Of a DNA stretch of 64,000 bases, positions 1 to 64,000 are shown piece after piece. A program made the position numbers and the translations under genes. The stretch lies in IMG/VR virus record IMGVR_UViG_2724679539_000005, positions 12,292 to 76,291 of that record; one strand, written 5' to 3'. The DNA is from a virus (lineage: Duplodnaviria; Heunggongvirae; Uroviricota; Caudoviricetes). The notes under the pieces are model-generated. The model made no database searches, had not been told where the DNA came from, and saw nothing but the letters and a program-made list of their open reading frames with translations. The first letter of the stretch is position 1. Every line of letters starts with the position of its first letter.

Positions 1-1
1 A

Positions 2-1840
2 GCCGCAATTCAGTCTCTACAGCAGAAGTTAGCGGCAAAACCATCAACCGCACAAGATGTTGGTGAGTTCGTTGGACAAGCAGCGCCATTTGTTAGTGGT
101 GGTGGGATTATTTCTCAGGTTCCCAAAGGGGCGGCAAGACTGGCTGCCGCCGCAGGGCTTGGTGCTGGAGAAGGGGCTATTGTAGCCAATGGAACAAATA
201 GCGATGTTGCTTCCGGCGCTGCTATTGGCGCTGTGGCTGGCCCTGTAGCCGAACTTGCTGGCCCTGCAATTAATAAAATAGCTGGGAAATTAACCAAGAA
301 GAATGTTTCTTCGATTCCAGATATTGAGGGGATTACTCCTGCCGAAGAGAAAATTCGTAAGTTATCTGCACAAGGCAACCCAAATCTTGCCTCTTCGCTT
401 GAAGGGCTAGATCTAAAACCTCAGAAAGAAATTGTTGAGGCTGCAAATAGGCTTCATGTTGATTCAGTTCTTCCTTCTCATTTATCAGGAAATGAGCAAT
501 ACCAAGCTGTAGAGCAAGCCCTAAAGTCACGGACAGGATCAGCGTTAAAAGCTCAAGAAGATAAAGCAATAAGCGAATTAGCCTCTAGTGCTGGCAAGAT
601 AATCGATGATGTTGCTGGTGCGCCAGATGCGTTAGCTATGAGCGAAAAATATATTTATCAGATAAATAGTAGAATGGAAGCACTAAAAAACCGTAGTGAT
701 CAGTTATATAAACGTGTTGATTCCGCTCTATCACCAAGAACAAAAGTCGAAGCAAATAACACAAGCACTATGCTGGAAAAAATCGCTGATGATTTAGGAG
801 GGTGGGATAATCTTGACCCAATAGAAAAGCGAGTTTTTACAGCAATAAACCCCGGACCAGATAGCATCCTAACGTATGCAAATTTAAACAGGCAAAGGCG
901 TTTAGTTGGTGATGCCCTAAATAAAAAGCAGGGGCCATACAAAGATGCTGATAAAGAAACGCTATCAAGACTATATGGAGCTTTAGCTGAAGACCAAAAA
1001 TCTGTCTTATCCAATACTGGATACTTGCGAGATTTCGAAGTCGCACAACGCCTTGTAGCTATGAGAAAAAACTTAGAAAGGCAAATGGTAAATCTTCGCG
1101 GGAAAACACTTAATGGGGATATAGCGTATAAAGTAACGAATTCTCTTCAATCTATGGCAAAAGGTGATGCGAGAGGGTTTCGTGAGATTATGCAAAATAC
1201 TCCATCAAGAACATTGCGAAGGGAGCTAGTAGGAACAGCATTAAGAGATATGCTTTCCTCTGGGAAGCGTGGGGCCGACTTTAATCCATCTGGCTTTGCA
1301 GATTGGTGGCAAAACTTGCAACACAGTGGACAGCTAAAGACTTTGGCTGAACATTTGCCAAAAGAAACAATGAGCGGACTATATGATGTATACAAAGTTG
1401 CCAGAGCAATAAAAAATGCTAAAGCGCATGAAATATCTACTGGTAAGCTGAATGAGTTTGTAAACAGATTTAATCGGGTAACAGCTCCATACGAACTAGC
1501 AGCAAAACACATTCAAAAAATAGGCACGATGGTAGGCGCTCATTTTGGATCGCTTGGAGCCATTGCTGGGGCTGATATTGGAGCAAGATTGGCGAGTAAA
1601 GCTCGATTAGCTGGTGGAGCAGGGGCGGCTGATGCTGCGGATAAATTAATTGCCTCGCCAGCCTTCCAGAGCGCAGTAAAAAATCTACACGGAAAAGCGC
1701 CTGGGCACATTGTTGATTCACGTATCAGGCGCTCCCCTCAATGGAAGAGTTTTTTTAACTCTCTTCCTGAACAGGAAAAACGGACCATCGCCAGACTGGG
1801 CATCATTACTTGGCTATCTAATGATCCAGATAATGACTAG
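2..1840 (+). CDS. C-terminal part (>=612 aa) of a large Gly/Ala-rich protein of unknown function; 5' end lies outside the window
   Basis: Frame is open from position 2 to the TAG at 1838-1840; the track's first Met is at 233. Gly/Ala-rich stretches near both ends. No family recognised. Confidence 0.5.
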   Translation, partial: AAIQSLQQKLAAKPSTAQDVGEFVGQAAPFVSGGGIISQVPKGAARLAAAAGLGAGEGAIVANGTNSDVASGAAIGAVAGPVAELAGPAINKIAGKLTKKNVSSIPDIEGITPAEEKIRKLSAQGNPNLASSLEGLDLKPQKEIVEAANRLHVDSVLPSHLSGNEQYQAVEQALKSRTGSALKAQEDKAISELASSAGKIIDDVAGAPDALAMSEKYIYQINSRMEALKNRSDQLYKRVDSALSPRTKVEANNTSTMLEKIADDLGGWDNLDPIEKRVFTAINPGPDSILTYANLNRQRRLVGDALNKKQGPYKDADKETLSRLYGALAEDQKSVLSNTGYLRDFEVAQRLVAMRKNLERQMVNLRGKTLNGDIAYKVTNSLQSMAKGDARGFREIMQNTPSRTLRRELVGTALRDMLSSGKRGADFNPSGFADWWQNLQHSGQLKTLAEHLPKETMSGLYDVYKVARAIKNAKAHEISTGKLNEFVNRFNRVTAPYELAAKHIQKIGTMVGAHFGSLGAIAGADIGARLASKARLAGGAGAADAADKLIASPAFQSAVKNLHGKAPGHIVDSRIRRSPQWKSFFNSLPEQEKRTIARLGIITWLSNDPDND

Positions 1841-1859
1841 TGAATGGCCACGGATGGCC

Positions 1860-2285
1860 TCAATCTTTATTCTTTGAAATAGAGTCATTGATCTTTTCGA
1901 AACACCAATGAAATCCACAAAAGAGAGCTACACCAATATAACAATACAAAACTATCAACCACCTTTCAGTGTCCGAAGGGTAAAAAACATCAATTACATA
2001 AGCAACACCAATTGGTATTAATGCTAGTAATAACATCGACACAGGACGTACAAACTTCTGAACTATATCAATTTTATAGAACCACAAGGCGGTATGTTTA
2101 ATGATATAAGTAAAGATGGCTGCGCCAATAATGGCAAAAAACACCATCGATAAAGTCGGGTATAACTTTGCGACAATTAAACCCAACAAAATAATTATAA
2201 CTGCCTGCCCCCTCACACCAACCCTCCCTTTAGCTTTGTTTAGAATGGCAATCATCATATATCCAAGACATGGCATTTGGTACAT
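1860..2285 (-). CDS. small integral membrane protein (about 3-4 TM helices); start uncertain
   Basis: Track ORF 1860-2474; the hydrophobic body starts at internal Met codons (2255-2285). Convergent with and immediately downstream of the large ORF. Confidence 0.4.
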   Translation of the reverse strand: MYQMPCLGYMMIAILNKAKGRVGVRGQAVIIILLGLIVAKLYPTLSMVFFAIIGAAIFTYIIKHTALWFYKIDIVQKFVRPVSMLLLALIPIGVAYVIDVFYPSDTERWLIVLYCYIGVALFCGFHWCFEKINDSISKNKD

Positions 2286-2408
2286 AGCTTGGGTCGGGAT
2301 TTCAAATCCGCCCCCGTTGATGGGGTCGTTACAGTACGCGCATATCCGCTTTATGTGAAACAGGAAGATTTTTCTGATATCACTGCCACAGCAAAACACC
2401 AATTTCGT

Positions 2409-2710
2409 GACCAGTACGCGCGCGAGGGGTATCAGTTGCAAAATTTTTTGCAACTGCGTCCGACCAGTACGCACACGATGGCGGGGGATACCATGAAACT
2501 GTTCTCTACACGAGACAGAGTGGTGGTGATGTGTTGATTATCGGCGTATATGCGCACAGGACGCGCTATGACGATGTTTTATGCGGGTACACCAATCACA
2601 TGTATCTGGTGTGATAAATCGCGTTACATGACCTCTCATGTTGTGCTGGTGGTTATCACGACGTTCTGAATCTGGCTTTTGTCTGATATTTTGCGACAAG
2701 TACGCGCGCG
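2409..2710. repeat. three copies of the 16-bp motif GAC(C/A)AGTACGC(G/A)C(G/A)CG plus a 24-bp perfect palindrome; a fourth motif copy lies at 5410-5427
   Basis: Motif at 2409-2424, 2462-2477, 2695-2710 and 5410-5427. Palindrome CAGTTGCAAAATTTTTTGCAACTG at 2433-2456. Confidence 0.5.
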
Positions 2711-3047
2711 TAACATCGAAATTATCGGATGGCGTATGTTGCTGGCAAGATAAAGTCGGCGTAATACAAAGGCGTTACTTGATAGCAGCAAGATTACAAC
2801 AATGGTTGTTGAATTTGAGCGATGTAAGGAATTGATTTAGGGAGGCGCTGATGGCTAAAAAGTTCCACTACCAGCGGATGAATGCGCCAGCGATGGCCGT
2901 TTGGTAGTAAAAGAGGAGCCATTCCTCAATCAGTTGAATACATTATGCCAACTAAATGGGTGGGGGCACTGTGTGGGTATTCAGCGGTGACGGTATTTTT
3001 TAAGCCAAGGACTATCCGTAGCAGGGGGACTCATTTTGAAATATTTA

Positions 3048-3485
3048 TCATATGTAACTTATTATTTTAGATAAAGATTTCCAGTTAAAGAAAAAAGTTA
3101 TCATTGATATAATCAAATATGCCCCTGCGAGTAGCAGGGCATAATAATCCAGAGGCAGATTGCTGACAACAGGGGCAAACATCGAGATCATTGCTAATAG
3201 GCAGGCTGTGATCAGCGTAGTTCCTGTATCAAAAAGCCCCTCAATAATGCCTTTTAGTACTCCGTTACTTTTTAGAGCGCCTACAATTCCCTTTGAACTA
3301 TCAAAGCTACTTAGCATGGTGACTGATGCCAAAACAAAACCAAAGAGAACTCCAGAAATAGTTGAAAGAGCACCAGCAGCCGAAATGACAGCATTGTGAT
3401 CTAGGTCGTGTAAAAAATGGGCACCAGCAATAGCCATAGCTAGAGCAAACAATGACTTGGCAGCAAACAATTTCCGAGAACTCAT
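3048..3485 (-). CDS. small multi-pass membrane protein (145 aa), second gene of a two-gene cassette
   Basis: About four hydrophobic helices; starts 12 bp after the stop of the upstream 361-aa ORF on the same strand; AT-rich. Confidence 0.6.
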   Translation of the reverse strand: MSSRKLFAAKSLFALAMAIAGAHFLHDLDHNAVISAAGALSTISGVLFGFVLASVTMLSSFDSSKGIVGALKSNGVLKGIIEGLFDTGTTLITACLLAMISMFAPVVSNLPLDYYALLLAGAYLIISMITFFFNWKSLSKIISYI

Positions 3486-3497
3486 AATGTATTCCTG

Positions 3498-4583
3498 TTA
3501 CGTTTGACTAACCAAATAGTACTGGGTTAGATACCTAAGGTTGTCATTCTTTGCTTGTAGCATAGCATTTTTAACGTCAGTATCGGTCGGATACCCATCT
3601 GCTTGGATAGGCACCATCTTCTTTACCGTAAGAACTTCGTCTACAAGACTTTTCTTCTTTTTATCGCCCTGAGCAACAACATTTGCTTTCTCAAAAGTTA
3701 AACGACCATCACCACCAGGGAACTTTTCTAGCATCTCCTTAAGGCTTTTTTTAACGTCATCCTCAAGCCATCCCTTTGCTTTTCTTTTTAATGGAGAATG
3801 TCCGCGTAACGAAATAGTCAGGTGGCTTGAACTGGTGCCTCTGATCATCTCAATCATCTGATTCGCGAACATTCCATCGAGTTGATACTGTGCGGCATTG
3901 AAGTTTCTTGGGATGGCCACAGAAATCTCGCAGCTTCTTAGATTGGATCCAGTTTCGAGTAGTTCTTTGATGCTTTCTTCTTTCCAAATGGCTTCAAAAG
4001 AAACAGGGACTCCGCGATCACTGGAGTTGAAAAGAAGGAAGGCTAAGTCACTATGGCGTGGACCTAAATGATTTAAAGACAATACTAGAATGTCTGTCTG
4101 AGGATAATAAATAAAGTATGTACGTTCTGAAAGAGTCTTTGCCCCGGCTAGAGGGATTTTCTCTTCCACCCACTCTTTATCTGTAATATATGCCAGTGTT
4201 GCGCTTTTTCTTCTTCGAGACATGAATCCGAAGTAGGAGCCATCCTCGGGTGAGATGTCTAGAAAATGAATTTTAAGTTCTCTTTCACCAAAGTCTGCAT
4301 AGTGGGTCATCTTGAAGTCTTTAGAACACCGATCATACAGATTTTTAAAGGCCTCTGCGGTTAACCCCTTGTTACTAGTGCGAATATTCTCAGAGCTTGT
4401 GTAAAAGCCCACCCTTACAGATTTCAAACTTTGATCTTTTGGTGCCACAGTCATTTGAGCTCCATTGTACTCTGCGATAGTTTTTGCACACCTTGAAATC
4501 AAAATCTCCATGTCAGTCACGAGAAAATAACTATGGATGAAACCCATCAAAGGCATTGAATACAGGTGGCTTTTGAGAATCAT
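3498..4583 (-). CDS. hypothetical cytoplasmic protein (361 aa), first gene of the two-gene cassette
   Basis: Long uninterrupted ORF with no recognisable motif; AT-rich codon usage unlike the flanking DNA; followed directly by the membrane-protein gene. Confidence 0.65.
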   Translation of the reverse strand: MILKSHLYSMPLMGFIHSYFLVTDMEILISRCAKTIAEYNGAQMTVAPKDQSLKSVRVGFYTSSENIRTSNKGLTAEAFKNLYDRCSKDFKMTHYADFGERELKIHFLDISPEDGSYFGFMSRRRKSATLAYITDKEWVEEKIPLAGAKTLSERTYFIYYPQTDILVLSLNHLGPRHSDLAFLLFNSSDRGVPVSFEAIWKEESIKELLETGSNLRSCEISVAIPRNFNAAQYQLDGMFANQMIEMIRGTSSSHLTISLRGHSPLKRKAKGWLEDDVKKSLKEMLEKFPGGDGRLTFEKANVVAQGDKKKKSLVDEVLTVKKMVPIQADGYPTDTDVKNAMLQAKNDNLRYLTQYYLVSQT

Positions 4584-4934
4584 CCTAACCTGGTGACGGT
4601 GGTTCGCATATCCTGATGGATGATCAGTGATTAATCAATGCGCCAAGCAGATGTGTCTATGTGTTTGTTAATCATTGCATGACAGTAGATCGACATGGGA
4701 GATCACGTTATATAGTTGAATTGTTAGGATATCCATGCACCGATCAACTGACTAGGCTGATGTGCTTTTTAGCAGGTGCCATATAGTAGTTAGGCGGTTC
4801 TGTGAAATGATTACTGTTCCAGCATAACTGCGGCATAAAGCGGTGCTATATAAGCTATTTGCTGGCGGATTTAGTCTTCACCGTTAATATATGTAGTGAC
4901 TATTTGACAGAGTGTTAGTTCACGGACACTTTTT

Positions 4935-5043
4935 GTTGGTTCAAAATGAGTTGATGTTGGTTCAATATTTTAGAAAAAACACAATAAAAACAACGCTCTT
5001 TACAAATTGAACCAACTGAACCAACTGAACCAACTGAACCAAC
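4935..5043. repeat. iteron-like 9-bp repeats TGAACCAAC: two inverted copies and four perfect tandem copies
   Basis: GTTGGTTCA at 4935-4943 and 4958-4966; (TGAACCAAC)x4 at 5008-5043. Lies in the divergent intergenic region between the 361-aa cassette and the PerC-like gene. Confidence 0.6.
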
Positions 5044-5079
5044 ACCTTTTTGCTTATCTATATAATCTGAGAGGCAGAA

Positions 5080-5361
5080 ATGATAAGGGACAGGAAAGCT
5101 GAAGAGCTGGAGTCAAAAGGGCTATACCGGAGAGCTGCCGCACGATGGATGGAAGTCATGCTGTTATGCACCGAGGACGATGATCGGGAATGGATAAAGC
5201 GCCGCCGTGAAACGTGTCTGGAGAACGTGAAGCGCCCGCCCGTGAAGGTTGAGGAATTTGGCGACCTGCATAAAGCTGTTACCGAAACGCAACACCGCAT
5301 GGGGATAGCGCAACCGAACGGTAACGCCTTCCGGTTAAATGGCGGCAAGAGGCAAAGGTAG
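5080..5361 (+). CDS. PerC-like small transcriptional activator (93 aa)
   Basis: Size and N-terminal pattern (KAEELE..GLYRRAA.RW.EV) recalled as PerC/Pch family; not verified by search. Confidence 0.45.
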   Translation: MIRDRKAEELESKGLYRRAAARWMEVMLLCTEDDDREWIKRRRETCLENVKRPPVKVEEFGDLHKAVTETQHRMGIAQPNGNAFRLNGGKRQR

Positions 5362-5658
5362 ACCACCAGAGGGAAATCATCCTCTGGCTGGCGGTTTCTG
5401 GTATTTCGGGACAAGTACGCGCACGCGTAGCACCCAATCGGTGAGGAAATAGCGGCGACCTGAATGGTCAAAATCACAACGCAGCTATCCCCGTAAGCAT
5501 CGCTTAACGGAATAGCAGTAACCTGAATCCAGTGGGGAGGGGGTAGTCAAATCTCTACAGGCCTGACTATCCGGGACTGCCCGCCCCATCGTTTTTTTAT
5601 ACCCGCGAAAAATGAAATTTAATCCGGGCGTGTTTCATCCTTCCAGAGGGTATGACGT

Positions 5659-5844
5659 ATGGCACCACGCGAAATAGCCTTATTGACCATCGCCAAACTT
5701 GAGCACGGAGGCCACCAGCTTACACAGGCAGATCAACGGGAGATAGAACGATCAGTTAATGCCGATATAGCCCGGCGCGACAGGTTCCGCGAAATGATGC
5801 GAGCACCTGCCTACCAGTGGAAGAAGCCAGCGCCGCGCAGGTAG
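5659..5844 (+). CDS. hypothetical small protein (61 aa)
   Basis: ORF with a charged/basic C-terminus; no family recognised. Confidence 0.3.
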   Translation: MAPREIALLTIAKLEHGGHQLTQADQREIERSVNADIARRDRFREMMRAPAYQWKKPAPRR

Positions 5845-5964
5845 ATATGGGATTATTCCACATGTAACTTATGCGTATTAAGCAAATTTCCTTTATTCAC
5901 CTTTACAGAATTGTGAGTACGTCAGTATCGTTATCCTTCCGATTCGCATTTATTCAGGATTTGC

Positions 5965-6507
5965 ATGTACCAGCTAAAGATAACCATCCGAGACAGCAAA
6001 CCACCTATATGGCGGCGTGTGCTGGTTCCAGAGCAAATCCCCTTTAGTAAACTTCATGCCGTGATCCAGTTAGCTTTTGGCTGGAATGACGAACACCTGT
6101 ATATGTTCGAGAAAGGGCGTAAAGGTGATCCAGGTAGCGAGTATCGCGTATGGGGTGAGGATGAAAGCATGGGTAACGCGGCAATCACGCCACTATGGGC
6201 GGCGCTCCAGAATGAGGGTGACAAGCTGGTTTACACGTATGACTTTGGCGACTGGTGGGATTGCGTCATTGTGCTGGAGAAGCAAACACACGATACGAGT
6301 AATCAGCCCATTAGCTGCCTGCGTGGGAAAGGCACCACCCCGGCGGAAAACTCAGGCGGCTTGCATGGTTACAATGAATTGCTATTACAGGCCAGAGAGT
6401 CTGATAATCCTGAGCAGGCCGAGATCCACAATTTCCTGATGCTGGATATTGAACGCCGGGTTTACGACCTGAGCCGCATCAACGACAGATTGCAGGCTAT
6501 TAACTGA
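5965..6507 (+). CDS. pRiA4b ORF-3-like family protein (180 aa)
   Basis: N-terminal pattern IxIT(I)RDSKPPIWRR..VP..F..LH..IQ.AFGW...HLY.F recalled as the PF07929-like family. Confidence 0.5.
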   Translation: MYQLKITIRDSKPPIWRRVLVPEQIPFSKLHAVIQLAFGWNDEHLYMFEKGRKGDPGSEYRVWGEDESMGNAAITPLWAALQNEGDKLVYTYDFGDWWDCVIVLEKQTHDTSNQPISCLRGKGTTPAENSGGLHGYNELLLQARESDNPEQAEIHNFLMLDIERRVYDLSRINDRLQAIN

Positions 6508-6859
6508 CCCGCATGTATTCACCTGATATTGCGTTATCAGCGCCGCCAGTATCGCGCATAACAGCACAATGACCGGGTAAACCGTAACGCACGACCGTTG
6601 CGTTAGTCTCACCGCCGCGCCGTATCTGGCGCGATTCATACACTGTCACCCGCTCAAGCAGTCCACCAGCAACCATGCTTTCCAGTGTGCGCCGGGTTGA
6701 TTCGAGCTGGTGACGCTTATCGAACGACACCATGCCATGAAGCAGGTAGGCCACACCCGACACATCGAACGGCGGCGCACCAATCTCACCAGTCACCCAT
6801 TCGAGGTTATCCGGTTCAAAGTAGCTAAGTATCTCTTTTTTGCGGCTGGTCATTCTCAT
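6500..6859 (-). CDS. hypothetical protein (119 aa), possible winged-helix fold
   Basis: ORF convergent with the preceding gene, overlapping by 8 bp. Confidence 0.35.
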   Translation of the reverse strand: MRMTSRKKEILSYFEPDNLEWVTGEIGAPPFDVSGVAYLLHGMVSFDKRHQLESTRRTLESMVAGGLLERVTVYESRQIRRGGETNATVVRYGLPGHCAVMRDTGGADNAISGEYMRVS

Positions 6860-7060
6860 GGCTGGCTGATTCCTTATTGTGGGATAGCACTATCATACAA
6901 TAAGTGGGTTAAAGGGAGAGCGTTACCGCCTGATATGCTGTATGAATAACAACCAAATTTCAGGGGCGGAAAAAGATATGGGGGTACTTTTGGGGGTATC
7001 TATAAAAAATGAACAATAAAAAAGGCAACAAAAACAAAGCTTATCGCCTATGTGTATTGT

Positions 7061-7077
7061 TCCTATTATCGCACCAT
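7061..7077 (+). other. att core, copy 1 (thrW 3'-end-like TCCTATTATCGCACCAT), next to the integrase 3' end
   Basis: 17-nt match to the tRNA-Thr(CGU) 3' end as recalled; the same core recurs at 48847-48863 and 62056-62072, each followed by an AAATCAATAA-like flank. Confidence 0.6.
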
Positions 7078-7090
7078 CTAAATCAATAAG

Positions 7091-8251
7091 TTACCTCGCA
7101 TTTAAGTAAACTACGTTCTCCTCTTGTGCCGTATTTGTGCCATTGCGACTTATAATCGCATCGATTTTGCTCGCGTGCTCGGTGAGATGCCCAGCTGAAA
7201 GGTGGGCGTATCTTTGAACCATTTCGAGAGTTTCCCATCCTCCCATCTCTTTAAGTGCAAGAAGAGAGACACCGGACTGAACCAGCCAGCTTGCCCAGGT
7301 ATGCCTCAGGTCATGGAAGCGGAAGTTGCTAATGCCTGCCCGCTTTAACGCTCCCTTCCATGCCTTGTTGCTGTCGGTTCTCATCTTCCTTACCGCTGCT
7401 GTTTTTGTTCCGTCGCTTCGGTAGGCAGGTTTGGTGTGGACAAATACCCATCTCTTATGGAGCCCCTGCTGTTTTCTTAATATCTGGCATGCGGTTTCGT
7501 TAAGAGGAACTCCGATCGCATTGCCAGCTTTTGTTTCATCAGGGTGCATCCATGCCATTTTCTTATCCAGATCGACCTGTGACCACTCAAGGTCTGTAAC
7601 GTTGGAACGACGAAGGCCTGTCGTGATTGCAAACATGACCACAGGGAAGAAATGAGGAGCAATTTCTGCAAACAGGCGCTTCGATTCCTCCTCTGTAAGC
7701 CATCTGATTCGTCCATTCTTAACGCGTGGTGTTGATATTTTGGGCGCCCTGTCAAGCCATCCCCATTCAACAGCCATATTGAGAATAGCGCGAAGTATTG
7801 CCAGATGCCGCGTCTTCGTTCCTTTGCTTGCCAGCTTTGGTTTATACTCCGGCACTGGCTTGCCAAGCCGCAAACACCTATCCCGGCTCATCTCCCAGTT
7901 CAGGCGATGGCGGCGGTTTTCCATCCCGTCTACCGCCTCCATTATTTTTTCTGTTGTTATGTCAGAGAGAATGGTTTCTCTGAAGTGCAACATCCAGAAC
8001 GATATAATGCTCTTGTCATCATCAATGGACTTCTTATCCGATTTCTCACGCAGCCACCGTATGCAGGCTTCCTTGAATAGCTTTTTCGGTGATTCCCCGA
8101 GATTTTTTACTCTCCACGCTTCTGCTTTCAGACGATCGTGAAGTTCTTGCGCTTGCCTCTTGTCCGATGTTTCAAGAGAGCGTCTAACTCTTGATCCATC
8201 TGGCGCGACGAAATCGCAGTGCCATGTGCCACCGCGCAGTTTGATTGACAT
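7091..8251 (-). CDS. int: tyrosine integrase (P4/CP4-type)
   Basis: C-terminal catalytic region with [13 protein letters not shown] and the conserved Tyr region (VQRYAHL); 386 aa; adjacent to the att core. Confidence 0.9.
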   Translation of the reverse strand: MSIKLRGGTWHCDFVAPDGSRVRRSLETSDKRQAQELHDRLKAEAWRVKNLGESPKKLFKEACIRWLREKSDKKSIDDDKSIISFWMLHFRETILSDITTEKIMEAVDGMENRRHRLNWEMSRDRCLRLGKPVPEYKPKLASKGTKTRHLAILRAILNMAVEWGWLDRAPKISTPRVKNGRIRWLTEEESKRLFAEIAPHFFPVVMFAITTGLRRSNVTDLEWSQVDLDKKMAWMHPDETKAGNAIGVPLNETACQILRKQQGLHKRWVFVHTKPAYRSDGTKTAAVRKMRTDSNKAWKGALKRAGISNFRFHDLRHTWASWLVQSGVSLLALKEMGGWETLEMVQRYAHLSAGHLTEHASKIDAIISRNGTNTAQEENVVYLNAR

Positions 8252-8547
8252 GCTTTAACCTCCTGCACATCAACCGCATTCACCGCGCCATTGTGTCTCA
8301 CAGACTTAAGCGCCGCAATGCAGTCTGACTTGCAAATGCGATATGGGCTTTTAGGTTTATCTGGATTTATCTTTGCGGCTTGAAGTCGTCCACTTCGTAT
8401 CCACTGCGTGATAGTGCCTTTGTCTACCTTCAGATACGACGCAGCCTCTTCACGAGTGAAGATTTCTTCTTCCACTTGGAGTCTCCATTTATTGGATTGA
8501 CATGATTGCTGTAGGTCTGGATATCTTGAGAAGCTGGCAGGCCTCAT
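8128..8547 (-). CDS. xis: excisionase / AlpA-like HTH DNA-binding protein; 3' extent uncertain
   Basis: HTH segment (EEAASYLKVDKGTITQWIRSGRL); directly upstream of int and overlapping its start in another frame. Confidence 0.55.
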   Translation of the reverse strand: MRPASFSRYPDLQQSCQSNKWRLQVEEEIFTREEAASYLKVDKGTITQWIRSGRLQAAKINPDKPKSPYRICKSDCIAALKSVRHNGAVNAVDVQEVKACQSNCAVAHGTAISSRQMDQELDALLKHRTRGKRKNFTIV

Positions 8548-8822
8548 CGAGTGTGAGGCTGTATGATTCCATGGTTACCTCTGCTTTTTGAACGCATGTC
8601 ACGTAACTTCTTAATGTGTTCTGCCGTTTCGATCTCTTCTGCTATCCGATCTGCATCAGCTTTATTCACAGGTTCAAAGTCATGATTAAATCGGAACATG
8701 CTGGCGATACATGTTCTGCCTTTTCGGATGTAGTGAACTTTGTTGTGGGTAGAACGCAGGATTTTGCAGGGAGTGCCGTGGTGATCGACGTACCAGGTGT
8801 TAGGAAAAATGATTCTGAACAT
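8544..8822 (-). CDS. hypothetical early protein (92 aa)
   Basis: ORF in the early-left operon between xis and the TraR-like gene. Confidence 0.35.
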   Translation of the reverse strand: MFRIIFPNTWYVDHHGTPCKILRSTHNKVHYIRKGRTCIASMFRFNHDFEPVNKADADRIAEEIETAEHIKKLRDMRSKSRGNHGIIQPHTR

Positions 8823-8869
8823 TTTTACACCTCAGTTGGACGATGTTGAAATTTGCTGCTTTGAGGCCA

Positions 8870-9088
8870 TCACAGTCCCCATTGTTTGTTCTTAAGTTCG
8901 ATCTCCTCCTGGCAACTTGCACAAGTCCGACAACCCTGAACAGCCAGGCGTCTTCGCTCATCTATCGGATCGCCACACTCACAACAATGAGTTGCGGATA
9001 CAGTCTGGTAGTTCAGACGACGCATTTTTATTGCTGTATTGCGCTGTAATTCTTCGATTTCTGATGCTGAATCAATGATGTCTGCCAT
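8870..9088 (-). CDS. TraR/DksA-family C4 zinc-finger protein
   Basis: 72 aa with CxxC...CxxC (CCECGDPI...CRTCASC), typical of phage TraR-like proteins. Confidence 0.7.
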   Translation of the reverse strand: MADIIDSASEIEELQRNTAIKMRRLNYQTVSATHCCECGDPIDERRRLAVQGCRTCASCQEEIELKNKQWGL

Positions 9089-9186
9089 CTTCCATTAATC
9101 CCTGAATTGTTGGTTAATACGCTTGAGGATGAATGCGAACAATAAAAAAGGAGCCTGTAGCTCCCTGATGATTTTGCTTTTCATGT

Positions 9187-9405
9187 TCACCGTTCCTTAA
9201 AGAGGCCGTTTAACATGCCGATCGCCAGGCTTAAATGAGTCGGTGTGAATCCCATCAGCGTTACCGTTTCGCGGTGCTTCTTCAGTACGCTACGGCAAAT
9301 GTCATCGACGTTTTTATCCGGAAACTGCTGTCTGGCTTTTTTGATTTCAGAATTAGCCTGACGGGCAATACTGCGAAGGGCGTTTTCTTGCTGAGGTGTC
9401 ATTGA
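9187..9405 (-). CDS. hypothetical small early protein
   Basis: ORF trimmed to an internal Met; sits between the dam and TraR-like genes. Confidence 0.3.
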   Translation of the reverse strand, partial: SMTPQQENALRSIARQANSEIKKARQQFPDKNVDDICRSVLKKHRETVTLMGFTPTHLSLAIGMLNGLFKER

Positions 9406-9478
9406 ACAAGTCCCATGTCGGCAAGCATAAGCACACAGAATATGAAGCCCGCTGCCAGAAAAATGCATTCTGTGGTTG

Positions 9479-10036
9479 TCATGCAGCCTCCCGACGGGCA
9501 AGAATCCTTGAGCCGAACGCCATCAACTCTCCACGATCAACGGTCGTAAAGTGGCAGTGTGTACGGGGATATGGGTGCCAGATAATGAGCATCGAGCCTT
9601 TATTATTTCCACTGACGGGTTTCCCGGTGAGTGGGTTAATAAATGCCAGTCGTCCTGCCGTGATGAATCTGACCTCACTGGCGGTTTGTATCGCTTCATG
9701 AAACCATCCGACAGACGTGTCAGCAGGCAATAACATTACACATCCCACACTACTGAATTTGTTTTCAGTGGCTGCCTTTTTAACAAAAGGGGAAATATTG
9801 CTGTATGGTGGATTCAGCCAGACATAACCAGAGGCATATCCCATTGCTTCAGGCCATGAAGTGGTTAATGTGTTCTGCTCCTGTGAGATAAAAAGCCGAC
9901 ATAGTCGGTTTTTTTCACTGGCTGCAGCATCAAGTTGAAAAACGAACTCTGCATTAAGCGCAGCAAAAATCTCTGGTGGTGTGCACCAGCTGTCGCGATG
10001 TTCTGCAGGAGTATTGCTTCCGGTGAAATCAGTCAT
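9479..10036 (-). CDS. phage DNA N6-adenine methyltransferase
   Basis: Motifs WCTPPEIF and NPPY (WLNPPYS) characteristic of the phage Dam methyltransferase family. Confidence 0.8.
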   Translation of the reverse strand: MTDFTGSNTPAEHRDSWCTPPEIFAALNAEFVFQLDAAASEKNRLCRLFISQEQNTLTTSWPEAMGYASGYVWLNPPYSNISPFVKKAATENKFSSVGCVMLLPADTSVGWFHEAIQTASEVRFITAGRLAFINPLTGKPVSGNNKGSMLIIWHPYPRTHCHFTTVDRGELMAFGSRILARREAA

Positions 10037-10187
10037 ACAGCCCCCCGTTTATTATTTATCTCCTCAGCCAGCCGCTGGGCTTTCAGTGGATTTCGGATAA
10101 CAGAAAGGCCGGGAAATACACAGCCTCGCTTTGTAACGGAGTAGACGAAAGTGATCGCGCCTACCCGGATATTATCGTGAGTATGCT

Positions 10188-10868
10188 TCATCGCCATTGC
10201 TCCCCAAATACAAAACCAATTTCAGCCAGTGCCTCGTCCATTTTTTCGATGAACTCCGGCACCATCTCGTCAAAACTCGCCATGTACTTTTCATCCCGCT
10301 CAACCACGACATAATGCAGGCCTTCACGCTTCATTCGCGGGTCATAGTTGGCAAAGTACCAGGCATCTTTTCGCGTCACCCACATGCTGTACTGCACCTG
10401 GGCCATGTAAGCCGACTTTATGGCCTCGAAACCACCGAGCCGGAATTTCATGAAATCCCGGGAGGTAAACGGGCATTTCAGTTCAAGGCCGTTGCCATCA
10501 CTGCATAAACCATCTGGAGAGCAGGCGGTACGCATACTTTCGTCGCGATAGATGATCGGGGATTCAGTAACATTCACGCCGGAAGTAAACTCAAACAGGG
10601 CCCTGGCGTCGTTCTCGTACTGTTTTCCCCAGGCCAGCGCCTTAGCATTAACTTCCGGAGCCACACCGGTGCAAACCTCAGCCAGCAGGGTGTGGAAGTA
10701 GGACATTTTCATGTCAGGCCACTTCTTTCCTGAGCGGGGCTTTGCTATCACATTGTGAACTTCTGAAGCGGTGATGACGCCGAGCCGTAATTTGTGCCAT
10801 GCATCATCCCCCTGTTCGACAGCTCTCACGTCGATCCCGGTACGCTGCAGTATAATGTCCGGTGTCAT
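10188..10868 (-). CDS. YqaJ-like viral recombinase-associated exonuclease
   Basis: 226 aa; N-terminal pattern ...[17 protein letters not shown]... typical of the YqaJ family; adjacent to recT. Confidence 0.75.
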
Positions 10869-11650
10869 GCTGCCACCTTCTGCTCAGTGGCTTTCTGTTT
10901 CAGGAATCCAAGAGCTTTCACTGCTTCGGCCTGTGTCAGTTCTGACGATGCGCGAATGTCGCGGCGAAATATCTGGGAACAGAGCGGCAATAAGTCGTCA
11001 TCCCATGTTTTATCCAGGGCAATCAGCAGAGTGTTAATCTCCTGCATGGTTTCATCGTTAACCGGAGTGATGTCGCGTTCCGGCTGACGTTCTGCAGTGT
11101 ATGCGGTATTTTCGACAATGCGCTCGGCTTCATCCTTGTCATAGATACCAGCAAATCCGAAGGCCAGACGGGCACACTGAATCATGGCTTTATGCCGTAA
11201 CATCCGTTTGGGATGCGACTGCCACGGCCCCGTAATTTCTCTGCCTTCGCGGGTTTTGAATGGTTCGCGGCGGCATTCATCCATCCACTCGGTAACGCAG
11301 ATCGGATGATTGCGGTCCTTGCGGTAAATCCGGCATGTACAGGATTCGTTGTCCTGCTCAAAGTCCATGCCATCAAACTGCTGGTTTTCATTGATGATGC
11401 GGGACCAGCCATCAACGCCCACCACCGGAACGATGCCATTCTGCTTATCAGGAAAGGCGTAAATTTCTTTCGTCCATGGATTAAGGCCGTACTGGTTGGC
11501 AACGATCAGTAATGCGATGAACTGCGCATCGCTGGCATCACCTTTAAATGCCGTCTGGCGAAGAGTGGTGATCAGTTCCTGTGGGTCGACAGAATCCATG
11601 CCGACACGTTCAGCCAGCTTCCCTGCCAGCGTTGCGAGTGCTGTACTCAT
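10865..11650 (-). CDS. recT: RecT-family single-strand annealing recombinase
   Basis: 261 aa with RecT-like core; overlaps the start of the downstream exonuclease gene (coupling). Confidence 0.8.
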
Positions 11651-11655
11651 CCGTT

Positions 11656-11952
11656 TTATACCTCTGAATCAATATCAACCTGGTGGTGAGCAATGGTTTC
11701 AACCATGTACTGGATGTGTTCTGCCATGCGCTCCTGAAACTCAACATCGTCATCAAACGCACGGGTAATGGCTTTTTTGCTGGCCCCGTGGCGTTGCAAA
11801 TGATCGATGCATAGCGATTCAAACAGGTGCTGGGGCAGGCCTTTTTCCATGTCGTCTGCCAGTTCTGCCTCTTTCTCTTCACGGGCGATCTGCTGGTAGT
11901 GACGCGCCCAGCTCTGAGCCTCAAGACGATCCTGAATGTAATAAGCGTTCAT
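11656..11952 (-). CDS. gam: Gam-like host-nuclease (RecBCD) inhibitor
   Basis: 98 aa, [21 protein letters not shown]...[10 protein letters not shown]; near-identical to lambda Gam (short form) as recalled. Confidence 0.9.
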
Positions 11953-12027
11953 GGCTGACCTCCTGAAAATGGCTGTGAAAATATCGCCCGCGAAATGCCA
12001 GGCTGATTAGGAAAACAGGAAAGGGGA

Positions 12028-12438
12028 TTAGTGATTCAGGCCGTTACCGCGTCCGTCGAGAAAAACTTCCACGAGCAAATCACGGGTATAAGTGCGCTCG
12101 ATGCCGCGATGCAGATAAAGCCGTCCGCGTAAATTAGCTGATGCAGTCCAGGTACCATCTTTGTGTTTGACCAGCATTCCTGGCATGACCGCACCTCGAT
12201 TAACGGTCTGCGTTCCATAATGTTGATGAACCATAAAAACTCCTGCCCGTAAGCTGGGCTGCTGAACATATAGAGACTTCTGCGCGTATTCAGGCGGTGG
12301 ATGGCCGCCGGTTGTCATAACTAAGCCGCCTCGTTGAAGCGACTGAGGTATGAGGTGTTGAGTTGATTTCAGCTGGTCACACCGACGTTCACGCGTCCGT
12401 TTCACCCCTCGCACTCCCCGGAGCCTGCCGAAATTCAA
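12028..12438 (-). CDS. hypothetical early-left protein with Arg-rich N-terminus (possible N-like antiterminator or Kil-position gene)
   Basis: First ORF downstream of the putative OL/PL; N-terminal [10 protein letters not shown] motif resembles an arginine-rich RNA-binding motif. Assignment not established. Confidence 0.3.
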
Positions 12439-12499
12439 GCTGCGGATCTAAGCGGTCATCGCAACGGTGAATCAGGCGGTTGCCGTATCGTTGTGTTGT

Positions 12500-12640
12500 T
12501 GCGACATGGTAATAATAGCTATTGCTATTGGTGGTATCAATACTTATTGCTATTGATTGATGTGTTTTGATATTAACTGTTTGATAGCAAAAAGAATTAA
12601 TTTTGTGACTTGCATCGCATAGCGATAACTGAAGGGAGGT
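12500..12640 (-). promoter_or_regulatory. putative OL/PL operator-promoter region
   Basis: Repeated TTGCTATTGATTG-like half-sites (12516-12558) that match copies in the cI-cro intergenic region (15197-15233). Confidence 0.5.
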
Positions 12641-12679
12641 TGTGGTGGTTTTTCGAACGGTTTGTGTGATGAGGGGAGG

Positions 12680-12707
12680 GGACAAAAGAAAACCCGGCAC
12701 GGTGGCC
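12680..12707 (-). terminator. rho-independent terminator closing the cI-kinase operon (minus strand)
   Basis: On the minus strand: GC stem CCCGGC/GCCGGG followed by a T-run (TTTTCTTTT). Confidence 0.5.
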
Positions 12708-12710
12708 GGG

Positions 12711-12874
12711 CTAGATCTTAAAGTATTTATCTTTTAGAGATGTAGATGCAAAATTTTTTGCCTTTGAAAATTTTTTGTCATCAGAAGAGCTTATGAACTC
12801 ATCTTTTTTGTAGGGAACCGCTAATGCTGCATCACGTCTGCGAGGCAGCTTACTTACTTCCTCGCACTTTTTCA
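12711..12874 (-). CDS. hypothetical small basic protein (54 aa) downstream of the kinase
   Basis: ATG 4 bp after the kinase stop; ends just before the terminator; below the 60-aa track cutoff. Confidence 0.3.
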
Positions 12875-12877
12875 TGA

Positions 12878-13924
12878 TCAGTTATCCTTTAATAACCTAT
12901 ACAGTTTTGTAGGGGTACATCCTGAGGATATTGTTAAGTTCGTAGCACGCCTTTTCCGCCCACCATCGTATAAACGAAAACCAGTAGTAGACGAATTTTC
13001 TGCGTCAAAAACTATAGACAGTATAACGTCCCCAGACTTTTTTTGCCATTCATATGTGCCGTTAGTTGGTTTTGTCATCTGTAGACGCCAGTCAAGAACG
13101 CCATCACTTATAGCTGAGAGATCGTTTAGTACGTCTAGTACGGATTGATATCTTTCATTTGGATCTACATGAATGCATTTGTTTACTATTGTTATCAATT
13201 TTTTATGTATGTGGGAAGGATACTCTTTTAATGGATAGGAGCCATTAATTATCGACTCTCTGAGTTGTTCAATCGTTCTAAATGCAGATCTTTCTCTTTC
13301 AAAATTATCATATCCAACACACATTCTATATATGGTTAATCCTGCCTGATATATGTCATATGTGAAATTATAATCATTTGTTGATAAAGAAAAATATTCC
13401 GGTGGCACATGAAAATGATATCCAAACTCAGGCGCAGCTCTCGATTCCTCATTGACTAACTGAGACAATCCAAAGTCAGATAGCATGGCCTCATTTCTGT
13501 TTGATATCATGATGTTATTAGGTTTTATATCAAAATGCATAAGACCTTTTGAGTGTATATGATAAAGCCCACTTAAAAATTGAATAGAATACCGTATTAT
13601 CTCCCTGCTCGTAAGATTAATCTTTTTTATTAATTGGTTTAGCGAACCATTATGATAAAATGGCATGGCTATATAGATATTGCTCTCACATTGAGCAGCA
13701 TACTGAACTTGCACAATATTTGGATGTGCATGTTTATAGAGAAGCCTTGCTTCATTAAAGTAGTCGTCGTGGTTAGTGTTTTCTTTTTTTTCTATTTCTT
13801 TAATCACCAAGTCATGAGCTAGGTGTCTGTCATGAGCCAGATATACTTTTGAAAAACAACCCTGTTCTTCTAGATCACGAATCCATTCGAATGCTACATC
13901 AGCTCTTTTGTATGGAGTCAGCAT
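12878..13924 (-). CDS. eukaryotic-like Ser/Thr protein kinase (348 aa)
   Basis: Kinase motifs: VIK (beta3 Lys), HFDIKPNN (catalytic loop), DFG, PPE; very AT-rich. Confidence 0.85.
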   Translation of the reverse strand: MLTPYKRADVAFEWIRDLEEQGCFSKVYLAHDRHLAHDLVIKEIEKKENTNHDDYFNEARLLYKHAHPNIVQVQYAAQCESNIYIAMPFYHNGSLNQLIKKINLTSREIIRYSIQFLSGLYHIHSKGLMHFDIKPNNIMISNRNEAMLSDFGLSQLVNEESRAAPEFGYHFHVPPEYFSLSTNDYNFTYDIYQAGLTIYRMCVGYDNFERERSAFRTIEQLRESIINGSYPLKEYPSHIHKKLITIVNKCIHVDPNERYQSVLDVLNDLSAISDGVLDWRLQMTKPTNGTYEWQKKSGDVILSIVFDAENSSTTGFRLYDGGRKRRATNLTISSGCTPTKLYRLLKDN

Positions 13925-14379
13925 CCCCTTACCTCCGCAGATAGTGCAGCCAAAACAGCTTCATTTGTTTCAGTTGTAAAACCAGAATTATCGATTCCAT
14001 TTATATTACGGTGTGACTTCAATATTTCTTTATACTCGATCTCTGTTAGGTTCAATGATGACTTCATACCAGATTTTCTAATGGTGTAATATCTTCTTAC
14101 ATCACTGCTTGAAAATGCTTCTTGAATAACAGCTTCTATATAAAGGCGGTCAATGCTAAGATTATCAGAGTTTGATTCAGTAACGCGTATAGCAGCTAAT
14201 TCAACATTATATAAATTAAGAATGTCGAGGATGTTATTTCGCACATACTTTAATTTTTCTGGTGTGTCTAAGGTCGAAGGTATTTTAATAACATCAACAC
14301 ATTTGAGTGCAGACTCATCAGTGCAATATACAACAAAAGATGTAACTTTGGGCGCCGCCCTAACACCTAGTATTCTCAT
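13918..14379 (-). CDS. hypothetical protein (153 aa) co-transcribed upstream of the kinase; N-terminus resembles a RuvC/YqgF-like RNase H fold with the catalytic Asp replaced
   Basis: MRILGVRAAPKVTSFVV resembles the RuvC N-terminus (ILGIDPG..TG); overlaps the kinase start by 7 nt. Confidence 0.5.
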   Translation of the reverse strand: MRILGVRAAPKVTSFVVYCTDESALKCVDVIKIPSTLDTPEKLKYVRNNILDILNLYNVELAAIRVTESNSDNLSIDRLYIEAVIQEAFSSSDVRRYYTIRKSGMKSSLNLTEIEYKEILKSHRNINGIDNSGFTTETNEAVLAALSAEVRGC

Positions 14380-14459
14380 TTTTTATATCCCATTTTAGAA
14401 TCAGGCTGCGTTTCTGCAGCCTCTCTCATCACCCAAATGTCTAATCAGGCTATTATTGA

Positions 14460-15188
14460 TTATCCATGTTTCCTGTATGTTTGCGGCATGCTCCCAATAA
14501 CTTTCCCGAAGATAAACACCCGGTTCATCTCGTCTTTCTCGATTGGGTCCCACGGTGAGTAGCTCTTGTTATCAGAGATAACCAGCAGTTTATCCTTCAT
14601 CATTTGCAGGCGCTTAACATGGGCTGTGTCGTCATACAGAAACGCATAGATACCATCACCGTCGAAAGATTTAACAGTGATATCAACGAACAGAAGATCA
14701 CCTGGTTCGATCGTTCCTGACATGCTGTCACCGCGTACGTTAATGATGCGGATATTTTCTGCCTTCCTGCCATCGAACATGTGACGAGCATCGTCAAACG
14801 AGTACTCAACCGAGCGTAGAACTTCTACAAACTCACGGTTGATGACTCCCGGCCCGGCACTCACTTCTATATCAAGAACGTCAATCTTGAAGTATTTGGG
14901 ATGGTTGGCAGCAGGCTTCCCTGATTGTTGACCGTCATTTCTCATCGGGCCTATGCCTGATGAGAGCCACTCTGTTCGAACACCCAATGCATTAGCTATT
15001 TCAACAATTTTTGTTGAGCCGCGTGCGTTGCCGCTTGTCAGTCTCCAGATTGTGGGTTGAGCTACGCCAGACGCCTTTGCAAGAGCGCCTTGAGACATTC
15101 CAGATTGTTCCATCGCTAGGTTTAAGCGATCAGCAAGAGTTTCTTTTTTCATAAGTTTTAATTTATACGCTTGCGTATTGATGGTCAA
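14460..15188 (-). CDS. cI: CI-type prophage repressor (HTH plus S24 LexA-like peptidase domain)
   Basis: N-terminal HTH (MSQGALAKASGVAQPTIWRL), C-terminal VRGDSM...GDLLFVD...KRL autocleavage domain; true start may be Met13 (15152). Confidence 0.85.
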   Translation of the reverse strand: MTINTQAYKLKLMKKETLADRLNLAMEQSGMSQGALAKASGVAQPTIWRLTSGNARGSTKIVEIANALGVRTEWLSSGIGPMRNDGQQSGKPAANHPKYFKIDVLDIEVSAGPGVINREFVEVLRSVEYSFDDARHMFDGRKAENIRIINVRGDSMSGTIEPGDLLFVDITVKSFDGDGIYAFLYDDTAHVKRLQMMKDKLLVISDNKSYSPWDPIEKDEMNRVFIFGKVIGSMPQTYRKHG

Positions 15189-15256
15189 AACACGTTTTGC
15201 TATTGATTGGGTTAATACGCATTGCTATTATCCATTCATTGTAATACCAATAGGAA
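15150..15256. promoter_or_regulatory. putative OR/PR-PRM operator region between cI and cro
   Basis: Divergent cI/cro intergenic region with TTGCTATTGATTG and CATTGCTATTA repeats and an ATACGC..GCGTAT inverted repeat. Confidence 0.5.
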
Positions 15257-15490
15257 TTGATAATGACAAATCAAACCATTCAACTCGCAATCAGTATTAC
15301 AGGTAGTCAAAAACGACTGGCAGATCTATGCGGTGTAGCCCAGCCCACTGTTTGGCGTTGGCTACACGGTGGCGGAATTGATGCCCGCTATGTAATGAAA
15401 ATTGTCTCAGCCACTGGTGGAAAGATTAAACCAGCAGATATTCGTCCCGACCTTGCACCATTGTTTAACGCGAGTAATTCTGCCGCCTAA
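15257..15490 (+). CDS. cro: Cro/YdaS-like HTH regulator
   Basis: 77 aa, HTH (SQKRLADLCGVAQPTVWRWL); divergent from cI. Confidence 0.7.
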   Translation: MIMTNQTIQLAISITGSQKRLADLCGVAQPTVWRWLHGGGIDARYVMKIVSATGGKIKPADIRPDLAPLFNASNSAA

Positions 15491-15514
15491 ACTGCGGCGT
15501 TAACTGATAAGGCA

Positions 15515-16060
15515 ATGATTATGCAACCACTTACATACCAACAGACTAGCGGATTTAGCCCGACTGCGGTGATAAATCGTTCTCAAATAAAACAGGTGCC
15601 AGGCCACGAAAAAATCCGTGATGCCGTTCGCGCCTGGTCGGCTGCAGATAATCAGGATGTTGTTGCCGCACTCATTGTGAATGAGTATCGGGAGCAGGGC
15701 GGCGGCACCATCGATTTCCCTGATGATGTCAGCCGTGCACGCCAGAAGCTGTTCCGCTTCCTCGATAACAAATTCGATTCTGAAAAATACCGAAATAACG
15801 TGCGTGAACTGACCCCGGCAATTCTGGCGGTACTACCGCTGGAATATCGCGGCCACCTGGTTGAGCAGGATAGCTTCATGGCTCGGCTGGCTGAAATGGA
15901 AAAGGAACTCTGTGAGGCAAAGCAGGCGGTCATTCTCAACGCACCACGCCACCAGAAACTGAAGGAGATGAGTGAAGGTATTGTGTCGATGTTTCGTGTG
16001 GACCCGGATCTGGCTGGTCCATTGATGGCGATGGTCACCACCATGCTGGGGGCAATATGA
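15515..16060 (+). CDS. YdaT-like protein (functional CII-position gene)
   Basis: Motifs EYREQGGG and LTPAILAVLPLEYRGHL resemble Rac YdaT as recalled. Confidence 0.55.
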   Translation: MIMQPLTYQQTSGFSPTAVINRSQIKQVPGHEKIRDAVRAWSAADNQDVVAALIVNEYREQGGGTIDFPDDVSRARQKLFRFLDNKFDSEKYRNNVRELTPAILAVLPLEYRGHLVEQDSFMARLAEMEKELCEAKQAVILNAPRHQKLKEMSEGIVSMFRVDPDLAGPLMAMVTTMLGAI

Positions 16061-16146
16061 CAGGTTCAGAAATGGCGAAAGCCGGTCTGCGGGAACAGAG
16101 CCGACTTTCAGGTGCAAATCGTAACGCACTCATTGCGGGAGGAATT

Positions 16147-17076
16147 ATGGCAAACACTGCTGAGATATTCAATTTTCCAGTGCCGGATGTGGCACAAAAG
16201 GAGCCGCGCGTGGCAGATCTTGATGATGGTTATACGCGCATTGCTAATGAGTTGCTGGAAGCTGTGATGCTGGCGGGATTAACACAGCACCAGCTTCTGG
16301 TCTTCCTGGCTGTCATGCGCAAAACATATGGCTTTAATAAAAAACTGGATTGGGTGAGCAACGAGCAACTTTCCGAATTGACCGGGATATTGCCGCACAA
16401 GTGTTCTGCTGCAAAAAGTGTTCTGGTAAAGCGTGGGATTTTAATTCAGAGCGGGCGGAATATCGGCATTAATAATGTGGTCAGTGAATGGTCAACATTA
16501 CCCGAATCAGGTAAGAAAAATAAAGTTTACCTGAAAGAGGTAAATTTACCTGAATCAGGTAAGAAAAGTTTACCCAAATCAGGTAAAGGCGTTTACCCGA
16601 ATCAGGTAAACACAAAAGACAAACTAACAAAAGAAAATATAAAACCTTTTTCGTCCGAGAATTCTGGCGAATCCTCTGACCAGCCAGAAAACGACTTTCC
16701 TTTGGAGAAACTGGATGCTGCAATTCAGAGCGGCAGCAAGTGGGGGACAGCAGAAGACCTGACCGCCGCAGAGTGGATGTTTGACATGGTGAAGACCATC
16801 GCGCCCTCAGCCAGAAAACCGAATTTTGCAGGGTGGGCTAACGATATCCGCCTGATGCGTGAACGTGACGGACGTAACCACCGCGACATGTGCGTGCTGT
16901 TCCGCTGGGCATGCCAGGACAACTTCTGGTCCGGTAACGTGCTGAGTCCGGCCAAACTCCGCGACAAGTGGACCCAACTCGAAATCAACCGTAACAAGCA
17001 ACAGGCTGGCGTGACAACCGGAAAATCAAAACTCGACCTGACAAACACTGACTGGATTTACGGGGTGGATTTATGA
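16147..17076 (+). CDS. O: replication initiator O (lambda O-like)
   Basis: N-terminal ...RVADLDDGYTRIAN...RKTYGFNK... resembles lambda O; iterons lie inside the gene. Track ORF begins at 16057; Met at 16147 is the likely start. Confidence 0.85.
   Translation: MANTAEIFNFPVPDVAQKEPRVADLDDGYTRIANELLEAVMLAGLTQHQLLVFLAVMRKTYGFNKKLDWVSNEQLSELTGILPHKCSAAKSVLVKRGILIQSGRNIGINNVVSEWSTLPESGKKNKVYLKEVNLPESGKKSLPKSGKGVYPNQVNTKDKLTKENIKPFSSENSGESSDQPENDFPLEKLDAAIQSGSKWGTAEDLTAAEWMFDMVKTIAPSARKPNFAGWANDIRLMRERDGRNHRDMCVLFRWACQDNFWSGNVLSPAKLRDKWTQLEINRNKQQAGVTTGKSKLDLTNTDWIYGVDL
16498..16610. repeat. origin iterons inside the O gene (4-5 copies of about 19 bp, TTTACCCGAATCAGGTAAA-like)
   Basis: Direct repeats TTACCCGAATCAGGTAAG / TTTACCTGAATCAGGTAAG / TTTACCCAAATCAGGTAAA / TTTACCCGAATCAGGTAAA. 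Confidence 0.8.
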
Positions 17077-17774
17077 AAAACATCGCCGCACAGATGGTTA
17101 ACTTTGACCGTGAGCAGATGCGCCGGATCGCCAACAACATGCCGGAACAGTACGACGAAAAGCCGCAGGTACAGCAGGTAGCGCAGATCATCAACGGTGT
17201 GTTCAGCCAGTTACTGGCAACTTTCCCGGCGAGCCTGGCTAATCGTGACCAGAACGAACTGAACGAAATCCGCCGCCAGTGGGTTCTGGCTTTCCGGGAA
17301 AACGGGATCACCACGATGGAACAGGTTAACGCAGGAATGCGCGTAGCCCGTCGGCAGAATCGACCATTCCTGCCATCACCCGGGCAGTTTGTTGCCTGGT
17401 GCCGGGAAGAAGCATCCGTTACCGCCGGGCTGCCAAACGCCAGCGAGCTGGTTGATATGGTTTACGAGTATTGCCGGAAACGTGGCCTGTATCCAGATGC
17501 AGAGTCTTATCCGTGGAAATCAAACGCGCACTACTGGCTGGTTACCAACCTGTATCAGAACATGCGGGCCAATGCGCTGACTGATGCGGAATTACGGCGC
17601 AAGGCTGCCGATGAACTGGCCTGTATGACAGCGCGAATTAACCGTGGTGAGGCGATACCTGAACCAGTAAAACAACTTCCTGTCATGGGCGGGAGACCGC
17701 TTAATCGTGTTCAGGCTCTGGCGAAGATCGCAGAAATCAAAGCGAAGTTTGGGCTGAAAGGAGCAAGTGTATGA
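17073..17774 (+). CDS. P: replication protein P (DnaB helicase loader)
   Basis: 233 aa, near-identical to lambda P as recalled (MKNIAAQMVNFDREQMRRIANNMPEQYDEKPQ...). Confidence 0.95.
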   Translation: MKNIAAQMVNFDREQMRRIANNMPEQYDEKPQVQQVAQIINGVFSQLLATFPASLANRDQNELNEIRRQWVLAFRENGITTMEQVNAGMRVARRQNRPFLPSPGQFVAWCREEASVTAGLPNASELVDMVYEYCRKRGLYPDAESYPWKSNAHYWLVTNLYQNMRANALTDAELRRKAADELACMTARINRGEAIPEPVKQLPVMGGRPLNRVQALAKIAEIKAKFGLKGASV

Positions 17775-18058
17775 CGGGCAAAGAGGCAATTATTCATTAC
17801 CTGGGGACTCATAAGAACTTCTGTGCGCAGGACGTTGCCGCGGTAACAGGCGCAACCGTAACCAGCATAAATCAGGCTGCGGCTAAAATGGCGCGGTCAG
17901 GAATCCTGGTCGTTGATGGTAAGGTCTGGCGAACGGTGTATTACCGGTTCGCTACCAGAGAAGAACGGGAAGGAAAGGTGAGCACGAATCTGATTTTTAA
18001 GGAGTGTCGTCAAAGTGCCGCGATGAAGCGGGTGTTGGCTTTATATGGAAGAGAGTAG
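17771..18058 (+). CDS. ren: Ren protein
   Basis: 95 aa, MTGKEAIIHYLGTH... close to lambda Ren as recalled; start overlaps the P stop. Confidence 0.9.
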   Translation: MTGKEAIIHYLGTHKNFCAQDVAAVTGATVTSINQAAAKMARSGILVVDGKVWRTVYYRFATREEREGKVSTNLIFKECRQSAAMKRVLALYGRE

Positions 18059-18122
18059 GTATGAGCAATTATTGTTACTAATTTTAGTTTTACGACATTC
18101 GTGATAACTAAATAATTGATGT

Positions 18123-18377
18123 GTGGAACTGAATTATAAAGGGGATGATGTTTTGGGAAATAAAGAAAATATCGATTGTAAGCACACAAGAAGCTCATGC
18201 TATAAAAACAAGCAGATGAAAGATGTTATTTATATTACATTGCCTAAACTCACTGAAGAAGAAGTAGAAATTTTTAAGGGACCAATGCATAAAGCATTGC
18301 TTGCAGGGATAAATGTTACAAAAAAGGCAGTTTCTGATGCCCTGCTAAACAAAGGGATAAAAGTTGAATTTAAATAG
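18123..18377 (+). CDS. hypothetical protein (84 aa), AT-rich, convergent with the 472-aa gene
   Basis: ORF with Lys-rich composition; no family recognised. Confidence 0.35.
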   Translation: MELNYKGDDVLGNKENIDCKHTRSSCYKNKQMKDVIYITLPKLTEEEVEIFKGPMHKALLAGINVTKKAVSDALLNKGIKVEFK

Positions 18378-18428
18378 AGTAATTCAGTGGCAACAATAGC
18401 ACTCATTTGTGAGTGCTATTGAAATTTA

Positions 18429-19847
18429 TTAGAAAATAATGTTTGCTATATCCGAGATAGCATTTAAAGAACCTCTGTGGTCACTTCCTGTTTTAGGTAA
18501 AATATAGGAATATCGAGGGTCTTCATTATATGTTAACTTCCAGTGTTTTCCATCGCTTGACGCACTGAAACCTAAGTCCTTTAAATTTCTTTGTGTTGCG
18601 CTATCCATGCTTCTGTAACCTGTTAAAGTCCTTTTAAGTAATTGGCGGCGACTCTCGGTTTCTTTATTGTATTCATTATTGGCAATTAGGGATGATAAGA
18701 TATGGTAGCTTCTACCAAATTCATTTTTATTTTTTATGGCAGTTTTTAGCGCGTCAATAATTATATTTTTGATTTCTCCATCAAAAAAATCAGTCTCTTC
18801 ACCAGCATTAAGCACAATGCTTCCTTGGGCTGAAGCTTGTGATTGAAGAGTGCGTACTCTGTGCTCTAAAGAGGAGATCTTATGCTTAAGATCTTCTATT
18901 TGGTCATCTTTCGCAACATTATCGGCTTCGTAAAGCGCCATCAGTTCGCGTGTGTATTCTCCTCTTTCTTTGAGTGAGTTAATAGAGTCTTTCGTTTTTC
19001 TGGTTTGTATCTCACTCCATCCACTATCTGAGACAGGAGCCATTGTAGTCGTAGCTCTTACAACATCATCAAATAACTCATCTTCAAATTCTTTTGCGGT
19101 TTTCTCACCACGGCGATAAAAACTGATATTTTGACCCCGTGGCCAATAGATACCAACAGCACCAGCATAGGCATTTTTAGCATTTGTCTCATTTTTTAGC
19201 TTAATAGAAAATAGTCTATTGCTAGGCTCAATTAATACATGTGCTAATCCGCATACCTTTCTTGCAAGGCGTTCTGGGATGATATTGTGAGCATGTTCAT
19301 TAAAAAAATACTTGGAGCTAACGTATATTATTGGTAGTCTGTTGTCAGTTTCACCATTTATAACTTTAGCTGCTATATTTAAATGTTCATCAGTATCATC
19401 TAAGGAATGAGGTTCGACTGACACCTTGAAAATATCATCAAGACCACCAGAAAATTTATCAATCAATCTCATAACAACTAATGGTTTCTTAGGTTGCGGG
19501 GCTAGATAAGCTGCATCTTGGCTTACAACGCTAGATTCCACCTGAATCCACATGGTATCAGTTTTGAGATTTTTATTAATTGAAATATCTGTTACCCATT
19601 TGTGTGGCTCAGATATTTTCGAATACCTAAAACAGCCTAAACTAGTATCTTTGTTTTTATAAGTTATTATATCAATTCTTTCATTTTTAGACTCTATGAA
19701 GTACTCCTCGCTTTTATAATCACATACTAATTGTGCTGGAATAAAAGTTGTATGTGGTGAGTCGTTTACCCAAGAAAAACATTCATTAAAGATCTCAGCT
19801 AGAGATGTGGAGTTTGAAACATAAAAACCAGTTGAGAAATATTTCAT
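18429..19847 (-). CDS. uncharacterised 472-aa protein (nin-region moron on the antisense strand)
   Basis: Long clean ORF, strongly AT-rich, opposite to the phage early-right operon; coiled-coil segment (EDLKHKISSLEHRVRTLQ); no family recognised. Confidence 0.7.
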   Translation of the reverse strand: MKYFSTGFYVSNSTSLAEIFNECFSWVNDSPHTTFIPAQLVCDYKSEEYFIESKNERIDIITYKNKDTSLGCFRYSKISEPHKWVTDISINKNLKTDTMWIQVESSVVSQDAAYLAPQPKKPLVVMRLIDKFSGGLDDIFKVSVEPHSLDDTDEHLNIAAKVINGETDNRLPIIYVSSKYFFNEHAHNIIPERLARKVCGLAHVLIEPSNRLFSIKLKNETNAKNAYAGAVGIYWPRGQNISFYRRGEKTAKEFEDELFDDVVRATTTMAPVSDSGWSEIQTRKTKDSINSLKERGEYTRELMALYEADNVAKDDQIEDLKHKISSLEHRVRTLQSQASAQGSIVLNAGEETDFFDGEIKNIIIDALKTAIKNKNEFGRSYHILSSLIANNEYNKETESRRQLLKRTLTGYRSMDSATQRNLKDLGFSASSDGKHWKLTYNEDPRYSYILPKTGSDHRGSLNAISDIANIIF

Positions 19848-19950
19848 GAAATTTCCTTATTAAAAATGAGATTAATCTCATTGGCTATGATAATTGTTAC
19901 CCTCCTTTGGATCTAGTGTTCATTTGACATAAGAACCTATTGATTCATCA

Positions 19951-20092
19951 TAATCAACTCGCCATAATCATGTCATCGGAGCCTAAAAAACTCCGGTGAC
20001 TTCTGCGCTAAACGGGGACGTTTATGCGCACACACAATCCAAACTCTCATCTCCATTCACAGATGCAGAAATGCACCTACGATTTTTTACAT
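19951..20092. repeat. about 140-bp direct repeat, copy 1 (about 90% identical to 21885-22027)
   Basis: Shared sequence ...GCCATAATCATG...CTCCGGTGACTTCTGCGCTAAACGGGGACGTTTATGCGCAC...GATGCAGA(A/G)ATGCACCT(A/G)CGATTTTTT. Confidence 0.8.
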
Positions 20093-20507
20093 TCGGTGTT
20101 TTACTTCGACAGCCAGAATTGGGAGTCTCTATTCGTCTGGCGGCTAAAGGTGATATGGAAATCGTTATGTTTTGGCCTGAGGTAGTTGTAACTGTTGTAG
20201 CAGCTATGGCTGTGATCATCATGGTGTCCATTTACTGGGGTTGACGACATGATTTATCCGGCGCTATATTCTGTGCGTTGCCGCAAAATCGGCACACGGG
20301 ATTGGCGTCCCGGGATACTACTCAACGCATACCGCGTTAAGCGGTTTTTTTGTGCGCTAAGCACGGCTATGCCCAAATTATGGTGGGCTGTGTGAGGGCT
20401 TCTTCGGAAGCGCCGGGTTTGAGTAGCCGGTTACGCCAACCTTACACAGTTCACCACCAGTCGATTGGCGTCGTTGGTGGTGATGGTTAACCTGATGAGG
20501 TGATACT

Positions 20508-21116
20508 ATGACTACTCAATTAGCATTCCACAAAACGACGTTTACCCCGATTTGCCACAATAACAGAATTTGGCTTACTGCCACTGAAGTTGGTTTAGCA
20601 CTGGAATATGCGGACGATAAAGCAGTTCAGCGCATTTACTCTCGGCACTCAGATGAATTCACAGATATGATGACAAGGGTGGTCAAAGTGACCACCCCTC
20701 GTGGAATGCAGGAGTCTCGAGTATTTAGCCTTCGCGGAGCCCATTTGATCGCCATGTTTGCTCGTACTCCTGTGGCCAAAGAATTCCGCCGCTGGGTTCT
20801 GGATATTCTCGATCGAGAAGTTCAACAATCCCCAATCACAAAACAATTCACTGATAACGAACTTTGCACACTCGCCTGGTTATGGCGAGCAAGTGATACG
20901 ATGTTAACCGCCTGCCAGAACGTTACGCCCCTTCTTCAGGTCGCAGAGCATCGCGAAGCAGGTAGATTCACTTCAATCGAACAAGAATATCCTCGGATAC
21001 TCAACAGGGCGCGAGAAATCCTTGCCAGAGAAACGGCGCATGTAAAATTCCAACCGTGGCAGGATGATAAGTGGAGTCGTGTGTTACCATATTTCCGTCA
21101 GAATCTGTTGCAATAA
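20508..21116 (+). CDS. Bro-N / KilA-N-like domain protein (antirepressor/Roi-like)
   Basis: N-terminal pattern IWLTATEVGLALEY...RVFSLRGAHLIAMFARTPVAKEFRRWVLD typical of Bro-N family DNA-binding proteins. Confidence 0.55.
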   Translation: MTTQLAFHKTTFTPICHNNRIWLTATEVGLALEYADDKAVQRIYSRHSDEFTDMMTRVVKVTTPRGMQESRVFSLRGAHLIAMFARTPVAKEFRRWVLDILDREVQQSPITKQFTDNELCTLAWLWRASDTMLTACQNVTPLLQVAEHREAGRFTSIEQEYPRILNRAREILARETAHVKFQPWQDDKWSRVLPYFRQNLLQ

Positions 21117-21351
21117 AGTCACTAGTTAGAAATACTGCCAGCATTCTGCGATGACGGAAGTGCTGGCATTTTTTTTGGTAATGTGCGAGTCCATTTCATA
21201 AAATACGGGTACTGGAACTGGACGATATAATCTAAAAGATACCATTATCAGTAGCATTAAAATCGCTATGTGCCGATACGGATATAAATTATATTGATTG
21301 TTCACATACCTTATTGGATATTACTGAGGGGTGTTTATATAAGGTGTAACG

Positions 21352-21861
21352 ATGATGTGGAACTTTGACAGTGCCGACTTAAGTGCAATAGCAGCAGGCA
21401 TTTCTGCGTTTGGCACATTAGCCGCAGCGGGGTCGGCGCTTGCAAGTTGGTACACGTCAAAAAAAGCGCTGCAGCTACAAAATAGAGTTTACCTTTATGA
21501 GTCTTTAAAGGCTTGCGCTGAGAGAGCCAATTCATCAGCTAAAGATAAGCGCGGATCTGAATGGAGCGTTAATGATGCAGCGGATATCATCAGGTGCCTA
21601 GTACGGGCGATGGAGATCATCAAGCAGGATAGCCAGCAGAAAGAAGGTAATCAGGCATTAATGTTGAAACAGTACTTTGTTAATCTGCTAATAATGGAAC
21701 TGTACGAGGAAGTTCATAACGGTGATGCGGCTGATTCTGTTTTTAAAAGTACGGAACCTACACAAGTACTTGATAACTTATGGAGCAAATGGCAGGAGGC
21801 TATAGCTTTTTTTGATATTTGGAATTACCCAGTTGCGACTGAGGAAGACTTGGCAGACTAA
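21352..21861 (+). CDS. hypothetical protein (169 aa) with N-terminal transmembrane helix
   Basis: Hydrophobic N-terminus (LSAIAAGISAFGTLAAAGSALASW); AT-rich; inside the repeat-bounded cassette. Confidence 0.45.
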   Translation: MMWNFDSADLSAIAAGISAFGTLAAAGSALASWYTSKKALQLQNRVYLYESLKACAERANSSAKDKRGSEWSVNDAADIIRCLVRAMEIIKQDSQQKEGNQALMLKQYFVNLLIMELYEEVHNGDAADSVFKSTEPTQVLDNLWSKWQEAIAFFDIWNYPVATEEDLAD

Positions 21862-21884
21862 TTTTCAGCACATTTGATTTCCAA

Positions 21885-22027
21885 TAATCAACCAGCCATA
21901 ATCATGCCATTGGAGCTTGAACAACTCCGGTGACTTCTGCGCTAAACGGGGACGTTTATGCGCACATACAATCCAAACTCTCTTCTCCCTTCACAGATGC
22001 AGAGATGCACCTGCGATTTTTTGCATC
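21885..22027. repeat. about 140-bp direct repeat, copy 2, immediately upstream of ybcN
   Basis: See copy 1. Confidence 0.8.
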
Positions 22028-22055
22028 CAGCGTTTGACCTCTGCGGAGGTGAAGC

Positions 22056-22511
22056 GTGAACCTCCCACAAGACGGCATCAAATTGCATCGTGGTAACTTC
22101 ACTGCTATCGGTCAGCAGATCCAGCCTTATCTGGAGGAAGGCAAATGCTTTCGCATGGTGCTTAAACCGTGGCGTGAGAAACGCAGTCTTTCCCAGAATG
22201 CACTCAGCCACATGTGGTACAGCGAAATCAGTGAATACCTCATCAGCAGGGGTAAAACGTTCGCCACTCCAGCTTGGGTAAAAGATGCTCTCAAACACAC
22301 ATATCTCGGTTATGAAACCAAAGACCTGGTTGATGTCGTAACCGGTGAGATCACCACTATCCAGTCGTTACGCCATACCTCCGATCTTGATACCGGAGAG
22401 ATGTATATCTTCCTGTGTAAGGTTGAAGCCTGGGCGGTGAATATTGGCTGCCACCTGACTATTCCGCAGAGCTGCGAGTTCCAGCTGCTCCGCGACAAGC
22501 AGGAGGCGTAA
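22056..22511 (+). CDS. ybcN: YbcN-like nin-region protein
   Basis: 151 aa, GTG start preceded by GGAGG; [21 protein letters not shown] motif; matches DLP12 YbcN as recalled. Confidence 0.75.
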
Positions 22512-22681
22512 TGGCTACACCGCTTATTCGTGTCATGAACGGACACATCTACAGAGTATCAAATCGTCGTAAGCGTAAACCTGAGCTGAAGCCATCCGAA
22601 ATACCAACTCTGCTCGGATATACCGCCAGCCTGGTTGATAAAAAATGGTTGCGACTGGCAGCAAGGAGGAATCATGGCTGA
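22511..22681 (+). CDS. ninE: NinE-like protein (56 aa)
   Basis: Small basic ORF (RRKRKP...YTASLVDKKWLR) in the ninE position; below the track cutoff. Confidence 0.55.
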   Translation: MATPLIRVMNGHIYRVSNRRKRKPELKPSEIPTLLGYTASLVDKKWLRLAARRNHG

Positions 22682-22964
22682 TTTGAGAAAAGCAGCGCGT
22701 GGTCGGGAATGCCAGGTAAGAATCCCTGGCGTATGTAATGGCAATTCTGAAACGTCTGTACTGGCACATATCCGGCTGGCTGGATTGTGCGGTACCGGTA
22801 TCAAACCGCCAGACCTGATTGCCACCATCGCATGTTCTGCCTGTCACGACGAAATCGACCGCCGCACACATTTTGTCGATGCTGAGTATGCAAAAGAATG
22901 CGCGCTGGAAGGTATGGCGAGAACACAGGTTATCTGGCTGAAAGAGGGGGTTATTAAGGCGTGA
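22674..22964 (+). CDS. ybcO: YbcO-like (DUF1364) putative nuclease
   Basis: Cys-rich motif ([20 protein letters not shown]...CSACHDEID); AAGGAGG RBS 7 nt upstream of the ATG at 22674. Confidence 0.7.
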
Positions 22965-23323
22965 ATACCTACAGCATCACATTACCCTGGCCTCCGAGCA
23001 ATAATCGCTATTACCGCCATAATCGCGGGCGCACGCACGTCAGCGCAGAGGGGCAGGCATACCGCGATAACGTCGCCCGAATCATTAAAAACGCAATGCT
23101 GGATATCGGCCTGGCTATGCCTGTGAAAATCCGTATTGAGTGCCACATGCCGGATCGCCGTCGCCGTGACCTGGATAATCTGCAAAAAGCCGCTTTTGAC
23201 GCACTCACCAAAGCAGGTTTCTGGCTGGATGATGTTCAGGTCGTTGATTACCGTGTTGTGAAGATGCCCGTTACCAAAGGTGGGAAGCTGGAGCTGACCA
23301 TCACTGAACTGGGGAATGAATGA
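22961..23323 (+). CDS. rusA: RusA Holliday-junction resolvase
   Basis: 120 aa, [31 protein letters not shown]...; matches RusA as recalled. Confidence 0.9.
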
Positions 23324-23460
23324 TGTTTGAGTCTTATATGGCAGAACGTCTTCGCCACCGCTGGATGCGCCTGCGCTTATATCGTTTCCCCGGTTCTGTT
23401 TTGACCGATTACCGGATACTGAAGAATTATGCCAAAACCCTGACAGGAGCAGGAGTATGA
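23320..23460 (+). CDS. ylcG: YlcG-like small protein (46 aa)
   Basis: [46 protein letters not shown]; overlaps the rusA stop. Confidence 0.6.
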
Positions 23461-23530
23461 AGTCAGAGATAACAATCAACTAATACTGTTTTGTTGATTT
23501 TTGCTTGTAATTGGCGTTCTGGTCTGATTT

Positions 23531-23923
23531 TTGTGGAGTAAGTTGATGCGTGATATTCAGATGGTTCTTGAGCGTTGGGGAGCGTGGGCGGCTAATAATC
23601 ATGAAGATGTGACCTGGTCGTCCATTGCCGCCGGTTTTAAGGGATTAATTACTTCAAAAGTAAAATCTCGCCCGCAATGTTGTGACGATGACGCGATGAT
23701 CATTTGCGGGTGCATGGCCCGTCTGAAAAAGAACAACAGCGATTTGCATGATTTATTGGTGGACTATTATGTCGGCGGCATGACTTTTATGGCGCTTGCA
23801 CGTAAGCATGGGCGATCTGATTGTTGGGTTGGCAGGATGCTCCAGAAAGCTGAGGGCGTAGTGGAGGGTATGCTGATGGTGTTGGATCTCCGATTGGAGA
23901 TGGATGCTGATTGTTCGAAATAA
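23531..23923 (+). CDS. late-gene antiterminator Q (21/82-type)
   Basis: About 127-130 aa Cys-containing protein in the Q position, followed by a promoter-like sequence and terminator hairpin. Confidence 0.7.
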
Positions 23924-24022
23924 TTAAAGGAAAAGTTGCTGTCTGATTGTCATTAGTCTAATATTTTAAATGTTGGAATCGCAACGTAGTTATTATCATA
24001 TAACAGCTTGTTTCCTGATTTA

Positions 24023-24050
24023 GCCAGCCTCCCCAAAGGCTGGTTTTTTC
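24023..24050 (+). terminator. putative tR' terminator downstream of Q (qut/PR' region)
   Basis: Stem CCAGCCT/AGGCTGG followed by TTTTTT; upstream TTGCTG-17-TAATAT promoter-like sequence. Confidence 0.5.
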
Positions 24051-24077
24051 TAATAAGTATTATTTCGAGTAGGGATT

Positions 24078-24602
24078 TTATTGTTTAACCCATAATAATT
24101 CATTGACATTGAATCCCAACTTTTGAGCGGTTCGCACATAGTCTGCTTTTACTTTATCTGGAATAGTTGGGGTCCTTGCCAGAATCCATAGGTATTCTCT
24201 GTTCGGACCACTGACAAGAGCATACTTATACTTATCATCCAGTTTGATTACATTATAGCCACCATAGAAGGGGCCAAAAAACGAAACCTTCAACGCTGCA
24301 GTTTTAGTATCTCCAGTAAAGTATGCTTTACCTTCGCTCTCGCTCCATTTATTTTTCGTTGGATCGTATCCACGGTTAAGTACACGAATCCCTCCGTCGT
24401 TCCGTTTTCCATAAGTAGCGCTGACCTGTTCCAGACCACGTTCGAACCGGTTCTCGAGGCGAGCTATTTCATACCATTTTCCGAGGTAGCGGTTGGCGTC
24501 AAAATTTGTAATCGGCTGCACACCTTTAGGTGGTGTCGGGGCCTTACATGCTATAAGAGTGAAAGAGAGTGCAATGCCAGTCAACACAGGCCATAACTTC
24601 AT
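24078..24602 (-). CDS. blc: outer-membrane lipocalin Blc
   Basis: 174 aa; lipobox (LIAC); lipocalin signature NFDANRYLGKWYEIARL. Confidence 0.85.
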   Translation of the reverse strand: MKLWPVLTGIALSFTLIACKAPTPPKGVQPITNFDANRYLGKWYEIARLENRFERGLEQVSATYGKRNDGGIRVLNRGYDPTKNKWSESEGKAYFTGDTKTAALKVSFFGPFYGGYNVIKLDDKYKYALVSGPNREYLWILARTPTIPDKVKADYVRTAQKLGFNVNELLWVKQ

Positions 24603-24794
24603 AATAAATCCTGTACTTTTGATAGTTGAGAGTAAGTATGAAAGATAGATGATTACGACCGATCACTTAAAGAACTTTCATACTATATTAGGAATAGTCC
24701 ATAACAGGAAAATTGTCAGTGATGACGCCAGAAAGGCAATTTATTCCATGCACTACACAGTTTATGTGTTAATGAATTAGTCAAGGGGGAGAAT

Positions 24795-25754
24795 ATGATA
24801 AAAAAACCTGTGATTGGAATCAGCGGTTGTTTGGCCGGTTCTGCTGTTCGTTTTGATGGTGGTCACAAAAGAGCTGACTTTTTAATGGACAAATTAGTGG
24901 AATGGGTAACATTCAGACCAGTATGTCCAGAAATGGCTATAGGGCTGCCAGTTCCGCGTCCTGCTCTACGTCTTGTGCGCTCGACGCAAGGGAATATACG
25001 GATGTGTTTCAGCCACGACCAGAATGAGGATGTGACAGAGAGAATGACAGAGTTTAGTCGTTCTTATATGGACAAATTAAAGGATGTATCGGGATTTGTG
25101 GTTTGTGCTAAATCTCCCAGCTGTGGCATGGAGCGCGTGCGTGTCTATGATGAAAATGGTAATCGAGGTCGTAAAGATGGAGTGGGACTATTTACGAGCA
25201 CTTTGATGGAAAAGTTTTCCTGGCTACCGGTTGAAGAGGATGGGCGATTACATGATCCAGTGCTTCGTGAGAATTTTGTTGAAAGAGTTTTTGCTTTGCA
25301 TGAGCTCAATCACCTTTACAAGGAGAAATTATCAAGAAGAGAGTTATTAGCTTTTCATAGTCGTTATAAGCTTCAGTTGTTGGCGCATAGTCAGGCAGGC
25401 TATAAAGATATGGGACCATTTGTGGCTGCAATACACGAGTGGGCGGACCTTGAATCATACTTTGAGGTGTATCGTGATAAGCTGATGGCGATTCTCAGAA
25501 AACCTGCATCACGTAAAAATCACACGAATGTGCTGATGCATATACAGGGGTATTTTAGTAACTACTTAAGTACACGCCAGCGTAAAGAGTTGAGCGAGGT
25601 TATACTTAACTATCGTTCTGGCACATTACCTCTTCTTGCGCCGTTGACTCTGCTGAAGCATTATCTGGGTGAGTATCCTAATGATTACTTGCTTACACAG
25701 AATTACTTCGATCCCTATCCGGACGAACTGGCTCTAAGACTGATGGTAAATTAA
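24795..25754 (+). CDS. DUF523/DUF1722-like two-domain protein (319 aa)
   Basis: N-terminal GISGCLAG...FDGG pattern and overall size recalled as the DUF523-DUF1722 fusion family; not verified. Confidence 0.5.
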   Translation: MIKKPVIGISGCLAGSAVRFDGGHKRADFLMDKLVEWVTFRPVCPEMAIGLPVPRPALRLVRSTQGNIRMCFSHDQNEDVTERMTEFSRSYMDKLKDVSGFVVCAKSPSCGMERVRVYDENGNRGRKDGVGLFTSTLMEKFSWLPVEEDGRLHDPVLRENFVERVFALHELNHLYKEKLSRRELLAFHSRYKLQLLAHSQAGYKDMGPFVAAIHEWADLESYFEVYRDKLMAILRKPASRKNHTNVLMHIQGYFSNYLSTRQRKELSEVILNYRSGTLPLLAPLTLLKHYLGEYPNDYLLTQNYFDPYPDELALRLMVN

Positions 25755-26094
25755 TTGTATGCGATATCATCCAAAAGGATGAGTTCCTGCATGCAGGATA
25801 TTTACAATCGTAAAAACTACACTATGATACCCAGAGTGTCAGTTTGTATAAAAACTCTGTTTACGCTGAAGAAACCATTGAGATGCAACTTAAAGTTGGT
25901 AAACATGCCAGTCAAAATATAATATTATGATTCCACGCAGCTATATATAATATAACAGATTGGTTTAATAATTTGTCTTTGTGAGTTAAATACATAATTT
26001 TATACTTGTGATGCAATGAGATTTTCCTTATTGTTGAACTGGCGAATATTGATTTTCCACCTATACTTACCTGGTGTAACCTCAATGATATCAG

Positions 26095-26835
26095 GTGGAT
26101 AATATGCCATACATATGTTCTATCATTTTGGTGTTGAACTCGTTTGATGCCCGAATTGGTAAAGAAGATATTTTGTTTAAAAAGGGAAGTGCTGTTCTCA
26201 TTGATTACAATTTAAAAGATTTTTTTTCATCAAATATAGATCATGTAATGATCGTAGATGTTGAAGAGAAAACAGTTAATGATTTCTTTAAAAGCAACAC
26301 ACTCTCACCTTTTTCTGTAAGAAGGTTTTATCCGGCATACTTGATGGTGGAATGTGAAGATTTTTCATTGTTAAAGAACTTGATTGCATGCTTGAATTGT
26401 GATGGCAGAACTGTAGATTTTGTTAGAAATCAAATATCACTTGCATGTCTTGCTATCTTATCTTCAGAGAAAATAGTGCAAAGTTTTTTATTTGGATGTC
26501 TTAATAGTTTAGGAAGTAAAGTTAAGGCTATTATTCACACGGATATATCTGCAGCATGGAGACTTTGTGATATATCTTCAAGACTGTATCTGAGTGAAAG
26601 TCTGTTAAAAAGAAAATTAAAGCACGAAGGCTTATCATTTAGTAAGTTAATTCTTGAAGAGCGAATGGTGATGGCGGAAAGGTTATTAAGCTACAATTTA
26701 TATTCTGTTGGAAAAGTTGCTGAGATATGCGGTTATGGAAACACGTCATATTTTGTAAGTGTTTTCAGAAGATATTTTGGTGTTCCTCCCCATCAATATT
26801 CATCAAGATTTTTTTTAGAAAAAGACATGATGTAA
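26095..26835 (+). CDS. AraC-family transcriptional regulator (AppY/GadX-like)
   Basis: C-terminal AraC HTH (GYGNTSYFVSVFRRYFGVPPHQY); strongly AT-rich. Confidence 0.8.
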   Translation: MDNMPYICSIILVLNSFDARIGKEDILFKKGSAVLIDYNLKDFFSSNIDHVMIVDVEEKTVNDFFKSNTLSPFSVRRFYPAYLMVECEDFSLLKNLIACLNCDGRTVDFVRNQISLACLAILSSEKIVQSFLFGCLNSLGSKVKAIIHTDISAAWRLCDISSRLYLSESLLKRKLKHEGLSFSKLILEERMVMAERLLSYNLYSVGKVAEICGYGNTSYFVSVFRRYFGVPPHQYSSRFFLEKDMM

Positions 26836-27023
26836 CGTGATGCGTTTTAATGATTTTGTAATTTTCGTATTTGATAATTGTATGATGCTTTCAGCTACGC
26901 CAGAATAATCGCTGGCGTTTTTCTTTTTGAATAGATGTTCAAGCCTTACGCTAATGTAACTTCTATACCTTTCCTCTTCGTTCCGAACCGTGTACACCAT
27001 CCGTTATTTGCGGAGGTGAGGCT

Positions 27024-27239
27024 ATGAAATCCATGGATAAGTTAACAACGGGCATTGCCTACGGCACCTCCGCAGGCAGTGCTGGCTACTGGTTTTTACA
27101 GCTGCTCGATAAAGTCACGCCCTCACAGTGGGCAGCAATAGGTGTGCTGGGTAGCTTGGTATTTGGCCTGCTGACGTACCTGACAAACCTTTATTTCAAG
27201 ATTAAAGAAGATAAGCGCAAGGCTGCGAGAGGTGAATAA
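27024..27239 (+). CDS. class II holin (phage 21 S-like pinholin)
   Basis: 71 aa, two TM segments, charged C-terminus; very similar to DLP12 EssD / S21 as recalled. Confidence 0.85.
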
Positions 27240-27736
27240 TGCCTCCATCATTACGAAAAGCTGTTGCTGCTGCTATTGGTGGCGGGGCTATTGCTATAGC
27301 ATCTGTGTTAATCACTGGCCCAAGTGGTAACGATGGTCTGGAAGGTGTGAGACATAATCCTTACAAAGACATAGTTGGTGTATGGACTGTATGTTACGGA
27401 CACACCGGAAAAGACATTATGCTCGGTAAAACGTATACCGAAGCAGAATGCAAAGCCCTCCTGAATAAAGACCTTGCCACTGTCGCCAGACAAATTAACC
27501 CGTACATCAAAGTCGATATACCGGAAACAACGCGCGGCGCTCTTTACTCGTTCGTCTACAACGTGGGTGCTGGCAATTTCAGAACATCGACGCTTCTTCG
27601 CAAAATAAACCAGGGTGATATCAAAGGCGCATGTGATCAGCTACGGCGCTGGACATACGCTGGCGGTAAGCAATGGAAAGGTCTCATGACTCGTCGTGAG
27701 ATTGAGCGTGAAATCTGTTTGTGGGGTCAGCAATGA
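27239..27736 (+). CDS. SAR endolysin (lysozyme, R21-like)
   Basis: N-terminal signal-anchor-release segment ([18 protein letters not shown]) followed by a lysozyme-like domain. Confidence 0.85.
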
Positions 27737-28194
27737 ACAGAGTAACCGCGATTATCTCCGCTCTGGTTATCTGCATCATCGTCTGCCTGTCATGGGCTGT
27801 TAATCATTACCGTGATAACGCAATCGCCTACAAAGAGCAGCGCGATAACAAGGCCAGTGAACTGAAGCTGGCGAACTCGACAATTACTGATATGCAGCTT
27901 CGCCAGCGTGATGTTGCTGCGCTCGATGCAAAATACACGAAGGAGTTAGATGATGCGAAATCTGAAAATGATGCTCTGCGTGATGATGTTGCCGCTGGTC
28001 GTCGTCGGTTGCGCATCAAAGCAGTCTGTCCGTCCGTGCGTGAATCCACCACCGCCTCCGGCGTGGATAATGCAGCCTCCCCCCGACTGGCAGACACCGC
28101 TGAACGGAATTATTTCACCCTCAGAGATAGACTGATAATAATGCAGAAACAACTGGAAGGGACTCAGCAGTATATTAAGGAACAGTGCAGATAA
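27733..28194 (+). CDS. Rz: i-spanin Rz
   Basis: N-terminal TM helix then coiled coil; immediately after the endolysin. Confidence 0.8.
27950..28135 (+). CDS. Rz1: o-spanin Rz1 (embedded lipoprotein)
   Basis: Embedded in the +1 frame of Rz; lipobox (VVGCAS) and Pro-rich body. Confidence 0.75.
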
Positions 28195-28225
28195 AGTTGC
28201 CCATATTGATGGGCAACTCATGCAA

Positions 28226-28519
28226 TTATTGTGAGCAATATACCCGTGCTTCCAGCGGAGTATAAATGCCAAAAGTGATGAAACCGAGCAATCCATTTAC
28301 GAATGTTTGCTGGGTTTCTGTTTTAACAACATTTTCTGCGCCGCCACAAATTTTGGCTGCATCAACAGTTTTCTCCTGTCCAATTCCCGAAACGAAGAAG
28401 TGATGGGTGATGGTTTCCTTTGGTGTTACTGCTGTCGGTTTGTTTCCAACAGTAAACGTCTGTTGAGCACATCCTGTAATAAGCATTGCCAGAGCGGCAG
28501 AAAACAACATTTTTTTCAT
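28226..28519 (-). CDS. bor: Bor lipoprotein (serum-resistance protein)
   Basis: MKKML...LITGCAQQTFTV...; near-identical to lambda Bor as recalled. Confidence 0.85.
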   Translation of the reverse strand: MKKMLFSAALAMLITGCAQQTFTVGNKPTAVTPKETITHHFFVSGIGQEKTVDAAKICGGAENVVKTETQQTFVNGLLGFITFGIYTPLEARVYCSQ

Positions 28520-29099
28520 CTTATTATCCTGCATTGTTAAAAACGGCAGAATCCTATGTGACAACAATTAAACGATAGTTAAATGAATTGATGAAAATTA
28601 AAACTACACAGGTGGACGCTCAGACTATTGGAGGGAGTTGGGGACATTCAGAATCCTGTGGAATGAAATAAACCGCTCTATCTGTCCTTTACCCTTTTAG
28701 CTGCGCTGTATCGTCGCCGTATTCCCGCATTAACAATGACCGTAGCCCGACGGGGAACTCCTCTGCGCGAGTGTGCGGAAATAATCAAAAACGATGCACA
28801 CCGGGTTTTTACCGCGCTAATTATTCGCGGGTTTGTCCCTCATGCTCGCAAGTTCTGTGTGGGGGGGAAGAAACAGGACATGTATTCTAGTCTGTGCGAC
28901 CGTGGTCGTTCAGATTTTCATTCGTTTTGCGGAGTAAACCAGAGCGGTTGGCGGGTCCTCCTGGCGATTTGAAACACCGGGGGGCTGCGGACACGCGGAA
29001 AACGGCTGGTTTTTTGCATTTTATCGGCATCATCATCTTTTATCTAACCTGTTGATATTTCAGTTGTGAAGTTATTCATGATGTCGATTCGCTTAAATA

Positions 29100-29618
29100 T
29101 TGTTCACCATCATGGATAACGAACTGAAAAATCTTCGCCTCAATATTAACCAGCTGGCGGCGCTGACTAATCTGCATCGTCAGACCGTCGCAAGTAGACT
29201 GAACAATGTTGAGCCTGCCCCCGGAAGTAACTCCCGCCTCAAGCTGTATTCGGTTCTGGATATTCTCAGGGAATTACTGGGCAGGACTACGACGCCGGAG
29301 CTGGTTGCTGTTGACAAAATGACACCGCCGGATCGAAAGGCGTGGTTTCAGTCTGAGCGGGAGCGCCTCAAGTTTCAGCAGGAGACCGGAGAGCTTATCC
29401 CGGCCTCAGAAGTCAGCCGGGAGTTTGCCTCAATGGCAAAAGCTGTCGTTCAGGTACTGGAAACGCTACCGGATATTCTCGAGCGTGACTGTGCAATGAC
29501 ACCGTCAGCCGTCGTCAGGGTGCAAAAAGTCATAGATGACCTGCGGGATCAGATTGCCATGAAGGTTGAGCTGGCAGAGTCGCCGGAACAGGAGGACAGT
29601 TTGTCACAAGAGGAGTAA
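29100..29618 (+). CDS. terminase small subunit
   Basis: N-terminal HTH (NINQLAALTNLHRQTVASRL); directly upstream of the large subunit. Confidence 0.7.
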   Translation: MFTIMDNELKNLRLNINQLAALTNLHRQTVASRLNNVEPAPGSNSRLKLYSVLDILRELLGRTTTPELVAVDKMTPPDRKAWFQSERERLKFQQETGELIPASEVSREFASMAKAVVQVLETLPDILERDCAMTPSAVVRVQKVIDDLRDQIAMKVELAESPEQEDSLSQEE

Positions 29619-29621
29619 GCC

Positions 29622-31739
29622 ATGCGACAGGCCACGGCGGCGGAAGTCAGAAAGAATACCGCCGGGATCATAAAGGCACCGCGTCGGATGCCTGTTGCCG
29701 AGGCCGTTCATAAGTACATGCGGGTTCCCGTGGGCGTCGGAAACTCCGTCGAATGGGATCCGCAACTCGCCCCCTATGTCGTGGAGCCGATGAACTGCCT
29801 GGCATCACGTGAGTATGATGCTGTTATTTTTGTTGGTCCGGCCCGAACAGGTAAAACAATTGGGCTGATTGACGGCTGGGTGGTGTACAACGTGGTGTGT
29901 GACCCGTCGGATATGCTTATCGTCCAGATGACGGAAGAAAAAGCGCGTGAACACTCCAAAAAACGTCTGGCCAGAACATTTCGCGTCAGCCCGGAAGTGG
30001 CATGCAGGCTGAGTCCGTCGCGTAACGATAACAACGTTCATGACCGCACGTTTCTTGCCGGAAACTACCTCAAGATTGGCTGGCCCTCCGTCAACATCAT
30101 GTCATCCTCGGATTTTAAATGCGTTGCACTGACGGATTACGACCGTTTTCCGGAGGATATCGACGGGGAAGGCGATGGTTTTTCGCTGGCCTCAAAACGA
30201 ACCACCACATTTATGTCGGCGGGCATGACCCTGGTGGAGAGCTCGCCAGGGCGGGAAATCACCAATACCAAATGGCGACGAAAATCACCCCATGAAGCGC
30301 CACCCACTACCGGTATTCTGGCTTTATATAATCGCGGTGATCGCCGTCGCTGGTACTGGCCCTGTCCGCACTGTGGTGGGTACTTTCAGCCTGCTATGGA
30401 GGCGATGACCGGTTACCGCGATATTGCCGATCCGGTAAAAGCCAGTGAAGCGGCACATATCGTCTGCCCGCACTGTAACGGGGTGATCACAGCTGATAAA
30501 AAGCGGGAGCTTAACGGACGTGGCGTCTGGCTCAGAGAAGGTCAGAGCATTGATAAAGCCGGGAATATATCGGGTGATGCCCGTCGTTCCCGCATCGCGT
30601 CCTTCTGGATGGAAGGTCCCGCCGCGGCTTACCAGACCTGGGCACAGCTGGTTTACAAATTACTGACGGCAGAGCAGGACTATGAAACCACAGGCAGTGA
30701 AGAAACACTGAAAACGGTGATCAACACTGACTGGGGCTTACCTTATCTGCCACGCGCGGCGACCGAACAGCGCAGGGCTGATGTACTGATGCAGCGGGCG
30801 GAGGACTACGGTAAACGTCTGGTACCACCGAAGGTGCGTTTTCTGCTGGCATCGGTGGATGTACAGGGCGGGAAGAAACGTCGTTTTGTGGTGCAGATTA
30901 TCGGTTACGGTGAGAACGGCGAACGCTGGCTGGTGGATCGCTATAACATTCGTCAGTCCCTGCGCTGTGATGAAAACGGCGAGGCACTGACGATTCATCC
31001 GGGCTCTTACCCTGAGGATTGGCAGTTGCTGATCACGGATGTGCTGGAGAAAACATACCCTCTCCAGTCAAATCCTTCCCGCCGTATGCCCGTGCTGGCT
31101 ATGGCTGTGGACAGTGGGGGTGAGGATGGTGTGACGGATAATGCGTATAAGTTCTGGCGCACATGCCGCCGTGATGGTCTGGGAAAACGGGTATACCTGA
31201 TAAAAGGTGACAGTACCCGTCGCCAGAAAGTGATCACCCGAACACACCCTGATAATACCGGACGAAGCGATCGCCGGGCTGATGCCCGCGGCGAAGTACC
31301 GGTATATCTGTTGCAGACCGATCTGCTCAAAGATCAACTCAGCAATAATCTGGAGCGTGAAACCCCGGGGGCCGGGTATATCCATTTTCCCGACTGGCTC
31401 GGTGAGTGGTTTTACGAGGAGCTGACTTATGAGGAGCGGGGCAGCGACGGAAAATGGCGCAAGCCAGGTAAAGGGAACAACGAAGCATTCGACCTGTTCT
31501 GCTATGCCCATGCCGTCGCTATTCTGCGTGGTTACGAAAAAATCCGAGACTGGGAGCAGCCGCCTGCCTGGGCGGCATCTCAGGACACAAATCCGGACAT
31601 TATTGACGGGGAACGCCCCGGGGAGAGGGGAGTGAAAAAAGCGATATCCGCTCGTTCATCTCCGGTTGCCGTCACCGAACAGGCCAGCCCACTGTCTGGC
31701 GGCTGGCTGGGGGTCAGTGGTAACGGAGGCTGGCTATGA
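29622..31739 (+). CDS. terminase large subunit (lambda gpA family)
   Basis: 705 aa; Walker A-like VIFVGPARTGKT. Confidence 0.9.
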   Translation: MRQATAAEVRKNTAGIIKAPRRMPVAEAVHKYMRVPVGVGNSVEWDPQLAPYVVEPMNCLASREYDAVIFVGPARTGKTIGLIDGWVVYNVVCDPSDMLIVQMTEEKAREHSKKRLARTFRVSPEVACRLSPSRNDNNVHDRTFLAGNYLKIGWPSVNIMSSSDFKCVALTDYDRFPEDIDGEGDGFSLASKRTTTFMSAGMTLVESSPGREITNTKWRRKSPHEAPPTTGILALYNRGDRRRWYWPCPHCGGYFQPAMEAMTGYRDIADPVKASEAAHIVCPHCNGVITADKKRELNGRGVWLREGQSIDKAGNISGDARRSRIASFWMEGPAAAYQTWAQLVYKLLTAEQDYETTGSEETLKTVINTDWGLPYLPRAATEQRRADVLMQRAEDYGKRLVPPKVRFLLASVDVQGGKKRRFVVQIIGYGENGERWLVDRYNIRQSLRCDENGEALTIHPGSYPEDWQLLITDVLEKTYPLQSNPSRRMPVLAMAVDSGGEDGVTDNAYKFWRTCRRDGLGKRVYLIKGDSTRRQKVITRTHPDNTGRSDRRADARGEVPVYLLQTDLLKDQLSNNLERETPGAGYIHFPDWLGEWFYEELTYEERGSDGKWRKPGKGNNEAFDLFCYAHAVAILRGYEKIRDWEQPPAWAASQDTNPDIIDGERPGERGVKKAISARSSPVAVTEQASPLSGGWLGVSGNGGWL

Positions 31740-31951
31740 CGAAATCTGAAATCCAGCAGATGCTGGTCACGGTACGCCAGGCGTATCGTGATTCTCTGGA
31801 CGGGAAAAGCGTGTCTTTTACTGGCGTGAATGGGCGCGCCATTACCAACCATGATCCCGTCGCACTTCGTAAAGAGCTTGAATACTGGGAAAAACGCTGG
31901 CAGGCCGTCAACGGTCGCGGCACCAACTTCAAACTCGCTAACTTTCTGTAA
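31736..31951 (+). CDS. gpW-like head-tail joining protein
   Basis: 71-aa protein between terminase and portal, as in lambda. Confidence 0.5.
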   Translation: MTKSEIQQMLVTVRQAYRDSLDGKSVSFTGVNGRAITNHDPVALRKELEYWEKRWQAVNGRGTNFKLANFL

Positions 31952-31959
31952 GGTCATTC

Positions 31960-33471
31960 ATGGGCATTTTTGACAGGGCACTTGGCGCGATTGCGCCAGG
32001 GTGGGCTGTTTCGCGCGCCAGAAACAGAATGCTTCTTCGCGCCTACGAGGCGGCGCACCCCTCCAGAGTGAACAAAACAAAACGTGAGAGTCGGGCGGCA
32101 GATACTGCGGTGGGTGTGGCTGGCGTATCTCTGCGTGAGCAGGCACGGGCACTGGATGAAGACCATGACATAGTGATTGGTCTGCTGGATAAGCTGGAAG
32201 AACGTGTTATTGGTGCGCAGGGGATCCAGGTGGAGCCGCAACCGCTCAGTCTGGACGGTAAGCTGCATGAAGAATTTGCAGCACAGATATCTGCACTCTG
32301 GTCGGAATGGTCGGTGCGTCCGGAGGTGACGGGGGTGTTTACCCGTCCGGAAGCCGAGCGACTGGCGCTGCGTTCAGCACTGCGTGATGGTGAGATGTTC
32401 ACGCAGCTGGTGCGGGGCCCGGTTGCCGGACTGACGCACGCTACCCGAGTGCCGTTTTCACTGGAACTGCTGGAAGCTGATTTTGTCCCGTTCAGTCTGA
32501 ACAGCACATCGGGGCAGCAGATCCGCCAGGGCATTATCGTTAACGACTGGGGGCGTCCTGTTGGTTACCGGGTTTACAAATATCACCCGGCCAGTATGAC
32601 GCGCTTCAGCGCTGAACTGAAAACCATTGCGGCAGAGAACATGCTGCACCTTGCCCAGCGTAAACGCCTTCACCAGTTACGTGGCATAAGTCTGCTTCAT
32701 GGGGTGATCCGCCGTCTGGGTGACATTAAGGACTACGAAGAGAGCGAACGTGTGGCTGCCCGCATTGCTGCCGCGCTGGGCTTCTACATCAAGCGTGGTG
32801 ATGCCGCCAGCTTTCCGGCGGATGAAGACTGGAAACCCTCAGGACAAAAGTACCGCCACTTTGATATTGCGCCAGGCATGATTTTCGACGACCTGGCGCC
32901 GGGGGAAGATCTGGGCATGGTTGAGTCAAACCGTCCGAACGTCCACCTCCATGAGTTTCGTAACGGGCAACTGCGGGCGGTTGCCGCCGGGAGTCGCGGT
33001 AGCTATTCCAGTATTGCCCGTGACTATAACGGCACCTACAGCGCACAACGTCAGGAACTGGTGGAAAGTTACGAAGGTTATAACGTCCTGCAGCAATGGT
33101 TTGTGGGGCAGTTCAGCCGTCCGGTGTACCGCGCCTGGCTGGCAATGGCGCTGCTTGACATGGATATCCCGCCTGATATCGACAAAACCACGCTCTTTAA
33201 CGCGACCTATCTTGGTCCGGTGATGCCGTGGATTGATCCCGTCAAAGAGGCTGCAGCATGGCGGGCCATTCTTCGTGGTGGAGCAGGAACGGAAGCCGAG
33301 TGGATCCGTGCCAGAGGGCAGTCACCGCAGGAGGTCAAACGCCAGCGAATGCGTGAAACCGAATTTAACCGACAAAACGGGCTGGTGTTCGATTCTGACG
33401 CCGCCAACGATAAAGGAGTGCTCCCTGATGCAGCAAATGATAAGCCCGCCCTGTCGCGGGATGACGATTAA
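31960..33471 (+). CDS. portal protein
   Basis: 503-aa protein in the portal position after terminase and gpW. Confidence 0.7.
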   Translation: MGIFDRALGAIAPGWAVSRARNRMLLRAYEAAHPSRVNKTKRESRAADTAVGVAGVSLREQARALDEDHDIVIGLLDKLEERVIGAQGIQVEPQPLSLDGKLHEEFAAQISALWSEWSVRPEVTGVFTRPEAERLALRSALRDGEMFTQLVRGPVAGLTHATRVPFSLELLEADFVPFSLNSTSGQQIRQGIIVNDWGRPVGYRVYKYHPASMTRFSAELKTIAAENMLHLAQRKRLHQLRGISLLHGVIRRLGDIKDYEESERVAARIAAALGFYIKRGDAASFPADEDWKPSGQKYRHFDIAPGMIFDDLAPGEDLGMVESNRPNVHLHEFRNGQLRAVAAGSRGSYSSIARDYNGTYSAQRQELVESYEGYNVLQQWFVGQFSRPVYRAWLAMALLDMDIPPDIDKTTLFNATYLGPVMPWIDPVKEAAAWRAILRGGAGTEAEWIRARGQSPQEVKRQRMRETEFNRQNGLVFDSDAANDKGVLPDAANDKPALSRDDD

Positions 33472-35506
33472 CCCCCGCGCCAGCCTTGCGGGTGTCGATG
33501 CCGCAAACGGTCAGTGCTGGTACGAAATCCGTGCACAGGCAACCGGACGGGTGGAAATTTTCCTCTATGACGTGATTGGTGGATGGGGCATCACCGCGCA
33601 GCAGTTTATCACTGACTGTAAAGATGCGGGGGTGTTTGAGGCCAGCGCCATTGATCTGCATATCCACAGCCCGGGCGGTGATGTGATGCAGGGCTTTGCC
33701 ATCTTTAACACGCTGTCACGCCTGAAAGCGAAGGTGGATATCTGGGTGGATGGTGTCGCTGCCAGTATGGCATCGATGATCGTCTGCCTTCCCGGAGCCA
33801 CAGTACATATGCCTGAAAACGCCTGGATTATGGTGCATAAGCCCTGGGGCGGGATCGCCGGTGATTCCGATGATATGCGTGATTATGCCGACTGGCTGGA
33901 TCGCAACGAGGCGCTGATGCTGTCTGCCTACATGAATAAAACCGGACTGGGGCAGGAGGAGCTGGAGGCCATGCTGAAAGCGGAAACCTGGCTCAGCGGC
34001 GCTGAAGCTGTGGAAAAGGGCTTTGCAGACTCCCTCGAACCCGAATTACAGGCTGCGGCCTGTGTGAACCAAAATAAACTGAAGGATTATCAGAATATGC
34101 CAGAACAGGTTAATGCTCTTTTTGCTCCGCGTGCAGAAACTCAGGTTACCCCACCGCAGGCCAGCCAGCCTCCGGCACCACAGGTATCTCAGGACACGCA
34201 GCAGCCAGGCGCCGTAGATATTGCCGCGCTGGCCACTCAGCTTCAGCAGCAGATGCAGGCTGCCAATGCGGAACGTGTGAACGCTGTCTCTGCCGTGTTC
34301 GACGCATTTCCGGCATTTGCCTCGCTGAAAGCGGAATGCCTGAGCGATTTCACCTGCTCGGCTGAAAAAGCCCGTGAACGACTGCTGCAGGCGCTGGCGG
34401 CGGGTACCACGCCCTGTGCCGGGCCGGGAGCAGCACACATTTACGCAGGCAACGGCAATCTGGTGGGTGATTCCATCCGTGCAGCAGTGATGGCTCGCGC
34501 AGGGTACAGCGAAGCCGAAAAAGACAATGCCTATAACGGCTTTACGTTACGCGAACTGGCGCGTGCCTCACTGGTGGATCGCGGCATAGGGATTTCAGGA
34601 CATGCCGCACCGATGGCAATGGTGGGGCTGGCATTCACCCACAGTGGCAGTGACTTTGGCAATATCCTGATGGATGTTGCTCACAAAGCGGCACTGCAGG
34701 GCTGGGACAGCGCCAGTGAAACGTTTGATCAGTGGACCCGCAAGGGCACACTGTCAGATTTTAAAACTGCCCACCGTGTGGGGCTGGAGGCTTTCCCGAC
34801 CCTGCGACAGGTTCAGCCGGGCGCTGAATATAAGTATGTAACCCTTAAAGATCGTGGTGAGCCCATTGCGCTGGCTACGTATGGCGAACTCTTCAGCATT
34901 GATCGCCAGACCATCATTAACGATGACCTGGATATGCTGACCCGTATTCCGATGGCAATGGGAGCAGCAGCGCGTACCACAGTGGGCGATCTTGTCTGGG
35001 CCGTACTGACCAGCAACCCGAAAATGTCTGATGGTAAACCGTTGTTCCATGCCGATCACGGCAACCTGGTGACTGCGGATCTGTCCATTGAAGGACTGGA
35101 TGCAGGGCGTAAAGCCATGTTGCTGCAAAAGTCCGGTAGCCGCCGCCTGAATATTCGTCCGGCCTTTATGCTGACACCTGTTGCCATTGAATCCCGGGCA
35201 AGTCAGTTAATTAAATCTTCCAGTGTACCGGGGGCAGATGCCAACAGCGGCATTGTTAACCCGATCCAGAACTTTGCCACCGTTCTGTCAGAAGCCCGTC
35301 TGGATGACAGCAGCCCGACCGATTATTACCTGGTGGCGGCACAGGGGCGTGACACGATTGAAGTGGCTTATCTTGACGGTATCGATACTCCGTATCTGGA
35401 ACAGCAGCAGGGCTTTACCGTTGACGGGGCCGCATTCAAAGTGCGCATTGATGCCGGGGTCGCACCGCTTGACTGGCGTGGCATGGTTAAAGTCAAAAAA
35501 CAGTAA
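33428..35506 (+). CDS. fused head-maturation protease (ClpP/S14-like), scaffold and major capsid protein
   Basis: N-terminal ClpP-like region (IDLHIHSPGGDVMQGFAIFNTL...), central Ala/Gln-rich linker, C-terminal capsid-like domain; AAAGGAG RBS before the ATG at 33428. The track start at 33233 overlaps the portal gene. Confidence 0.65.
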   Translation: MQQMISPPCRGMTINPRASLAGVDAANGQCWYEIRAQATGRVEIFLYDVIGGWGITAQQFITDCKDAGVFEASAIDLHIHSPGGDVMQGFAIFNTLSRLKAKVDIWVDGVAASMASMIVCLPGATVHMPENAWIMVHKPWGGIAGDSDDMRDYADWLDRNEALMLSAYMNKTGLGQEELEAMLKAETWLSGAEAVEKGFADSLEPELQAAACVNQNKLKDYQNMPEQVNALFAPRAETQVTPPQASQPPAPQVSQDTQQPGAVDIAALATQLQQQMQAANAERVNAVSAVFDAFPAFASLKAECLSDFTCSAEKARERLLQALAAGTTPCAGPGAAHIYAGNGNLVGDSIRAAVMARAGYSEAEKDNAYNGFTLRELARASLVDRGIGISGHAAPMAMVGLAFTHSGSDFGNILMDVAHKAALQGWDSASETFDQWTRKGTLSDFKTAHRVGLEAFPTLRQVQPGAEYKYVTLKDRGEPIALATYGELFSIDRQTIINDDLDMLTRIPMAMGAAARTTVGDLVWAVLTSNPKMSDGKPLFHADHGNLVTADLSIEGLDAGRKAMLLQKSGSRRLNIRPAFMLTPVAIESRASQLIKSSSVPGADANSGIVNPIQNFATVLSEARLDDSSPTDYYLVAAQGRDTIEVAYLDGIDTPYLEQQQGFTVDGAAFKVRIDAGVAPLDWRGMVKVKKQ

Positions 35507-35577
35507 TTCACCGCCGCGTCAGGCGGTTTTTTTTACTCAGGCGGCACCGTCGGGAGCCGCTTATACCGGAGGTAAAA

Positions 35578-35907
35578 ATGTCAAAAAATTATGTTCAGGA
35601 CGGTACGACCGTTGAATGGGTGAACGATAGCGGTAAAACAGTCTTATCCGGGGAACTGGTCGTTAAAGACAATCTGATCGGGGTGGCGCATGCGGATATT
35701 CTGCAGGATGGCTCAGGTGTTTTGCATACCACGGGGATTTTTGCATTACCCAAAGAAGCTGAAGAACTGACACAGGGAAAACGGGTATATCTCAGGTCTG
35801 ATACTGCCACGCTGACAGCAACAGAATCGGGCAATGCGCTGGTGGGAACCGTATGGGCAGCGGCAGAAACCAGCGATGCTACCGTGTGTGTGCGTCTCGG
35901 TTACTGA
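35578..35907 (+). CDS. putative head decoration / capsid accessory protein (109 aa)
   Basis: Small ORF immediately after the capsid gene. Confidence 0.4.
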   Translation: MSKNYVQDGTTVEWVNDSGKTVLSGELVVKDNLIGVAHADILQDGSGVLHTTGIFALPKEAEELTQGKRVYLRSDTATLTATESGNALVGTVWAAAETSDATVCVRLGY

Positions 35908-36263
35908 TGGGCAATTTCCATGAACGGCTGATGCGGGCAGAGGCCCGCATAACGCGACTTTTTGCGCAGCCATACCCCGCAGTGTTGTACATCGGTAATG
36001 AATGTCGTCAGGTGAATGTGATTTTTGAAACGCCGGATGCTCCGGTCAGTGTTCCGGGTGGCGGAGAAATCAGCAATCACGCCCCGGCATTCAGTGCGAT
36101 GACGACGGATATTGTCGGACTGTCCAGGCATGATGAGGTGGTGGTGAACAATATTCGCTACCGGGTAACGCATGTCGGTGCGAACGAAGCCGGGCGCACC
36201 CGTGTCACACTGGCGTATGGCGCACCGGGAAACGTTCAGCCACCGATTGAACAATGGAGCTGA
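35907..36263 (+). CDS. putative head-tail connector/adaptor protein
   Basis: ATG overlaps the preceding stop (TGATG); sits between head and tail genes. Confidence 0.4.
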   Translation: MGNFHERLMRAEARITRLFAQPYPAVLYIGNECRQVNVIFETPDAPVSVPGGGEISNHAPAFSAMTTDIVGLSRHDEVVVNNIRYRVTHVGANEAGRTRVTLAYGAPGNVQPPIEQWS

Positions 36264-36264
36264 T

Positions 36265-36921
36265 ATGGCGCGAGGATTCAGACTGCGACGGGATTTACCG
36301 ATCGATATTGATGTGGATGCTATCTGGCAGATTGCGGACAGTATCGGTGCCACACAAAAACAGTTTCGGGCAGCCTACTCCCGGGCGCTCAGACGAACTG
36401 CTGCCACCCTGCGCAAAAAAGCGCTGGCTGATCTGAAAGACGGGCTGGCGCCGCGCAGTATCGGGCTGGTACGCCGCCGTCTGCTCTCTTTTCGCCTCGA
36501 CAGAGGCTCCCGGCTGGATAATTTCAGGATCTGGTTTGGTCTCAACGCCATTAAGGTTAAAGACCTGAAAGGGCGAATTAACGGGCGGCTACGCCCGCGC
36601 CATACCCTGCGGGATAAATCCACGGGGCGTTTTATCAAAGCTCGTCGACAGGTAAAAAATGCCGGGTTTACGCCTAAAGGCAGTCTGCTTTCGACACTGA
36701 CCTTCGAAAATGGCGAAGTCGCCCGCTCAAAACGAGAGAATCGGCGAACGGTGGTTATTCGTGATCCGCAAACCCGGCGTACCCGGGAAGCTGAGGTGGA
36801 TATTTATGAACCGATGCTCAATTACATTGAAGATAACGCCTTTGCCGAAGCAATGGACATTTTCATGCACCATTTTGAAACAGATATCCGTGGGCGGGTG
36901 AAAGCCAGGATATCTGTATGA
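36265..36921 (+). CDS. putative virion morphogenesis / tail completion protein
   Basis: 218 aa, basic; called by position only. Confidence 0.4.
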   Translation: MARGFRLRRDLPIDIDVDAIWQIADSIGATQKQFRAAYSRALRRTAATLRKKALADLKDGLAPRSIGLVRRRLLSFRLDRGSRLDNFRIWFGLNAIKVKDLKGRINGRLRPRHTLRDKSTGRFIKARRQVKNAGFTPKGSLLSTLTFENGEVARSKRENRRTVVIRDPQTRRTREAEVDIYEPMLNYIEDNAFAEAMDIFMHHFETDIRGRVKARISV

Positions 36922-36931
36922 GGTCATCACA

Positions 36932-37483
36932 ATGGCTGAACCTTTATCTCTGGCCCGATACCACGATGCGGTTATCAGTGCGCTGAAGCAGATAACGTGG
37001 GTAAGTGATGCCGGAGCTTATCCTGAAAAAAATATTCCCCGTTTCACCGGGCTGGTGACGCCTGCCGTGTATTTCACCATTAACAGCTGGGAGCAGAACG
37101 GCGGCAATGAGGGGCAACTCAATGTTGAACTCTCGTGCGATCTTTATGTGGTGGTTGATGCCGCGTCTGGTCTCAGTTGTCCGGAAATCTTCCTGCGAAC
37201 AGCGGCAGCAGATATTACGCAGTGGATTGACGGGCAACAGTTTGGTCTGACTCACATTTCACCCGCCGTATTCACTGCTGCAGAGCGTGACGAATTTGAT
37301 CCTCGCATGGATGACTACCTGGTGTGGCGGGTGTCGTTTACCCAGGAGGCAGCTTTTGGCGTGGATCCGTTCGCCCGCACCGCTATGCCACTGAGTCAGG
37401 TCTGGCTGGGAGTAGCACCGGATACGGGGCGGCAGCATGTGGACGACTATTACCTTATCCTGGAGGCAGGAGCTGATGAGTGA
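36932..37483 (+). CDS. putative tail completion protein
   Basis: 183-aa ORF in the tail-completion position. Confidence 0.4.
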   Translation: MAEPLSLARYHDAVISALKQITWVSDAGAYPEKNIPRFTGLVTPAVYFTINSWEQNGGNEGQLNVELSCDLYVVVDAASGLSCPEIFLRTAAADITQWIDGQQFGLTHISPAVFTAAERDEFDPRMDDYLVWRVSFTQEAAFGVDPFARTAMPLSQVWLGVAPDTGRQHVDDYYLILEAGADE

Positions 37484-38093
37484 CATTACAGGGGATTTGC
37501 AACGCAGACTGGCAAATCTGGTACGACGCGGTGTGATTCATTCTGTCCGGCATGATGGTATCCCCAAATGCCGGGTTGATCTGGGCGATATCATCACGAC
37601 CTGGCTGCCGCTGTGTCAGGGTTTTTCTGGCGCAAACCGGGCTGATTCGAATCCTTATGCCGTCGGTGATGCGGTGACAGTGTTGTCGGAGGCCGGAGAG
37701 TTAAACAACGGGCGGGTGTTTCCTGGCTGGAACACCGGGAAATTACCCGTGCCGGAGGGCAGCGACAGCGAACATATTACCCGTTACAGCGACGGCACAG
37801 AGATCCGGTATGACCGGGCAGCTCATGCCCTGACGATCACCCTGACCGAAGGAGGCACTTACAAAATCACCGGTAAGGGTACGCTTGATGGTCCGGTTGA
37901 AATCACCGATACCCTGACTGTACAGGGGAAAACGCAGATTAACGCCGATACGACGGTGAAGGGTAATATTGGTGCCTCTGCAGAAATTACCGACAAAACC
38001 GGCAGTATGAGCGGGATCCGCAACATCTTTAACGAGCACAACCACCCCGGCGACAGTGGCGGGAGTACGGATAAACCTAATCAGAAAATGTGA
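37476..38093 (+). CDS. gpV-like baseplate spike/assembly protein
   Basis: C-terminal HNHPGDSGGST motif resembles P2 gpV (HKHPGDSGGTT) as recalled. Confidence 0.55.
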   Translation: MSDITGDLQRRLANLVRRGVIHSVRHDGIPKCRVDLGDIITTWLPLCQGFSGANRADSNPYAVGDAVTVLSEAGELNNGRVFPGWNTGKLPVPEGSDSEHITRYSDGTEIRYDRAAHALTITLTEGGTYKITGKGTLDGPVEITDTLTVQGKTQINADTTVKGNIGASAEITDKTGSMSGIRNIFNEHNHPGDSGGSTDKPNQKM

Positions 38094-38130
38094 CCTGCTG
38101 CGGCAGGTTTTTTTATGGCTGGAGAAAGAC

Positions 38131-39600
38131 ATGTCTCAGTTACATGGTGTTGAAACAATTGAACTGACCTCGGGAACTGTGGCGGTGACCACTATCCAGA
38201 CGGCTATTATCGGTCTGGTGGGCACGGCACCGGAGTCGTCTGCCGGGAGTGCGGCAGCGGTCACCACCGGGACGCCGATTCTGGATAACGTTCTGAACTT
38301 CACAGCAAAGGAGAGGGGCCGGGCTGGCAATGTTATCCAGGTGGACGCGGTGGCGGCGGTACCAGATACGGAAAGCCCGCAGGCTGTTAACACATCGGCA
38401 TCCTGGGATGACGTTACGCACAAACTGACGGTGACACTGGGCTGTGATGAGCAGGGGGTGATCACGGCGCGACCTGCTGATGTGGTCAGTGTGGTCAATG
38501 CGCTGGATGGCGTCAAAGTTCAGGCCGAAGGCAGTGGCGAGGGGCTGTTGGTAACGTTCAGTGTAAAGCTGGAAGGGGGCGAAGATGAGCCTTTTCCGTT
38601 AAATACGCCTGTGGCTGTGGCGGGCACCGCGCTCATTAATCGTCTGGGAGACAAGGGGACTCTCAAACAGGCGCTGACAGAGATTAATGATCAGCGTAAT
38701 GCGCTGACAGTGGTGGTGCGGGTGGCTGATGAAACTGACGGGGCAAAAAAACGGGCAGCCATACTGAAAGGGATTGGACTTCTGTCATCAGCAAAATCCA
38801 TTACCACGTATCAGCCACGTATTGTGATTGCGCCGGGATTCAGTGAGGACGATGCGGTCGGGAAAGCCCTGGAAACGGTGGCCGGGAAATTACGCGCGGT
38901 GGCTTATGTTGACTGTGCTTCCGGAGCAACGTTGCAGGAGGTGGTACAGCGCCGTCAGTCCTATGGTGCCCGTACTGAACTGTTGCGACCGCGTGTTCAG
39001 GCTGCCGATGCGGATGGCCAGTTAGTGTATCGCCCTTACTCTGCTTTTGCCGCCGGATTACGTGCCCGTATCGACTACGAAAAGGGCTGGTGGTGGAGCA
39101 AATCGAACCAGGACATCAACAATATCCTCGGAGTGGAGCAGATCGACGAATTTATTCTCGGGGATGAAAACTGCGATGCGAACCTGCTCAACATGCAGAA
39201 CGTATCCACCATTATCCGTCGTGCGGGCTTTAAACACTGGGGAAACCGTCTGTGCGCAACCGATCCGCAGTGGCGTTTTGAATCCGTACGACGTACAGCA
39301 GATGTTATCGAGGACAGCATTCAGGAAACCATGCTGGAGTATGTTGACCGTCCGCTGGATCGCGAAAATGCCGATGACATTATCGGCACCATTAATGCCT
39401 ATATGCGACAACTGGTCGGACTGGGCGCCATCTTCGGTGGTCGGGCCTGGCTGGATGAAGAACTTAATACCGCAGAGAGCATGGCGGCAGGTGTTCTGTA
39501 TATCAACTATGACTTTGGACCGAAATCGCCGACTGAACTTATCAGTCTGCGCGTCCGGGTGAATAATAACTATGCGCTTGAGGAGATGCTGGCAGCATGA
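38131..39600 (+). CDS. contractile tail sheath protein
   Basis: About 490 aa, located before the tube gene. Confidence 0.8.
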   Translation: MSQLHGVETIELTSGTVAVTTIQTAIIGLVGTAPESSAGSAAAVTTGTPILDNVLNFTAKERGRAGNVIQVDAVAAVPDTESPQAVNTSASWDDVTHKLTVTLGCDEQGVITARPADVVSVVNALDGVKVQAEGSGEGLLVTFSVKLEGGEDEPFPLNTPVAVAGTALINRLGDKGTLKQALTEINDQRNALTVVVRVADETDGAKKRAAILKGIGLLSSAKSITTYQPRIVIAPGFSEDDAVGKALETVAGKLRAVAYVDCASGATLQEVVQRRQSYGARTELLRPRVQAADADGQLVYRPYSAFAAGLRARIDYEKGWWWSKSNQDINNILGVEQIDEFILGDENCDANLLNMQNVSTIIRRAGFKHWGNRLCATDPQWRFESVRRTADVIEDSIQETMLEYVDRPLDRENADDIIGTINAYMRQLVGLGAIFGGRAWLDEELNTAESMAAGVLYINYDFGPKSPTELISLRVRVNNNYALEEMLAA

Positions 39601-40103
39601 GCGATAAAAATACACTACGTGCCTGGACTTTCTTCCGGCAGGGGATCCGTATTCAGGGGGCGCATGAGTTTACGCCGCCATCGCTGACAATCGTGAAAAC
39701 TGACCTGCGAACTGGTGCCCAGGATGCGCCCACGCCCGTGGATGACGGGATGGAAGCACTGACCTGTCAGGTGAAATTTTACGGTCTGGACACGGATATG
39801 CTGGCCAGCTTTGGATTTGTCAGTGGCAGTCGTTCCCGCTTTACGGCCTACCAGGGGTATCTCGGCAACGGTACTGCTCGCGGTACTGTTGAGGAAATTG
39901 AAGGGTTTATTCAGGCTGTCACGCCAGATGCGCGGGGTAAGGATAATCTTTCTGAAAATGCCATCACGGTCGATATTGCGGTCAGTTATTACCGACAGAC
40001 GCTGGATGGTCGTGAACTGTTTGCCATTGATACCGAGCGCTTTTCCCGTCGGGTAAATGGTGTCGATATGTTGTCGGGTCTGGCGGCAAAAGTTCGTCTC
40101 TGA
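39597..40103 (+). CDS. tail tube protein
   Basis: 168 aa immediately after the sheath gene. Confidence 0.7.
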   Translation: MSDKNTLRAWTFFRQGIRIQGAHEFTPPSLTIVKTDLRTGAQDAPTPVDDGMEALTCQVKFYGLDTDMLASFGFVSGSRSRFTAYQGYLGNGTARGTVEEIEGFIQAVTPDARGKDNLSENAITVDIAVSYYRQTLDGRELFAIDTERFSRRVNGVDMLSGLAAKVRL

Positions 40104-40149
40104 TTATTCCCGTTCTTTAACTACCTGACGGCCTGCGGGCCGTTTTTTA

Positions 40150-40461
40150 ATGGAGGTGATTATGCCTTTTCCCGGTGAAACCCGCGTTATCCGATTGTTT
40201 TCCCCTGTCACTCTGGAGGGTGGCGTGATCCTTGAGGAAGTGACGATGCGTGAACCGCTGGTGCGCGATCGTATTGCTCATGCCAAAGATCGTGGCAATG
40301 AAGAAGAAAAAGAAGCCCGGATGATTGCGCTGTTGTGCAACCTCAGTGAAAAGGACATCTGGCAACTGACGGCTGCAGACTATGCGCAACTGCTGGATGC
40401 CTTCAATGTTTTTATGCTGCCGCCCGCGAAGCGTCCGAAAGACACCTCCTCCGGGCGATAA
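40150..40461 (+). CDS. tail assembly chaperone (gpE/gpG-like)
   Basis: Small acidic protein between tube and tape measure; the -1 frame stays open to about 40590 (possible frameshift extension). Confidence 0.5.
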   Translation: MEVIMPFPGETRVIRLFSPVTLEGGVILEEVTMREPLVRDRIAHAKDRGNEEEKEARMIALLCNLSEKDIWQLTAADYAQLLDAFNVFMLPPAKRPKDTSSGR

Positions 40462-40563
40462 AACTCCTTGGACGGCGACTGCATTTTCCTATGTCGGACT
40501 ATCTGGATATGCCGTTCAGCACTTTCTCTGATTTTCTTACTGATGAACTGGAGACGATGAACC

Positions 40564-42474
40564 GTGGGCGGAATAAGCCAGAATCTTAAAGCCGTTATCA
40601 CGTTTGGCGGTAACCTGGACAGTTCATGGAAGCGCTCGGCTGACGGTTTACAAAAGAGCCTGAATGATGTCGGGAAACGTTCAGAACGTCTGACAAAGGA
40701 GCAGGCAAAACTGGCTGCTGAAATTAAACGCGCGAAACTGGCAGGTGAAAGTCTGGGGAATTTGAAACGCCGTTATAGCGAAGTTTCCAGAGAGATCCGC
40801 AAGGCAGAGGCAGAGCAGCAGAAACTGAATGTCCAGATGCAAAAAGCACAGCGGATTGAGGCATTCAAAGGTGCCGGGAAGGGATTGTTCCGGCGTGGTC
40901 TGGGGATTGCCGGTCAGGTCGGAGGTATGTTCGGTACCGGACTGGCATTTGGTGGCGGTGGTGTGGTGGCCTCAGCGCTCGGCACGCTTATCGCCCCGGC
41001 GGCAACGAATGCTGAAACTGCCACCCGCGCCAGTGTGGCGAAAAGCTACGGTGTGGATGTCGCCACCTTCAGTGCGTGGGACTCCCTGGCCCGTCAGTAC
41101 GATATGAATGCCGAAAATATTGGTGACCTTTTTGAGGAGTATCTGCACAAAGCGGGTGAGTATAAGCAAAATGGGAAACAGGGCTCTCTGCAGGATGCCT
41201 TTGAAACGCTGGGGTTTAAAGAGGGCGATTTTGCCGGGCTCAGTGATATGGCGCAGTTCGATAAAATTGTTGAGCGGGCGCTCAGTCTCCAGGATGAGGC
41301 AAAAGCATCTTTTGCGCTGGACTCTCTTTTTGGCGGGGAGGCCAGTAAGCTGCTGATGCTGATCAAACAGTCGGGCAGAAGCTACCGGGAGCTGATGGAC
41401 GAGCAGCGTCGTTATAACCTGGTGACCCGGGAGGGGGCAGAAGGTGCGATTGCCGGTAATCAGGCTATCAGTAATCTGCGCACGGTGTTCTCTTCGGCGG
41501 TGGCGGAGATTTCCGGGCAACTGGGTAATGAGCTGGCACCTGATATCCGGCGATTAACGGACGATTTGGCAGACTGGTTTAAAGGGGGCGGCGTCAGGCG
41601 TATTGTCACTTTCCTGCGTAACGATCTTTATCCCGGGGTGTTGAGCTTTGGTCAGGGCGTGGTTTTTGTTGGCAAAATTGTCTATGCGCTGGCTAAAAAA
41701 CTGGCCTGGCTGTTACCGGATGAGCGTGAAGATCAGCGTGATGTGCTGAAGGCGCTCGCCAGAAGTGGTTCCGTTGACCTTGCCAGACTGACCGCGCAGC
41801 GAAGTGGACAGGGGGAATGGTTTGAACAGCAGTTAACAGCGCATCCGGACTTACCGGAAAAGGTGAAACGGTCCTGGACATCGACACGTGGTTATTTTGG
41901 TTTTGATTCGGATGATGAGGCATTTAACCAGTCTGTTGATCACTATCTGACCCCGGAAAGCCACGAATCCTTATTAAACTGGAATACCGCTTTACAGCGT
42001 AACCAGCGGGAGTCTGCATCGTTTCCCCCGGTAACAACGGAAAATAACACAGTTATTCATACCGCTCCGATGACGACAGAAAACAACACATTTATGCATT
42101 ACGTTCCGGCAATGACGGAGAACAATACCGAAGCCTGGAATAAAGATGTGTTACCTCCCGTCTTTCCTGCTGTTCTACCGGAATTCACATTTTCTTCACG
42201 ACAACAACAAGCCGCGGATCCGCGTTCTGCCAGAGAGCAGGAGGACAAAACAGGGGGCTACTGGGAAAATCTGCTGCAGAAAATGGACGCACTGGATAAA
42301 CAGCCGCCGTCCAGGCAGGTTATCGATAACCGGAAGTTTGATTATCACTTCGAAATTAATGCAGCTCCCGGGCAGGATGAAAAAGCCATTGCCGATGAAC
42401 TGACCACGGTCACCCGAAATAATCCGGCTTTTAACGGGGACAACCGTCTGACGGATGGAGGACTGGTCTGGTGA
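40564..42474 (+). CDS. tail tape measure protein
   Basis: 636 aa, coiled-coil N-terminus, Gly-rich hydrophobic segment, internal TTENNT repeats; GTG start. Confidence 0.85.
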   Translation: MGGISQNLKAVITFGGNLDSSWKRSADGLQKSLNDVGKRSERLTKEQAKLAAEIKRAKLAGESLGNLKRRYSEVSREIRKAEAEQQKLNVQMQKAQRIEAFKGAGKGLFRRGLGIAGQVGGMFGTGLAFGGGGVVASALGTLIAPAATNAETATRASVAKSYGVDVATFSAWDSLARQYDMNAENIGDLFEEYLHKAGEYKQNGKQGSLQDAFETLGFKEGDFAGLSDMAQFDKIVERALSLQDEAKASFALDSLFGGEASKLLMLIKQSGRSYRELMDEQRRYNLVTREGAEGAIAGNQAISNLRTVFSSAVAEISGQLGNELAPDIRRLTDDLADWFKGGGVRRIVTFLRNDLYPGVLSFGQGVVFVGKIVYALAKKLAWLLPDEREDQRDVLKALARSGSVDLARLTAQRSGQGEWFEQQLTAHPDLPEKVKRSWTSTRGYFGFDSDDEAFNQSVDHYLTPESHESLLNWNTALQRNQRESASFPPVTTENNTVIHTAPMTTENNTFMHYVPAMTENNTEAWNKDVLPPVFPAVLPEFTFSSRQQQAADPRSAREQEDKTGGYWENLLQKMDALDKQPPSRQVIDNRKFDYHFEINAAPGQDEKAIADELTTVTRNNPAFNGDNRLTDGGLVW

Positions 42475-42941
42475 GTAATTTCATGTCTTTTATTGATGAA
42501 TTTGGTCAGCAACAGGCTGAAAACCTGCGTTCGGCAGGAGCCGCCCGCGTGATGATGATGCTGGGAGATTTTGCTTTTTCGATTGATACGACAGCCTATA
42601 ACCAGCTGACCCGCGAAGCAACCTGGCGCTGGAGCGAACAGGAGCGCATTGGTAAGCAGGATCTTCTCCAGTACACCGGAAAGCCGGGGCGTACCGTCAG
42701 ACTTGAAGGCGAATCCCATGCCTTTTTTCGAAAAGGTGTTGGCCCCGTCAATGACCTGTTTGCTCTTGCCGACCAGGCGAAGCCACTGCAGCTGGTCAGT
42801 GGAGAAGGGGATGTTCTGGGATGGTGGGTGGTAACTGACTTTACTGACACCACTAACCGGTTCCTGCCGGGAGGTGGTCACCGTAATAAAAACTGGACAA
42901 TGACACTGAAACACTATGCCGACGATATATCAAACCCGTGA
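42471..42941 (+). CDS. gpU-like tail protein
   Basis: 156 aa directly after the tape measure. Confidence 0.5.
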   Translation: MSNFMSFIDEFGQQQAENLRSAGAARVMMMLGDFAFSIDTTAYNQLTREATWRWSEQERIGKQDLLQYTGKPGRTVRLEGESHAFFRKGVGPVNDLFALADQAKPLQLVSGEGDVLGWWVVTDFTDTTNRFLPGGGHRNKNWTMTLKHYADDISNP

Positions 42942-43131
42942 CGGTGATGTGCTGGATGCGATTTGCGCCGCGCACTATGGCAGCGAAAATCTCGCTGACA
43001 CGATAATCCAGGTTCTGGAGGCAAATCCCGGGCTGGCTGATCGTGGCGCGGTATATCCCTCCGGTCTGTCTGTTATTCTGCCGGAACGGGTGATCCCGGT
43101 TGTGGAGTCTGCTTTCAGCTTATGGGATTAA
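42916..43131 (+). CDS. gpX-like tail protein
   Basis: 71 aa between the gpU-like and gpD-like genes. Confidence 0.55.
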   Translation: MPTIYQTRDGDVLDAICAAHYGSENLADTIIQVLEANPGLADRGAVYPSGLSVILPERVIPVVESAFSLWD

Positions 43132-44251
43132 TATGGTTTCTCAGACGATGACTCCTGAATATGCGCCAGCATTCCGCATAAAGGCAGAAGGGAAAGATAT
43201 TACCCGCATACTTGAGCAATGCCTTTCTGAACTGACGCTGACAGATTACGGTGGCGCGACCGCCAGAGCCGATGAACTGAAAATTACCCTGCTTTCTGAA
43301 ACGCTGACACTTCCGCCCAGAGGGGCGCGACTACAGGTTGCGCTGGGATTTAATGAGCAGCTTGTCGATAAAGGCTGGTTTGTTGTCAGCGGAGTTGCCA
43401 GCAGTGGGCCACCGAGGCGCATTGAAATTTATGCCACCGCAGCGCCCATGAATGCACGGAAGCAACCCGGTGACGTCACCAGTCAGAAAACACGAAGCTG
43501 GGATAACATTCGTCTGGAGGATGTGGTGAAAACCGTGGCCACCGATAATGGCCTGATCCCCAGAGTCGCTGCCGTGCTGAAAGATATTCACATTAACCAC
43601 ATCGACCAGGTGGCTGAATCTGATGCTAACCTGCTGTCCCGGCTTGCCCGCATCTACAACGCGGTGAGTAAACCTTCCGGTGGTTACTGGCTTTTTCTGC
43701 CGCAGGGGGCGACAGCGACCGTTTCCGGTAAACAGATTGACAGTATCACCATTACGCCTGCAGACGTGACAACGTGGTCATACAGTGAAGGTGAGCGGGG
43801 GAGTTCCACGGGTAAGGTCACGGAAAGTGGGGGTAAAGCAAAAGAGAAAATCGGGGTTCGCTATTACGATGAAGTGGATGGCAGGACAAAAACCGCAGCG
43901 GTCGAACATGACGGACCGGCAATGACCAACCCGTATACCCAGTCAGAAAAGGATACGGCAGAGAAGCAGGCGAAAGCACGAAAAACACAGGTAAGACGGA
44001 ATGAGCAGAAAATGACGCTCACCGGCCCCTGCCGACCACAGCATATTCCCCTGACGGCAGAAGCAGGGGTGGCAACCTCAGGATTTGGTACCCGGGAAGA
44101 CAGAGCCTGGGTGGTTGAGTCGCTGGTCTTTTCACTGACCGCTGCCGGATTCAGTTATACCTGCAATCTGGTGGTGGATATTCACAAACCACAAAAATCC
44201 GCAAAAAAATCGAAGCAACAGGATAAAACTGGTCCGGCTTACTTCGGTTAA
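43100..44251 (+). CDS. gpD-like late control / tail protein
   Basis: About 370-380 aa in the P2 gpD position. Confidence 0.65.
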   Translation: MWSLLSAYGINMVSQTMTPEYAPAFRIKAEGKDITRILEQCLSELTLTDYGGATARADELKITLLSETLTLPPRGARLQVALGFNEQLVDKGWFVVSGVASSGPPRRIEIYATAAPMNARKQPGDVTSQKTRSWDNIRLEDVVKTVATDNGLIPRVAAVLKDIHINHIDQVAESDANLLSRLARIYNAVSKPSGGYWLFLPQGATATVSGKQIDSITITPADVTTWSYSEGERGSSTGKVTESGGKAKEKIGVRYYDEVDGRTKTAAVEHDGPAMTNPYTQSEKDTAEKQAKARKTQVRRNEQKMTLTGPCRPQHIPLTAEAGVATSGFGTREDRAWVVESLVFSLTAAGFSYTCNLVVDIHKPQKSAKKSKQQDKTGPAYFG

Positions 44252-44291
44252 TCCATCGCGCCATCCGGCGCTTTTGTAACGGAAAATCATC

Positions 44292-44645
44292 ATGAACGGT
44301 GTAAACAGCCGGACAGGCAAACGTCTGTCTGGCGTGGCGCATTTGCGCCAGTCTGTCCGGGACATTCTGACCACGCCCGTCGGGAGTCGTGTGCTGATCC
44401 GTGACTATGGCAGTGAACTGTTTTCGTTGCTGGATAACCCACGGGATGACCTGACGCGCCTGCGGATAATCGCCGCCTCAGCGACTGCACTGGCTCGCTG
44501 GGAGCCGCGTTTAAAGGTGACGCGGGTGATGGTCTCCTTCCCGGCGGGCGAATCCGGTTGTGTTCTGGATATCGAAGGGATCAACAAAGAAGACGGCTTA
44601 CCCGTCAGAACAGGAGAAATAACGCTAAATGCCCAACAGTTATGA
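44292..44645 (+). CDS. gpW / gp25-like baseplate wedge protein
   Basis: 117 aa; the pattern SVRDILTTPVGSRVLIRDYGSEL is typical of the gp25/GPW family. Confidence 0.7.
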   Translation: MNGVNSRTGKRLSGVAHLRQSVRDILTTPVGSRVLIRDYGSELFSLLDNPRDDLTRLRIIAASATALARWEPRLKVTRVMVSFPAGESGCVLDIEGINKEDGLPVRTGEITLNAQQL

Positions 44646-45549
44646 TGTGATCAATCTGTCTGAACTCGCTGTTCCTGATGCGCTTGTAGTGCCGGATGCC
44701 ACAGAGATTTTCTCCCGATGGCTGGCACGTCTGCAGGAGCTGGATCCGCAGTTTGATGCGCTGGTAGAGTCCGATCCGGCGTTTAAACAGGGAGAGGTGA
44801 ATGCATATCAGCTGACGCTGGCCTTTCAGCGTGTCAATGATGCAGTGCGGGCAGTATTTCTTGCCAGCGCCAGAGGCGCAGACCTTGATCAGATTGGCGC
44901 TGCCTTCAATGTTAAACGCCAGGTTATCAGACCGGGTGATCCGGATGCCGTTCCCCCCGTCGAAGTGGAACTGGAAGATGACGGCGCATTTCGTGAACGT
45001 ATTCAGTTGTCCTGGGCACAGTTAAATACGGCGGGTGCCCGCAACGCTTACCGCTTCCATGCGAAATCGGCGGATACCGATGTGCTGGATGCTGAAGCTT
45101 ATGGCCCCGAAACACACAGCCGCCCGGGGTGTGTTGATGTGTATGTGCTTTCCCGTACGGGAGACGGAACAGCAGCTGCACCACTGCTGGATAAAGTTAA
45201 CAGCACACTGAATGCCGATGAAATCCGTCCATTGACAGACTACGTGACGGTGAAGAGCGCCACTATCAAAAATTATGCCATCACGGCTGAACTGGAGATC
45301 CCGGACGGCCCGGACGCCACGACAGTTCTGAACAATGCCATTGAAGCCTTGCAGTCCTACACCATGCTGTCTCACCGGATTAACACCGTGGTGCCGTTAT
45401 CTGCCATCTATGCCGCTTTACAGCAATCCGGTGTGGTTCGCGTCAGACTGATCTCCCCCGTGGCTGATCTGGAAGCCGAAGCCGGAAAAGCACCGTGGTG
45501 TACTGCCATCAACGTCACCCGCAGGGAGGTAAGCAGCCATGACGGATAA
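44629..45549 (+). CDS. baseplate J-like protein
   Basis: 306 aa following gpW. Confidence 0.7.
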   Translation: MPNSYDVINLSELAVPDALVVPDATEIFSRWLARLQELDPQFDALVESDPAFKQGEVNAYQLTLAFQRVNDAVRAVFLASARGADLDQIGAAFNVKRQVIRPGDPDAVPPVEVELEDDGAFRERIQLSWAQLNTAGARNAYRFHAKSADTDVLDAEAYGPETHSRPGCVDVYVLSRTGDGTAAAPLLDKVNSTLNADEIRPLTDYVTVKSATIKNYAITAELEIPDGPDATTVLNNAIEALQSYTMLSHRINTVVPLSAIYAALQQSGVVRVRLISPVADLEAEAGKAPWCTAINVTRREVSSHDG

Positions 45550-46102
45550 ATTTCGCTCCCTGCTGCCGCCGGGCGCATTTCATGAAGAACGGGTGCAGGA
45601 GCAGGCGACGACAGAACACATCATCGCACTGGATACCAACATGGTGCGTAAGGTGAAAGATGCGGCCAGCTGCCCGGCACATCTTTTACCGTGGCTTGCG
45701 TGGGAACATGCCGTCGATTTCTGGGATGACAGCTGGACAGAGACACAAAAGCGCCAGGTGATTAAGGACGCCGCTTACGTGCATCAGCACCGGGGAACGG
45801 CGGGTGCGGTCAGGCGTTCTCTGGGGGCGGTAAACCTGCCGACCACTGTCGTGGAGTGGTGGCAGGATTCACCGCAGGCTGCACCCTACACATTCCGGAT
45901 TGAAGTTCACAGCAGTCAGGGCGTCAGCGATGCACTGTATCACCAGATTCGTCAGCTTACTGACCGGGCTAAAAACCTGCGCAGTCATCTGAGCAAAATA
46001 GATGTTCTGGCGAATATCGGGATGGATGGCGCTTTTTATATTTCAGGTGCGACGACAGCACATATCGATGTGGATATTTTTGCCGGGGAGTCTCATGGCT
46101 GA
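45539..46102 (+). CDS. gpI-like baseplate/tail protein
   Basis: 187 aa between the J-like and tail-fibre genes. Confidence 0.6.
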
Positions 46103-47792
46103 ATATTATTCAATTATTACTAACCGGGGAAAAGAACTGGAGGCGGAAGCGCTTGCCAGTGGTAGCCAGATTATTCTGACACAGTTTGTGGTTGGCGACA
46201 GTAATGGCAAACCGCTGAAACCCGATCCGGCACAAACGCAGCTTGTTAATGAAACCTACCGTGGAGATATTGCAGAGCTGGTGGTATCACCGGAACAGCC
46301 GACACAGCTCATGGCCAGAATTGTGCTGCCAACGGGAACGGGGGGGTTTACAGTCCGCGAAGTGGGACTGATGACTGATGGGGGGGAATTGTATGCCGTG
46401 GCGAACTGCCCGGCGATTGACAAACCGGTTGGCGGTGTCAGCGTCAATATGCAGTTCCGGCTTGCTGTATCTGACACCTCAAACATCACGTTAAATGTGG
46501 CAACGGGAGACGGACTTTTTCTGCGCATTGACCAGAACCTGAAGGAAATCAAAGCGCGCGGAGCTGGCGCGCAAAAAGAATCCCGCGAGTCTCTTGGTGT
46601 TCTGGATGCCACGACTAAGCAAAAAGGTCTGGTGCAACTGAACAGTGCGGTGAACAGCACCAGTGAGACACAGGCAGCGACATCAAAGGCGGTTAAGACA
46701 GCATATGACCTTGCTGATGGCAAATACACTGCACAGGACGCCACCACGGCACGAAAAGGGATTGTTCAGTTAAGCAGCGCCACTAACAGTGATTCTGAAA
46801 CGCTTGCCGCGACTCCGAAAGCGGTGAAAGCTGCCAATGACAATGCAAACGGGCGTGTGCCCTCAGGACGTAAGGTTAATGGCAAACCACTGAACAATGA
46901 TGTCAATGTTACATCGCAGGATATTTTTAACGGTCAGAGTATTGAGATTGGTGCAAACCAGAATCTGGATAATTACAAAACGCCGGGGCTGTACCATCAG
47001 CCACTGAATGCCAATACAAGCGCAGTGCTGAAATACCCTGAGAATCTTTCAGGTACTCTGGTTGTGCTTAAAAATGCCGGAATAACACAAATTTACTATG
47101 TGTATAACACATCCAGAAGCTATACCCGCAGCCAGTACTCAACGGGTGGCTGGACACCATGGACGCCGCAGGATTCATTTCCGGTAGGTGCGGCGATTCC
47201 GTGGCCTTCTGATTCAGTACCTACAGGCTATGCCATTATGCAGGGGCAGACTTTTGACAAGGCAGCCTATCCCCTGCTTGCAGGAGCTTATCCGTCAGGA
47301 GTGATTCCCGATATGCGGGGCTGGACAATCAAGGGCAAACCCGCCAGTGGCCGCGCTGTATTGTCTCAGGAACAGGACGGTATTAAATCGCATACTCACA
47401 GCGCCAGTGCGTCAAATACGGATTTAGGAACGAAAACGACAAGTTCATTTGATTACGGCACGAAGACAGTCAGCACGTTTAACCATGGTACCAAAACCAC
47501 CAATACAACAGGTAATCATACCCATACAATTTACAGGGGTAATGCCAGAACCAACAGTGAAACCGGTTATACGGGTTTTGATAATCCATCATTTAATGGA
47601 ACATCAAGTGCAGCAGGGAACCATGCTCATACTGTTGACATTGGTCAACATAACCACACCGTAGGTATTGGTGCCCATGCACACACTGTGGCATTGGGGG
47701 CGCACGGACACACCATCACGGTCAATGCTACGGGGAATGCAGAGAACACCGTAAAAAACGTTGCATATAACTATATTGTGAGGCTGGCATAA
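46098..47792 (+). CDS. tail fibre protein with His-rich HxH repeat tip
   Basis: Conserved N-terminus ([12 protein letters not shown]...), variable C-terminus with repeated HTH/HAH/HxH motifs. Confidence 0.8.
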
Positions 47793-48376
47793 TGACTTTC
47801 AGAATGAGTGCAGAGGCACAAACTATTCGTGTATTTAATTTACTGGATGGAAGCAATGAATTTATTGGCGAAAGCGATGCATATATTCCACCGTATACAG
47901 GTCTGCCTGCAAACAGTACAGATATTGCACCTCCAGATATTCCAGCTGGCTATGCTGCCGTTTTCAATGCAGACGAAATGAAATGGCATTTGACAGAGGA
48001 CCATCGTGGGAAAACTGTCTATGAAACAAAAACAGGAGCAGCCATTTATATTTCTGAACTTGGTGCATTACCTCCTGACGTGACAACAATTTCCCCGACT
48101 GGCAATTATCAGAAATGGAACGGGAATGCGTGGGTCGATGATGTAGATGCGGAGCGTGTGGCACTTATCAACGAAGCCGAATCGCAGAAGAAAGAGCTGC
48201 TCAGACATGCAAGTGAAATCATCGCCACCTTACAGGACGCTGTTGATTTAGATATGGCGACCGATGAGGAAAAATTACGTCTGAATGAATGGAAAAAATA
48301 TCGAGTTTTATTGAATCGTATCCGACCGGAGAATGCTCCGGATATCGAGTGGCCGGTAATCCCTGTCATGGAATAA
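47792..48376 (+). CDS. tail fibre assembly protein (Tfa)
   Basis: 194 aa directly after the fibre gene, with a Tfa-like C-terminus. Confidence 0.7.
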
Positions 48377-48817
48377 TCGTTTTGTGATATGCCGCAGACA
48401 CGTAGCATGCAATAACGTGCTGCGGCTGGCTGGTGAACTTCCGATAGTGCGAGTATTGAATGATTTCCAGCCGTTACCGATTTTACGTGTTAATACTTCC
48501 ACATCATTTAAACGGTTTGTAAGTTCCTGGTAGGTAATTCTCCCGTTAACATGCCTATGGCGCCGTTTGGTTTCAGGCTTATCTTTTTTTGCGTAATAAA
48601 AGGTGAGACAAAAATGAGACACACAAAGCTTTGTACTGGATTGCAAGGCTTTGCGCTCTTCTGTGGATGTGTGGCTACATGTTTGAAGATCGTTGTGCCG
48701 TATTTGTGACATACACATGACAACATCATGCATCAACTTTCTGTTTGTGCCATCAACTATAGCTTAGTGAATGCGGTTAATGCTTGCTAAAACAGATAGT
48801 TATGATTGGTGCTACAG

Positions 48818-48863
48818 ATTCGTAATGCGAAGGTCGTAGGTTCGACTCCTATTATCGCACCAT
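48818..48863 (+). other. att copy 2: 45-nt remnant of the tRNA-Thr (thrW-like) 3' end; not a complete tRNA
   Basis: ATTCGTAATGCGAAGGTCGTAGGTTCGACTCCTATTATCG-CACCA matches the thrW 3' end from the anticodon loop onward, with one deletion; no acceptor or D arm upstream. Confidence 0.8.
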
Positions 48864-49467
48864 CAAGAAAATCAATAACTTAGCTTAACTTCTCTAAGAA
48901 ATTGTATCTTCTGTTATCACTTACAAACGCCTATACGTTGTTATGGGCTTTGGTAGTGTAACACGTATGGGCGAGTAGTTCCCAGGCTCAACCTCGTAAC
49001 AAGTTCCTTTGAAGCTGGAAGACGTGCCACCGTCTCTAAACCTTCTACCAAAACTCTTAGCAAGATGTTCCACACCTGGCGCGGTGTCCAATGATGCTAC
49101 ACGTCGTGAGACGTTGCAGAGGATAAACAGGCTAAATGATGGGAAGAGTTTTAAGTGCAATAGTGGATTAAAGCCCACCTCTTCAAAACCTAACTTGATC
49201 GGGAAAGAATCAAGCTCTAGCACGGTTTCGTCCACCGGAGTACAACGGGTGCCTGATAAGAGAAGAACTGCTAAGACTTCATAGCTTTTGTGAAAAAGCC
49301 CTTTTTAGTGGATACGCCTACGGCGCTTATTTTTTGGTATAACCATCAAAGGCGCTTTATGGCTCCTATTGTCTTGAAAATGTATCTTTACTTGTATTGT
49401 GTTTTATGCGTAGTCTCCCTGTGTAGTATGTAACTTGTTAATTTTCATATGAATACAGAGGCACACG

Positions 49468-64000: not shown

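Follow-up and report, generated by a model that had tools for sequence, protein, structure and literature searches.

The DNA analysed here (the window) is a 64,000-nucleotide stretch of the caudoviricete record IMGVR_UViG_2724679539_000005 (positions 12,292 to 76,291). It carries a prophage whose early and lysis genes form a lambdoid, DLP12-type backbone and whose LexA-like repressor has an S24 autopeptidase domain; it is therefore presumably SOS-inducible. Between the late antiterminator gene Q (23546-23923) and the gene for an S21-type holin (27024) lie three intact cargo genes, blc2, rudS and araC. An earlier note on this DNA had placed a minus-strand Blc lipocalin gene, a 319-aa two-domain protein and an AraC-family regulator between Q/tR' and the holin; the open reading frames, the domains of the flanking proteins and the domain and subfamily scores of the cargo agree with this, the family-level scores of the cassette and flank proteins being far beyond chance. 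The features of the locus are as follows.

23546..23923, plus strand: late antiterminator Q, QuuD/phage 21-82 family (PF06530, 1e-50)
23906..27012, no strand: replaceable cargo segment, 3.1 kb, relative to K-12 DLP12 (blastn break points)
23936..23964, plus strand: candidate late promoter pR' (TTGCTG, 17-nt spacer, TAATAT; read by eye)
24022..24053, plus strand: tR'-like intrinsic terminator, 9-bp G+C-rich stem and U6 tail (fold)
24078..24602, minus strand: blc2, outer-membrane lipocalin lipoprotein, 174 aa (Lipocalin_2, PF08212, E=1.4e-43)
24603..24794, no strand: divergent blc2-rudS intergenic region, 192 bp
24795..25754, plus strand: rudS, TudS(DUF523)-DUF1722 protein, 319 aa (PF04463, PF08349)
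25755..26081, no strand: AT-rich, cassette-specific spacer, about 31-33% GC, with several promoter-like sites
26104..26835, plus strand: araC, orphan AraC/XylS regulator, 243 aa (HTH_18, 1.9e-14; HTH_AraC, 2.1e-11)
26220..26227, plus strand: T8 homopolymer within araC, a frameshift hot spot (tract lengths)
26897..26929, plus strand: intrinsic terminator between araC and the holin gene (-11.3 kcal/mol, z -2.98)
27024..27239, plus strand: S21-type holin, first lysis gene and right neighbour of the cargo (ORF and domain)

A replaceable segment between Q and the lysis genes

The window Q gene, which starts at TTG 23531 in the list of open reading frames and at ATG 23546 in RefSeq, is about 95% identical in nucleotide sequence to quuD of DLP12 as far as position 23905. 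There the blastn homology to K-12 DLP12 (L005) ends, to restart at 27013. Within the segment in between fall the last Q codons, pR'/tR' and the whole cargo; on its 3' side the domain search finds a P21-type holin, lysozyme and Rz, and then bor on the minus strand. K-12 DLP12 holds nmpC at the slot occupied here by blc2-rudS-araC, phages with OmpD/NmpC in the slot (ev099-type) match the window in the flanks only, and a further locus (L074) has araC alone. The break points and the different filling of this position in related phages, a hallmark of morons, establish the slot that the earlier note had proposed. A base composition unlike that of the neighbours, another such hallmark, is clear for araC, which is as strongly AT-rich as had been claimed (32.0% GC, GC3 26%, against 46% for the window), but only marginal for the blc2/rudS pair (43-44%, against 48% for Q, holin and R).

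Stx phages carry stx in the Q-S slot. Their matches to the window's Q gene span only 62 to 290 nt, which rules out that the same Q allele lies upstream of stx, and the stx parallel thus draws on what is generally known of the slot and not on common sequence. No tRNA genes of the kind found in Stx phages occur across the whole window, and among Rfam families searched over 20-30 kb only c4/isrK, upstream, was found, with nothing credible within the cassette. Blc2, RudS and the AraC protein match none of the PADLOC defence-system models, and PHROGs places each in a separate family, all three labelled 'unknown function'.

The candidate pR' shares TTG..T and ATTA motifs that are partly kept in DLP12, and its score lies under the threshold of the promoter scanner. 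The tR'-like terminator folds well (hairpin 24022-24045, -15.6 kcal/mol, z -4.05); read on the minus strand (-13.3 kcal/mol), the same hairpin adjoins the blc2 stop codon and has no U tract. A hairpin and a T run also lie directly 3' of araC in L074, as the second terminator does here. No convincing terminator was found in the spacer between rudS and araC, and the promoter-like sites of the cargo are of consensus level only and no commoner than by chance (14, against 11.5 +/- 3.9 in shuffled sequence). Nor did a conserved operator or promoter emerge in the divergent blc2-rudS intergenic region, of which the phage and Citrobacter versions give no meaningful alignment.

The cassette is common. 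Of 5426 complete E. coli genomes, 999 contain it (about 18%, or roughly one in five), as do 12 sequenced phage genomes (isolated virions being the source of some) and 126 IMG/VR contigs; the full order Q-blc-rudS-araC-holin is kept in 74 of the 80 IMG/VR contigs examined, and in several genomes IS elements have inserted in it. Searches of the literature by accession or keyword returned nothing on the cassette beyond the RudS paper and a single proteomics table.

RudS and Blc2, a probable captured pair

The description of the 319-aa protein as 'DUF523/DUF1722-like' had its domains right (PF04463, the 2-thiouracil desulfurase/DUF523 domain, residues 7-149, 3.1e-40; PF08349, DUF1722, residues 192-309, 1.9e-40), but this is the characterized RudS family, and a phage orthologue 93% identical to the window protein has been assayed. 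We assign the protein to RudS and predict it to be a [4Fe-4S] tRNA 4-thiouridine desulfidase. The orthologue, gp66 of phage 1H12 (RudS_vir, H3V29_gp66), is likewise 319 aa long and differs by 21 substitutions. Residues C12, C44, E46, R55, S107, S109 and C110 are invariant across 10 phage and chromosomal homologues, and alignment to the TudS structure 6Z92 matches C12 as well as the CPE and PRP motifs. In RudS_KT, the cluster cysteines C17/C49/C114, the catalytic E51, and S111, S113 and R60 are essential, and Cys12/44/110 are listed as the cluster cysteines of RudS_vir (PMC11417400, Table 1). When tested in E. coli, RudS_vir lowered the s4U content of tRNA (Jamontas et al., NAR 2024, PMC11417400). 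The same paper is silent on the phage context, on prevalence in E. coli and on a link to blc, and states that E. coli is without RudS (PMC11417400). That statement is corrected by the prophage copies found here in about 18% of complete genomes.

Blc2 passes the NCBIfam model of the Blc subfamily (NF007786; 314.6 bits, cutoff 267), and its best PDB matches are structures of E. coli Blc. It has a lipoprotein signal (MKLWPVLTGIALSFTLIAC, followed by K) with the lipobox L-I-A-C at residues 16-19 and Lys, not Asp, at position +2. Chromosomal Blc of E. coli (b4149, in the ampC-blc-gdx locus) shares with it the Lipocalin_2 fold, the lipobox cysteine and the subfamily score, but is only 59% identical and lies in another genomic context, whereas the Blc proteins encoded next to rudS in Enterobacter, Leclercia and Citrobacter sedlakii are 80-82% identical to Blc2. 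On these relationships, Blc2 is classed as a predicted paralogue, not an orthologue, of chromosomal E. coli Blc, and as the putative orthologue of the second Blc copy that adjoins rudS in those three taxa.

The two genes also travel together on chromosomes, the pair being found in Enterobacter, Leclercia and Citrobacter. About 40 of the 64 chromosomal rudS loci have a divergent upstream Blc gene, the protein being 78-82% identical (69-72% in two loci), and in C. sedlakii the Blc gene directly adjoins rudS across a gap of 187-188 bp, against 192 bp in the window, although the sequence of the gap is not conserved. The AraC gene is absent from all chromosomal blc-rudS loci. We conclude that blc2 and rudS would be an old divergent pair, captured together from an enterobacterial chromosome. 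The reading of the cargo as three morons therefore has to be amended: it is replaceable cargo of the slot, but its genes are not independent, and it is best described as two units that appear to have been acquired separately, the blc2-rudS pair and araC.

The AraC regulator, a probable separate and fragile module

The araC reading frame spans 26095-26835; its start is most likely ATG 26104, which follows a Shine-Dalgarno sequence (AGGTGG, 26092-26097) and is the RefSeq start. By sequence, the protein is assigned to the GadW/YdeO/AppY/PatE clade. BLASTP aligns it over the full length with ECs_0287 (53% identity), GadW (34%), AppY (32%) and YdeO (32%), the YdeO model covers residues 1-236 (1e-37), and an N-terminal M..CSVI motif is common to the protein and its relatives in the subgroup. 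It also matches the DNA-binding domain of GadX (3MKL, 4e-20). ECs_0287, of Sakai Sp1, is presumed to be PatE/Z0321 because of its position and annotation. That the window protein is YdeO, GadX or PatE itself is ruled out by equivalog scores far under the cutoffs (YdeO, 130 bits against 348; GadX, 84.5 against 500) and by the 53% identity to the presumed PatE; it is an unstudied paralogue of known regulators. PerA/Rns-type regulators are more distant, with likeness in the C-terminal region only. Full-length kinship with GadW, AppY and YdeO, and with the presumed PatE, makes reasonable the earlier note's argument from precedent for a prophage-borne regulator of host genes, although, at 32-53% identity and with such sub-cutoff scores, targets in common with these relatives are a guess.

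Several observations suggest that araC is a module separate from the blc2-rudS pair. Its GC content departs from that of the pair (32% against 43-44%); behind two other Q families, paralogues of 64% and 56% identity are the sole cargo ahead of an S21-type holin gene; at araC-only loci, homology to the window begins at 26082-26085, 19-22 nt before the ATG; and PatE-like relatives are found at the tail-fibre/attR end of prophages, like appY.

It was on araC that the earlier note had placed its main interest; this emphasis is not sustained, since araC is the part of the cassette most often inactivated, with a break within the contig in 22 of its 70 copies, whereas rudS has one in 2 of 62 (these counts, like those of intact genes given below, come from database contigs, with possible clonal repeats and some assembly errors). 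Two loci, L247 and L250, look error-ridden, and the contig name of the latter gives a coverage of 1.4x. In 79 loci with independent patterns the T tract is T8 in 64, T7 in 10, T6 in 3 and T9 in 2, and the tract puts the gene out of frame in about 19% of araC copies. Thus araC is the least stable part of the cassette, with the T8 run and other lesions inactivating a fifth to a third of copies, and it appears to be dispensable. A selected contingency locus was considered and rejected as the leading reading of the T8 run, because sister alleles interrupt it. On a speculative reading that we hold to be quite improbable, the frequently frameshifted run could act as an on/off switch for a regulator of the host's acid-stress response. 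The frequent loss of window-type araC through a homopolymer frameshift matters when acid-resistance regulation is predicted from genomes.

Discussion

We think it likely that the locus is a composite cargo in the Q-S moron slot, made up of a captured blc2-rudS pair and a separate AraC regulator module. The timing of expression of its parts is inferred, by analogy, from the lambda paradigm. Lying sense to the late operon and 3' of tR', rudS would be at most weakly transcribed in the lysogen and strongly transcribed once, after induction, Q makes RNA polymerase terminator-resistant; its product would then turn tRNA 4-thiouridine back into uridine. Since blc2, like nmpC and bor, lies antisense to the late transcript, Blc2 could come from its own promoter only and would thus be an outer-membrane lipoprotein made in the lysogen. 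Support for this comes from the proteomic detection of a near-identical protein: Blc WP_000780581.1, which differs from Blc2 at one residue, was detected, and was 2-3 fold up under meropenem. Moreover, in the LF82 prophage Perceval, NmpC in the same slot stands about 10-fold over the prophage's local transcriptional background. The araC unit would bring a ribosome-binding site and a terminator of its own, and this terminator would shield the lysis genes from transcription of the cargo in the lysogen. By analogy with PatE, PsrB and AppY, which are known to act on host acid-resistance genes and to activate promoters of the acid fitness island (gadE, hdeA), the AraC protein, once expressed, would most likely switch on host promoters that H-NS silences, gadE and hdeA among them.

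For RudS, two readings other than the composite cargo as framed above have to be weighed. We regard it as unlikely that RudS is a tool of the lytic cycle and not a lysogenic-conversion gene, made from the Q-dependent late transcript after UV/SOS induction and erasing s4U8 from host tRNA, so that neither near-UV tRNA cross-linking nor the stringent growth delay, a brake on late phage protein synthesis, would follow. The orientation of rudS, sense to and 3' of the candidate pR'/tR', fits such a role, as do the SOS induction implied by the S24 domain of the repressor, the removal of s4U and the reduced UVA growth delay on RudS overexpression (the latter for RudS_KT only; PMC11417400), and a gene intact in essentially all copies (60 of 62), sequenced phage genomes included. 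However, the tRNA activity of RudS_vir is low (PMC11417400), chromosomal rudS homologues serve the cell and not a phage, and a lytic role is compatible with the composite cargo and not its exclusive alternative. It seems quite improbable that phage RudS acts mainly on free 4-thiouracil or 4-thio-UMP, like stand-alone TudS, in salvage or detoxification, and not as an eraser of tRNA modification. RudS_vir does stand out from the other RudS proteins tested by the briefest lag on 4-thiouracil and the weakest tRNA desulfidation, despite good expression and high soluble protein (PMC11417400), and the catalytic TudS core is fully conserved. Yet the DUF1722 domain, the proposed tRNA-binding module (PMC11417400), has been kept, with many invariant columns and a whole-gene dN/dS of 0.10, no RudS supported growth in the manner of TudS, and the s4U content of tRNA fell with every one of them (PMC11417400).

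That the AraC protein regulates the phage cycle (the lysis or late genes, or blc/rudS) and not host genes we judge to be very unlikely. Three diverged clades (those of the window, P0013 and P0015) do stand directly 5' of an S21-type holin gene, after Q/tR' and with three Q families. Against this, close relatives are encoded at the tail-fibre/attR end, where no holin gene is near, AppY, PatE and PsrB have host acid-resistance genes as their targets, the blc-rudS pair occurs without araC, and a terminator stands between araC and the holin gene. Moreover, prophage contigs often hold frameshifted copies of araC, and this speaks against a role essential to the phage, with the reservation that these are contigs and not phages of proven viability. 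Finally, we hold it to be highly improbable that blc2, rudS and araC are inert passengers that now serve neither phage nor host. The frequent breakage of araC, the IS insertions in the cassette and the lack of a match to known defence systems for any of the three would fit; this reading is disfavoured by dN/dS values of 0.08 (blc2, against 1H12) to 0.26 (araC) between lineages with dS of 0.19-0.37, by the intactness of rudS and of blc (54 of 58 assessable loci), by the proteomic detection of the near-identical Blc, and by the enzymatic activity of the RudS orthologue (PMC11417400).

The composite cargo does not overturn current understanding in any of its findings; the cassette is common, its parts are of known kinds and mostly already known, and it is a tidy example and not a surprise. 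Of all the cargo slots of lambdoid phages, however, it is the one most strongly induced that here encodes a predicted enzyme of tRNA de-modification, so that editing of host tRNA modification by a phage on induction becomes testable with 1H12 and IdasGreatGrand. With a prophage rudS in about 18% of genomes, levels of tRNA s4U and responses to near-UV may differ between strains. A more speculative extension, which we hold to be quite improbable, is that late-expressed RudS strips s4U8 after UV/SOS, disarming the near-UV sensor and the stringent growth delay and so sustaining virion translation in sunlight; if this were true, about a fifth of E. coli strains would hold a phage-borne epitranscriptome editor in the toxin-gene slot of Stx phages. 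PatE/AppY-like regulators, for their part, are a recurrent and modular lambdoid cargo with two classic slots.

Comparison with known systems

The closest counterpart of the cassette is that of phage 1H12, in which blc and araC likewise flank the RudS_vir gene within the Q-S slot; the encoded protein has the TudS+DUF1722 architecture of the window RudS, and its cluster cysteines and catalytic residues (Glu, two Ser and Arg) are also the same. The nmpC/ompD cargo of DLP12-type prophages has the slot in common, together with flanking sequences of the Q family and of the S21-type holin, and nmpC resembles blc2 in being a minus-strand gene for an outer-membrane protein that is expressed in the lysogen. 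Unlike the nmpC/ompD or stx slots, however, the window slot holds three genes from two sources, including one for a predicted eraser of RNA modification that lies sense to the late transcript. [quoted passage not shown] The difference lies in position: the genes for PatE and AppY are found at the right end of their prophages, whereas the window araC occupies the Q-S slot.

Organization of the Q-S slot

The cargo lies between a Q antiterminator gene (PF06530, Pfam) and the genes for an S21-type holin, lysozyme and Rz, which are followed by bor on the minus strand. The three cargo genes that the earlier note had placed between Q and the lysis genes are present as ORFs at those positions and their Pfam families agree.

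Elements of the Q-S slot (window coordinates)
23936-23964: candidate pR' (TTGCTG, 17 nt, TAATAT), read by eye and under the threshold of the promoter scanner
24022-24045, plus: intrinsic terminator with U6 tail at the tR' position; -15.6 kcal/mol, z -4.05
24078-24602, minus: blc ORF, 174 aa; Lipocalin_2, 1.4e-43 (Pfam)
24795-25754, plus: rudS ORF, 319 aa; 2-thiouracil desulfurase/DUF523, 3e-40, and DUF1722, 2e-40 (Pfam)
26095-26835, plus: AraC-type ORF, 246 aa; HTH_18, 1.9e-14, and HTH_AraC, 2.1e-11 (Pfam)
26220-26227, plus: T8 run inside araC
26897-26918, plus: intrinsic terminator with U-rich tail between araC and the holin gene; -11.3 kcal/mol, z -2.98

The product of blc scores 314.6 bits against a curated NCBIfam Blc cutoff of 267 bits. 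For araC, the start is more probably the ATG at 26104 (243 aa), because it is preceded by an AGGTGG Shine-Dalgarno sequence and is the RefSeq start in a 99.8%-identical genome. As had been noted before, araC is strongly AT-rich (32% GC, GC3 26%), against 43-44% GC for blc and rudS and 46% for the window. Homology to the K-12 prophage DLP12 ends at 23905, 18 nt short of the Q stop codon, and restarts at 27013, 11 nt ahead of the holin ATG; some motifs in the stretch right after Q are common to both. In DLP12, the slot is filled by nmpC, on the minus strand and split by IS5, whereas here it holds blc, rudS and araC. An OmpD/NmpC porin gene occupies the slot of many sequenced lambdoid phage genomes, of which only the flanks match the window.

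Two probable origins of the cassette

The earlier interpretation was right as to the gene families, but its three separate morons are better described as two units. Sequence comparison indicates that blc and rudS were captured together, as a pair. Chromosomal rudS homologues 66-77% identical to that of the window are found in Citrobacter, Kluyvera, Enterobacter, Leclercia, Klebsiella, Pectobacterium and others, 64 loci in all when a single genome of each species is scanned. In about 40 of them a Blc gene lies upstream of rudS, on the opposite strand. The rudS-linked Blc proteins are 78-82% identical to the prophage Blc (69-72% in two loci), which shares only 59% identity with K-12 Blc. In Citrobacter sedlakii, blc and rudS are immediate neighbours, 187-188 bp apart (192 bp in the window). 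At the nucleotide level, the window resembles the chromosomal loci only within the blc and rudS coding sequences, the phage and chromosomal blc-rudS intergenic DNA giving no alignment, and the AraC gene is absent from all of the loci. Enterobacter has an MlrA-like MerR regulator gene and a transthyretin-like gene between blc and rudS; in one such chromosomal locus (L022, 4663-5898) these are MlrA/BluR-like and transthyretin/HIUase-like. The two genes, which the phage cassette lacks, may give a hint of how the ancestral blc-rudS pair is regulated.

The araC gene is a module of its own, and a recurrent one. Members of two paralogous clades, at 64% and 56% identity, stand alone in the slot between Q and the gene for an S21-type holin, behind Q proteins of the PF03589 and PF06323 families. 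Homology of the window to these araC-only loci starts 19-22 nt ahead of the araC ATG, and in one of them (L074) a terminator-like hairpin lies 3' of araC. In the cassette of the window, the divergent blc-rudS pair is placed between tR' and an araC-holin unit found alone elsewhere. PatE-like clades occur instead at the prophage right end, 3' of a tail-fibre assembly gene, as does appY in DLP12; the family is therefore present in both classic lambdoid moron slots.

The AraC protein, which carries generic names in the databases, matches the YdeO model from end to end (1e-37) but with a score far under the equivalog cutoff. By BLASTP, it is 53% identical to Sakai ECs_0287, 34% to GadW and 32% to YdeO; these proteins and AppY have in common with it the M..CSVI motif at the N-terminus and HTH segments that are nearly identical. 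Of the relatives the earlier note had named for alignment, AppY matches over the full length (32%), but GadX (41%) and Rns only in the C-terminal domain or region, as does CsvR; Rns, CsvR and ToxT are related more distantly. ECs_0287, the sole AraC-type regulator annotated in Sakai prophage Sp1, is taken to be PatE (Z0321), because the literature gives PatE as z0321 in OI-8/CP-933H, Z0321 as RpoS-dependent and ECs0287 as induced at entry to stationary phase. Host reprogramming by the window AraC, as envisaged earlier, may be proposed by analogy.

A RudS-family protein of 319 aa

The protein previously described as DUF523/DUF1722-like corresponds to a published enzyme. The name RudS was given in 2024 to the TudS-DUF1722 fusion, which was demonstrated to remove 4-thiouridine (s4U) from tRNA (PMC11417400), and the match of the window protein to it strongly suggests a tRNA s4U desulfidase. 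Escherichia phage 1H12 has the same cassette, and its RudS_vir (gp66) is 93% identical, without gaps, to the window protein. In E. coli, RudS_vir reduced the s4U content of tRNA, though to a smaller degree than the other RudS proteins did and in spite of good expression, and it gave the shortest lag on 4-thiouracil (PMC11417400). The activity of Pseudomonas RudS_KT is abolished by mutating C17, C49, C114, E51, S111, S113 or R60 (PMC11417400); these correspond to C12, C44, C110, E46, S107, S109 and R55 here, which are invariant across ten phage and chromosomal homologues, and the motifs of the N-terminal part can be aligned with the crystal structure of TudS. Only for the Pseudomonas enzyme was the effect on UVA growth delay demonstrated (PMC11417400). 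E. coli is said to be without TudS and RudS homologues (PMC11417400), yet 999 of the 5426 complete genomes of this species contain at least 80% of the cassette; in them RefSeq labels rudS as 'YbgA family protein'. The annotation trails the published function. What use a phage has for a tRNA desulfidase in its late operon is a more interesting question than host reprogramming by AraC.

Transcription and expression

No convincing terminator was found by folding the region between rudS and araC. Following the lambda paradigm, Q-modified polymerase would pass both terminators (24022 and 26897) on induction, so that rudS and araC would be co-expressed with the lysis genes. Expression of blc, which is antisense to the late transcript, would depend solely on a blc promoter active in the lysogen, and the terminator at 26897 would shield the lysogen from holin expression driven by the cargo. 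A proteomic study of a carbapenem-resistant E. coli reports the quantification of WP_000780581.1, a prophage-type Blc one residue different from that of the window, with 2.0-fold and 3.0-fold increases after 15 min of meropenem; at least blc of the cassette is therefore expressed in a lysogen. The literature yielded no expression data for rudS or araC of the cassette. In the LF82 prophage Perceval, NmpC in the same slot is expressed about 10-fold over the prophage's local transcriptional background in lysogeny.

Selection and integrity of the cargo genes

The order Q, blc (minus), rudS, araC, holin is found in 74 of 80 IMG/VR loci. When the window is compared with the 1H12 lineage (dS 0.19-0.37), dN/dS is 0.08 for blc and 0.10 for rudS, comparable to holin and lysozyme, and 0.26 for araC. 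Within contigs of the pattern-selected, unbiased set, araC is disrupted in 22 of 70 copies, rudS in 2 of 62 and blc in 4 of 58; error-ridden-looking contigs account for both of the rudS disruptions and for two of those in blc, and clonal redundancy of the database genomes limits the independence of these counts. araC is also hit by IS insertions and deletions. In 79 loci chosen by flanking pattern only, its T run is T8 in 64, T7 in 10, T6 in three and T9 in two, and 19% are out of frame. The run may be a phase-variation switch, but sister araC alleles break it up, and for this reason we regard it as a hot spot of mutation rather than a maintained switch. A second T8 run (26809-26816), near the 3' end of araC, may give rise to a 237-aa allele with a different C-terminus. 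Several E. coli genomes (H30, H31, H42-H45) carry IS1, IS3, IS911 or IS200/IS605 within the cassette, and the prophage that carries the best-matching cassette (H26) is cut off by IS1 directly after Rz.

Prophage context and comparison with known systems

The prophage, located close to the pao genes in a part of the E. coli chromosome that is variable, starts with its integrase (7091-8251), followed by an S24-type repressor, a Ser/Thr kinase, O/P-like replication genes, a c4/isrK locus with antirepressor, DLP12-like nin genes, Q, the cargo, lysis genes, terminase and head genes and a contractile-tail module. A tail-sheath gene (38056-39600) implies the contractile tail. The search for tRNA genes in the window found none. 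At 20264-21116, a P1/P7-style c4 antisense RNA (74.8 bits), an isrK-like sRNA (58.7 bits) and an a1/b1 target element, with a Bro-N/P22AR-type antirepressor gene 3' of them (20508-21116), look like an antirepressor control module in a lambdoid early region. Adjoining the repressor, the eukaryote-like kinase gene (12878-13924, minus; Pkinase, 1.2e-46) recalls the Stk kinases known from 933W/HK97-type phages. A 472-aa orphan (18429-19847, minus), flanked by the replication genes and the nin region and placed where DLP12 has ybcK, has no Pfam domain and a weak PADLOC HEC-07 match (1e-9); it could be a defence or exclusion gene. The cassette occurs in 12 sequenced phage genomes, at least some from isolated virions, including IdasGreatGrand (from swamp mud) and the 1H12/Lambda_ev group. 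Two short contigs (L060, L065) with cassette proteins 94-100% identical are assigned to a 'Candidatus Nanosynbacter' MAG, almost certainly through an error in binning.

As a whole, the prophage is a mosaic that joins module types, with a contractile tail beside lambdoid, DLP12-like early, Q and lysis regions. New here are the origin of the cassette from two units, the recurrent use of the slot by regulators of the AraC family, a terminator 3' of araC that would insulate the lysis genes, the high frequency of the cassette in E. coli and the fragility of araC relative to rudS and blc. The parts of the cargo themselves are of known kinds: an orthologue of a published phage RudS, a Blc paralogue and an unstudied paralogue of the PatE/AppY/GadW-type regulators.
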